Shown one piece after another: positions 1 through 64,000 of a stretch of DNA of 64,000 nt. Position 1 is the first letter of the stretch, and every line of letters starts with the position of its first letter. Source of the DNA: Candidatus Poribacteria bacterium (lineage in GTDB: Bacteria; Poribacteria; WGA-4E; WGA-3G); NCBI GenBank assembly GCA_965242965.1, contig OZ251518.1, forward strand, positions 3,520,001 to 3,584,000, in the 5' to 3' direction. The notes under the pieces are model-generated. The model saw nothing but the letters and a program-made list of their open reading frames with translations. It was not told the DNA's origin and made no database searches. Made by a program: the position numbers and the translations under genes.

Positions 1-519
1 CCGATAGCACGGCCCTTTGCCCGGATAAAAGACAGTTACCTGTCCCTCAAATTGGAAGATGCTCCCGTGCACGATAGGTTTACCTAACATCACGGAGGCA
101 TCGTTGAGGAGATATCGCGTCGGCAAGTTATCGCAGCCGTCCACAATCAACTCGTATTGCTCCAAAATGCGGAAGGCATTTTCAGAGGTGATGCGTTCGT
201 TATGCGGAATCACCTTGACATCAGGGTTCATCTCGGTAATAGTAGCTGCGGCAGACTGCGTTTTCGGGATGCCGATATCGCTGGTGCCGTGCAAAATCTG
301 CCGTTGCAAATTGCTCCTATCTACGACATCGTCATCAATGATACCCAGCGTGCCGACACCTGCCGCCGCCAGATACACACCCACCGGTGAGCCGAGTCCA
401 CCTGCACCGATGAGAAGCACTTTTGATTCAAGCAGGCGCGTCTGCCCCATCCCGCCTACTTCTTTGAGGATGATATGCCGACTATACCGCTCAATCTGTT
501 CGTTGCTGAAGTTAAACAT
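1..519 (-). CDS. moeB: MoeB/ThiF-family adenylyltransferase (3' end runs off window)
   Basis: Manual translation from ATG at 519: MFNFSNEQIERYSRHIILKEVGGMGQTRLLESKVLLIGAGGLGSP...DRSNLQRQ...DGCDN...GPCYR. These are classic E1-like motifs. Not in the supplied ORF track because it is truncated. Confidence 0.9.
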   Translation of the reverse strand, partial: MFNFSNEQIERYSRHIILKEVGGMGQTRLLESKVLLIGAGGLGSPVGVYLAAAGVGTLGIIDDDVVDRSNLQRQILHGTSDIGIPKTQSAAATITEMNPDVKVIPHNERITSENAFRILEQYELIVDGCDNLPTRYLLNDASVMLGKPIVHGSIFQFEGQVTVFYPGKGPCYR

Positions 520-557
520 TTTTTGTTGTTCCTATCGGATGAGTCAATCGGTTAAAT

Positions 558-856
558 TGAGGGTGTTTCATAACTCGCCCAACGTCGCGAGGACAGTCAC
601 CGGTGCTGCGGTAAAAAAACGCCGCTCCTTCACGTAGGGCGTGGGCCCTCGCATGCCACACGCGCATGCGAGCGGGTTTCCCTCGCCATGCGTTTGGCTG
701 TCAGACCGCATCCCCTCTGTAGGTCAGGATCGCCTGATCCTGACTCGTTTGTGATCAGGCGATCACAAACTACAGAGGTGGGCCCAATGCCTGCCGGTAT
801 TCGCCCTCCCTCCAAGGGCGGAATAAATACCGAAACGGTGTTATGAAACACCCTCA
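558..856. repeat. REP cluster bounded by 16-bp inverted ends (MITE-like)
   Basis: TGAGGGTGTTTCATAA at 558-573 and its reverse complement at 841-856, with GTAG-palindrome modules inside. Confidence 0.8.
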
Positions 857-857
857 G

Positions 858-1436
858 TTAACCGGTTAAATTGGCGCGGAGCTCCGAAAGCGGTTTATCG
901 GAATTCGCGGAAATCCGAAGAGCGAACCGTTCGCGCGCGTCCTCCGAAGTCCGTTTCACCGTAAAAGCATCGTTGCCATACATCTGCTGCAGCACGGGAG
1001 TGAGAACTGCCTGGAGGGTATCCGCTGTCGCCTGCGTATTCGGCGCGAGATTGCGGTTGTTCACCATAAATAGGAGATTCGCGCCGCTGAAATGCACGGC
1101 ATCTTCCAATTCGGCGGACGCTTCCAACTGTTCGCATTTGGACAGTACTTCCGCAAGTGCCTGGCGAATCTTTTCGGCGTTGTCGCCTTTGACGGCGTGC
1201 TTCCGGTTGTAGAGGAAGCCCGGCTGATGCCACGCGTTGTCAATGCTGTAGTTAGCGCGCTTGGAAATCAGCAGCACGCCCGGTCCCGCGTCGACATGCG
1301 AATAATCGGCGTAGTTGAGATAGTCATCTTGCTCACCTTCGTCCATCCAGCGGTTGAAAACCTTGATGAAGTCGGTGTAGTTGATACGGCTGTCTTCGGT
1401 GGTAAACACCTTGATATTAATCTGTTGTAAATCCAT
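858..1436 (-). CDS. Hypothetical protein (192 aa)
   Basis: Protein-like ORF upstream of and co-oriented with moeB; no motif recognised. Confidence 0.75.
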   Translation of the reverse strand: MDLQQINIKVFTTEDSRINYTDFIKVFNRWMDEGEQDDYLNYADYSHVDAGPGVLLISKRANYSIDNAWHQPGFLYNRKHAVKGDNAEKIRQALAEVLSKCEQLEASAELEDAVHFSGANLLFMVNNRNLAPNTQATADTLQAVLTPVLQQMYGNDAFTVKRTSEDARERFALRISANSDKPLSELRANLTG

Positions 1437-1514
1437 TTTTTGTCTTTCGCAATGCGGTTTTTGTTGTTCGCAATGCGTTCGGCTACGTCTTTTGTTGTCT
1501 GACGTTTCCTTACG

Positions 1515-1610
1515 TTAGAGGGCTCTCCTACTGGGAGGAGTCGAGACCGGGAGGTCCCTCCTACCAAGGCAGGAGTCGAGACCGGGAGGTCTCTCCTACC
1601 CAGAGGGTAT
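1515..1610. repeat. Two GTAG-GAGAGACC-type REP copies
   Basis: tcgagaccgggaggtc(c/t)ctcctac occurs twice. Confidence 0.7.
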
Positions 1611-1765
1611 TGAGATTCTGTCATCGACTATTGACGTTGTCGATGGTTGTCGATGCCTCGTTTTCTGGTGCTAATTGCTACCAGTCGTGAAAGTGTGAAA
1701 AAACTCGTTAGGCGCGGCGTTGCAAACGCGCGTGTTCCTCGTGAAAATAGGCTCGGTTGATTCCT

Positions 1766-2011
1766 TTAGGCTATCCCCAGTTCGCTCACGTTTTGCCCAT
1801 CAACGCTGACAACGGTGACTTCCGCTGAGGGTAGCCAGAAAATCTGCCCATTGTTGTCACAGATACAAACCATTGCGTATTCGCCTGCGTCTACGTTGGC
1901 GAGAAAATTGCCCAAAAAAGCGTTCGGTGCCGCCGACTTATAGGCACCAAAACCGGTGCCGAGCAAACAGTAACGTTTGCCGGTTCGCACGTATTCCACG
2001 ATTGTTGCCAT
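1766..2011 (-). CDS. Small hypothetical protein (81 aa)
   Basis: ATG preceded by a GAAGGAAG RBS-like sequence; natural amino-acid composition. Confidence 0.7.
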   Translation of the reverse strand: MATIVEYVRTGKRYCLLGTGFGAYKSAAPNAFLGNFLANVDAGEYAMVCICDNNGQIFWLPSAEVTVVSVDGQNVSELGIA

Positions 2012-2226
2012 CTGTTCTTCCTTCGTAGGCGCGCTTTGTCATCGCGCTTCCCAAATGGGCGTTTTAGGAATTCGCGTCCAGTTTGGACGTTATTAGTTTA
2101 ACACAAACCGTAATCTCGTGCAAGCGATTTTCATTCTCGCTAGAAAACCGCCGTCCCTCTGTCGCGCGAGTGCCTGTCTTTCGCAATCCTGTCTTTCGCA
2201 ATCCTGCCTGGCGCAATCTCGTTCCG

Positions 2227-3243
2227 TTACTGAACCTCCTCATTCGCGCGCTTCACCAACGCATTCATGTAGGCGATGGTATACGCGGTGCCAACGCGAG
2301 AATCGCCAGCCATGCTCGGAATGTGGTCTGGAATCATCACGCCGTTGAAGTTCACCTCTCGAAGAACCTTCGCAACCTGATACATATCCTGATAGCCGTT
2401 GTCGACGAACGTCTCCACGAAGTGCGGGAGCGGCTGATCTACGTTGCGGAAATGCACCTTGAAAATCTTGCCGCGTTCGCCGAAGTATCGGATAGATTCA
2501 ATGACATCTTTGCCCATCAATTCGCCGCCTTCGAGCCAGCAGCCGACGCAGAAGCACATCCCGACGTTCGGGCTATCCGCAATCTCAAGCGCGCGTTTGT
2601 AGCCCTCGAAACTGCTGAAAATGCATCGCGGAATGCCGGCGAGATGCACTGCCGGCGGATCATCGGGATGGATGCCTATCATCACGCCTGCCTCCTCGGC
2701 GACAGGCGCGGCTTCCTTGATGAAGTGCGCGTAGTTATCCCACAACTCCGCCTCGCTGAATTCGCGTCCGTGCGAAAGCGGCATCGGGTAGGTATTACCA
2801 CCCCAGTGTCCCTCTTGCGCGGTTTCCAGATTGAACGCCCGCGCGCTTGCACCGCCACGCGTCGTCTCGCGCGCAGTGCTCCAAATGCCGTTGCCCATGT
2901 GCGCATACGTCGTGTAGGGAATCCCGGCTTTGCCCAAGTCGCGAATATACCGCTTATACTGCTCAAGTTTGGCATCGCGATTCGCTAGGTTCAACACGAT
3001 GCTGTCCTGATTATGGACATCGCTGTTGCCGAATCCATAAATTTTCAGACCGGCGTTCTCGAAAATCTCGCGGCGGCTCATGAAATAGTCGTAATTTGCA
3101 TTCGCGCCGTTCGTCCACAGCACCACGTAATCAACATCCATCTGCTTAGCAAATTGCAAGTCTTCCGGGGTTGGCTCCGGCGACATCTGCGCCGTGACTT
3201 TGATGCCGGGTTCAATGTTTTGTAACGGGTTTTGTGTTGCCAT
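2227..3243 (-). CDS. uxuA: Mannonate dehydratase (UxuA-like)
   Basis: IHPDDPP, CFCVGCW, KIFKVHFRNV, ETFVDNG and IPDHIP motifs. Start moved to MATQN (3243), which follows GGAGG. Confidence 0.8.
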   Translation of the reverse strand: MATQNPLQNIEPGIKVTAQMSPEPTPEDLQFAKQMDVDYVVLWTNGANANYDYFMSRREIFENAGLKIYGFGNSDVHNQDSIVLNLANRDAKLEQYKRYIRDLGKAGIPYTTYAHMGNGIWSTARETTRGGASARAFNLETAQEGHWGGNTYPMPLSHGREFSEAELWDNYAHFIKEAAPVAEEAGVMIGIHPDDPPAVHLAGIPRCIFSSFEGYKRALEIADSPNVGMCFCVGCWLEGGELMGKDVIESIRYFGERGKIFKVHFRNVDQPLPHFVETFVDNGYQDMYQVAKVLREVNFNGVMIPDHIPSMAGDSRVGTAYTIAYMNALVKRANEEVQ

Positions 3244-3284
3244 TTTACGGTTCCTCCGTGAGCGGTGGTTTGTCATACTGGAAG

Positions 3285-3740
3285 TGAGGGTGTTTCATAA
3301 ATCCCCGTAGGAGAGACCTCCCGGTCTCGATGCAATAGAGCGGCGAGCCTACCGGGGCGGCGGCAGAAAGCCCCTTCATCGTAGGGCGAGGGCCTGTCCC
3401 TCGCCATCGTCGGCGCAATCCAACGCTCGCGGGGGACAGGCCCCCGCACTACAAAAAACGTCTCTTAGGTCCGTAGGACCTTAATGTCTATAGCATGCGC
3501 GAACGCGAAGAATCCTAAGGTCCTTTAGGTCCTTAATAGTTTTTGACATGCGGCGCGTTTTTTATTAAGGACCTAAAGGACCTTGAAAACGTAACGACAC
3601 GTGTATCTATAGACATGTAGGTCCTAAAGGACCTAAAACGTCCCCTCTTGACGCTGGCCAACGCGGGGCCTGTCCCCCGCGCTACGGGAACATCGAGACC
3701 AGGAGGTCTCTCCTACGGGGAGCCCTCGCCTTACGGGCAC
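3285..3740. repeat. Modular REP cluster
   Basis: TGAGGGTGTTTCATAA end, GTAGGAGAGACC module, GTAGGGCGAGGGCCTGTCCCTCGCC / GGGGGACAGGCCCCCGC doublet, and the ~170-bp AGGTCC/GGACCT/TCTATAG palindromic module. Confidence 0.85.
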
Positions 3741-3746
3741 AGGCAT

Positions 3747-5144
3747 TTATTCCTCATCCTTTGCCTCTGCCTTCAGCCGATACAGTTCTGCTGTGAGTTC
3801 GGTGACGATGTCGGCATATCTCGGGTCAGCGTAGACGTTGCGCATTTCGCTCGGGTCCTTCTCCAGATCGAAGAGTTCCCATTCCGGCTGTTTCGATTCA
3901 TCAACGGAGCCTGTCGTGCCGAGTGCTTCGCCGTAGTAATAGATGAGTTTATACCGATGCGTGCGGATGCCGTAGTGCGCGCCGACATAGTGGTGCGAGA
4001 GGTGCATCCAATAGCGGTAATACATGGCGGTTCGCCAGTCGTCCGGAGACTCGCCGTTAAGTAACGGACGAAGGCTGCGTCCCTGCATATCGTCAGGAAT
4101 TGGGAGCCCGGCGTAATCGAGCCATGTCTCGGCGAAGTCAATGTTCAACGCCATTGCATCGCAAGAACTCCCCGGCTGAATTTCGCGCGGGTATCGGACG
4201 ATGAAGGGCATCCGCAACGATTCTTCATACATGAACCGTTTGTCATACCACCCGTGGTCCCCCAAGAAAAAGCCCTGGTCGGACGTGTAGATGACTATCG
4301 TGTCATCGGCGATACCGTCGGCATCGAGATAGTCAAGCATCCTGCCGACGTTGTCATCAATTGAGGCGACGCAGCGGAGATATTCCTTCATATAACGTTG
4401 ATATTGCCACTTCGCCAGTTCTTCCTCTGACAACCCATCCGGCGGCGGACCGAGTGTGTCAAATTTCAGGTCGCGGGCGTTCATATCGCGTGCCACCCGC
4501 ATTTTCGCCTCCTTCGCGGCGTTTGAGCGATTGGCGTAATCGTCAAAGAAGGTGTCAGGAAGCGGCACATCCTCGTTTTCAAACAGATGCGCGTGCTTCT
4601 CATCTGAATCCCACGGACGATGCGGTGCCTTGTGATGACACATCAGGAAAAAAGGGCTTTCCCTGTCCCGATGCTGCAGCCATTCCAATGAGAAATCGGT
4701 GATGATATCCGTGGCGTAACCTTTATGCCTTTTCTCGCCGTCTGAATCCAGCATCACCGGATCGTGATAGAGTCCCTGTCCGGGCAAAACGTTCCAATAG
4801 TCGAATCCAGTTGGATCTGCGTTACCGCCGTGTCCGAGGTGCCATTTGCCTACCATTGCCGTTTGATAACCGGCTGCCTGTAGCATCTTCGCGACGTTCG
4901 GTTTTCTGCCATCAAGTTTGTCTGCCAGCGTTTTGACCCCGTTGAGGTGGCTATGTTTCCCTGTCAAGATGTTTGCGCGGCTCGGCGTGCAGATAGAGTT
5001 GACACAGAAGCAGTTACGGAGGAGCATGCCGCCATCGGCGATGCGATCCAGTTGCGGGGTTTGGTTGATGCGACTTCCGTAGCAACTCATCGCGTGAGCC
5101 GCATGGTCATCGGACATGATAAATAGGATGTTCGGAGTGCTCAA
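3747..5144 (-). CDS. Sulfatase (formylglycine-dependent, S1)
   Basis: PNILFIMSDDH, CTPSRA (CxPxR), GKWHLG, YTSDQG motifs. Confidence 0.92.
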   Translation of the reverse strand: MSTPNILFIMSDDHAAHAMSCYGSRINQTPQLDRIADGGMLLRNCFCVNSICTPSRANILTGKHSHLNGVKTLADKLDGRKPNVAKMLQAAGYQTAMVGKWHLGHGGNADPTGFDYWNVLPGQGLYHDPVMLDSDGEKRHKGYATDIITDFSLEWLQHRDRESPFFLMCHHKAPHRPWDSDEKHAHLFENEDVPLPDTFFDDYANRSNAAKEAKMRVARDMNARDLKFDTLGPPPDGLSEEELAKWQYQRYMKEYLRCVASIDDNVGRMLDYLDADGIADDTIVIYTSDQGFFLGDHGWYDKRFMYEESLRMPFIVRYPREIQPGSSCDAMALNIDFAETWLDYAGLPIPDDMQGRSLRPLLNGESPDDWRTAMYYRYWMHLSHHYVGAHYGIRTHRYKLIYYYGEALGTTGSVDESKQPEWELFDLEKDPSEMRNVYADPRYADIVTELTAELYRLKAEAKDEE

Positions 5145-5159
5145 TATAATCTCCTTTTC

Positions 5160-5250
5160 CGGTAGGAGAGACCTCCCGGTCTCGATGCTCTTTAGTAGGA
5201 GAACCCTCCCGTTCTCGTTTTCCGGTAGGAGAGACCTCCCGGTCTCGATG
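5160..5250. repeat. Three tandem GTAGGAGAGACC-type REPs
   Basis: ggtaggagagacctcccggtctcgat repeated. Confidence 0.75.
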
Positions 5251-5556
5251 CGTGACTCTGCCTTTTCATGATTAACAGCCCTATTAGTGAATAGACGGCC
5301 AATTTATAGTAAGTTTATCAGAAAGTGTCAGAATTGTCAAATTCGTTCAACAATTTCCAAAAAACTTTAGGATGCATCAGCGTAACGAGCACCAAAAATC
5401 CCGCGAGAGCTCTGATAGAAAATTTATCCGCTGGGGCACGTTTCCGCACATGTAGAAATTGAGTATACCATAAAATCGTTGGAATGGCAAATCTTTTTTC
5501 TTCACCAGAGCGATTCAGTTCTTCCCAGTAGGTGCGCCTTCCCAATCTTGATTTCT

Positions 5557-6375
5557 GGTAGGAGAGACCTCCTGGTCTCGATTACCGTAGGGCGTGGGCC
5601 TGTGCCTCGCCGGGGTATCGCGCGCGGAGCGATCGCGGGGGACAGGCCCCGCGCTACGGTAACAGGTCATCTTCTTCACAAAACGTCCCCTCATCGTAGG
5701 GCGAGGGCCTGTCCCTCGCCATGCTTCGATCTACCGAATGATCGCGTGGGCCTGTCCCCCGCGCTACGGTAGGCGGATTATCTTCTTCACAAAACGCCCC
5801 CCTTCACCGTAGGGCGTGGGCCTGTCCCTCGCCGGGGTATCGCGCGCGGAGCGATCGCGGGGGACAGGCCCCCGCGCTACGGTGAAAAAAATGCCTCCTC
5901 TTCACGTAGGGCGTGGGCCTGTCCCTCGCCATGCTCCGATCTACTGAATGATCGCGGGGGACAGGCCCCCGCGCTACGGTAACGGGCTATCTTCTTCACA
6001 AAACGCCCTCATCATCGTAGGGCGAGGGCCTGTCCCTCGCCATGTCTCGGGTTACCGAATGATCGCGTGGGCCTGTCCCCCGCGCTACGGTGAAAAAAAT
6101 GCCTCCTCTTTACGTAGGGCGAGGGACAGGCCCTCGCCGCTGGATCCTGACTCGTTCGGGATCAGGCAATCCCGAACTACAGAGTTAGAGTGCGCGCCGC
6201 CTAGTTCAGGAGTGTGCATCGAGACCAGGAGGTCTCTCCTACTGGGGGAGTCGAGACCGGGAGGTCTCGCCTACGCGTCGGGGTAGGAGGGACATCCTTG
6301 TCCCGATACGAAAAATCGAGACCGGGAGGTTTCTCCTACGGTGGTGCATCGAGACCAGGAGGTCTCTCCTACCGG
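5557..6375. repeat. Large tandem REPIN-like array
   Basis: Four to five inverted doublets GTAGGGCG(A/T)GGGCCTGTCCCTCGCC...GCGGGGGACAGGCCCCCGCGCTAC at about 110-120 bp spacing, followed by GAGACC-type units. Confidence 0.85.
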
Positions 6376-6377
6376 AT

Positions 6378-7799
6378 TCAGGATTGAGTAGCTGTCCGCA
6401 AGATAGTCCGATCTGCAGTCCAATTATCCCGATACCATGTGCATGTCTCAAACGTATCGTTGAGTGCCGCCATGCGTGCTTTCAACATCTCGCGGAGAGC
6501 ATCTCGGAGAGATGTCGATGTAGGTTCACTAATGAGATTGTGCATTTGGAACGGATCTGCGACGTTATCAAAGAGTTTCTCGCTGCCATCGGCGCGGTGA
6601 ACGGCGTAGGTATGCTGCTTCGTCCGCAATGCGCGCCACTCATACCCATCCTCCCACTTCGCCGTGCAGCCCATGCCTTGCATAAACGCGGCATCCGGTT
6701 CATCGGTTTGGGCACGGTTTCCTTGCGCCGCGGGCCCTAAATCTGTTCCTTCTACCTCATCAGGAATCGGCAGATGCATGAGTGAGAGGAGCGTCGGCAT
6801 GATGTCAGGCGTATTCAGGCAGGCATCCGAGACATGTCCTGCGGGAATATGCCCCGGCCATCGGATGAGGAATGGGATGCGCACTGCTTCTTCATAAAAA
6901 ATGTTTTTCGCGCGGCGGCCCTGCGCACCGAACATCTCACCGTGGTCGGACGTGAAAACGAAGAGGGTGTTATCGCGCAGTCCAAGTTCATCGATTGCGC
7001 ACAGCAACCTGCCGAGTTGCCTATCCAAATTCGTCGTCATAGCGTAATAGACGCGCATCCATTCGGGTAATTTGCGACGTTCTGTGGGGAACATCTGGGC
7101 CCACGTGTCGCCGAGTGGGTCATTTTCGGCGCGGTAGTTGGGCGGCAGCGGGAAGTTGACATCTCGGAATAGTTCATAATCGGCGGCAGGGACGTTGTCT
7201 TGTGTCCACGGGTCATGCGGTGTGCCGATGGAGAGGAAGAGCGCGAACGGCTTCTCATGCGATGCTTCTCGCAATGCCGCGATTGCCATATCGGTTTGCC
7301 CCTCCGGTTCATAGCCGGGGAGCGGAATCTTCTCAGGCGAGTTTCTGTGGTAATACGCGTCAAAATAGCGGTGATGGAAATTGTAAGCCGCCCAGTCTCC
7401 ATCAAAACCGAGCCGATGCGGGCCTGGCGGGATGTAGGAATTCCTCGGGTCATCGTGATTTCCGAGTTGATTTGCCCACAAGTGCCATTTGCCGATATAG
7501 TGCGTCTGGTAGCCATTTCGATGCAAGACGTGCCCGAGGCAGTCATGGTTTGGGTTCATCCGGAGTTCGTTAATCGCCATGCCGGTACTGCTGGCATATT
7601 TCCCCGTGAAAAGTGAGGCGCGGTAGGGCGCGCACATCGGGCTTCCGGAGACAGCGTTGCAGAAGTTCACGCCTTCTGTGGAGAGTCTATCCATATTCGG
7701 CGTGCGCGCTTTTGCATCGCCGGCATAGCCGCACGATTGATACCGGAGCTGATCGGCGAAGACATAAACGAGGTTCGGTTGGGTTTGTGAGGTTGACAT
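6378..7799 (-). CDS. Sulfatase (S1)
   Basis: PNLVYVFADQ, CAPYRA, GKWHL, FTSDHG motifs. Confidence 0.92.
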   Translation of the reverse strand: MSTSQTQPNLVYVFADQLRYQSCGYAGDAKARTPNMDRLSTEGVNFCNAVSGSPMCAPYRASLFTGKYASSTGMAINELRMNPNHDCLGHVLHRNGYQTHYIGKWHLWANQLGNHDDPRNSYIPPGPHRLGFDGDWAAYNFHHRYFDAYYHRNSPEKIPLPGYEPEGQTDMAIAALREASHEKPFALFLSIGTPHDPWTQDNVPAADYELFRDVNFPLPPNYRAENDPLGDTWAQMFPTERRKLPEWMRVYYAMTTNLDRQLGRLLCAIDELGLRDNTLFVFTSDHGEMFGAQGRRAKNIFYEEAVRIPFLIRWPGHIPAGHVSDACLNTPDIMPTLLSLMHLPIPDEVEGTDLGPAAQGNRAQTDEPDAAFMQGMGCTAKWEDGYEWRALRTKQHTYAVHRADGSEKLFDNVADPFQMHNLISEPTSTSLRDALREMLKARMAALNDTFETCTWYRDNWTADRTILRTATQS

Positions 7800-7877
7800 A
7801 TTGGTGCCTCGTCATCCAGAAAATCTTGTTCTATTTTAGCATGAAAAGTCAAAAACGTGCGGATAAAAAAAGGAGGT

Positions 7878-8170
7878 GTCGGTAGGAGAGACCTCCCGGT
7901 CTCGATTACCGTAGGGCGAGGGCCTGTCCCTCGCCATGCCTCGGCACCCCGAACGATCGCGGGGGACAGGCCCCCGCGCTACGGTGAAAAAACGCCGACT
8001 CTTCACGTAGGGCGAGGGCCTGTCCCTCGCCAGGCTGCGGTTTACCGGAAGATCGCGGGGGAAACCCGCTCGCATGCGCGTGTGGCATGCGAGGGCCCCC
8101 GCGCTACGGTAATCGTCGCGGCAGTCTCTCCTACCCGGCGGGCATCGAGCGATTTATGAAACTCCCTCAG
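7878..8170. repeat. Modular REP cluster
   Basis: Same modules; ends in TTATGAAACTCCCTCA. Confidence 0.8.
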
Positions 8171-8287
8171 ATTAAAACTGATTGCCTTTGCCGAGACTAT
8201 CAGAATTTGCGTAAATCTTGTATAATGTTCCTAATCAACTTTGCGAGGGCGGCTGTCTCTCCGTCCGTTACTTAAGGAGTCTTTCTC

Positions 8288-11179
8288 ATGCCTAACAATC
8301 CAACGCTCGTTTTTCTTGCTATGTTTAGTTTCATGTTCGGCTTTCTCCTCCCGGCTTTTTCACACGATGAGGGAGCGGCAGATGCGACTTTCACTCTCCA
8401 ACTGCTCCACGCGGCAGACATGGAAGGCGGCGTGGAGGCACTTGAAAACGCCCCGCGCTTCTCATCCGTGCTAAACGCGCTCAAGGCAGAAGTTGCCGAT
8501 ACCGTGATTATCGGTGCAGGCGACAGTTACCTCCCCGGCCCGTTTTTCATCGCCGGTAATGACCCGAGTCTCCGTGACGTTTTGGGGCGCGAAGGTTCTG
8601 GACGCGCCGATATCCTAATGCTCAACGCCATGGGTTTTATGGCATCCGCGCTCGGCAACCATGAATTTGATGCTGGCACCGGAGGGCTTGCTAGTTTAAT
8701 TCAAGACGATGGACGCGGCTACGTCGGCACGGCGTTCCCGTTCCTGAGCGCGAACTTAGATTTTAGCACCGATAGCAACCTCGCCGGGCTCGTCGTGAGT
8801 CCTGGGCAAGAGGCTAGCACAATTCCGAACAGCATCACCAAAAGCGTCGTAATTACGACGGCTTCCGGTGGAAAGGTGGCGGTTGTCGGTGTGACTACAC
8901 CGCGGCTCCGCATGCTCGCTTCACCGGGAGATGTGGGGATTGCGCCGGCAGCCCCGGGGGATATTGCGGCACTCGCGGCCATCGTCCAAGAAGCTGTTGA
9001 CGCGCTGACAGCGGAGGGGATTAATAAAATTATCCTCACCGGACATCTGCAGCAGATTCAACTTGACGAGACGATGGCACCCATGCTGCGCGATGTGGAC
9101 ATTATCATCGCTGGCGGCTCAAATACACTCCTTGCGGATACCACCGACCGGATGCTTGATGGCGACATTGCCGAGAAAACCTATCCCATCCTCACCCATT
9201 CCGCGACGAATGAACCGATTGCCATTGTCTCCACCGATGGGGCTTACCGATACGTCGGCCGGCTCGTCGTCGAGTTTGATGGAGTTGGTATCTTAATGCC
9301 TGAGTCCATTGATGCTGCGGTGAGTGGTGTCTTCGCTACGGACGAACAAGGCGTTGTGGATACCGGCAACGCGGCACCTGCACCGCGCGTCGTTGAAATT
9401 ACCGAAGCAATCCGGAACATCGTCGTGGTGAAAGATGGCAATCTCTTTGGGCAAACCAGCGTCTACCTGAACGGCAGTCGCCGTTCTATTCGGACAGAAG
9501 AGACGAACATGGGTAGTTTAACCGCCGCTGCAGACTTGGCAGCGGCAAGACGCGTCGACCCGGGCGTGGTGGCATGCTTCAAAAATGGCGGCGGCATCCG
9601 CGGTTCCATCGGCGTGCGGGCTTACGGCGAAACGCTTCCACCGCCTGCGAACCCGTTAGTCGGCAAAGCAGCAGGACAAATCTCGCAGATGGACATCGAA
9701 AACGTGCTGCGTTTCAACGACGATTTGTCGTTGCTCACACTGACAGCACCGCAACTTCTGGCGGTTGTGGAGCACGCTGTGGCAGCCTCAGAGCCGGGTG
9801 CAACCGCCGGACAGTTTACGCAGGTTGCTGGGCTCGCTTTCAGTTTCGATTTGGCGCAGCCCCCGGGTTCGCGCGTGCAATCGCTTGTCATCACCGATGC
9901 CGATGGAAACCCCACCGATGTCGTTGCACAGGAAGGGAAACTTATCGGCAGCCCCAAACGGGCTTTCCGCATCGTTACGCTTAATTTCCTTGCCGATGGC
10001 GGCGATGGCTATCCGTATCCGAATTTCCCGAATACTGACAGGGTGGAACTTCCGACGCTGTTAACGGAGGAACTTTCCGGTGGAAACGCGACGTTTGCCA
10101 GACCGGGGACGGAGCAGGACGCGCTGGCGGAATATCTCGCCGCGCATTTCTCTGAAACGCCGTTCGCCGTTGCCGATGTCGGCCCCGAAAGCGATGAACG
10201 CATTCAGAATCTAGCCTTCCGTGCGGATAGTTTGAGCGGGTTAGCACCGACACCTAGCACCTTTGACGTTGAACTCAGCGCGGGATTGAATATGGTGAGT
10301 TTACCGCTGATGCCAGCCGAACCTTATACTGCGCGTGCCTTCATGGAGAAAGTCGGCGCGACGGCTGTCATTGCGTATAATACGGCAATTGGGAAGTTTG
10401 TCGGGTTCACCGCGAATTCTGCTGGCGATGGATTTGCCATTGATGGCGGGAAAGGCTACATCGTCAACGTCACTGAAGCGAAAAGCGTCAGTTTCACCGG
10501 GAATGGATGGGAAAACGCTCTCGCTGCACCCTTGAATGCCACACGCGCAGCCGAGCGGGTTAACGCGCACGTAGCGCGAGTGCCTGTCCCTCGCGATTCC
10601 TCGGCATGGGCATTTATTCTGCACGCGCAACTTGAAGGCATCACTGGTGTGACGTTGACTGTCTATAACAGCCGCGGCAAAGTGGTTTCCGAAAGTGTTG
10701 ATGGAAGTCACGCAGTCTGGGCAAACATGAGTCAGCAGGCGGTTGTTTCTGCTGGTGATACGCTGACGATTGAGGTGCGCGATGCAAGCGATGACGTAAT
10801 TCACAGGCTGCAACATCGGGTTACTGCTATGGATATCCAGCGCGCGTTCACAGAACTGCGCCTTACACCCCCTGATTTGAAACCGACGCAGACAGGCTTG
10901 TTTGCCAATTATCCGAATCCGTTTAACCCGGAAACGTGGCTGCCGTATCAGTTGGCGAATGACACTGATGTCGTCATTCACATCTACGCCGCGAACGGGC
11001 AACTTGTCCGTAGACTGGAGTTCGGATTCCAGAGTGCTGGCTATTACGTTGACAAATCACGCGCCGCGTATTGGGATGGCAGAAATGAACTGGGCGAACC
11101 GATGGCTTCCGGTGTCTATTTCTATCAACTCATCACGCCTGAATTCACAACGACTCGGAAGCTGGGTATTGTGAAGTAG
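8288..11179 (+). CDS. Secreted metallophosphatase/5'-nucleotidase with C-terminal FlgD-Ig/T9SS-like domain
   Basis: Signal peptide; LLHAADMEG, GAGDSY, GNHEFD, NGGGIR, FLADGGDGY motifs; C-terminal NYPNPFNPETW...WDGRNELGE...SGVYFY. Confidence 0.88.
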   Translation: MPNNPTLVFLAMFSFMFGFLLPAFSHDEGAADATFTLQLLHAADMEGGVEALENAPRFSSVLNALKAEVADTVIIGAGDSYLPGPFFIAGNDPSLRDVLGREGSGRADILMLNAMGFMASALGNHEFDAGTGGLASLIQDDGRGYVGTAFPFLSANLDFSTDSNLAGLVVSPGQEASTIPNSITKSVVITTASGGKVAVVGVTTPRLRMLASPGDVGIAPAAPGDIAALAAIVQEAVDALTAEGINKIILTGHLQQIQLDETMAPMLRDVDIIIAGGSNTLLADTTDRMLDGDIAEKTYPILTHSATNEPIAIVSTDGAYRYVGRLVVEFDGVGILMPESIDAAVSGVFATDEQGVVDTGNAAPAPRVVEITEAIRNIVVVKDGNLFGQTSVYLNGSRRSIRTEETNMGSLTAAADLAAARRVDPGVVACFKNGGGIRGSIGVRAYGETLPPPANPLVGKAAGQISQMDIENVLRFNDDLSLLTLTAPQLLAVVEHAVAASEPGATAGQFTQVAGLAFSFDLAQPPGSRVQSLVITDADGNPTDVVAQEGKLIGSPKRAFRIVTLNFLADGGDGYPYPNFPNTDRVELPTLLTEELSGGNATFARPGTEQDALAEYLAAHFSETPFAVADVGPESDERIQNLAFRADSLSGLAPTPSTFDVELSAGLNMVSLPLMPAEPYTARAFMEKVGATAVIAYNTAIGKFVGFTANSAGDGFAIDGGKGYIVNVTEAKSVSFTGNGWENALAAPLNATRAAERVNAHVARVPVPRDSSAWAFILHAQLEGITGVTLTVYNSRGKVVSESVDGSHAVWANMSQQAVVSAGDTLTIEVRDASDDVIHRLQHRVTAMDIQRAFTELRLTPPDLKPTQTGLFANYPNPFNPETWLPYQLANDTDVVIHIYAANGQLVRRLEFGFQSAGYYVDKSRAAYWDGRNELGEPMASGVYFYQLITPEFTTTRKLGIVK

Positions 11180-11184
11180 GGACA

Positions 11185-12052
11185 ACCTACGCGGGGGACA
11201 GGCCCCCGCGCTGCGGAAAAAAACGGCACGTCATCGTAGGGCTTGGGCCCTCGCATGCCACACGCGCATGCGAGCGGGTTTCCCTCGCCATCGTCCGCGC
11301 TACGCAAAAAACGTCTCTTGTTCTCTTCAGGTCCGTAGGACCTAAAAACATAACTTGACGATGGAGATCGCGGGGGACAGGCCCCCGCGCTACGATGAAA
11401 AAAACGGCGTGCGTTACCGTAGGGCGAGGGCCTGTCCCTCGCCATCGTTCTCGGCCACGGACACTCGCGAGGGACAGGCCCCCGCGCTACGGTAAAAAAC
11501 GGTATGTCATTGAACGCTCGCGGGGGCCTGTCCCCCGCGCTACCGGGAAAAAACGGCACTTCACCGTAGGACCTTAATGTCTATAGCACGCGCGCCCGCC
11601 AAGAACGCTAAGGTCCTTTAGGTCCTTAATAGATTTTGCCAGGTCCACGCGTTTTTTATTAAGGACCTAAAGGACCTTGAAAAGGTGCCTGCACGTGTTT
11701 CTATAGACATTAAGGACCTAAAGACCTAAAACGCCACCGTTTGACGATGGAGATTGCGGGGGACAGGCCCCCGCGCTACGGGGAAAAAACGGCACTTCAC
11801 CGTAGGGCGTGGGCCTGTCCCTCGCAATCGTTCGGGCACCCCAACACTCGCGGGGGACAGGCCCCCGCCCTACGGGAACATCGAGACCGGGAGGTCTCTC
11901 CTACCGGTGTTGCATCGAGATTCGAGGTTTCTCCTACCGGAAGGAATCGGGCCCATCTCTGTAGTTCGGGAGCGCCCGCTCCCGAACGGGTCAGGATCGG
12001 GCGCTCCTGAACTACAGAGGTGATGACGTTGCGCGATTTATGAAACACCCTA
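11185..12052. repeat. Modular REP cluster between convergent genes
   Basis: All module types are present. The terminal TTATGAAACACCCTA overlaps the sulfatase stop codon. Confidence 0.85.
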
Positions 12053-13465
12053 GGCGCGCTTTGAAAGCGCGCCTACTGGTTTCCTCCATTGCCCCGCAGT
12101 CACCTGCTCAATCAAAATGCGCGCCTTCTGACTTTCGCGCACCTGTCTCTCAATCTCAACAGGATTCCAGTCTTCTAGGAGTTGTGCCTCCAGTTCCTCG
12201 CGAATCGCTTGATACGCGGGCTCATCAGCGAGGTTATGAAATTCCCCCGGGTCTTCGCTGATGTCATAAAGTTCCGGCGCATCGCCGAGGCTATAGTTGA
12301 ATTTGTATCTCCCTTGCCGCAGCATCGCCATAGGGCGCGCCACCCCGTGCGCGAGGTATTCCGAGAAGGCGAAATTGTTCCACTCAGGCGCAGTGCCTTG
12401 TATCAAAGGCATCAGACTATCGCCATCCATCTGTCTCCCCTGCTGCGCGTTTGCTAAATCAACCAACGTCGCCGTCAAATCGACAAGCGAGACGACTTCA
12501 TCGATGCGTTTCCCTGCCTGCAGATGTCCCGGCAACTTCATTTGCAACGGCACGCGCGCCGATGCCTCGTAGAAATTAGACTTCCGCCACATCCCGTGCT
12601 CGCCGTTCATTTCACCGTGGTCGCTGGTGTAAATAACCACGGTATTCTCCGCCTGTCCGGTTTCCTCAAGAGCCGTGAGTAACCTGCCGATTTTCTCGTC
12701 AAGGTAAGTAATCAGGCCATAATAGCCGGCTCTCCCTCTGCGCACCAGTTCTTCGGGGAAATCGATACATCCGAACATGCGCCGCATCCGTTGATAGACA
12801 GGATGCTGGTTTTCGAGGTGTCCCTTCGGGATGTGAGGCATATCGATTTCGTCAAGCGGATAGAGATTCCAAAATCGCTGCGGCACGACAAGCGGAAAGT
12901 GCGGTGCGATAAAGGAGACGTTGAGGGCCCACGGTTGCTCCTTCCGCGCCGTATCGCGGAGATATTCCAACGCCGCCGTTTCTGCTAAATCATCCACCTT
13001 GATTTCTTCAGTCGTGCCGGGGCCTGCTTGTGCGAGTCCTTGCCATGGACGCTTTGCCGGTGGCGTGCCGTTTTCCCAATCGGTGAGCGCGTGCTGTCGT
13101 TCGGCGTGCAAATCGCGGGCGAGTTGTGCGCGGAATCCGTGGAGTTGTTCCATGCCGCCGAAGTGCTGTTTCCCGGCGAGAACGACATCGTAACCTGCGT
13201 TGCGCAGCAGATGCGCCCATGTGATTTCATCGGATGCCAACGGTGTTGCATTATCCCACGTGCCGATGTGGTGGATGTATTTGCCAGTCATGAAAGACAT
13301 CCGCGACGGCATGCAAAGCGGCGAGTTGCAATAGGCGTTCGTGAATGTGATGCCGTTTTCAGCGAGTCTGTCGAGATTCGGAGTCTGAACGAGTGGGTGT
13401 CCGTATGGGCTGCTGAACATGGGTGCGTGTTCATCGGACATGATGATGAGAAGGTTTGGGGGCAT
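12050..13465 (-). CDS. Choline-sulfatase-like sulfatase
   Basis: PNLLIIMSDEH, CNSPLCMPSRMS, YTSDHGEM, SEYLAHG motifs resemble the BetC group. Confidence 0.85.
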   Translation of the reverse strand: MPPNLLIIMSDEHAPMFSSPYGHPLVQTPNLDRLAENGITFTNAYCNSPLCMPSRMSFMTGKYIHHIGTWDNATPLASDEITWAHLLRNAGYDVVLAGKQHFGGMEQLHGFRAQLARDLHAERQHALTDWENGTPPAKRPWQGLAQAGPGTTEEIKVDDLAETAALEYLRDTARKEQPWALNVSFIAPHFPLVVPQRFWNLYPLDEIDMPHIPKGHLENQHPVYQRMRRMFGCIDFPEELVRRGRAGYYGLITYLDEKIGRLLTALEETGQAENTVVIYTSDHGEMNGEHGMWRKSNFYEASARVPLQMKLPGHLQAGKRIDEVVSLVDLTATLVDLANAQQGRQMDGDSLMPLIQGTAPEWNNFAFSEYLAHGVARPMAMLRQGRYKFNYSLGDAPELYDISEDPGEFHNLADEPAYQAIREELEAQLLEDWNPVEIERQVRESQKARILIEQVTAGQWRKPVGALSKRA

Positions 13466-13492
13466 GGTTGGGGTTTCCTCCTATAAACATAG

Positions 13493-15505
13493 TTACCTGA
13501 ACTCATTGGCGACTTGCACCAGATCCAGCACATTCACAACACCATCGCCGTTGACATCTGGAGCGGCTTTGCCGAAACCATTCGCCACGTGAACGAGGTC
13601 CAGAATGTTGATAACGCCATCGCCGTTGACATCGTTTTTGTCGGTTGTCTGTTTCAGATAGATTTCGCCATCCAAATCGGGGAGGGTGTGGCGTGTGTTT
13701 CGCAAGCCGCTCTCAACGCCTGTCGCTTGCTGTGGTAGATGGATGGTTTGCTGCGCACGGCTGCGGTTGTAAACAGCCCATCCGTTGGTGAATTCGCGGA
13801 TGAAGACCCCGGGGCGATTTCCATAAAGTTGCGCTTTGGGGCCGATGGGTTGTCCGAGCTCTGCATCCCAGAAATCATACCAGTAGTGTTCGTGCTGATG
13901 GTCATGCGCTTTTCCACTCACGTGCTCTGCCGCATGCCCAGCCCAAATCTCGTAGTGATGTTCATGATCTTGCGAGCCGATTCCGGTGACATAGACGACA
14001 TATCCATCGGAATGCGTGAGACTGAGGGTTGTGATAACTCGCATCCACCGCTGATTCTTCGGGGTATCAAGCGGTTCAGTCTCAATTCCCCACCCTTCCA
14101 AGCCGTTTATTTGAGGGGCTCGTAAATTTTCCTCGGCCCAGAGAAGCGTGCTTTCAAGTTCGTAAAGGCCACCGTGGGTGTAACCCTCGTCGTGATCTCG
14201 GCCCGTTTCCATAAACGTCCCGTTCACATAAGGCGCAGAACGCGGGATCTTACTACGATTGGTGTTCACCATAATGAGAAAATCATCGCCAACCTCGGCC
14301 CGAATGCGCTGGAGGATGCTTACCATCGCATCCACCTCCGTGGCGAGGTCGCGATGGCCCTGTAACGCGCTCCACTCCTCACTCCACCAATCAAAGAAGA
14401 TACCGTCGTAGAGTCCGCATCTTGCCACGGCTATTGCCTTTTGAACGATTCCCTCTTGCACGTCCGGATGTGTGAAGTCAATGAGGAAGCTACTCCATCC
14501 TACATCCCTGACACGGTTGCCAGCTTCATCTCTGACCCAGTGCGGCCAGTCCTCTGGATACTCCTTGGGCCCCGCCAAATTAAACTCAACTCCGACAAGG
14601 AACAGCATGTTTGGATTTTGAGAAAACAGTGCATCGCGTTGTTCCTGTGCCGCCGCCAAATCACCCATAAGTTGAACCCCTTGGGCGGTAGATTGCCAAT
14701 ACAGTCCAAACAAGGGACAACAAAAATACAGGTCATGATACGCCAATCGCTCGTCCCGTGACAAGGTAGGCAGATTGATGATGTTATGCCATGCGGCAAA
14801 AATGGAAGGAAAGTTTCGTTCCATGAGCCGGTCGGCGAGCTGTGTTCCCGGCAGTTCGCAACTCATATCGTATTTAAACTCCAACAATGGCAGCGCACGA
14901 AGCGGCTCATAATCTTGAATAGGGTTGCCCTGCAGATGGAGTGACTTCAAATTTGTTAGGTTCACAAGCGGTGTCACATCAAAAATCTGATTGCCTGCCA
15001 ACCACAAATCTTCCAGTCGTGTCAGACGTGCTAACGGTATTATATCTTCGATCAAATTCCACTGAACGCGAAGCCCTTCCAGTTGTGTTAAGTTTTGAAT
15101 CGGGGTGAGATCTGAAATTTGACATCCCCCCAGATCCAGCCATGTCAAATTCGTGAGGTTTGATAACGGCGTGAGATCTGAAATTGCGTTCTCAAAGCCC
15201 ACGATACTTTCTAAGCGAATTAATTCCGCTAAAGGCGTAAGATCTCGAATAGCATTGCGTGCAATTCCGAGATACGTCAAATGTGTTGCGTGCTCCAACC
15301 CGGTCAGGTCTGTTATCTGGCGACCGGAAGCCTCCAGTCGAGTTAACCGAAGCATTTCGACTGGCTGCAATGAGAGCTCATTCGGCATCCCGAGTTCGTC
15401 GCGCACGGCCTGTCGTAAGCTCGGGTCGGGCATCCACTCTTCCTGCGCCGCTGCAATGCCGACAGCAATCAAGGAGGAGATGCAGCCTATCAAAATCTGC
15501 TTCAT
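13493..15505 (-). CDS. Secreted internalin-type LRR protein with putative glycoside hydrolase domain and dockerin-like tail
   Basis: Signal peptide; LxxLxLxxNxIxDLxPL repeats; YDGIFFDWW; duplicated DVNGDGVVNxLDLV. Confidence 0.85.
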   Translation of the reverse strand: MKQILIGCISSLIAVGIAAAQEEWMPDPSLRQAVRDELGMPNELSLQPVEMLRLTRLEASGRQITDLTGLEHATHLTYLGIARNAIRDLTPLAELIRLESIVGFENAISDLTPLSNLTNLTWLDLGGCQISDLTPIQNLTQLEGLRVQWNLIEDIIPLARLTRLEDLWLAGNQIFDVTPLVNLTNLKSLHLQGNPIQDYEPLRALPLLEFKYDMSCELPGTQLADRLMERNFPSIFAAWHNIINLPTLSRDERLAYHDLYFCCPLFGLYWQSTAQGVQLMGDLAAAQEQRDALFSQNPNMLFLVGVEFNLAGPKEYPEDWPHWVRDEAGNRVRDVGWSSFLIDFTHPDVQEGIVQKAIAVARCGLYDGIFFDWWSEEWSALQGHRDLATEVDAMVSILQRIRAEVGDDFLIMVNTNRSKIPRSAPYVNGTFMETGRDHDEGYTHGGLYELESTLLWAEENLRAPQINGLEGWGIETEPLDTPKNQRWMRVITTLSLTHSDGYVVYVTGIGSQDHEHHYEIWAGHAAEHVSGKAHDHQHEHYWYDFWDAELGQPIGPKAQLYGNRPGVFIREFTNGWAVYNRSRAQQTIHLPQQATGVESGLRNTRHTLPDLDGEIYLKQTTDKNDVNGDGVINILDLVHVANGFGKAAPDVNGDGVVNVLDLVQVANEFR

Positions 15506-15587
15506 CGTTTTTCATTTCCCTTTGTGTGCGGGCGGATGTTGACATCCGTCCTGGGTTTAGGTTTTCGCGATGGCATTGTGCTATCGA

Positions 15588-16754
15588 TTACGCCGCGAAT
15601 TGCTGGAGATTGGTGCCGTTCTGGTTCTGGAGCGAGTCCGTTGATAGTTGGCGCATCTCGCGGTTAAATTTTCCGTGCTGAATCAGGTTTTCCTCCGCAG
15701 GTTGTGTGCGGCTTTCCTCTTCTCGCTCCCCTGTCAGCATTGCAGCAATATCTTCCGGCAATTCAACGCCTCGTTCGCGGGCGGCAGCCAGATCTACTTC
15801 GGCTTTTTCCCATTCGCGCAGGTATGCCGACGCTAGGGCACGGGCGTAATAGGCTTGCCCATCAGGTTTCAATTTTATCGCTTTCGTGTAGTCAGCAATG
15901 GCTCGTGTAATCTTGCCTTTGCTAAAGTAAGCGTTGCCACGGATGAAATAGGCCTGAGATTCATTGGGCTCTCGTTCTATTGCCGCGTCATAGTTTGCAA
16001 TAGCCTTATCTATCTCGTCTTTTAGAAGATAAGCAACGCCGAGATTGAGATAGGCTCTCGCCTCCTCAGGGGTAAGTTCTATCGCTTTTTGGCAGTTTGT
16101 AATAGCCGAATCAGTTTCGCCTTTTTCGATGAAAGCAAAACCGAGACTGAGATAGGTTCTTGCATCAGTGGGATTCAGTCTTATTGCCTGCGTGTAGTCT
16201 TCAATCGCCAAGTCAACTTCGCCATTAGTGTAGTGAACGTCGCCGCGCTTGACGTAGGCAGCGGCGTATTTGGGATTGAGTTCTATTGCCGTGGTAAAAT
16301 CCATAACGGCTCTGTCAAACTCGCCTGCGAGTATGTAGACACCGCCGCGGTTATGGTAGAACTTAGCGTTCTCCGGATTGATGCGTATCGCCTGAGCGCA
16401 GTCCTTGATGGCGAGGCCGAACTTGCCTTTGATGGCATAGGCAGTTCCTCGTTGCGCGTATGCTTCGGCATAGTCCGAATCAGACCGGATTGCGGCGGTG
16501 AAGTCCTGAATCGCTAAGTCAACTTCACCTTTTCCATTGTAGGCGATGCCGCGGCTGTAATGGACGCGAGCACGCCGCCGGGTTCGTCTTAACGCGGAAG
16601 TAAAGTCCGCAATCGCCAGATCGAACTCCCCCATGCTGAGGTAGACATCGCCGCGGTGAATGTAGGGCACGACAAAGGGGTGACTCATCTCAATCGCGTT
16701 GGTAAAGTGCTTGACAGATTGTCTGTAATGCTCAAGCTGCGTTTGGGTTACCAT
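15588..16754 (-). CDS. TPR-repeat protein (probable C-terminal part of a split FRG-TPR gene)
   Basis: About 9 TPR units (AYxxRGxAY...AIxDYxxAIxLxP). Confidence 0.85.
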   Translation of the reverse strand: MVTQTQLEHYRQSVKHFTNAIEMSHPFVVPYIHRGDVYLSMGEFDLAIADFTSALRRTRRRARVHYSRGIAYNGKGEVDLAIQDFTAAIRSDSDYAEAYAQRGTAYAIKGKFGLAIKDCAQAIRINPENAKFYHNRGGVYILAGEFDRAVMDFTTAIELNPKYAAAYVKRGDVHYTNGEVDLAIEDYTQAIRLNPTDARTYLSLGFAFIEKGETDSAITNCQKAIELTPEEARAYLNLGVAYLLKDEIDKAIANYDAAIEREPNESQAYFIRGNAYFSKGKITRAIADYTKAIKLKPDGQAYYARALASAYLREWEKAEVDLAAARERGVELPEDIAAMLTGEREEESRTQPAEENLIQHGKFNREMRQLSTDSLQNQNGTNLQQFAA

Positions 16755-17472
16755 TTTCTGAGTCTCCTTTCCGTTTATAGGCTAAGCCCAGATAAATCTC
16801 CGTGTAGAGTTCTAGGGTGCGGCGTTGATGGCCAATAAATCCGTGGATGTCGTTATAGATAGTCGCCGGCGTGATACCGTGATACCTATCAAGGTGTTCC
16901 CGCAACGGCTTTTTGAGGCCTGCTGGAATGTTGATAACGTCGTTCCTGTTCGGTTCAATAAAACCGTCGGGATGTTCGACAAATACGCTTTTCTGTGCGA
17001 TAACGCGATTTATCGGTTCATAAGGTTCTGCGATGTAGGCATTTAACAGTGCCTTTTCCTGCAAGATAACCCTACCGTTTTCACCAGGCGAACCGTCGCA
17101 GGCAAAGAAGAGCGCGATGAGGTAGTCCTCCGTAAAATCGATGAGGTTGGTTTTTCCACCGTAGTGTTGGATTTCGGAGAGGCGTTCAAGTTCCTCCACC
17201 GGTTTACGGGAAAACTCTTTCACCGTGTCCAACATTTCTGTTTGGACTTCCGCTATATCAAATTGCTCCTGCACAACGTCAAAACCTTCGCGTCTGAGGA
17301 AGACGCGGTAGAGGTTTGATGAAACTTTCCCATGATAAGGCGGTTCCTGATAATGCGCCGGTTCACCGCGAAAAAGGTAATCGTCCTCGCGCGATTTTGC
17401 CTCAATTTTTCGGAGAAGTCCCTCAACGGTAGATTCCCCGTTGAGGGACTCGGTTTTGTTCGGTTTGCTCAT
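16732..17472 (-). CDS. FRG-domain protein
   Basis: YLFRGEP, QHYGGKTNLIDFT, ALFFAC, RVIAQKSVF motifs. Start at MSKPN after GGAGCAGGA. Confidence 0.85.
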   Translation of the reverse strand: MSKPNKTESLNGESTVEGLLRKIEAKSREDDYLFRGEPAHYQEPPYHGKVSSNLYRVFLRREGFDVVQEQFDIAEVQTEMLDTVKEFSRKPVEELERLSEIQHYGGKTNLIDFTEDYLIALFFACDGSPGENGRVILQEKALLNAYIAEPYEPINRVIAQKSVFVEHPDGFIEPNRNDVINIPAGLKKPLREHLDRYHGITPATIYNDIHGFIGHQRRTLELYTEIYLGLAYKRKGDSENGNPNAA

Positions 17473-17543
17473 TCCTGCTCCTTTTAAAAATGATACCTTA
17501 TTTGACAAAAGATATCAACCAAAAAGCGAGGCAGTGAATGCGA

Positions 17544-18587
17544 CTAACCCGCAGCAGTCTCTCCTGCTTCCTGCAAGGCCGCCGCTGCGCGCACTGCCGG
17601 TTCCGCAGTCGCGTCGCGCTTGATGATGCGGTTTAAATGCAACACGGCACGGGCATCGCCACCCCTCGCTAACTCCAACGCTTCCTCGAAACCTCTGTTG
17701 CCGTAACTGAAGTCTCTCGGAATCACCGTGAGTTCGTGAGCCTTCCAATAATACTTCAGTTCATCGGAGTGCCAGTCGCGGTAGACATCTTCCCACTGGA
17801 GCGCGTTGAAGATGTTCAGGTGCGGCTCAAGCATGTGCTCCGCGATGGGCGCGTCGACTGCCTGATAACGGTTGTCTAGAGACACGCGAAGCCGGTCTTC
17901 CGTTAAATTCGGCAGTGCCTTGTGGATAGTCAGCGCAGGGAAAATCAGCGTATCCCCGATTTCGTAGTTTGTAGAGTGCCATTCGCCTTCCAAATCGTCG
18001 GTATTGACGCACAGCCCACCGGCCCCGAGCGAGAAGTGGTGTTCCAGCACCTTATTGGATTTGTGCGAACCCGGCAGCACCGCCAAGCCGCCTAACTCAA
18101 TGGGGCAATCCCCGACAGGTGCCCAGCAGGTATACGTCTCGAAATTGCCTTGGAAGTGGACGAAGTCCTGATGGATAGGGGTGGTATGCGCCGTATACTT
18201 CGGAAACCAGAGGCGCGCAATCTTCTGTGGGTGCGGCAGCACCGGCTTGCCGATAATCTTCTCCACCATCCCGATGACCTCGGGCCAATGCCCCGAGCGG
18301 TGGAACGCCTCTAGTTTATACACCTCGTGGTAAACCTCCGCGTATTCCGAGTCGCCTTCGGTGCATTGGGTGGAGATATCGGCGATGCCATCTATCGGTT
18401 CGGTGCCAGCGACGAGCCAGCCGCCGGCTTGGATGGTTGTAAGCATCTCCTCGCGGAGAGCCCAGAGTTTACCCGGGTCTTGCAACTTCTTGAAGAAGAG
18501 GTATCCTTCCTCGGCGATGCGGAGACGGAGTTCTTCCGGGTTATTCATCGCGTCGTTTGAGACGCGGAGTTCTTTTAATGCTGACAT
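17544..18587 (-). CDS. Phytanoyl-CoA dioxygenase (PhyH) family protein
   Basis: TPIHQD, CWAPVGD, GGLAVLPGSH, HKALPN, RVSLDNRY motifs. Confidence 0.88.
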   Translation of the reverse strand: MSALKELRVSNDAMNNPEELRLRIAEEGYLFFKKLQDPGKLWALREEMLTTIQAGGWLVAGTEPIDGIADISTQCTEGDSEYAEVYHEVYKLEAFHRSGHWPEVIGMVEKIIGKPVLPHPQKIARLWFPKYTAHTTPIHQDFVHFQGNFETYTCWAPVGDCPIELGGLAVLPGSHKSNKVLEHHFSLGAGGLCVNTDDLEGEWHSTNYEIGDTLIFPALTIHKALPNLTEDRLRVSLDNRYQAVDAPIAEHMLEPHLNIFNALQWEDVYRDWHSDELKYYWKAHELTVIPRDFSYGNRGFEEALELARGGDARAVLHLNRIIKRDATAEPAVRAAAALQEAGETAAG

Positions 18588-18618
18588 CTGACTTTCTCCT
18601 TGCTAATAGGTGTAAATT

Positions 18619-18650
18619 AAGGATACCACATGAGGAGGTCTGGAGTCAAG
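18619..18650 (-). promoter_or_regulatory. Putative sigma70 promoter of the PhyH gene
   Basis: Minus strand TTGACT-18bp-TATCCT (spacer ends TGG); near-identical copy at 25966-25995. Confidence 0.5.
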
Positions 18651-18689
18651 TTGTTTTGCGTTTTTAGTCAGAGCGGTTCCGTTTTCCGT

Positions 18690-19013
18690 TTGGATTGAGG
18701 ATTTGCGAGGGACAGGCTCTCGCCAGCATCCGCGCACTCCAACGCGCGCGGGGGCCTGTCCCCCGCGCTACGATAAAAAACGCCGCCCCTCACCGTAGGG
18801 CGAGGGCCTGTCCCTCGCCATCGTTCTTGCGCCAGGCCCTGTAGTTCGGGCTCGCCGGATCCTGACCTGTTTGTGATCAGGCGCGCACAAACTACAGCGG
18901 GGGAAACACACATCATGCCGATGGAGATCGCGGGGGACAGGCCCCCGCGCTACGGGACAATCGAGACCGGGAGGTCTCTCCTACCGAACACATCGAAATA
19001 TGAAACACCCTCA
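18690..19013. repeat. Modular REP cluster
   Basis: Same modules; ends TATGAAACACCCTCA one base from the next gene's TAA. Confidence 0.8.
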
Positions 19014-19014
19014 T

Positions 19015-30740: not shown

Positions 30741-32696
30741 TTATTTAAAAAAAGTGCTCGTATCCCACAGCAGAATGGTGCCATCGAAACTGCCGCTCGC
30801 CAAAAGCGCGCCATCCGGCGAAAAGGCAAGAGACTGAATGTCAGTGGAATGTCCCCAGAAAGTGGCGATGTTCTCACCCGTTGCAACCTCCCAGAATCTG
30901 ATGGACATCTTATCCGTGCCTTGCCACGCTGCCCCCGATACGAGATACCTGCCACATGGCGAAAATGTCAACGCCTCCGGTCTTTGGCATCCTTGCGGCA
31001 GGCATATCACCATGAGCGTTTCATACCTTTTCGCGTCCCATAGCCAAATTTCCCGGAAAATTCCACCGGCAATCACGTTCCCGCATGGCGAAAATACAAC
31101 AGTCTTTGGAACAGCATTGTATTCTATCCGTTTAAGTGCGCGTTGAATTTGACGCGCATCGCCTTTATATTTCTCTAAATCTTTGGGACGGTGAGTGGAC
31201 AGTTCCGTGATGAGCCGCCAATCGTCAACATCCCAAAGGAACGCTTTCGTATAGGGAGACGCGACAGCGAGGGACTTTCCATCAGGCGAAAAAGCGATGT
31301 GCCAAATCCAATCCGATTTTCCGTTCAGCGTCTGTAGCGCGGTTCCGTTTTGTAAATCCCACTCTATCAGGCCGCCGCCACCATCTGCGCTCACTAATCG
31401 TTCCTCTGTTGGAGAGAACGCGACAGCATAAATCGGTTTTTCCTGATGTCCCGTTAACTTCGCAATCGGCGCGTCGGGTTTCTCAACGTCCCACACCCTG
31501 ACTATGCCATCGTAGGCACTGGCGGCGAGTTTGTTTCCACACGGCGAAAAACTGATTGAACGGATTGTCATCGGTTCTTCTGCGAAAACGACTTGCGGTT
31601 CTCGCCGCGCAACATCCCAAAAGATTATGTCTCCTATCCAATGGCCGGCAGCCAACTTTTTTCCATCTGGGGAGAATTTGACGCAGCCACAGACATAGGG
31701 ATGCTTCCGAATAAGGGCTTCGTGCGGCGTGGCCTCGCCGATATTCCACACCTGAATTGTGCGAGGACCGGCGATGGCCACGTGCGACTCTGTGGTTTGC
31801 GAAAAATGCGTGGCATGCGAAATTTCGCGCAGCTCTTTATGTTCCAACGCCGCTAATTTTTTGTTGCGTTCCATATCCCACACAATGAGCGTGGTGCCGC
31901 TGACCTCGGATGCGAGCAAAGTTCCCTTTGACGAATAAGCGAATCTCTTCCGGCCATTTGTCGAGGAGACGGTTGAAGGTTCTCCGGTTTCCGCGAGTCG
32001 GTTGACATCCCACTTCCGCAGCGTGCCCTCTCTGTCCGCTGTCGTCAGGAAAGTCCCGCACGGCGAGAAGAGCAGTGTTGTTACCGATGCCGTATGTCCG
32101 GTGAGACAAGCGATGCGTTCACCCGCTGTCAGATTCCAGACAGAAAAGGTGTTTTCAGCTGTCGCGCATGCGAGCAGAACGCCGTCCGGAGAAAAGGCGA
32201 TGGGAATCCTCGGAAGAGGCCCCTTTTTAGGGGTATCGTCAACGGGGAATTCCGCAAGCGGTTCTCCGGTTTCGGCGTGCCAGACGTAAACAGTATCGTA
32301 GCGGCCCCCGGAACACGCTAAGCGTTGTCCGTCGGCTGAAAAGGCGAGCCGAGATACCTTATTCGCCTGTTTCCGGGTTCGTTCCATTTTGGCGATGCGT
32401 TGTTGGCTTGGCATATCCCAGACGCTCACGCCACCGTCCACATTGCCGGTAGCAAGCAAATGCCCGTTCGGCGAAAATGTCACCGCAGAAACCCCGCGTT
32501 CGGTATCCCATAACGCGAACGGTTCCATCGTGGACACCTCGTAGAGCCAGAGCCCGATACCACTTCCGACGGCGAGAGTGTTCCTGTCTGGAGAGAATGC
32601 CAGTGCCCGCACCAACCCTCTGCCCAATCGTGCAATCGCGCCATCGGGGAGAATCCATGTGGTAATATCGCTATTTGCGCGATGCTGATTTTCCAC
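30741..32696 (-). CDS. WD40-repeat protein
   Basis: LPDGAIARLGRG N-terminus and many GH...FSPDG...WD repeats; GTG start after GGAGG. Confidence 0.9.
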   Translation of the reverse strand: MENQHRANSDITTWILPDGAIARLGRGLVRALAFSPDRNTLAVGSGIGLWLYEVSTMEPFALWDTERGVSAVTFSPNGHLLATGNVDGGVSVWDMPSQQRIAKMERTRKQANKVSRLAFSADGQRLACSGGRYDTVYVWHAETGEPLAEFPVDDTPKKGPLPRIPIAFSPDGVLLACATAENTFSVWNLTAGERIACLTGHTASVTTLLFSPCGTFLTTADREGTLRKWDVNRLAETGEPSTVSSTNGRKRFAYSSKGTLLASEVSGTTLIVWDMERNKKLAALEHKELREISHATHFSQTTESHVAIAGPRTIQVWNIGEATPHEALIRKHPYVCGCVKFSPDGKKLAAGHWIGDIIFWDVARREPQVVFAEEPMTIRSISFSPCGNKLAASAYDGIVRVWDVEKPDAPIAKLTGHQEKPIYAVAFSPTEERLVSADGGGGLIEWDLQNGTALQTLNGKSDWIWHIAFSPDGKSLAVASPYTKAFLWDVDDWRLITELSTHRPKDLEKYKGDARQIQRALKRIEYNAVPKTVVFSPCGNVIAGGIFREIWLWDAKRYETLMVICLPQGCQRPEALTFSPCGRYLVSGAAWQGTDKMSIRFWEVATGENIATFWGHSTDIQSLAFSPDGALLASGSFDGTILLWDTSTFFK

Positions 32697-32715
32697 GCGC
32701 GCCCTCCGCGTTTGT

Positions 32716-33549
32716 TTACGGGGTATACCCGCGTTTGACGTTTGCCCAAGTGGTTGCGAGTTTGTCAACCGCATCGACAGCAAAAGTGCCAGAGATGTTT
32801 TGGAGCACCTCTGCCTCGGTGAGTGCCTTATCATAAGCGCGGACGATGGCGAATGAACCGTTGAAAGTCCGCCGCCGTTCGTCGAAGGAATTCGCACCGA
32901 TGGAGATGTCATTTATCGGTAACGCCTTGTCAAACTCAAAACCGGCTTGGCTGCTGACTTCTTCGCCATCTTGATATGCGACAATCGACTTGTCGTTAGT
33001 GCCGACAATCGTAAGCCAGGTCCACACGCCTTCCTCAAGTTTGAGGTTAAGCGGTTGAACGCCCTGTTTCGCACCTTGCGCATGGACAGAGATGTCCAAG
33101 TTTTGCCCGTTGACTATCCACAGCCGAATTCCCTGTTTCCCTTCCCGCGGGCTGTTTTGGAACCCGGCGAAGTGGTGTTCCTCCACAAAGAAATCGCCGT
33201 TGCGTCGGCAAAGGAACTCAAGCGTCCAGTCCTCAAAAAAGAGAGGCGGATTTTTTGCCGGCGGACCGCCGAAGGTTTGATGGGAATCCTTGGTTGTGTA
33301 ATACTTCGCGTTCGGCAAGTCGATGCCGAGTGCAGGGATTTTGATTGGCCCTTCCTCAAGTTCGGGTGCTTCGTCCGCGGCGGGTAATTCGCCTTCAGCC
33401 GTGCCGAGGTTTGTCCACGCGTCTTTGTGGCCTGGATTATCAGCGGCATCGAGGTAAAGCACCGGGTCTGGAACGATATTAGCATTTGCGATGTTGCACG
33501 CGAGGGATAGGCAAAGTATCGTCGTGCAAAGTGAAATAAGTGTTCTCAT
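32716..33549 (-). CDS. Secreted LamG-like jelly-roll protein
   Basis: Signal peptide; LYLDAAD...FNGSFAIVRAYDKALT; tail FAVDAVDKLATTWANVK. Confidence 0.8.
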   Translation of the reverse strand: MRTLISLCTTILCLSLACNIANANIVPDPVLYLDAADNPGHKDAWTNLGTAEGELPAADEAPELEEGPIKIPALGIDLPNAKYYTTKDSHQTFGGPPAKNPPLFFEDWTLEFLCRRNGDFFVEEHHFAGFQNSPREGKQGIRLWIVNGQNLDISVHAQGAKQGVQPLNLKLEEGVWTWLTIVGTNDKSIVAYQDGEEVSSQAGFEFDKALPINDISIGANSFDERRRTFNGSFAIVRAYDKALTEAEVLQNISGTFAVDAVDKLATTWANVKRGYTP

Positions 33550-33644
33550 TTGAGTCTTCCTCCTAGGGTTTGGAAAATAGATATGCCTCCGTTTCTGCTT
33601 GAAAACTATTATAACAGCATTTCAACATTTATTCAAGAGATAAA

Positions 33645-34440
33645 ATAAGGGAATTTCATATTTCGATGTCTTTTTGGTAGGAGAGACCTCCCGGTCTCAA
33701 TTTGTCCGTAGCGCGGGGGCCTGTCCCCCGCGATCGCAGCATGGCGAGGGACAGGCCCTCGCCCTACGGTGCGGGGGGTGGCGTTTTCGCGATCGCTGCA
33801 TGGCCTACGATGAAGGGGGGAGGCGTTTTTTTTTCGTATCGCGGGGGGGCTCGGATGCCAGACGCGCATCCGGGCTGGTTTCCCCCGCGAGTTCCATCGT
33901 CATGATGTGTGTTTCCCTCTCTGTAGTTTGTGATCGCCTGATCACAAACAGGTTAGGATCAGGCAATCCTGACCTACAGGGCCTGGCGCGAGAACGATGA
34001 CGAGGGCCTGTCCCTCGCCATCGTTCGCGCTGCGGAAAAACCGTCTCTTGTTCTCTTCAGGTCCGTAGGACCTGAATGTCTATAGCAGCCGATACGCAAA
34101 ATGCTCTAAGGGCCTTTAGGTCCTTAATAGCTTTTGCCAGGGCCGCGTGTTTTCTTATTAAGGACCTAAAGGACCTTGACAACGGTACGACACGTTTTTC
34201 TATAGACATGTAGGTCCTAACGGACCTAAAACGCCACCTTGTGACGATGGAACAACGCGGGGGACAGGCCCCCGCGCTCCGGTAAAAAACGCCATCCCCT
34301 CACCGTAGGGCGGGGGCCTGTCCCTCGCCATCGTCCGCGCAATCCAATCCTCGCGGGGGACAGGCCCCGCGCTACGGATGCATCGAGACCAGGAGGTCTC
34401 TCCTACCGGGATGCATGGATACCCGGCGCGCCTACCGGCA
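33645..34440. repeat. Modular REP cluster inside the split rrn locus
   Basis: All module types are present. Confidence 0.85.
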
Positions 34441-34506
34441 ATTCCCCGTTTTTTGACTGTAGCTGAAGAAAACGCAATCGAAATCAGCAGCCATTGTGCA
34501 TGTCTC

Positions 34507-34677
34507 CTAGCGAGTGTTTTCTGTAACGGCCGAGGGATGTGGGCAGGTAACTTGCCCGGGTCTGTAATCACAATAACCTCTCCACCGGCATCCCTTCGTA
34601 ACTGTTTGAGTCTTTTGACACCGGCTTCGTTCTGAGGCAACGATGAGAACCAGGAGAAAAACGATAAAGGCTTTCAT
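34507..34677 (-). CDS. Putative 56-aa secreted peptide or gene remnant
   Basis: AAAAGGAG RBS, then MKAFIVFLLVLIVASERSRCQKTQTVTKGCRWRGYCDYRPGQVTCPHPSAVTENTR*. Confidence 0.4.
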   Translation of the reverse strand: MKAFIVFLLVLIVASERSRCQKTQTVTKGCRWRGYCDYRPGQVTCPHPSAVTENTR

Positions 34678-34825
34678 AAAACACTCCTTTTAAGAGCGAC
34701 GGGCCATCGGGCAATTTGAAAAAACGAGGGGACAACGAGTAGGAAAGAAGGTATCCGTTCAGAAAACAACGACGATTTGAAAAGGGACCTTCCTTGAAAA
34801 CCGCGCGATGTCAGTTTGATGTTGA

Positions 34826-34899
34826 TGGGCTTATCTGGAGTCGAACCAGAGACCTCGCGCTTATCAGGCGCGCGCTCTAACCGTCTGAGCTATAAGCCC
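34826..34899 (-). tRNA. tRNA-Ile(GAU)
   Basis: GGGCTTATAGCTCAGACGGTTAGAGCGCGCGCCTGATAAGCGCGAGGTCTCTGGTTCGACTCCAGATAAGCCCA. Confidence 0.95.
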
Positions 34900-34997
34900 G
34901 AAGTAATGTTCTTGAAAGTTAAATAGTTTCAGTGAGTGTGCCCGTTAAGGTTCAGAGCGTGAACAGATGATTTGTGTGAGAAAGCATCTGTTGTATG

Positions 34998-36555
<1,558 letters not shown>

Positions 36556-36705
36556 AAGTATTGAAGCACATCTCAAACGCAGGTAAGTGGAAAATCATAC
36601 CCACGTCTTAATTGAGGTGCACTCACAAGCTATAAAATAGGCACGTCACGTTCACTATTTAACTTTCAAAGAACAACTTCACCTTTCGTTGAAAGGTTAT
36701 CTTTA

Positions 36706-36734
36706 ATTATACCCAATAAAAATCCGTTTGTCAA
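36706..36734 (-). promoter_or_regulatory. 16S rRNA promoter
   Basis: Perfect TTGACA-17bp-TATAAT, upstream A/T tracts, and a downstream boxA-like TGTTCTTTGAAA. Confidence 0.85.
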
Positions 36735-37029
36735 GTTAAAATGATAAAAAAATGCAGAATTTTGCATAAAAAGACCTTTTTTTTACGATTTTTTCACTTT
36801 TTTTCAAAAAAAAGGTCTTTTTTTTTACGATGCGCGCGGTTTGCGTGCAAAAAAACGCGCATTTTGCGCGCGCGACGGACCAAAAACGCGCGCGGGTGAA
36901 CAATACGCAAAATAAATTGGAATCAGGATTTTTGGGATATGGGGTTCTTTTTCCTCGCGCGCAGGGCTCATTTCTCGCTCACAACGTCTGCATCGCAAAG
37001 ATTCCGGGCGTTTTTCAGAAGATCGAGTC

Positions 37030-37682
37030 CGGCGAGGGCCTGTCCCTCTCCCTACTTTTGGAAATCGCGCATCCGCGAAAAACGTCTCTTCAGGTCCTTT
37101 AGGTCCTGCATGTCTATAGTAGCCCCGACGAAAAAAACACTAAGGTCCTTTAGGTCCTTAATATATAGCAGACGTAACCGATGAGAAGCATTAAGGACCT
37201 AAAGGACCTTGAAGAAGCGGGTGCCTGCGCGTGCTATAGACATTCAGGTCCTACGGACCTAAAGAGCGCGCCTTTTCATCAAGTAGGCATCTTCCCTGAA
37301 AGACTCCCTTTAATTGAGGGTATTTCATAAATCGTTCAACGTCGCGGTGATGAGCGCACCCGTAAAAAACGTCTCTTCAGGTCCTTTAGGTCCTGCATGT
37401 CTATAGTAGCCCCGACGCAAAAAAACACTAAGGTCCTTTAGGTCCTTAATATACAGCAGACGTAACCGATGAGAAGCATTAAGGACCTAAAGGACCTTGA
37501 GGACGCGGGTGCCTGCGCGTGCTATAGACATTCAGGTCCTACGGACCTGAAGAGCGCGTCTTTTCATCGTAGGTCAAGATCGCCTGATCTTGACCCGTTC
37601 GGGAGCGGGCGCTCCCGAACTACAGAGGTGGGTCCGATGCCCCCCGGTAGGAGAGACCTCCCGGTCTCGATGGCTCTCCTAC
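37030..37682. repeat. REP cluster with a duplicated ~200-bp AGGTCC/TCTATAG module
   Basis: 37080-37280 and 37365-37565 are near-identical direct copies. Confidence 0.8.
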
Positions 37683-37746
37683 TTTTTTGACGATGCGCGC
37701 GGTTTGCATGAAAAAAACGCGCATCGGACGAAAAGGTATGCAGTGC

Positions 37747-38013
37747 CTAGCCGCCACTGATTGCAGGCAGGAAATGAATCTCTGCATCTGCATTGAGGCG
37801 TTCGCGCATACCCTCGCGGGTGGTGAGGATACCATCAATATAGACAGCGATACCGGGTTTGATACGCCCCTCTTCGCATAAGCGCGCTTTGACACCGGGA
37901 TAGCGGTGCTCTAAATTGTCAATGACTTCTCGGACGGTGGTGCCGGGGACGGTGACCTGCTCTTCTCCAGCGGTTAGTTTGCGCATGAGGGAGGGAATGG
38001 CTACGTGTGGCAT
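37747..38013 (-). CDS. MoaD/ThiS-family sulfur carrier
   Basis: MPHVAIPSL...TVREVIDNLE..YPG...PAISGG with C-terminal GG. Confidence 0.88.
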   Translation of the reverse strand: MPHVAIPSLMRKLTAGEEQVTVPGTTVREVIDNLEHRYPGVKARLCEEGRIKPGIAVYIDGILTTREGMRERLNADAEIHFLPAISGG

Positions 38014-38171
38014 TGAAGATGTTCCTGGCAATGGGTGGATATGGCGAGGGACAAGCCCTCGCCCGAGGGTAAATGGGCGGATAGAGACATCCGCCCTTGT
38101 AGGCGAGACCTCCTGGTCTCGATGCATCCGTAGGGTAAATGGGCGGATAGAGACATCCGCCCTTACAGTAA

Positions 38172-40427
38172 CTAGATTTTGCCCATCGCTTTCAACATCC
38201 GTTCGGGTGACATCGGAAGTTCTGTCATCCGAATGCCGATGGCATCGTAGATGGCGTTGGCGATGGCCGCGGGCGGCGGCACAATCGGCACCTCGCCGAC
38301 ACCGCGCACGCCATACGGATGCCCCGGATTTGGCACCTCAACGATGACAGCGTCTATCATCGGAAGATCCAAGCATGTCGGCATGCGATAGTCAAGGAAG
38401 CTCGCGTTCGTCATCGTGCCTTCGGCATTGTAAATGTATTCCTCATTCAATGCCCAGCCGATGCCCTGCACAACGCCGCCCTGAATTTGCCCCTCAACGT
38501 AACTCGGATGGATGGCTTTGCCGGCATCCTGCGTTGCGGTGTAGCGGAGGATCTGCACCTTGCCAGTTTCCTCGTCTACCTCAAGATCGACGATGTGGGT
38601 TGCGAACGCGCCGCCGGCACCCGGGGGATTCACGGCAGCACTGCCGACGACGGGACCGCCTGTCTCACCGAGTCGCGCCGACAAATCGCGGAAGCTAATC
38701 TGCTCTTCCTTGCCGTTGATGCAGGAGAATTCGCCATCGGCGAACTGCACATCTTTCTCATCAACCTCCCAGAGTTTCGCCGCGCGCGCAATCATCTGTT
38801 TCTTGACATCTTGCGCGGCTTCATAAGCGGCGTATCCGGTCGCGAACGTCGTGCGGCTACCGCCTGTCACTGCAGTGTAACCGACAGAATTGGTATCAAC
38901 AACGCTGGGATTGACAGCCTCCGCTGGGATGCCAAGCACTTCCGCCGCCTGCATAGCGATGGACGCGCGCGTGCCGCCGATGTCCGTGGAACCTTCAACG
39001 AGGTTAATCGTGCCATCGGGATTGACGTTGATGGTGACGCTGGATGCCAAGCCGATGTTGAACCAGAAACCGGATGCGACGCCGCGTCCGTGGTGCTTCT
39101 TGCCATTCGGCGAGGTGTAGTGCGGATGCTGTTTCGCCGCCTCAACGCTTTCAATGAAGCCGATGCGCGGGAAAACCGGTCCGTCTGCACGTTTGACACC
39201 CTCTTTTGCACCGTTCATGATGCGGAATTCCAACGCATCGATGTTCAGTTTCTCCGCGAGTTCATCAATGACAGTCTCTGAACCGAACGCGGCGTTGGTT
39301 GCGCCGGGCGCGCGGTAAGGCGCGGTTTTCGGTTTATTGACGACGACATCGTAGCCGTCAATCAAGACATTCTCAATGTTATAGGGTGCGAAGATACACA
39401 TCGCGCCCGCGCCGACAGGTGAACCGGGGTACGCGCCTGCTTCAAAGTCAAGGCGTGTCTGCGCCGCGGTGAGTTTGCCGTCCTTCGTCGCGCCCATTTT
39501 GACGCTGATGAAAGACGCGGGTGTCGGGCCGGTGGCTTCAAACACGTCAGCGCGGTTCATCAACACCTTAACAGGCCTGCCTGTCTTCTTCGCGAGTAGT
39601 GCCGCGACCGGCTCCACATAGACGTTGATTTTGCCGCCAAATCCCCCGCCAATTTCCATCGGCACCACCTTAATCTTGGAGATGGGATACTGGAGGATTT
39701 CGGCGAGTTGTTCGCGCACGGTGAACGCGCCTTGCGTGCTACACCAAACGGTGAGTTGTCCGTCGGGGTTATAGAGCGCGGTGGCGTTGTGCGGTTCGAT
39801 GTAACCTTGATGGACAGTGCCGGTGACGAACTCGCGTTCAATGACAACATCCGCTTCTGCGAACCCTTTCTCAATATCGCCTTTCTGGTGCTGGAGGTGA
39901 CTGGCGATGTTGCTCGGTTTTTCAGCGGTTTCGCCCATCGAGCTCGTCTTCAGGTTTTCATGGACGAGCGGTGCATCCGGCTCCATCGCTTGACGCACCT
40001 CTAAGACAGGCGGCAGCACTTCGTATGCCACATCAATAAGCGCGCACGCTTCTTCCGCGATGTGTGCATTCGTCGCGGCGACAGCGGCGATGGCGTGTCC
40101 CTTGTAAAGTGCCTTGTCGCTAGCGAGGATGTTGTCGCAGAGGTATTTGAGATTGACTGCGCCTTCACCCAAGTCTGCGATTTTGTCTGCCGCTGTAGGC
40201 AAGTCTTCGGCGGTGACAACGGCTTTGACACCGGGGTATGCCTCGGCGCGGCTCGTGTCAATAGAGAGGATGCGTGCATGTGCATGCGGACTGCGGAGCA
40301 CGATGCCGTGCAGGAGGCCGGCGGTATGGAAATCGGCACCATAGAGCGCACGGCCGGTGACTTTATCAACACCGTCGTGTCGGATGGGCCGGGTTCCGAT
40401 GACTTTGTATTCTTTCTTTTCGGGCAT
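38172..40427 (-). CDS. Xanthine dehydrogenase-family molybdopterin-binding large subunit
   Basis: KVTGRALY, RSPHAHARI, GGGFGGK, PYRAPG, GVRGVGE motifs. Confidence 0.92.
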   Translation of the reverse strand: MPEKKEYKVIGTRPIRHDGVDKVTGRALYGADFHTAGLLHGIVLRSPHAHARILSIDTSRAEAYPGVKAVVTAEDLPTAADKIADLGEGAVNLKYLCDNILASDKALYKGHAIAAVAATNAHIAEEACALIDVAYEVLPPVLEVRQAMEPDAPLVHENLKTSSMGETAEKPSNIASHLQHQKGDIEKGFAEADVVIEREFVTGTVHQGYIEPHNATALYNPDGQLTVWCSTQGAFTVREQLAEILQYPISKIKVVPMEIGGGFGGKINVYVEPVAALLAKKTGRPVKVLMNRADVFEATGPTPASFISVKMGATKDGKLTAAQTRLDFEAGAYPGSPVGAGAMCIFAPYNIENVLIDGYDVVVNKPKTAPYRAPGATNAAFGSETVIDELAEKLNIDALEFRIMNGAKEGVKRADGPVFPRIGFIESVEAAKQHPHYTSPNGKKHHGRGVASGFWFNIGLASSVTINVNPDGTINLVEGSTDIGGTRASIAMQAAEVLGIPAEAVNPSVVDTNSVGYTAVTGGSRTTFATGYAAYEAAQDVKKQMIARAAKLWEVDEKDVQFADGEFSCINGKEEQISFRDLSARLGETGGPVVGSAAVNPPGAGGAFATHIVDLEVDEETGKVQILRYTATQDAGKAIHPSYVEGQIQGGVVQGIGWALNEEYIYNAEGTMTNASFLDYRMPTCLDLPMIDAVIVEVPNPGHPYGVRGVGEVPIVPPPAAIANAIYDAIGIRMTELPMSPERMLKAMGKI

Positions 40428-40501
40428 TGCGAATTTCCTCCGATGCGCGCTTAGCACGCGCGCGTTTGCGGTTGAAGCACCGCGGGAGACAGGCCCCCGC
40501 G

Positions 40502-40969
40502 CTACGCTGATGCCGCGTCAAGCACGGCACGGACGATTTTATCGTAACCGGTGCAGCGGCACAGATTGCCGGCTAACCAGTATCGAACTTCGTGCTCCGT
40601 CGGGTTCGGGTTGGTATCCAGCAGTGCCTTGGCACTCATGATAAACCCGGGTGTGCAGATACCGCACTGGAGCGCGGCGTTTTCGAGGAAGGCATCCTGA
40701 ATAGGGTGCAGCTTATCCGCTGCTGCGAGGCCTTCCACAGTTTCGACAGCTTTGCCCTCAGTCTCTACGCCGAGGACGAGGCATGAATTGACCAGGGTGC
40801 CGTCTAAAATGACACTGCAGGCACCACAATTCCCATTATTGCATCCCTCTTTTGCACCGGTGAGATGAAGTTCATCTCGGAGAACTTCCAAGAGACTCTG
40901 CCGGGCTTCGCAGAGGAATTCAACGGGTTCGCCATTAATCTGGGTTTGAACGTGCGTTTTTCTCGCCAT
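40502..40969 (-). CDS. XDH/CoxS-family 2Fe-2S subunit
   Basis: GCNNGNCGAC, QCGICTPG, NLCRCTGY motifs. Confidence 0.93.
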   Translation of the reverse strand: MARKTHVQTQINGEPVEFLCEARQSLLEVLRDELHLTGAKEGCNNGNCGACSVILDGTLVNSCLVLGVETEGKAVETVEGLAAADKLHPIQDAFLENAALQCGICTPGFIMSAKALLDTNPNPTEHEVRYWLAGNLCRCTGYDKIVRAVLDAASA

Positions 40970-41020
40970 AGTGTGGGCTCCTTTTTTGCGCGCTTGGAAA
41001 GCACGGATTCGGTTGATAGG

Positions 41021-41896
41021 TTAGACATCCAAGATTCGCTGAATGGCTCCCTTGAGGGCGCGCCGGGTTAGCACACCGACGAGGTGCGTTCGCTGTTCGG
41101 CGGTGCCGCGCATATCGCTGATAGGACGCGCGATGGCTTGCGCCGCTGCGGCGGCTTCGTCAATCGCTTCGTCAGAAATCTTTTTCCCAGCAAGTAACGC
41201 GCTCGCTTCCTCTGCAAAGAGCGGTGTCGGGGCAACGGCTGCCAATGCGATGCGTGCAGAGACAATCGTCTCTTTCGCCGCGTCAAGCGTTACGGCTGCG
41301 CCCGCGCCGACGACAGCGATATCCATCTCATTGCGCGGGATAAACCGGAGGTAATAGGAACTGGAATTGCTCGGCGGCTGCGGTATCTTGATTTCAACCA
41401 GCATTTCGCCTTCTTCCAGGACTGTCTGTCCGGGCCCCGTGCAGAATGCCGCGGCTGGGAGTTCTCTCTCACCGTCGGGTCCGGCGATAACGCAGGTAGC
41501 GTTAAGAACGATGAGCGGCGGGATGCTATCCGCTGCAGGCGAAGCGTTACATAAGTTACCGCCAACGCAAGCGCGTCCCTGAATCGCGGTGCCGCCGATA
41601 ATTTTGGTTGCGTCAATTAGGCCGGGGAAACTCTCGCAGATGGACTCCGTGCCGTAAATCCGATGACACGGCACCGCGGCACCGAGTCTCAGTCCATTTT
41701 GCGAGTCGTGCGAGAGGACATTCACTTCGGGGATGGCTTTGATGTCCACCATCCAGTCCACGTCGCGCTTTGCCTCCCTGACTTGCACGATAATGTCTGT
41801 GCCGCCAGCGAGGACGCGGGCTTGTTGTCCTTTTTCTTTCAGCACCGCTACGGCTTCGGGCACCGTTTGCGCGGCGACATATTCAAATGCTTGCAT
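41021..41896 (-). CDS. XDH/CoxM-family FAD-binding subunit
   Basis: LAGGTD, GGNLCNASPAAD, PISDMRGT motifs. Confidence 0.93.
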   Translation of the reverse strand: MQAFEYVAAQTVPEAVAVLKEKGQQARVLAGGTDIIVQVREAKRDVDWMVDIKAIPEVNVLSHDSQNGLRLGAAVPCHRIYGTESICESFPGLIDATKIIGGTAIQGRACVGGNLCNASPAADSIPPLIVLNATCVIAGPDGERELPAAAFCTGPGQTVLEEGEMLVEIKIPQPPSNSSSYYLRFIPRNEMDIAVVGAGAAVTLDAAKETIVSARIALAAVAPTPLFAEEASALLAGKKISDEAIDEAAAAAQAIARPISDMRGTAEQRTHLVGVLTRRALKGAIQRILDV

Positions 41897-42016
41897 AACA
41901 GGTTCTCCGTTTTGCTCTATTGGAGCGGGTTAAAGAGTTGATGAAAAGTGGTTGCGTCTCTACTATCATATTATAGCAAAAACGCAAAAATATGCAAGCA
42001 TTTTTTTAATTTTAAC

Positions 42017-42577
42017 TGAGGGTGTTTCATATTTCGATGGCTTCCCAGTAGGCGAGTTCTCCCGGTCTCGATTTCTTCGGGTAGGAGAGCCCTCCTGGTC
42101 TCGATGCAGTTTGTCCTCTGTCCCTCGCCATCGTTTGCACACTCAACGATCGCGGGGGACAGGCCCCCGCGCTACGGTAAAAAAACGCCCCGGGTTACCG
42201 TAGGGCGAGGGCCTGTCCCTCGCCGTGCCTGTTCCTTGTAAAAGACCGTAGTTCGGGAGCGCCCGCTCCCGAACCGTTTGTGATCAGGCGATCACAAACT
42301 ACAGAGGTGGAAACACACATCATGACGATGGAGTTCGCGGGGGAAACCCGCTCGGATGCGCGGCTGGCATCCGAGGGCCCCCGCGCTACGATAAAAAACG
42401 CCATCCTTTCACCGTAGTACGTGGGCCTGTCCCTCGCCATCGTCCGCGCAATCCAACGCGCGGGGGACAGGCCCCCGCGCTACGGGAACATCGAGACCAG
42501 AGGGCTCTCCTACCGAGGATCTATTGAGACCGGGAAGTCTCTCCTACGGGTGTGCGTCGAAATATGAAACACCCTCA
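42017..42577. repeat. MITE-like REP cluster with both inverted ends
   Basis: TGAGGGTGTTTCATATTTCGA ... TCGAAATATGAAACACCCTCA. Confidence 0.85.
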
Positions 42578-42578
42578 T

Positions 42579-43070
42579 TTAAGCCTTTTCGCCGGCCTGC
42601 TGTAATGCTTCATCAATAACCGATTTTCCCAAATAGATTCCGTTCGTCTGCATCTGGGTTAAAAGCGGTTTGATGGTATCAATTAACCCGTTTTCCTTTG
42701 CTTCCAGCAAAACGCCGACGGTGCCTTTAACCGATAATCCGATGTGTTGCGCATACCGTCTTGCTCGTTGCTCATCAATAATGACGAGGCGCGCGTTGTG
42801 TTCTATTGCCAAGGCAATGACTGCGGCCTCGCCCGGGTCAAGTTTTACCGGCATCAAAAGGGATGGCTGAACTGTCTTCGGAAATGTTCGGAGCCACGGC
42901 GAATTTTTCAGTGCATCCTCGCGGGCTGTCGGCTCAACCCTAAGAAACTCATTTTTGACTTCTTCAGGCATCCACACCTCTGTATAGAGTTCGCGTAGCA
43001 GCGGCAGATGGTTGAGCATCCATAGCGCGACGAGTGGGCTATTATTGATTATTACCGGATGTGTGGGCAT
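42579..43070 (-). CDS. DUF3368/COG2405-type PIN-domain protein
   Basis: NNSPL, LDPGEAAVIALA, IIDEQRARRYA, GTVGVLLEAKENG motifs. Confidence 0.85.
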   Translation of the reverse strand: MPTHPVIINNSPLVALWMLNHLPLLRELYTEVWMPEEVKNEFLRVEPTAREDALKNSPWLRTFPKTVQPSLLMPVKLDPGEAAVIALAIEHNARLVIIDEQRARRYAQHIGLSVKGTVGVLLEAKENGLIDTIKPLLTQMQTNGIYLGKSVIDEALQQAGEKA

Positions 43071-44256
43071 CCGCGCATTTTTGGCCATTCGCAAAATCCG
43101 CTGCCAGTTCCCCTGGTGTTTCGCCAAAGGGAGAAAGTCGGTATTTTCCCATAAAAATCATAAACTCGCTATACGGCATGCATGCCAGCCGTGCGGCAAG
43201 TCCGCTGCTGAGTTCATGGGTTTTGTAGTATTTCAATGCTAACATCTGACGAGTCTCTTTTTCACATTCACCCGGGTCTTTCTTGCGAGTCAGCAGGGCG
43301 GCGATGTCCTCTGGCAATTTGATGCCAATTTTCCGTTCAAAATGGCCAACGCTTTTGTAGGTGTCATGGAACGCGGCGATGATATCCAGCACCTTGAACT
43401 TGGCGGCACCCAGGTCTGCTTTTGCCTTGTCCCATTCGCGCAGCCGTAGCCACGCTTCGCCCCGGTAGTAATGCGCCTCAGCATACGCCGGGTTGAGTGT
43501 TATCGCCGTGTTGTAGTCCTGGATCGCGCGTTCGGTTTTCCCTTGGCGAAGGTAAGCCACACCGCGATTGTTGTAAGCAATCGGTTCATCCGGTGCCAAG
43601 GCTATTGCGCGATTATAGTCCGCGATGGCACGTTCGCGCTCACCTTTTCTATCATAGACAATGCCTCGATTGATATACGCCTCGGTGCAATCTGGTTTGA
43701 GCATGATTGCAGTGCTATATTCTGCAATAGCAACGTCAATCTCCTCTTTTTTACACAAAGCGATGCCGCGGTTGACATACGCCTCGGCAAGTTTGGGATC
43801 GAGTGCTATCGCCGTGTTATAGTCTTCAATGGCGACGGCCATCGCTGTCGGATAGGGAGTTTCGCTGCAACGGCTAGGGGCCGGGTTCATGCCTACTGGG
43901 ACGTTATAGCGTTTGAGGATTGCGTCAACCTCGCCGTTTTTTTCGTAAGCGATGCCGCGATTGACGTAGGCTTCGGCAAACGTTGACTCTAATTCAATCG
44001 CCTTGCTCAACACTGTGATAGCCATGTCATGGGAGCCGCATTTGATGGAATCCAACCCCAAATTGTAGTAGGCGTTCACGTAATCCGGACGCAATTCGAT
44101 CGCCTGCATAAAAGCACCGATTGCCAAACCGTGCTCGCCTTCTTCACTATAAGCGATACCGCGGGCGTTGTATGTTTCGGCTAATTCTGCCTCTTGCAGT
44201 GTGTCAAGTGCCGTGTCAGCAAAGCCGACAGGAACTGCGATGAACTCTAGCATCAC
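43042..44256 (-). CDS. TPR protein with C-terminal UPF0175-like antitoxin domain
   Basis: About 7 TPRs, then LALKYYKTHELSSGLAARLACMPYSEFMIFMGKYRLSPF. Confidence 0.8.
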   Translation of the reverse strand: MMLEFIAVPVGFADTALDTLQEAELAETYNARGIAYSEEGEHGLAIGAFMQAIELRPDYVNAYYNLGLDSIKCGSHDMAITVLSKAIELESTFAEAYVNRGIAYEKNGEVDAILKRYNVPVGMNPAPSRCSETPYPTAMAVAIEDYNTAIALDPKLAEAYVNRGIALCKKEEIDVAIAEYSTAIMLKPDCTEAYINRGIVYDRKGERERAIADYNRAIALAPDEPIAYNNRGVAYLRQGKTERAIQDYNTAITLNPAYAEAHYYRGEAWLRLREWDKAKADLGAAKFKVLDIIAAFHDTYKSVGHFERKIGIKLPEDIAALLTRKKDPGECEKETRQMLALKYYKTHELSSGLAARLACMPYSEFMIFMGKYRLSPFGETPGELAADFANGQKCADAHTSGNNQ

Positions 44257-44340
44257 TTTTTCTCCTTTACAAAGTTGATTGCGTCTGGGAATATAATAAC
44301 GGATTAGCGGACAGAAGTCAAGCGAAATTCGCGATTTGTC

Positions 44341-44722
44341 TGAGGGTATTTCATATCTCGATGGCTTCCCCGTAGGAGAGCCCTCCCGGTCTCGATGCGA
44401 GCGGTGTCCCCGTAACCGAGCTCTCCTGGTCTCGATGCAATTTGTCCTTGTCCCTCGCTATCGTCCGCGTAATCCAACGCTCGCGGGGGACAGGCCCCCG
44501 CGCTACGGTTGTCAAGGCCGCTTCCTTTCATCGTAGGGCGAGGGCCTGTCCCTCGCCATGCTTCGATCCACCGAACGCTCGCGGGGGACAGGCCCCCGCG
44601 CTACGGTAACGGGAGGGGTTCTTAGTCGAAAAACGCCGTCCTTTCCCGTAGGGCGAGGGCCTGTCCCTCGCCATGCTGCGGTCTACCGGACAGTCGCGGG
44701 GGACAGTCCCCCGCGCTACGGT
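44341..44722. repeat. Modular REP cluster; supplies the TAG stop of the R-M gene
   Basis: TGAGGGTATTTCATA end; the GTAG of the last unit contains stop codon 44716-44718. Confidence 0.8.
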
Positions 44723-47700
44723 ACTGTGACATTAATGCCATAAAGCGCAGCCACCTCCCGTTCCAGCACAACCTCAAGCGCAGATACATCCGCCGCAAAA
44801 TCCGCGCGTTTCGCAGACAGAATCGCATCAACTAACGCAACAACCGGTGCCTGCCGCGCCGGCGAAACATCTGGAATCGGCAGTTTCTTCCAATCATCCG
44901 GATAGAGGTGGATATTGCTCCGACGATTTGCCATTAAGAAATCACGCGCTACGTTTGAATTCATCACGCCGAGCAGGAACTTCACCGAGAATCGACGACT
45001 CGTTTTTTCCAATTCTTCGCGCCGCGGGAGTTCCGGACGCTGAGGCTTTTCATCACGATAACGAGCCTTCTGTTTTATCGAGCGGTTCCGAACCCCTGCT
45101 AAATCGTGCCAAAGCACGAAGGACCAGGCTGATTGATTATGACGGAGATGCTGAGCATCGTAGGATACCTTCAATTTCTCAACGCCAGCCGCCATGTCCG
45201 CCGAAATTAATCTTTCCGCAACTTCGTATAATTCGGGAAACGTTGTTGACGTGAATAAGGCAGGCGCGCGTTCTGTCCCCCACTCCAGCCATTTCTTTGT
45301 CGCGGGCAGCCAGCGCGCGAGATGTTTGCCTTCCACAAACGGTTTCGGGTGAGTTGCGTCTTGGATATCTGAAACCAAATCCCGCACGCCAAACGCGCCG
45401 CGCGCGTGCTTGTTCGCATGAACTACCATCCCAACAGAGATATAGCAGAGGGTTTCAAGCGTCACCGTTGGAACAGAAAACTGCTGAACCTCGGTATCTT
45501 CCGGAAAAAAGAGACGATAGGTGAGGTTCCGTTGTGCGTCGGTTGGCAATAGAGTAACGTTCCCAAATTCGGGCCCGTGCAGCCTGCGTTCCGGTTGATG
45601 CTCGCGCCCATCAACTCTCTGAAACAGATAGGTGATATTCCGCACGGCGGCATCGAAGATTCGGATATCGCGGAAGAAGTCAAGGCGACATATCCGACTA
45701 TTCTCCCGAAACCACTCCTGCGATTTCTGGGCATACTTCGCGTGACAATAGGCATCCGAAACGATGAATGTCGTGAAACCTCCCGGCTTGAGCAGTTTGT
45801 AGCTGCGCTCAATAAATGGAATGTAGAGATCCCACTTTCCGAAGAGGGTTTCATACTGCGCGCTATCCTTAATTGCCTGACGCAACGCCTGTTGCCCCGG
45901 TGCATCCGCTCTCACGTAAGGCGGATTACCAATCGTAATATCAAATCCTGCCGAAATCCCAAACATCCATTCCGCATTGAAGAAATCAGCAGAGGCGTTC
46001 TGATTATACGGGTCCCACGCTGCCAACTCTTGCGCCGTGCCACTCGGTAAGCCTAAGTCAGCAAGCAACGCGCTTATCTCCGTGCGCAAACGTTTATCCT
46101 GCCGGCGATACCGCGCCTTCGTCCGAAGCGTGCGAGCCGTGAAATGACGACGACGCACCTCTGATAGCTCCCGCTCCTTCTCGCTGATGTCGGGGCTGCG
46201 GAGAGACAATTGTCCTTCAATGCCGAGCAGCGTGTTCGCCGCAACGAACTTCGTTTCCAAATTCGGCAACGGCCGCACACCGCGATTCGCCTGTGTTTCG
46301 TCTAGCCGCTGATCGACGATAAGCGAGATGAAGAAGCGCAGCTTGGCAATCTGCGTCGCAATCGGCTGGATGTCCACGCCGTAGATGCAGTTTTCTATCA
46401 GATAGAGTTTCCTGCCGTAGTCCAGTTCGTTCCGTTCAAACGCGTCGTTGATGCTCTCTATCTCGCTTTCAAGTTCGTGGAGCGTGTTTTCGCGGAACGT
46501 GCTGTCGTCAATCTGTTCGGCGGCGGCGATGGTGCGGCGCACCCTGTCTATCTGGCGTTGCCGCCACTGTGCATTGCCCGGGTCAAGTTTACCAAGCAGG
46601 AAGACGAGTTTGTGCAGGATGCCCATCGGGAAGGCACCGGAGCCGCAGGCAGGATCGAGGATTTTGAGCGCGTCAATGGCGGTGATGAGGCACTCGGTTT
46701 CTGCTTCGGTGAACCGATGCGGTTCATCGGTATAGGCGAGGAGGTGGCGCAGGGCTGCGTCCAAATCGGTGGACTTTACCCCCCCCCTTCGCGTCACAGA
46801 TGTTAACTCTTAAGGCGTTTTTCAGATAGGCGATGAGGGATTCATTTACCATGTAATTGACGATGTCGCGCGGCGTGTAAAACGAGCCGGTCTGCTTGCG
46901 TGCGGTTATCCCCGTTTCGGGGTTAGAGGCGGCGAGGAGGTTTTCAAAGACGCGCCCGAGCAACTCGGGGTCCAACGCAACTTCCTCCTCGATGGGCGTA
47001 TTCTCGGATATCGTGAACTTATAGCGGTTGAGAATGTGAATGATGCCGCGCACGGTATAGCGTCGGTTTCTCGTGCCGTAAACGGCGTTGAGATCTACGG
47101 TGTGTTCTTCGGCGAAGAAGAGTTCGTTGGGGACGCGCAGTGGGTTGTCGTCCCTGTCAGAAAAGCCTTCTACCCGTAAGATGCGTTGCGGCTGTTCAGC
47201 ATCGGGTTTATCCAAACACTCAAACAGGCCGCCATTGAGGAACGGAATTGTCTCAAAGAGGCGGCGTGCTTCTTCGGGTTCCCGAAAATAGCGTTTGTAT
47301 CGGTAAAGCGAGGTGATGTTATAGTGCTGTTGTCCATCGCCACGGAACTGGCGGCGGTTTGGATGTTCCGGGGTGTTCATCTCCTGATTGAGCGTCGCGA
47401 AAAAGAGGTTTTGGAGGATGGCTTTGTAGTAGGAGGAATCGAGCCCGGCGTTCTCGCCTACGGGGGAGATGAGCAGTCTGTTTATCTCCTTTTCATCAAA
47501 GAGCGCGTCTGGGACGAGCCCTTTCTCCTTGAGAAACCAGACGAAGATAAGCCGCGTAATGAGCCGGATGACGCACGTAGCATTGCGCCCGGCAACGTCT
47601 TCGCCGGCATCGGCGGGGAAGGTGACGTTGTCCACAGCCCAGAAATACCAATCGGCGAGTTCCCGGAAGAAGCGTTTGTTGAGCGCGGCACTATCCAGCG

Positions 47701-48352
47701 TCTTCTGCCACGCTTGATGCAATTCAAGGAAATTGGTGAACTGATGGGCTCGGTGAAGTTCGCCGAGGGATAAGTCCGCCAGAATGTCCACGTGTGCGCG
47801 GTGCGGGTTGACGATGTCAATATCCTTGATGAGACTGACTTTTTCGAGGACATCCCGTTCTCCCTCACGCTGGCTAGGACGGCGATGGATGAGGGAGAAA
47901 GTGAGCGTCTGTCCATGCTGAAAGAGGAGCATCGCGGGCATGGCGAACACTTTGTTGATTTCGCGGGTGATGTTGGCGAGCGCGGTGCGAGTGTAGACAG
48001 TCCCCCGCAGTTTGACAGCGAGGAAGAGATAGGCACGGTAGATGTCTGGGTTGAATCCGTCCTGTGCCGCGAAGGTTATGGTGCCTTGGGACTGCTGCGC
48101 GATTTCGTCTTCGGTGAGTTGGAAGAGAAAGTCGCAGGTATCCCATTCTGACAGTAACGCCTTTTCAGGGTTGAGCGTCCAACGCGCGAGGAATCCCTCG
48201 GCGGTGTTGGGTTCAATGGTAAGCGTTCTGTCGCTATCATAACCTAACACGCCGAGGAGATGACGCGCGTTATCGGCGAGGGAACCGGATGTGAACCGAC
48301 TAAGTGCCGCTTGAATCTGGGCTTTGTGGGATGCGTCGTTCATAAGTTGCAT
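44716..48352 (-). pseudogene. Type IIG/Eco57I-like N6-adenine methyltransferase (R-M) gene, frameshifted in a G9 tract
   Basis: The 5' ORF has FLNGGLF, LGRVFENLL and RKQTGSFYTP. The 3' ORF has ILDPACGSGAF, YGVDIQ, IGNPPY and a TaqI-C-like TRD. Removing one G from 46779-46787 fuses the two ORFs. Confidence 0.88.
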
Positions 48353-49349
48353 TCAGAAAATCGACTAATTCCGCGAAGTTATCGAAGATGCGTTCGCAGA
48401 GGTTTTCAAAAAAAATGCTCCGTTCGCCGCTGTAAACAGCGTAGACAGGCTTGTTATAGCGAGAGGCATAGTTCATCTCACTCAGCACGCCGGGCGACAA
48501 CTTGTCCGTAGGATAGATAACCACCACGAAATCACTCTGATGGAGAAACTGATAATCACGGGAGATAGTGCGGGTTTTGATTTGTTGAATGACGTTCTCG
48601 TCGATTGTCGGGATGCGGCGGTCCAACCCTATCGTCGAAGATTGGCTTTCCCGGACGAGTGCCATGTCCTTAATCGAAAGCGGATCAAAGACAATAAATG
48701 CCTCTCGCAGTTTTGCGCCGAGTGCACGAATCTCCTCAATTTCCGCCGGTGTCTCCCGCAAAATCGTGATGGGATAGCTGAGATACAGCGACGGTTTTGA
48801 AGAGAAAATCAGTTCATAAAAGTTATCAAGCGGATGCTGGCGCGCGACGGTGTAGTGGGATTTCTGATAGAGATTCGCGAGCTGCTTCGTCAGGAATTCC
48901 TCCTCGTCAATCCAGACGTTGAGCGTATCGTGCCCGACGTTGCTCCACTGCGGGTTGTTCGCCATCCGGTTGGAGATGTCGGCGATGTTGTCAACGACGT
49001 TAATAAAAAGGTCTGGCGGGAAGCACTCGATCTCCTTAAACGAGATGCCTTCCAGCAGTGTGCCGCGCCAGCGGAAGCAGGCGTGCAAACCGATAACGGC
49101 GTGCTCGTAGTCGTCGGCGCGTTTGGCGATTTCATAAAAGGCAGCGCGACGCGCAAGGGATAAGACAGCCGGATCCGAATCCAGCACCTTTTCCGTGAAA
49201 CGGATGCCGGATGCAGCGGCGGCGTTGTGCATGAAATCGCCGACGTTAAAGAAGCCGATGTCTATCTCTTTTTGGTGACAGAGTGCCTCGAAATCGGCGA
49301 TGAGTTCCTTGCGGCCGGCGCAGCTGATGCCGGTGCAGATGATGTTCAT
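48300..49349 (-). CDS. Adenylate-kinase-like P-loop domain fused to a nucleoside 2-deoxyribosyltransferase-like domain
   Basis: N-terminal ICTGISCAGR and HACFRW; C-terminal LYLSYPIT, VFDP, RDYQFLHQSD, SPGVLSEMNYA, KPVY. Confidence 0.65.
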   Translation of the reverse strand: MNIICTGISCAGRKELIADFEALCHQKEIDIGFFNVGDFMHNAAAASGIRFTEKVLDSDPAVLSLARRAAFYEIAKRADDYEHAVIGLHACFRWRGTLLEGISFKEIECFPPDLFINVVDNIADISNRMANNPQWSNVGHDTLNVWIDEEEFLTKQLANLYQKSHYTVARQHPLDNFYELIFSSKPSLYLSYPITILRETPAEIEEIRALGAKLREAFIVFDPLSIKDMALVRESQSSTIGLDRRIPTIDENVIQQIKTRTISRDYQFLHQSDFVVVIYPTDKLSPGVLSEMNYASRYNKPVYAVYSGERSIFFENLCERIFDNFAELVDFLNATYERRIPQSPDSSGT

Positions 49350-49364
49350 ATTTATGTTCCAATA

Positions 49365-49580
49365 ATGGCGAGGGACAGGCAGGCATTGGGCCCACCTCTG
49401 TAGTTCGGGAGCGCCCGATCCCGAACGGGTCAAGATCGCTTGGCAAACATGCCAGAGCTTCAGACGATCTTGACCTACAGGGGTGAGGCGTTCTGAACAC
49501 CAAAACGCATGGCGAGGGACAGGCCCTCGCCCTACGATAGAGAAGATGTCTCCGGTAGGAGAGACCTCCTGGTCTCGATG
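49365..49580. repeat. REP cluster
   Basis: GTAGTTCGGGAGCG...CCCGAAC and GAGACC modules. Confidence 0.75.
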
Positions 49581-49594
49581 CCTCGATGCCTCCC

Positions 49595-50380
49595 TCACGA
49601 AGATAACCGGGCCAATGCCGCCTGCTCCTCTTTTTGCCATGGACGGTGCGCCGGTGTCTCCAATTTCTTCGGCGGACCGCCGAAGACGAGGATGTATGCA
49701 CGCCGTTCTCGCGCGGTGCTATTCGGCGCGGCGTAATGTAACGTGCGGCAGTGATGGAACGTCGCACCACCCGCGGGAATCGGGCATGCGACTGCCTCGG
49801 ACGTATCCACATCGTCCGTGACTAAGCCGTGAACGAGCGGGTCATTGTCAATATGCCGATGCCACCGAACCTCACCTTTGTGGGATTTCGGAATGAATTG
49901 GAGGCACCCGCTCTCCACCGTCGCCGTGTCAAGCGGCAGCCAGACGCTGAGGCTGTGCGGCAAGACTTCGGGATTCCAATACGCTTCGTCTTGATGCCAC
50001 GGGGTTTCATTGCCGTAATGCGCAGGCTTCAAGATCATGTGTCCACCACCGCTAACCTTTTCCGAGTCTACGCTGAGTAGCGTGGCGGCGAGTCGGTGCG
50101 CGTTTTGGAAGTAAATCGTCTCGCGGAGCACTGGGAATTGCGCCTCCGGTCCGAGCACTTGCGGCAACGTTTCGCGTCCCTTGTGTGCACGCGGACCGGC
50201 GAGATCGAAGTAGCGTCCCTCCGCCTCGCCGGTGCGTTCCGTGAAAAGTTCATCGTAGATGCCCTTTAGGAATTCGACCTCTTCATCTGTCGTGATGCGA
50301 GGGATGCTGAGGTAGCCGTTCGCTTGGAAAAAGGCGATTTGTTCGTCGGTCACTTCAGCGTGGAAGTTGTTAGATTTCAT
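49595..50380 (-). CDS. PhyH-family dioxygenase
   Basis: TPWHQDEAYW, VWLPLD, GCLQFIPKSH, TLHYAAPN motifs. Confidence 0.9.
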   Translation of the reverse strand: MKSNNFHAEVTDEQIAFFQANGYLSIPRITTDEEVEFLKGIYDELFTERTGEAEGRYFDLAGPRAHKGRETLPQVLGPEAQFPVLRETIYFQNAHRLAATLLSVDSEKVSGGGHMILKPAHYGNETPWHQDEAYWNPEVLPHSLSVWLPLDTATVESGCLQFIPKSHKGEVRWHRHIDNDPLVHGLVTDDVDTSEAVACPIPAGGATFHHCRTLHYAAPNSTARERRAYILVFGGPPKKLETPAHRPWQKEEQAALARLSS

Positions 50381-50384
50381 AAAT

Positions 50385-52163
50385 TCACCGAATTACAATA
50401 TCATAAGGTAAAATAGTGATAACCTGCTCGTTTTTGAACAGATTCAGCATCACGGAAATATAGTGCCACTGCGCTTGCATCGCGGGGAATGGGAGATACG
50501 CGGGCAGCGACATTTTCGCCCCCGGCACTTCTATCATGTTCTCTAACATCCGTTCAAAGAAGGTGCGCGGTTTCGGCAGGACGATGAGCTGCGGCTCAGA
50601 TTCCACGTTGAAACCACCCTGTTCTTTGGCGATAGCGAGTGCCTTCTCCAATCCGCCGAGTTCATCGACGAGCCCGAGCTCTTTCGCCTGCTTACCTGTC
50701 CAGACTCTCCCCTGCGCGATGGCATCGATTTCGGCGTAAGACTTGTCTCGTCCTTCTGCCGCTTTACGAACGAAGTCTTGGTAGACGGTTTTCATCAACT
50801 TTTCGACGCGTTCGCGTTCTGTCGGGGTAAAGCCGCCGTAATCAGAGTAAAGCGTGGCGTTTGTGCCGTGCGCGATGATCTCCTTTGTCAACCCGACTTT
50901 GTTATAGAGCCCTTTCATGTTGAGTTTGCCGCCCAGAACGCCGATGGAGCCGGTGAGCGTACCGGGTTGCGCCACGATGGTGCCAGCGGCCATGGCGATA
51001 TAGTAACCCCCAGAGGCGGCGATATCGGACATGGAGACGATGACAGGTTTTGCGTTCTGTGTTCGGACAACCTCGCGCCAGATGAGGTCGGAGGCGAGGG
51101 CGGAGCCGCCGGGACTATCCACGCGCAGCACAACGGCGTGCACCAACTTATCCTCGCGCGCCTTTTCAAACGCTTCCCGCAATTCTCTCGGTGTAATCGC
51201 GGCGGAAGTGGCGAAGATGTCATCGACACCTGTCATAATCGGGCCGCTTGCGTAGATGAGCGCGATTTTCGGTTCTTCGGTTTTCGGTTGGGCGCGCTGC
51301 GCGGTGTTTAACATGGAGAACAGCTGCATGATGCCTGCGAAGCTGCTCATATCTGGTGCGCGCCGTTTCCGTTCCCTGTCTGGCTTGTGGACATGGACGG
51401 TTTCATGGGTTTTGAGTTCGGCGAGGAATTCGTCATAATAGTGCAATACGTCAACGAGGTTCGCCTCGCGCGCTTCTTCGGCAGTGAAAGGCCCTTGATT
51501 TATCAGCATCGCGACGGTTTCCGAGTCCATGCTGTCGCGTCCCGCCGCGACTAGAACGCAAAGTTGTCCGTAAAGTGCGTCAAGGAGCGTCGTCATTGAT
51601 TCGCGGAAGGCATCGGACATGCCATCGCGCGTGTAAGGTTCGATGCCGGATTTGTATTTTCCCATCGCCAGCATATCGGCGTGGATGTCCAACTTCTCCA
51701 GCAATCCTTTGAAGAAGAGGATTTCGGCGCGCAGCCCTGTGAGAGTGAGGCTTCCGGTGGGCATCAAGACGACGCGCTTCGCCGCCGCGGCGAGGACATA
51801 TTCGGCAGTGCCACCACTTTCTAGATAAGCAACGGTATCCTTCCCTGCATCGCGAAGTTCGAGCAGTTTATTTTGAATCTCCTGCAGTTTCGCCCATCCG
51901 ATGCTGACATTTCTGATTTTGAAGATAATGCCAGTGAGTTCATCGTCGCCTCGGAACCCATCAAGTTTTTTGAGGAGCCCGTGGAGGGTTTCGGTTGATG
52001 CATTTCCGCCGAATACGCTGGCGAATTTGACATCGGGATAGGAGCCGCTCAGCGTGAGTTCGACGTAGTTCTTCGCGGGCGGCGGTGTCTCCTCGGCGTG
52101 CTCTTCGGCGAACGCGGGCGAGACGATGAGGAGGAACGCGATAAGTATGTATAACGATTTCAT
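50385..52163 (-). CDS. sppA: Signal peptide peptidase SppA (long form)
   Basis: GKYKS, LRVDSPGGSA, AASGGYYIA, TGSIGV, GRVWTG, GLVDELGG motifs. Confidence 0.92.
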   Translation of the reverse strand: MKSLYILIAFLLIVSPAFAEEHAEETPPPAKNYVELTLSGSYPDVKFASVFGGNASTETLHGLLKKLDGFRGDDELTGIIFKIRNVSIGWAKLQEIQNKLLELRDAGKDTVAYLESGGTAEYVLAAAAKRVVLMPTGSLTLTGLRAEILFFKGLLEKLDIHADMLAMGKYKSGIEPYTRDGMSDAFRESMTTLLDALYGQLCVLVAAGRDSMDSETVAMLINQGPFTAEEAREANLVDVLHYYDEFLAELKTHETVHVHKPDRERKRRAPDMSSFAGIMQLFSMLNTAQRAQPKTEEPKIALIYASGPIMTGVDDIFATSAAITPRELREAFEKAREDKLVHAVVLRVDSPGGSALASDLIWREVVRTQNAKPVIVSMSDIAASGGYYIAMAAGTIVAQPGTLTGSIGVLGGKLNMKGLYNKVGLTKEIIAHGTNATLYSDYGGFTPTERERVEKLMKTVYQDFVRKAAEGRDKSYAEIDAIAQGRVWTGKQAKELGLVDELGGLEKALAIAKEQGGFNVESEPQLIVLPKPRTFFERMLENMIEVPGAKMSLPAYLPFPAMQAQWHYISVMLNLFKNEQVITILPYDIVIR

Positions 52164-52244
52164 TGTTTTCTCCGTGATTGTTTTGATATTTTTATTATAG
52201 CATGCAGGTGGGTTTTGTGTCAAAGATTAAATGATGCTAGTTAA

Positions 52245-52825
52245 TTGAGGGTGTTTTATAACTCGCTCAACGTTGCGGTGACAGGCCCCGCGCTACGGTA
52301 AAAAAACGCCTCTCCTTTACGTAGGGCGAGGGCCTGTCCCTCGCCATGCAGCGATCGCGGGGGACAGGCCCCCGCGCTACGGGAAAAAACGGCACTTCAC
52401 CGTAGGGCGAGGGCCTGTCCCTCGCCATGCCACATGTGCATGCGAGCGGGTTTCCCTCGCCATCGTTCGCTCGCCGGAAAAAACGTCTCTTGTTCTCTTC
52501 AGGTCCGTAGGACCTTAATGTCTATAGCACGCGCGCCTGCAAAGAACGCTAAGGTCCTTTAGGTCCTTAATAACTTTTGCCATGCGGCGCGTGTTTTTTA
52601 TTAAGGACCTAAAGGACCTTGAAAACAGCGCGACACGTGTTTCTATAGACATTAAGGACCTAAAGGACCTAAAACGCCACTGTTTGACGATAGAGATCGC
52701 GGGGGACAGGCCCCCGCGCTACGATAAAAGACGGTTCTTGAGAAAACGCGGGGGACAGGCCCCCGCGCTACGGGAACATCGAGACCAGGAGGTCTCTCCT
52801 ACCGGACAATGGGGAGCCCTACGTT
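52245..52825. repeat. Modular REP cluster
   Basis: TGAGGGTGTTTTATAA end plus all modules. Confidence 0.85.
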
Positions 52826-52895
52826 AGACACCAGCAAAAACTTGACAATGCTTTTGGAATGAGGGTATACTCTTGCATGCAGGAGGTTGAATGCG

Positions 52896-53501
52896 ATGGC
52901 TTATAGTAGTTTCACGTTAGATACAGTCGTGACAACGTTTCAGTTAAACATCGTTGAATCCGCTGCGCTCTTCGCTGGAATAGAACCGGTGGCACCGCGG
53001 GCGCATTTTACGGCGGATTTGGCGAGAAGAGTGCAGCTGGCAAGTGCCATAAACACCGAGAAAGCGAAATCGGAATTGATAGTCGCTGAGATACTGTTTG
53101 AACTACAGGAGCACTTCAACCGGCGCATCAGTCTTTTTTCCGGCATTGAGTTGAGTGTGGATAGCGAAAGCGGTCTCGTCGGCGTATGCGATTTTTTAAT
53201 CAGCCTGTCGCCGGTGCAGTCAATGTTAGAGGCACCGATTGTCAGTCTGGTTGAGGCGAAAAAAGCAGACTTGACGCTGGGCCGCGGGCAGTGCGCCGCC
53301 GAGATGCTCGCCGCGCAACGCTTTAACGCGCAAAAAGGGAATGACATCCCCTGCGTTTACGGCGCGACGACTACCGGCATCGATTGGCAATTCCTGAAAT
53401 TGAGAGAAAAGGAACTGCACATCGATCTGGAGATTTATCCTATCCAGCAGTGTGAGAAAATACTCGGTATCCTCGCGAGCATGGTGGCGCAAGAAGCTTA
53501 G
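52896..53501 (+). CDS. Hypothetical protein, possible PD-(D/E)XK-fold
   Basis: AGGAGG RBS; upstream TTGACA-18bp-TATACT (52842-52871); GVCDFLIS...VEAKK...GQCAAEM...TTGIDWQF. Confidence 0.7.
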   Translation: MAYSSFTLDTVVTTFQLNIVESAALFAGIEPVAPRAHFTADLARRVQLASAINTEKAKSELIVAEILFELQEHFNRRISLFSGIELSVDSESGLVGVCDFLISLSPVQSMLEAPIVSLVEAKKADLTLGRGQCAAEMLAAQRFNAQKGNDIPCVYGATTTGIDWQFLKLREKELHIDLEIYPIQQCEKILGILASMVAQEA

Positions 53502-53512
53502 CGTTTTGGGCA

Positions 53513-54478
53513 TCAATACCACGCCGCCTTATTGACGACATTCTGCAACGGCTCACCTGCGGCGAACCGACGCGCGTTCTCTAAAAACACCTCAAACCGA
53601 CGCGCCGGGATGTTCGCCGCATCTTTCACGGCGATGTGCGGCGTGAGCAACACGTTCGGTAACTGCCACAGCGGACTCTCCGCCGGCAACGGCTCGATTT
53701 CAAACACGTCTAACCCGCACCCGGCGATGTTACCCTGCTGGAGAGCCGCAACCAGATCGGCGAGAATCATCGTCTTGCCGCGCCCGATGTTGATGAAATA
53801 GGCGGTGCGTTTCATTAACGCGAAGCGTTCTTTATTCCACATCCCCTCCGTTTCAGGCGTGTGCGGCGTGGTGGCGATGACAAAATCGGCACGCGGGAGG
53901 AGCTGACTCAGCTCCTGCGGCGGATGTTTCTCAACCGAAGGGACATCGTATTCCCACCTCGGGTCGGTGCCGATAACCTTCATGCCGAATGCGTTACAAA
54001 GCCGCGCCGTTTCCTGTCCGATGCCTCCAACACCGACAATCAACGCTGTCGCCTGCACCAGATCGATGTATCCGTGTTTTCGGGCATCTTTGTCCCAAAT
54101 TCGTTCGCGCTGCGCGTCCATATAGTAGGGCAAGCCGCGCGAAAGTGCCAGCACGAACATCATGATGTGCTGCGCGATGTGATCATTGTAGATACCGCGC
54201 GGGTTACAGACAACGACAGGGTGTTCGATCAATGCCGGGTAGTAGAAACCGGGAGAGGGCCCTGCGGCGGGACTCTGTAGCCAACGCAGGTTTTCGGCTA
54301 ACGGCAGTTGTTCCGGTGATACCCAGCCGTAGACAGCATCTGCATTGGGGAGGTGGGTCTGGACTTCGTCGTCTGTCCTCGGCAAGACGATGTCGTAAGT
54401 TGGCAATTCAGTTTGAATGCGGTGTGCCCAGTCCTGCGATTCTGCATTTTGGGGCGGCATGATGATTAATTTTGGCAT
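53513..54478 (-). CDS. D-2-hydroxyacid dehydrogenase
   Basis: GVGGIG, INIGRG, LDVFEIEPLP, TPHIA motifs. Confidence 0.92.
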   Translation of the reverse strand: MPKLIIMPPQNAESQDWAHRIQTELPTYDIVLPRTDDEVQTHLPNADAVYGWVSPEQLPLAENLRWLQSPAAGPSPGFYYPALIEHPVVVCNPRGIYNDHIAQHIMMFVLALSRGLPYYMDAQRERIWDKDARKHGYIDLVQATALIVGVGGIGQETARLCNAFGMKVIGTDPRWEYDVPSVEKHPPQELSQLLPRADFVIATTPHTPETEGMWNKERFALMKRTAYFINIGRGKTMILADLVAALQQGNIAGCGLDVFEIEPLPAESPLWQLPNVLLTPHIAVKDAANIPARRFEVFLENARRFAAGEPLQNVVNKAAWY

Positions 54479-54502
54479 GAGGGTTGCTCCTGTTTAACAA
54501 CA

Positions 54503-55165
54503 GTAGGAGAGACCTCCCGGTCTCGATTTCTTCGGGTAGGAGAGACCTCCCGGTCTCGATGTTCCCGTAGCGCGTGGGCCCTCGGATGCCACACGCGCAT
54601 CCGAGCGGGTTTCCCCCGCGATGGCTCAAGAACCGTTTTTTTTTCGTAGCGCGGGGGCCTGTCCCCCGCGATCTCCATCGACAAGAGATGACGTTTTAGG
54701 TCCTTTAGGACCTACATGTCTATAGAAACACGTGCCGGTCCCACGGCAAGGTCCTTTAGGTCCTTAATAAAAAACGCGCCGCATGGCAAAGCCTATTAAG
54801 GACCTAAAGGACCTTAGCATTCTTCGCGTCTGTGCGTGCTATAGACATTCAGGTCCTACAGACCTGAAGAGAACAAGAGACGTTTTTTCCGTAGCGTGAA
54901 CGATGGCGAGGGACAGGCCCTCGCCCTACGATGAAGGGGGACCTTCTGCCGCCGCGGCTCTGGTAGGCGCGCTGCCCTATTGCATCGAGACCAGGAGGTC
55001 TCGCCTACCGGGGAAACGGAAGCGTTTGAGGTTTCACGAAACCATTTTTGACAACAACGAGTTATGAAACACCCTCATTTAACGCTCGCGGGGGACAGGC
55101 CCCCGCGCTACGGTATCATTGAGAGATGCTTGTGGGGGACAGGCCCCCGCGCTACGGTATCATTG
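54503..55165. repeat. Modular REP cluster
   Basis: All modules; TTATGAAACACCCTCA at 55062-55077. Confidence 0.85.
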
Positions 55166-55283
55166 CACTGCATATTTTATCATGATTTCATAAGAAAGTC
55201 AAACGTTATATTGACATTATCTTTCGCGATGTGATACAATACATTAGCGACGCTGTCCCAGTAAGACCACTTAATAGGAGGAA

Positions 55284-56897
55284 ATGATGCGAACGTTTGA
55301 AACCCGAGGCCCTGTGAATCCCGAAAAGAATTACGTTGTTCGCCGAGAAGGAGAGTTGGCGGATTTCATCTGGCGCGTGAAAGAGGGCCGCTATATCGTC
55401 ATTTTCGCGCCGCGGCAGACAGGCAAGACGACCTTTTTCCGCGCCGCTCTCCAAACTCTCGCAGCGGAAGAACCTACCTATTTTCCGATCGAACTGAATT
55501 TCCAGGTGTATAAAAACGTCGCGCCGGATGCATTCTACGGCCGCGTTTACAGAAAGATTCGTCAGGAAATTGAGGGCGTTTTCCACCAGCGCGGGCAGCC
55601 GCTGTCTGATGCGCTAAGTCAATTTTTGGGGAACGGCTCGGTGCATGATCATCTTTCGCTGCTAGACTTCTTTGAGAACCTCGGAGGCCTCCTAGCACCG
55701 CATCGGGTTGTGCTCATCATTGACGAGTTTGATGGCATCCCATCCGCCGCCGTGAGCGATTTTCTGTATGCACTCCGTGACATCTATCACTCCAAGGCGG
55801 CTACTTCCTGTCCCTATAGCGTGGGCATTGTTGGGGTCAAAAACATTACGCAATTGAACTATGACAGGTCCATTTCGCCGTTCAATGTCCAAGATGAGTT
55901 TGGTTTGCCGAACTTCACGGTTGCACAGGTGGCGGAGCTCTTTGGACAATATACGTCAGAAGTCTGGCAGTCGTTCGCGCCAGAGGTTATTCAGACACTG
56001 CATCGGCAGACAGGTGGCCAACCGTTCCTTGTCAATCGACTTGCGCAAATGCTCACGGAGGAAATGGATATTCCAAATTCGGAGCCAATTGCGATGACGC
56101 ACTTCGCATCCGCACATCGGCAACTCCTTGAAGAAAGGAACGTCAACATCACACACCTGACTACCAATATCCGCAGGAATCCGCGCTTTCAACGCCGCCT
56201 GATGCAAATTACCTCCTACGATGAAAGCATCGGCTTCAATCTAGATGACGACATCCTTAGTGAACTTGCCACCTACGGTGTCATCGTGAGAGGCGAGGAC
56301 GGTATGTGTGAGATTGCCAACCCGATTTATCTCTACCGTATCCTACAAACGTTCCAACCGCTAATAAACGGACTTGAGGAAGAATACTACCCGCAAGACA
56401 CAGGCAACGGGTATCGCGATTATCTCACGCCGGCGGGACAGATTCATATAGTCGGGCTGCTGGATAATTTCCGAGATTTCATTGCGCGCGCGGGGTTCCG
56501 CATCCTAGCAGTGCCGGAAACACCACGAGAATACGTTGGACAGTGCCTCTTGTTTGCCTATCTGGACCAGTTTGTTCGGCAGGTGCGCGGCACTATGCAT
56601 CTAGAAGTGCAGACCGGGCGCGGCCGGGCAGATCTCGTCATTTTCCATCAAGGACAAAAACATATCGTGGAGACTAAACTCTGGCAAGGCGAAAAGAGTT
56701 ATCAAGTTGGTAAAGCGCAACTGTTCGCCTATCTCAAATTGGAAGCCGCGATGGAAGGCTACTATGTCGTCTTCGACCATCGCAGGCATCCTGTGCCGCG
56801 CGTGGAGACAGAGACGTTGGATGGGGTGACGCTTCGGAGTTACGTTATTCCGGTGGTGCAGGAGATGCCTTCTAGCGCGAGAATTGAAAACGCATAA
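55284..56897 (+). CDS. AAA-like ATPase with C-terminal PD-(D/E)XK-like nuclease domain
   Basis: Walker A APRQTGKTT, Walker B LIIDEFD, GQPFLVN; C-terminal GRADLVI...VETK...QLFAYL; AGGAGG RBS; promoter TTGACA-18bp-TACAAT at 55211-55240. Confidence 0.82.
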   Translation: MMRTFETRGPVNPEKNYVVRREGELADFIWRVKEGRYIVIFAPRQTGKTTFFRAALQTLAAEEPTYFPIELNFQVYKNVAPDAFYGRVYRKIRQEIEGVFHQRGQPLSDALSQFLGNGSVHDHLSLLDFFENLGGLLAPHRVVLIIDEFDGIPSAAVSDFLYALRDIYHSKAATSCPYSVGIVGVKNITQLNYDRSISPFNVQDEFGLPNFTVAQVAELFGQYTSEVWQSFAPEVIQTLHRQTGGQPFLVNRLAQMLTEEMDIPNSEPIAMTHFASAHRQLLEERNVNITHLTTNIRRNPRFQRRLMQITSYDESIGFNLDDDILSELATYGVIVRGEDGMCEIANPIYLYRILQTFQPLINGLEEEYYPQDTGNGYRDYLTPAGQIHIVGLLDNFRDFIARAGFRILAVPETPREYVGQCLLFAYLDQFVRQVRGTMHLEVQTGRGRADLVIFHQGQKHIVETKLWQGEKSYQVGKAQLFAYLKLEAAMEGYYVVFDHRRHPVPRVETETLDGVTLRSYVIPVVQEMPSSARIENA

Positions 56898-56914
56898 GCC
56901 TGGCGCGATACGCT

Positions 56915-57270
56915 CCCCGGTAGGAGAGTCCTCCCAGTCTTGATGCAATAGGGCGGCGCGCCTACCGGGGCCGCGGCAGCAGAAGGTCCCCCTTCATCGT
57001 AGGACGAGGGACAGGCCCTCGCCAGCGTCCGCGGAATCCAACGCGCGCGGGGGACAGGCCCCCGCACTACGAAAAAAACGTCTCTTAGGTCCGTAGGACC
57101 TTAATGTCTATAGCACGCGCGCCCGCGAAGAAGCCTAAGGTCCTTTAGGTCCTTAATAGGTTTTGCCAGGGCCGCGCGTTTTGTTATTAAGGACCTAAAG
57201 GACCTTGAAAACGGGCCGACACGTGCTGCTATAGACATGTAGGTCCTAAAGGACCTAAAACGTCCTCTTG
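56915..57270. repeat. Modular REP cluster
   Basis: Same modules; closely similar to 3305-3645. Confidence 0.8.
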
Positions 57271-57476
57271 GGGAGTGCATGCTAAATCCATCGCCGGCTC
57301 GCGGGCGCACTTCTACTGCGCGTGGTCCTGTTTTCGCGAAAATGGAATTCCCTCACATTTTTAAGTTGACATTTTAACAGAAAATGTGATAAAATACCAT
57401 AAATGGCAAAGAGGAAACCGGTTGACTCACCGTAGGTTGCTTGGTTTCCATTTTTCTTCAAAGGAGGTGAAAACTT

Positions 57477-58196
57477 GTGAGTGTGGATACGATATTCCCC
57501 AAACTATTTGAACTGCTACCAGATGCAGGTCATTTATTAAGTCTTCAACCGGAGGAACTTGCCGGACCGCTTTTAATCTCTTTAGATGGCAGCGATTACA
57601 TAGAGCCGTTTGCGATTATATCCTTCGATCTTATCCAGAAATACCCGGCTAAGCATGAACAGGACATTCTCTTTGCGCTCATGGAAGCTTGGCAGTGGTT
57701 GGAACGTGAAGGGTTTGTTGCGCCTAGACCGAACGGATCTTCCACCAGGTCCTACTTCGTTACCAGACGCGGCAAGGCCATTGAGACCACCGAGGCTTTA
57801 GAGGTTTATCGCAAGGGAAACCTGTTGCCTAAACGTCAACTTCACCCTACAATCGCTCAAAAGGTATGGTCGCTGTTTTTACGGGGTGACTATGATATTG
57901 CTGTTCTTCAAGCCTTTAAAGAGGTTGAGGTTGCTGTCCGCGAAGCATGCGGATATGCAGACACGGAGTTAGGGGTTAGTTTAATGCGTAAAGCGTTTGG
58001 CGACAAAGGCCCTTTGACAGACCTTAAGCAGCCGCCTGCAGAACGGGAGGCGAGAGCGCATCTATTTGCTGGCGCGATTGGGGCATATAAGAATCCCGGT
58101 AGTCACCGAGATGTTGACCCTACAGCGGAAGAGGCGGCTGAAGTTATAATTTTCGCAAGCCATCTTCTTCGGATTGTTGATTCGCGCAGAGAATAG
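57477..58196 (+). CDS. TIGR02391 (Ymh-like) family protein
   Basis: EAWQWLEREG, LHP.I, AFKEVEVAVR, GVSLMRKAF, LFAGAIGAYKNPGSHR motifs; AAGGAGG RBS. Confidence 0.8.
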   Translation: MSVDTIFPKLFELLPDAGHLLSLQPEELAGPLLISLDGSDYIEPFAIISFDLIQKYPAKHEQDILFALMEAWQWLEREGFVAPRPNGSSTRSYFVTRRGKAIETTEALEVYRKGNLLPKRQLHPTIAQKVWSLFLRGDYDIAVLQAFKEVEVAVREACGYADTELGVSLMRKAFGDKGPLTDLKQPPAEREARAHLFAGAIGAYKNPGSHRDVDPTAEEAAEVIIFASHLLRIVDSRRE

Positions 58197-58745
58197 GTTT
58201 CGCGGACTGAAAAGTCGGGACTGGGACGTGCCTACTACAAGATAAGGGTTGGCAGCAACCCAAATCTGTTCCACATTTCTTAATGGATAACAGATTTCGC
58301 GAAAATTGCATCCCTTCACATTTTTTACTGGACATTTTAACAGGAAATGTGGTATAATTCGCTAAAGTTTGGCAGTTGATGCCGCACTCCACACTCGGCG
58401 CGCCGTTTTCGAGGTGTCTCTCGCGCAAAGATGGTTGACGCAAGTTGTGGATTTTCGATAAAATATGAGTGCAGATGACATATCAACGAAAAACAGCATT
58501 AGTTTTTTCTTGCTATTTTTCGCGCGTTTATGATATGCTATCTGATACGTTATCAATTACGTGTGTTCGTGGCGGCCGCGTCGATAGGCGGTACTCGGAC
58601 ACTACCGATACGGATGAACTCGCACACAACGACGGAGGCAGTCAATTTGCAGACGAAATCCGTGGCATGCGGTGCTGCAACTCCTGAAGAGTTTGTTCGT
58701 GAGACAGACTATTTTTCACGTAATCTGGAAGCCGCAGGAACTGAT

Positions 58746-61346
58746 ATGACACCTGAAGGAATAGTGGTCGAGGAAGTGGTTAACTACTTCTCCGAGACGA
58801 AGTTCCAAAAGTTCTCGATCGAGACAGAATATCCGATTCAGATGGGCTCTGATAACCGGAGAGCCGATGTTGTGCTTATAGATAGCGCGGATAACGCGGA
58901 TAACCTCGTCGCCATTGCTGAATGCAAGCGGGTCGGGGTGGAAGGGCAGGGACTGGATCAGTTAAGGTCTTACCTCAGCGCAACGGATACGCGTTTCGGG
59001 ATATTCGCCAATAGCACATATCCTGCTGCTTGGGATTTTTACGAGAACTTGGGGCGGAATCAGGTTAGCCTTATGACGCGCTCTGAGTTTGAGGAGCGAG
59101 TCGTTAACGGTGAAAATAACCGTGCTCAACCAGATCCGCAATCGGTTCGTTCCGGTTCAACTAAACATTTTGTCAATAAGGGAGGGACTATGAAAATTCG
59201 ACCGACCCTGTATGTCGGCCTTGGGACAACAGGGACAAAAATTCTCAATCATCTCCGAGATCTCAATCATCAAGAATACGGTCAAGCAGGGCTTCCCATT
59301 TTCAGATATATCTCAATTGAAACGGATGGTAGCAAGGATGGGAAAGTATCCTCAATTGACGATGATGGCATCCGCATTGAGTATGATAAAGATGGTGTAC
59401 CCGTAACCGTTGAGTCCGAACTTCGCCCGACTCCTTACGAAGTTAATCACGTGATCCATACACCTATTCCCAATCCAGAATCCATTCATGAGAGGATAAA
59501 TCCGAAGAGTTCAGTGTATGACAAGCACCTCGCCGAATGGTTGGACGCAAATATATTGAACCTTGATGCTGTGCGCCGACCTGGCGGTGCTGGCAACATC
59601 CGGATGGTAGGCCGACTCTCACTCTGGGAAAATTGGAATCAAGGGAACCTCGTGTATCAACGTTTCAGGACAGCCTATGATGCTATTTGGGAAGCAGACA
59701 ATAAGCAACAAGCGAGTACCTTCCTAGAACGTCATTTTGGAGCGGAAGTTACCGTTGATGAAAAAAACCGCAATGTCTTTATCGTCGGTACTCTATGCGG
59801 TGGAACATGTAGCGGAATGCTCGTTGATATTGCTTACTATTTCCGGCAGATTGCAAAAGAAGCTTCAACGATTAATACCTACGTTTACGGACTTTTTACG
59901 ATGCACGACGAAGCACTCGCGTCAGGGGGTGACTCTGCAGTCTTGTTAGCGAACTGTTATGCTAGCCTCGTTGAGTTGGATTACTATAAACGTGATGCAA
60001 CTGAGTATCGTATCACTCTTCCTGGTGGGACTGACTTCCGCACCAAAAATTCCCCATTTGATATTGCTACTTTTCTTTCAGCAACCAATATGGCCGGTGA
60101 AAGATTTGTCGATCCAAATGGCTTATTCGTTCAAGATGAACTTGATCGGATGGTAGCCGCGGACTTGTTTGTTCGAACTCTCGGAATGGATGCCCTCATT
60201 GACGCTGATCTCGTTAATGCGACTGCCGCTTCAGATCTCCAGTTTGAAGCTTTAAGGAACGTAGGTGGCGAAACAGAAAAAGGCTCTTTCGTGCAGTACA
60301 TGTTTAGTTCTGGTTTGAAAAAAGTCTGGTTGCCTAAGGAGAAAATTGTTAGGTTGGCTGCGACGGAATTCATTAAACACCGTCGCTCGGAATGGAGAGA
60401 AAGTCAGCCTGCAACTTCATCCGATTCCGCCGTGTTGGTTCAGGACATTTTAAGAGGCATCAGGCGGAGTCTCAATAAAACGCTGACTGAGCCGCTTACG
60501 CCGTTAACGAACAATCTTGATGGCATCAACTCGGATAACTATCTGCCTGAAGCTCAGAGATGCTTAACGGCTTTTATCAATGGGGGTGAACGCTACAACC
60601 TCGTTAATGGAAATAGACTTGATTCCTTGACACAAGCTGTTGGAATCCTTAAAGATGCGGTCCGCAGTTTTGAAGGCACATCCCAGATGTTTCCTAAGAA
60701 GGTTTATCTCACGCGAATTGAGGAACTTCTGCAAGCCGAATTGAGGGATTCCAAATACCCGGATAACCTTGATTCGCGGGACGACATTCTAATATTTATC
60801 ACTGAAGCGGAGAACAGTGCCGAGCAAAAATCCAGGTTTGGCCGAGACACGTTCAATCTGCCAGGTTTCAAGGGGGCAATCTTGCAACAACAAGAGGAGT
60901 TGAACACGCGATTGATTAACTTCTTTGTTAAGGGTATTCTGAATGACCTGCGGAGCGAAGTGCGAAAATGGCTCCAGAGTCTGGAAAGGGAAATAAACGA
61001 GATTGAATCAAAATTCAACTCGGTTATTTGGGTCTTTGACGACCCGTCCGAAATTGAAAAGCAGGCAGCGGATGACTTTGTTTCAGAAATTCTTCAACGT
61101 GAGTCTAGCACTCCAAGTGTTGAGGAACTGATTCGCGTATTGCGCAAGACAGAAGCTGCTGGTCTTCATTGGCACATACGGAATGAGTTGAGACCTGCTT
61201 TTAACGGTATCGCGCCAGATCTAATGCTAGAATTTGACGAAGAAGCTGTCAGACGTTCTCGTCCCTATCAGACTTTTACGCCTAACTACATGGAAAACTA
61301 TAGGCTAAGGTTTGAACGGAGCGGCGGCGAGATTCGGCTATTTTGA
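58746..61346 (+). CDS. HsdR-N-like nuclease domain fused to a tubulin/FtsZ-like (Tubulin_2) domain
   Basis: EYPIQMG...RADVV...AECK...DQLRSYL, then VGLGTTG, GAGNIRMVGRL, GTLCGGTCSG, ANCYASLVEL. Confidence 0.75.
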   Translation: MTPEGIVVEEVVNYFSETKFQKFSIETEYPIQMGSDNRRADVVLIDSADNADNLVAIAECKRVGVEGQGLDQLRSYLSATDTRFGIFANSTYPAAWDFYENLGRNQVSLMTRSEFEERVVNGENNRAQPDPQSVRSGSTKHFVNKGGTMKIRPTLYVGLGTTGTKILNHLRDLNHQEYGQAGLPIFRYISIETDGSKDGKVSSIDDDGIRIEYDKDGVPVTVESELRPTPYEVNHVIHTPIPNPESIHERINPKSSVYDKHLAEWLDANILNLDAVRRPGGAGNIRMVGRLSLWENWNQGNLVYQRFRTAYDAIWEADNKQQASTFLERHFGAEVTVDEKNRNVFIVGTLCGGTCSGMLVDIAYYFRQIAKEASTINTYVYGLFTMHDEALASGGDSAVLLANCYASLVELDYYKRDATEYRITLPGGTDFRTKNSPFDIATFLSATNMAGERFVDPNGLFVQDELDRMVAADLFVRTLGMDALIDADLVNATAASDLQFEALRNVGGETEKGSFVQYMFSSGLKKVWLPKEKIVRLAATEFIKHRRSEWRESQPATSSDSAVLVQDILRGIRRSLNKTLTEPLTPLTNNLDGINSDNYLPEAQRCLTAFINGGERYNLVNGNRLDSLTQAVGILKDAVRSFEGTSQMFPKKVYLTRIEELLQAELRDSKYPDNLDSRDDILIFITEAENSAEQKSRFGRDTFNLPGFKGAILQQQEELNTRLINFFVKGILNDLRSEVRKWLQSLEREINEIESKFNSVIWVFDDPSEIEKQAADDFVSEILQRESSTPSVEELIRVLRKTEAAGLHWHIRNELRPAFNGIAPDLMLEFDEEAVRRSRPYQTFTPNYMENYRLRFERSGGEIRLF

Positions 61347-62003
61347 TATTTGCACACCAACCAGCACAAATCGGAAGATGCCTCTAGGCTGAGGTCGAGT
61401 GCACAGGTTGACTCCAAAGATTTCCCAATCCGGAATCTCCGCGTCCTTTATCAGATGGAAGCCGGTTATACTCTGGATGACCTTGGGGTAGTTGAACACC
61501 TCAAAACCGAATATGATACCGCTCTGTCAAAATACATAGAGCACGGAGGTTTTCCTATCCATATTCATAAGGATCCGGACGAGTTCAACGTAGATGCAAT
61601 TCACCGGGCCGCAGAAGTTGAGACTCTCTGGAGAGCTATTCGAGAATTACTCGGTTTAATTCGTGAGTCATATCCCGATCGATTCGGGCATGTCTTACTA
61701 CCTAATGGAAGCCTTAACGAAAATAGCGCATTCCCTGTTGGCGAATTGGCAGCTAGAATTCAAGGAAAAAGAATTGCATCGACTTTTATTGATGACAACG
61801 CGGGACACGAGGAATTGGCCCGAAATGCCGAGGCATGTGCTAACTTTGTTAGTGCGACCCGGACCGAGTTTAAAAATCTTCAAGAGGAATCGCCTTCCCT
61901 CAGTGCTCTGATTAACGAGTTCAACGCACAGATTGAGGATAACGTGGCACGTCAAAAGAGCGAACAATTCTATGATGAGCTGCTAAAGTCTCTTGAAAAA
62001 TGA
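61347..62003 (+). CDS. In-frame continuation of the tubulin-like gene after a TGA (C-terminal part)
   Basis: Same frame as 58746-61346; no clear RBS or ATG; LYQMEAGYTL...Y...PIHIHK resembles tubulin-like C-terminal regions. Confidence 0.55.
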   Translation, partial: YLHTNQHKSEDASRLRSSAQVDSKDFPIRNLRVLYQMEAGYTLDDLGVVEHLKTEYDTALSKYIEHGGFPIHIHKDPDEFNVDAIHRAAEVETLWRAIRELLGLIRESYPDRFGHVLLPNGSLNENSAFPVGELAARIQGKRIASTFIDDNAGHEELARNAEACANFVSATRTEFKNLQEESPSLSALINEFNAQIEDNVARQKSEQFYDELLKSLEK

Positions 62004-62113
62004 GTCTAGTCTTCTCGCTGAGCCGCCGAAACGGACACGCCGCAGGACTCTCCTTTCCCTCAATTCGCGAGCGGAAAGGAGAGTCCCCGCGCGGCACCGA
62101 TTGCCGAACCGCC

Positions 62114-63508
62114 ATGGAAACCCCACTCCAAATCGCTTTTGATAAAGGCACCCTCATCCTCCAACACATCCCAGAAGCACTCCAGCCGCACTTGGCAGAA
62201 CTCCGCTGGGACGAGCGCACGCTCACCTATCGCGCACCTGCCTATCGCTATCGACAGATTATCTCGCAACTGCTGGCGCATAACATCCCCTATCAAGATA
62301 ATGCACGCCAGTTTACCGTCGAACCGTTTGTGCTCCAAAAGACGTTGCCTCCCTATCCTTACCAGACCGAGGCAGTTGACGCATGGCACGCCAACGGCAA
62401 GCGCGGCGTGATTAGTCTCCCTACAGGGGCCGGCAAGACCTTCATCGCCGTGATGCTTATCGCCGATACGCAACGTCCCACGCTTGTGCATGTGCCCACC
62501 ATCGATCTGATGCATCAGTGGTATACTGTGCTTCGCGAGTATTTCGGCACCGAGGTGGGGCTTTATGGCGGCGGTTATCACGAATTGGCATCGCTCACCG
62601 TGACGACGTATCAGTCGGCAGTCATGCACGCGCCCCATTACGGCAATCGATTCGGTCTGGCGATTTTTGACGAGTGCCATCACCTCCCCGGTCAGCAGTA
62701 TCAGTATACGGCTATCAGTAGCATCGCGCCGTTTCGGCTAGGTTTAACGGCAACGCCTGAACGGACAGATGGCGGGGAGACCCGGTTGTATTCCCTCGTC
62801 GGCGAGTGTTGTTATGAGGCGAAGGTGCAGGAGCTCTCTGGCAAGACGTTATCGCCGTATCGCGTCGTCACGATTGCGGTTGAGATGGAGGACACGGAGC
62901 GGGTGCGTTATGAGGCGGCGCGCCTCACTTATCTCGATTTCCTCAAGAAGGCGAACATTAATATGGGCGCGGGACGTGGATGGCAGACGTTCCTCTGGAA
63001 ATCGTCTCAAACGGTGGCGGGACGCGAGGCGTTCAAGGCGTATCTAACACAGAAGCAGCTCAGTTTCGCATCGACGAAGAAGCAGGAGTGGGTGTGGAAG
63101 TTAATCCAGCGGCACCGCGGCGACCGGATGCTCATTTTCACACAGGATAATAATACCGCGTATCAACTCGGCGTGCGGTTTTTTCTGCCGGTGCTGACGC
63201 ATCAGACGAAGTTGAAGGAGCGGAACGCCTTTTTGGAGAATTTCCGCAACGGCACGTATTCTATCCTCGTTACGTCGAAAGTGCTCAATGAGGGGGTGGA
63301 TGTGCCGGAGGCGAACGTGGCTATCATCGTATCGGGGAGTGGGAGTGTGCGCGAACATGTGCAGCGGTTGGGACGTATCTTGCGGAAACGTGAGGGGAAG
63401 CAGGCGGTGCTTTACGAACTCATCTCCAAGGAAACGGGTGAACATTTTGTGAATAAACGGCGGCGGCGACATCATGCTTACGAAGGACCTGGTTCGGTAT
63501 CACATTGA
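62114..63508 (+). CDS. XPB/Rad25-like SF2 helicase
   Basis: YQTEA, LPTGAGKT, DECHH, GLTATP, LNEGVDVP, QRLGRILR motifs. Confidence 0.9.
   Translation: METPLQIAFDKGTLILQHIPEALQPHLAELRWDERTLTYRAPAYRYRQIISQLLAHNIPYQDNARQFTVEPFVLQKTLPPYPYQTEAVDAWHANGKRGVISLPTGAGKTFIAVMLIADTQRPTLVHVPTIDLMHQWYTVLREYFGTEVGLYGGGYHELASLTVTTYQSAVMHAPHYGNRFGLAIFDECHHLPGQQYQYTAISSIAPFRLGLTATPERTDGGETRLYSLVGECCYEAKVQELSGKTLSPYRVVTIAVEMEDTERVRYEAARLTYLDFLKKANINMGAGRGWQTFLWKSSQTVAGREAFKAYLTQKQLSFASTKKQEWVWKLIQRHRGDRMLIFTQDNNTAYQLGVRFFLPVLTHQTKLKERNAFLENFRNGTYSILVTSKVLNEGVDVPEANVAIIVSGSGSVREHVQRLGRILRKREGKQAVLYELISKETGEHFVNKRRRRHHAYEGPGSVSH

Positions 63509-64000: not shown

Follow-up and report, generated by a model that had tools for sequence, protein, structure and literature searches.

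A PD-(D/E)XK-Type Head on an FtsZl1 Tubulin-like GTPase in Candidatus Poribacteria: a Candidate Conflict Protein Known from a Truncated Copy and Intact Relatives

The sections of Makarova & Koonin (2010; PMC2875224) drawn on here describe FtsZl1 proteins as beginning with an FtsZ-like GTPase, continuing with a long helical/coiled-coil stretch, and ending in an alpha-helical domain; they report that T6-H7 was not found in FtsZl1 and leave polymerization open. The words "nuclease" and "restriction" do not occur in the text of PMC2875224, and in the literature searched here no experiments on any FtsZl1 protein are reported. The consulted part of Kaur et al. (2020; PMC7159879) predicts that tubulin homologues are parts of conflict systems.

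We analyzed a 64,000-nt stretch (the window) from a sponge symbiont, Candidatus Poribacteria bacterium, which carries a gene joining a nuclease-type head to an FtsZl1 body. Its features are as follows.

58329..58464, + strand: two sequences resembling sigma-70 promoters (at 58329-58358, TGGACA-18-TATAAT with TG, 11/12 matches; TTGACG-18-TAAAAT at 58435-58464, 10/12)
58465..58745, + strand: non-coding leader; aligns with sister species G066; fold z-score -1.84
58746..59102, + strand: predicted nuclease head, PD-(D/E)XK, HSDR_N_2 type, 119 aa (PF13588, 37 bits; E4, D41, E59-x-K61, Q72, Y76)
59103..59189, + strand: linker of low model confidence, with SD-like AAGGGAGGG at 59178-59186
59190..60377, + strand: tubulin/FtsZ-like GTPase domain (Tubulin_2 = FtsZl1) from the internal ATG (151.7 bits; VIA Z 18.4 tubulin, 18.1 CetZ)
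60378..61343, + strand: helical middle region (stalk), all-helical in both models; the family's most variable part
61344..61346, + strand: premature in-frame TGA at codon 867, an invariant Arg in relatives
61347..62003, + strand: cut-off C-terminal part with blocks NLRVLYQMEAGYTLDD and HIHKDPDEF; confident C-terminal domain; natural stop TGA at 62001-62003
59102..62112, + strand: segment exchanged between sister species (blastn homology blocks, window vs L063)

Domain Content and Junction of the Fusion Gene

As the original prediction held, a nuclease domain and a tubulin-like domain follow one another in one frame, in a 938-aa ORF (58530..61346, + strand). Both Pfam matches lie above the curated cut-offs: HSDR_N_2 (PF13588) at aa 83-170 (E 4e-9, 37 bits vs 25) and Tubulin_2/FtsZl1 (PF13809) at aa 227-616 (E 4.1e-44, 151.7 bits vs 27), the latter spanning profile positions 1-352 of 356. 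A whole-genome Pfam scan agrees, and the quoted motifs RADVV, AECK, QLRSYL, GLGTTG, GAGNIRMVGRL, and CGGTCSG are all present in the translation. A start at 58746 is plausible, as the homologues P0003, P0004, and P0006 share that first Met. The leader aligns with G066 with two 1-nt indels, indicating that the sequence upstream of 58746 is not consistently coding; an Rfam search of the leader gave no match. A 72-nt duplicate of the first promoter module (58329-58358) lies at 57332-57403, ahead of the Ymh gene.

In 124 aligned heads, E4 is conserved at 99% and D41, E59, and K61 at 100%, with Q72 and Y76 also in the 99-100% range. The head looks active by this measure, its catalytic set being complete. 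Its secondary structure in the full-length model runs H3-15, E23-26, E40-46, E51-57, H66-77, E81-85, while tubulin matches fill the fold-search lists; a PDB sequence search with the head gave no match. HSDR_N_2 also precedes N6_Mtase in Type IIG-like genes elsewhere in the genome. In PADLOC-DB 2.0.0, a check that had been proposed earlier, the head aligns to MTase_I (5.7e-8), and beyond it no model matches the fusion protein, the tubulin body, or the paralogue, so that no system model covers the fusion.

The same head occurs in at least 227 protein clusters on many different bodies, including Tubulin_2, TM/coiled-coil, DprA/SLOG, DnaJ_C, Macro, OB-fold, and DUF4268 partners. The DprA, DnaJ_C, Macro, and OB-fold partners are also compatible with a role of the head in DNA binding or targeting. 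This diversity of bodies favors an alternative in which the head is a sensor or DNA anchor that binds, and perhaps nicks, foreign or damaged DNA, while the bodies sequester DNA, disturb the membrane, or block division. The consulted parts of two papers offer such bodies: in PMC7159879 tubulin and HSP70 are proposed to be effectors that form assemblies, and in PMC2875224 FtsZl1 is proposed to remodel membranes. We consider this alternative unlikely in view of the near-complete conservation of all four catalytic positions of the head. Binding-only derivatives of the PD-(D/E)XK fold usually lose catalytic residues.

The body belongs to FtsZl1/Tubulin_2 by its PF13809 score and domain order, a GTPase followed by a long helical/coiled-coil region and an alpha-helical C-terminal domain in the secondary structure of both models. 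Tubulin/FtsZ proteins carry a T1 motif GxGxxG and a T4 signature (G/A)GGTG(S/T)G. Here T1 GLGTTG and the T4 variant CGGTCSG are invariant in 25/25 sequences, and the T3-like stretch GGAGNIRMVGR (GAGN.RM.GR) is conserved too. The predicted model supports the claimed tubulin-like fold: Foldseek returned tubulin/CetZ with prob 1.00 (gamma-tubulin 9g3z_l, E 4.2e-4; CetZ2 4b45_A, TM 0.46 on target), and VIA matched tubulins and CetZ at Z 17-18.4 over 265-313 residues (tubulin 9cpc_KP, Z 18.4, rmsd 3.4, 272 aligned; CetZ 3zid_A, Z 18.1, rmsd 4.6, 282 aligned). The P0003 model is of moderate quality overall (pLDDT 68, pTM 0.52), with pLDDT <50 in the linker (residues 120-145) and around the stop (residues 826-913) and 80-93 in the final ~135 residues, which form the C-terminal domain. 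The stalk gave a best fold match of Z ≤9.3, and none was informative. No T7-type 'synergy' loop (NxDxxD/E), by which one subunit completes the GTPase site of its neighbor, was recognized in the FtsZl1 body sequences, with structural alignment ranges reaching residue 947; the T7 candidates are single Asp residues, namely D487, conserved across the family, and the DD within a YQxExGxxxDD block. FtsZl1 is widespread within the tubulin/FtsZ superfamily: a phmmer search with the window GTPase domain found 1851 representatives at E ≤ 0.001. No viral relative was found.

The strong internal SD-ATG that had been described at the tubulin start is present: SD-like AAGGGAGGG at 59178-59186 precedes an ATG at 59190-59192, exactly where the tubulin domain begins. 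This internal Met (M146) is invariant in 25/25 fused forms, and all 10 head-less homologues inspected begin at the equivalent Met, with MKIRPTLYVGLGTTG. An SD-like motif precedes the internal start in both fused genes whose DNA was compared (window and G164). The alignments thus lend support to the earlier idea that fused and nuclease-free isoforms could both be made. The linker is 74-100% identical among fused homologues whose bodies are ~57% identical. The head is joined to a whole FtsZl1 exactly at its start codon, with the ribosome-binding site and the Met kept.

The Premature Stop Codon

The original prediction treated 58746..62003 as a single open frame and did not mention the in-frame TGA at 61344-61346, which breaks it. 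This TGA ends the window protein at codon 867, and 217 further codons (61350-62003) are open in frame. It stands where an Arg (R866) is invariant in 25/25 homologues. The stop position reads T in contigs of three runs from two studies (X1, X2, X5) and C, giving CGA, in run X6, from a 98%-identical strain. The stop is real; in the window genome, codon 867 has gone from CGA to TGA by a C-to-T change. The allele check used contigs of runs, in which rare variants are hidden.

The intact form of the gene encodes 1084 aa, as in P0003, to which the cut-off C-terminal part is 97% identical. The blocks NLRVLYQMEAGYTLDD and HIHKDPDEF beyond the stop are conserved also in operonic and distant FtsZl1, so the window copy is truncated ahead of blocks conserved across FtsZl1. 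Because the stop removes these blocks, the window copy is probably a pseudogene of recent origin that is fixed in its strain. Given the truncation, none of the present observations shows current function.

A different explanation is that the window strain uses two pieces, an 866-aa product and a 217-aa product re-initiated at TTG 61350, four bases past the TGA. The stop does lie in the low-confidence segment between modules, the downstream frame is fully open and close to P0003, no second disruption occurs across the 3.2 kb of the gene, and the stop allele is the sole one in the contigs of three runs. However, the Arg at the stop position is invariant, we saw no SD-like sequence ahead of TTG 61350, and no homologue among the matches listed is split at this position. 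The contigs would hide rare variants, and the 14 synonymous and 16 non-synonymous differences between the window and the X6 strain (60300-62003) do not allow age or constraint to be read. We regard a two-piece function as very improbable.

Homologues, Cargo Slot, and Proposed Function

Among the 120 matches listed, at least 22 protein clusters, 1063-1145 aa long, contain PF13809 together with PF13588. A further 3 clusters (1097-1100 aa) cover the head. The both-domain clusters reach down to ~50% identity, and the 3 further ones stand at 42-44%. Since homologues thus do not always encode the two domains separately, the earlier suggestion of a recent accidental fusion is rejected. A related view, that the whole fusion family is a functionless accident arising from a lost stop codon or a mis-assembly, could appeal to a junction translated through an apparent former ribosome-binding site and to the broken window copy. 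It is contradicted by the number of fused clusters and by invariant catalytic and GTP motifs, and independent assemblies of several runs agree; we find it scarcely credible.

Identity to P0005-type proteins falls from 84-88% in the head to ~57% in the GTPase and 36-38% in the stalk. P0010, P0016, and P0017 are 78-81% identical at the C-terminus despite stalks of 36-38% identity. In a tree of the bodies, fused forms are intermixed with head-less ones, and the state changes 5 times or more. These identity patterns indicate that head, body, and C-terminus are recombined among relatives and that evolution is mosaic. Another effector-headed FtsZl1, P0305, combines TIR, kinase, and 2x Tubulin_2.

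The gene is located upstream of XPB-Bax1, in a cargo slot of low GC. GC content is 45.8% in its body (59102-62003), whereas the genome averages 54.2% (sd 1.9 among 3-kb windows), and no more than 0.05% of such windows have ≤46% GC; the AT-richness noted earlier is therefore real and extreme. The neighbors are as the original prediction described, AAA-nuclease, TIGR02391-like, and XPB-DUF790 genes, and Pfam assigns them to AAA_35 (55284-56897), Hypoth_Ymh/TIGR02391 (57477-58196), XPB (62000-63508), and DUF790/Bax1 (63474 onward). The Pfam scan of the neighbors found no vWA gene, as had been noted, and no OmpA or P-loop GTPase partner genes at the window locus; DO-GTPase, GAP1, and HSP70 genes were absent from the six neighboring proteins scanned. 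XPB homology begins at residue 38 (~62113), and run contigs break at 62113-62142; XPB is a gene of its own, and it is conserved even where relatives have other cargo upstream of it.

Neighbors vary between relatives, so the region is not the conserved multi-gene system that "defence-like cluster" would imply. In this slot, G066 combines the head with a membrane/coiled-coil body of 788 aa and has a 302-aa gene as well. In other genera, G069 has a DUF4407-type body headed by T5orf172 (GIY-YIG-type), and G068 has a Type ISP restriction enzyme. The leader and head are 83.8% identical to those of G066, similar to the flanking genes. The T5orf172 heads match the defense models PDC-S57 (4e-33) and PD-Lambda-1 (PADLOC). 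The presence of two unrelated nuclease folds at one position points to the head as the effector, and the G069 arrangement fits effector swapping better than the sensor swapping that a DNA-anchoring head would require.

The fused form is complete in 2/176 phylum genomes, and in G164 it is bordered by DDE transposase fragments. With its low GC, the gene looks accessory and mobile on these genomic grounds. A head-less close homologue, L009, adjoins the housekeeping genes ffh, trmD, rnhB, and UPF0102, and the paralogue in the window genome, L053, has OmpA, MotA/ExbB-like, and Hsp70-like neighbors. Together with the membrane remodeling proposed for FtsZl1 in the consulted part of PMC2875224, these contexts would suit a cell-biological role, in which a DNA-binding head tethers a tubulin-like cytoskeletal or membrane-remodeling element to the chromosome or a mobile element, loosely as TubZ does. 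Such a role is at odds with the patchy distribution, the atypical GC, the transposase fragments, the different allele at the same site in G066, and the strongly diversified stalk. The fixed stop further makes the gene dispensable in the window strain, and the genome has two canonical PF00091 genes, which cover cell division. We therefore consider a cell-biological role quite improbable.

Our tentative reading, held at a little short of even confidence, is that the intact form is a stand-alone, horizontally mobile conflict (anti-invader/abortive-infection) protein whose body controls the nuclease head. A head with a complete catalytic set precedes a whole FtsZl1, with GTPase, hypervariable stalk, and conserved C-terminus. 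The variable stalk would recognize something and so trigger GTP binding and self-assembly of the body; the assembled bodies would bring nuclease heads together, leading to DNA cleavage. Head-less subunits, made from the internal start, may join these assemblies and set their threshold. The conflict or defense role suggested earlier is supported only indirectly, by atypical GC, patchy distribution, a variable slot, mosaic evolution, and invariant nuclease residues, and no PADLOC model covers the protein. The polymer-activated or filament-tethered nuclease of the original prediction is a hypothesis. Guilt by association is moderate at this locus, the neighbors being independent cargo and L009 lying in a housekeeping context.

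A bolder version, which is possible but on the doubtful side, would make intact alleles of this family the first immune effector to use a GTPase of the tubulin superfamily as its scaffold: GTP-driven assembly, triggered through the stalk, would activate the restriction-type head, the head-less isoform from the conserved internal start would be a built-in co-polymerizing regulator, and promoter, head, and linker would form a portable 5' cassette, joined in frame by recombination to the start codons of various body genes. The locus in any case displays clear modular evolution, with a head exchanged between bodies at an orthologous site and grafted exactly at a pre-existing start codon. A natural nuclease fusion would give FtsZl1 an easily measured output (DNA cleavage, toxicity, phage protection), so that its assembly and the trigger become directly testable. 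The NTPase switches of immune effectors include STAND, AAA+, dynamin-like, and McrB proteins; if the conflict reading is true, tubulin-like GTPases join them.

Comparison with Known Systems

The N-terminal nucleases of HsdR (Type I), Type IIG, and Type ISP enzymes belong to the same Pfam family, PF13588, and share the catalytic motif of the head. Here, in contrast, the head's partner is a tubulin-like GTPase and not an SF2 helicase or methyltransferase, and no HsdM or HsdS is adjacent. In neither the 938-aa nor the 217-aa product did Pfam detect a helicase domain. Assignment of the window protein as HsdR was rejected, as ResIII and Helicase_C are missing from the polypeptide and HsdM and HsdS partners from its surroundings.

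In McrBC, assembly of the AAA+ GTPase McrB licenses a PD-(D/E)XK nuclease that forms a subunit of its own. The working principle would resemble the one proposed here, by analogy only: the GTPases are not homologous, and membership is not claimed. The T5orf172-headed candidates (PDC-S57, PD-Lambda-1) of the G069 slot have a parallel layout, a nuclease-type head on a coiled-coil/DUF4407 body. Nuclease fold and body both differ, and they are an analogue for head swapping only.

The DO-GTPase/GAP1 systems with tubulin and HSP70, as set out in the consulted part of PMC7159879, include a tubulin homologue whose C-terminal domain is helical and are predicted to be NTP-dependent, with swappable effectors. 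The Hsp70-like gene beside L053 adds a likeness in the window genome, whereas the window locus lacks the GTPase, GAP1, and HSP70 genes and has its effector fused directly to the tubulin homologue.

Closest is the FtsZl1 family itself. In terms of the sections of PMC2875224 used here, the window body shares the organization and C-terminal sequence blocks of operonic FtsZl1, and differs in having 146 aa of nuclease head and linker in front. In the majority pattern, FtsZl1 lies in an operon with vWA, OmpA, or P-loop GTPase partners, whereas the window gene stands alone in a cargo slot. Planctomycete Ser/Thr-kinase-FtsZl1 fusions, described in the consulted parts of PMC2875224 and PMC9871819, likewise place an enzyme domain N-terminal to a complete FtsZl1; the window head differs from theirs as a predicted PD-(D/E)XK nuclease common to many non-tubulin bodies, in a different lineage, Poribacteria. 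The FtsZl1 family and its kinase-headed fusions were thus already known, and what appears new is a predicted nuclease-headed FtsZl1 fusion kept in related bacteria.

Reading Frame and Premature Stop Codon

The fusion gene, in which a nuclease head (HSDR_N_2) and a linker precede an FtsZl1 body made up of a Tubulin_2 GTPase, a helical stalk, and a C-terminus, had originally been predicted as a single plus-strand frame at 58746–62003. Both domains do lie in one frame, and all of the sequence motifs named for the gene are found there, but an overlooked in-frame TGA at 61344–61346 splits the interval; 58746–62003 is one gene only with readthrough of this codon.

Open reading frames of the fusion gene
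58530..61346, plus strand, open reading frame of 938 aa
61350..62003, plus strand, same-frame continuation of 217 aa

A Pfam domain search placed both domains above their cut-offs in one product: HSDR_N_2 (PF13588) at residues 83–170 of the 938-aa product (E 4e-9, 37 bits, cut-off 25) and Tubulin_2 (PF13809) at residues 227–616 (E 4.1e-44, 151.7 bits, cut-off 27). NCBIfam gave no match for either the 938-aa or the 217-aa product. The proposed start at 58746 is likely right, since the nearest homologues share that Met as their first residue and the stretch upstream is not consistently coding, as indicated by two single-base indels relative to the sister species G066. Starts at 58530 or 58617 are ruled out by these indels. 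The internal Shine–Dalgarno (SD) motif and ATG that had been noticed are present as well, with AAGGGAGGG at 59178–59186 and the ATG at 59190.

The window reads EIRLF*YLHTNQHK around the stop, compared to EIRLFRYLHTNQHK in the nearest homologues, P0003 (1084 aa, 94% identity over the part covered) and P0004 (1089 aa, 92%). All 25 aligned fused homologues, which carry both head and body, have Arg at this position. We aligned contigs from four public sequencing runs to 60300–62300. The contigs of three runs from two studies (X1, X2, and X5) match the window exactly and carry T at 61344 (depth 21–96). In the fourth run (X6, labelled sponge metagenome), a strain with 33 differences across 1767 bases has C at that site, giving CGA for Arg. 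The TGA thus reflects a genuine C-to-T change specific to the strain, rather than an assembly slip, although rare variants may be hidden in contigs. Between the window and the X6 strain, 60300–62003 holds 14 synonymous and 16 non-synonymous differences including the stop, a tally that gives no date for the event. Recoding of the TGA as selenocysteine or through an altered code was rejected: relatives have Arg, the gene itself terminates with TGA, and table 11 gives full-length products for other genes.

The part lost beyond the stop holds two blocks, L..YQ(E/M)E.G(F/Y)..DDL and H..PD.F, that are kept in operonic and distant FtsZl1 proteins, together with a C-terminal domain modelled with confidence. 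Because these elements are removed, the truncated window product is probably inactive. A two-piece protein that still functions in this strain is a rival reading, though an improbable one.

Internal stops (1–3 each) also occur in several FtsZl1 paralogues of the Poribacteria genomes G067, G044, G128, G137, G072, and G171, and decay of these paralogues seems common. Separately, a second X6 contig matches 61429–61471 and 62015–62066 (within 61429–62066), and the 543 letters that separate these matches in the window are replaced there by 583 different ones. This contig holds a different C-terminal module between conserved blocks.

Structure of the Body and Conservation of the Head

An AlphaFold2 model of P0003, the closest intact homologue, was built on a 25-row alignment (mean pLDDT 68.1, pTM 0.52). 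Foldseek ranked gamma-tubulin, CetZ2, and tubulins at the top (prob 1.00, best E 4.2e-4), and VIA-align matched the model to a tubulin chain (Z 18.4, rmsd 3.4 Å, 272 aligned residues) and to CetZ (Z 18.1, rmsd 4.6 Å, 282 aligned residues; model range 148..947). The GTP-binding loops GLGTTG, GAGN.RM.GR, and CGGTCSG are invariant, and no T7-type loop was recognised in the body. Makarova and Koonin (PMC2875224) likewise report that T6-H7 was not found in FtsZl1 and leave polymerisation undecided. The family plan they describe, a GTPase, a long helical middle, and an alpha-helical C-terminal domain, is that of the body here. A homodimer prediction for two copies of GTPase residues 147–460 with GTP returned "no answer" (score 0.00), which speaks neither for nor against assembly.

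The C-terminal half folded alone (pLDDT 70.2) retrieved generic helical bundles from 48,161 PDB representatives. The best Z of 9.3 is below the meaningful level for helical proteins, so no fold family can be assigned. A 25-sequence profile searched against PDB sequences gave seven matches, all coiled-coil-like (best E 0.15).

The 119-residue head occurs in at least 227 clusters at E ≤ 1e-10 (proteins of 210–2000 aa; 366 candidates scored) and had no match among PDB sequences at E ≤ 1. Tubulin_2 accompanies it in 23 of the 120 head clusters listed; most others are proteins of ~720–800 aa in which the head is followed by coiled coils and transmembrane stretches, one of them with a weak DUF4407 match. 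Further bodies behind the head are DprA/SLOG, OB-fold tRNA_anti_2, and DUF4268. Within the window genome, the head is joined to DprA, DnaJ_C, Macro, and three tandem Type IIG-like methyltransferases.

Other head-bearing genes of the window genome
L054:5121-6437, DprA/SLOG protein with the head C-terminal
L055:5121-6182, DnaJ_C protein
L056:5099-6355, Macro protein
L057:4770-13055 (G000:C1:3776769-3785054), three tandem paralogous HSDR_N_2 plus N6_Mtase genes (Eco57I-like, Type IIG-type) of 930, 932, and 704 aa

Of 123 proteins, 109 carry the head at the N-terminus. Across 124 aligned heads, E4 is conserved in 99% and D41, E59, K61, Q72, and Y76 in 100%. With this full PD-(D/E)XK catalytic set, a predicted active nuclease is the simplest reading.

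Distribution and Mosaic Evolution

A homologue search over 5.8 billion proteins found the same architecture in other genomes, as had been suggested might be sought, with both domains together in at least 22 clusters. Among the 120 matches listed, 22 clusters of 1063–1145 aa carry both Pfam domains, three more (1097–1100 aa) cover the head at 48–52% identity, and 20 (918–1004 aa) lack it. Those relatives that have names are Candidatus Poribacteria assemblies. Among 176 genomes of the phylum (one per species, this one included), the complete fused form is found only in the window genome and G164, and a close head-less form in G053. Searches of viral contigs gave 46 pattern matches and no relatives, JGI metagenome contigs contained 16 relatives with the head in none, and the ESM Atlas returned no usable match. 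No RNA run was present among the 19 runs listed.

When the GTPase domain was used as a phmmer query against 1.84 billion representatives, 1851 proteins reached E ≤ 0.001. In the top 150, an N-terminal extension of ~145–150 residues appears only in P0003 and P0018, both of the fused family. This rarity indicates that FtsZl1 normally starts with the GTPase and that the nuclease head is a lineage-specific addition, though effector-type heads occur elsewhere in the family: P0305, a single protein of 2019 aa, combines TIR_2, a protein kinase, and two Tubulin_2 domains.

All 10 head-less homologues inspected start with MKIRPTLYVGLGTTG or MEQSLKIRPT..., at precisely the position of the internal Met in the corresponding fused forms, and this Met is invariant in 25 of 25 fused sequences. 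Both fused genes examined as DNA have an SD-like motif in front of it (AAGGGAGGGACTATG in the window, AGAGGTGCGAATATG in G164). Head and linker are therefore placed in frame on the ribosome-binding site and start codon that belong to a complete FtsZl1 gene, and an internal start yielding a head-less isoform is plausible.

Identity to the window protein is uneven. P0005-type homologues share 84–88% in the head and 74–96% in the linker, compared to ~57% in the GTPase, 36–38% in the stalk, and 41–45% in the C-terminus; P0010, P0016, and P0017 reach 78–81% in the C-terminus, yet 36–38% in the stalk. By sequence comparison, the stalk is the fastest-evolving part. The window head is nearer to that of P0049 (92%), which has a membrane/coiled-coil body, than to that of P0003 (87%), a protein with a body near-identical to the window body. 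Fused and head-less forms are intermixed on a quick maximum-likelihood tree of bodies (51 rows; P0015 and P0045, missed by the motif pattern, were left out), with at least five changes of state; one head-less member, P0046, lies on a 2988-nt contig and may be 5'-truncated. Given the interleaved tree and the uneven identities, modules have evidently been exchanged among these homologues.

A Variable Slot and a Proposed Conflict Function

The neighbours named in the original prediction were recovered by domain search: AAA_35 (with a weak Cas4/NERD-like tail), Hypoth_Ymh, XPB, and Bax1/DUF790. Beyond the window (L058, G000:C1:3584001-3596000), Bax1 is followed by three tandem AAA_35 genes (546, 546, and 540 aa), to which the AAA_35 gene at 55284–56897 is a fourth paralogue, as well as by a TPR gene, an N6_N4_Mtase-Mrr_cat fusion, an APH-type kinase, and an ABC-F gene. 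G066 has colinear flanks at 86.9–89.9% identity (a 2-hydroxyacid dehydrogenase gene, AAA_35, and XPB-Bax1), and the non-coding leader plus head are orthologous at 83.8% (58294–59101). Two segments have no counterpart there.

Window segments without a G066 counterpart
56468–58293, AAA_35 tail, interspersed repeat, and Hypoth_Ymh
59102–62112, FtsZl1 body

The body position in G066 is occupied by a membrane/coiled-coil body, in an ORF of 788 aa, together with a gene of 302 aa. Upstream of XPB, G069 carries a T5orf172-headed coiled-coil/DUF4407 protein and a 319-aa gene, G068 a 1680-aa Type ISP enzyme, and G067 AAA_35 genes and a head remnant. Among defence models, PDC-S57 and PD-Lambda-1 recognise the T5orf172 heads. 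Because the cargo differs among relatives, the site is a variable slot and not a conserved multi-gene system, and the proposed defence-like cluster does not hold as a system. Hypoth_Ymh is no obligate partner, as it is missing from the G066 and G164 loci. The AT-richness originally remarked on is borne out: the body, at 45.8% GC, lies below the genome mean of 54.2%, and only 0.05% of 3-kb windows are that low. The G066 cargo has 44–47% GC. DDE transposase fragments lie on both sides of the G164 fused gene, and the head-less gene of G053 comes after ffh-trmD-rnhB-UPF0102.

Promoter-like sites of its own precede the fusion gene. A 72-nt module with a near-consensus promoter is duplicated at 82% identity before Hypoth_Ymh (57332–57403) and before the fusion gene (58295–58366). 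The leader is not a specially conserved element, its 83.8% falling below the 86.9–89.9% of flanking orthologous genes, and its predicted fold is not meaningfully better than shuffles (z −1.84). In 56800–59300, Rfam gave just two chance-level eukaryotic matches, both inside the interspersed repeat. This repeat (~350 bp, 56912–57274) has hundreds of chromosomal blastn matches at ~74–94% identity on both strands.

Other repeat copies in the window
near 3303–3646
near 11513–11733
near 34052–34241
near 52475–52676
near 54686–55014

XPB homology begins only at residue 38 of the window ORF, the first 37 codons having no counterpart in the XPB of relatives. Public contigs break at 62113–62142, within the XPB 5' region (62000–62300), and very deep short contigs (up to ~19,000, X5) cover 62122–62290, although the genome has only one copy of this stretch.

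Five traits together form what appears to be the pattern of a conflict gene: the catalytic head is intact, the NTPase includes a hypervariable region, occurrence is patchy and mobile, composition is atypical, and alleles are replaced at a slot where relatives have restriction enzymes or defence-type nuclease proteins. A cell-biological tether role instead of conflict is improbable; two canonical tubulin-family genes in the genome cover division. HSDR_N_2 and T5orf172, unrelated nuclease folds, both occupy the head position on similar bodies, which favours the head as putative effector and the body as regulator or sensor. The alternative that the head is itself a sensor or anchor seems unlikely. 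Some nucleases need two catalytic domains for cutting both strands. By analogy with these and with the tubulin superfamily, GTP-dependent assembly of the FtsZl1 body would bring effector heads together.

FtsZl1, its kinase fusions, and a predicted conflict role are already in print (PMC2875224, PMC9871819, and PMC7159879). The literature covered yielded no nuclease–FtsZl1 fusion and no tubulin-like anti-phage protein, and the supplements of PMC2875224 and PMC7159879 could list such architectures. The fusion is chiefly valuable for the experimental access it gives to a tubulin branch with no reported experiment in that literature. In their account of NTP-dependent conflict systems, Kaur et al. 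(PMC7159879) predict an assembly-forming role for tubulin homologues that carry a helical domain at the C-terminus. The window genome has a second, intact FtsZl1 gene (1141 aa) at L053:1879-17260 (G000:C1:2515878-2531259), in an operon-like row with a 928-aa Hsp70/MreB-like protein, OmpA, a MotA/ExbB-like protein, and several unannotated genes. The arrangement resembles the tubulin–HSP70 conflict systems that Kaur et al. describe.
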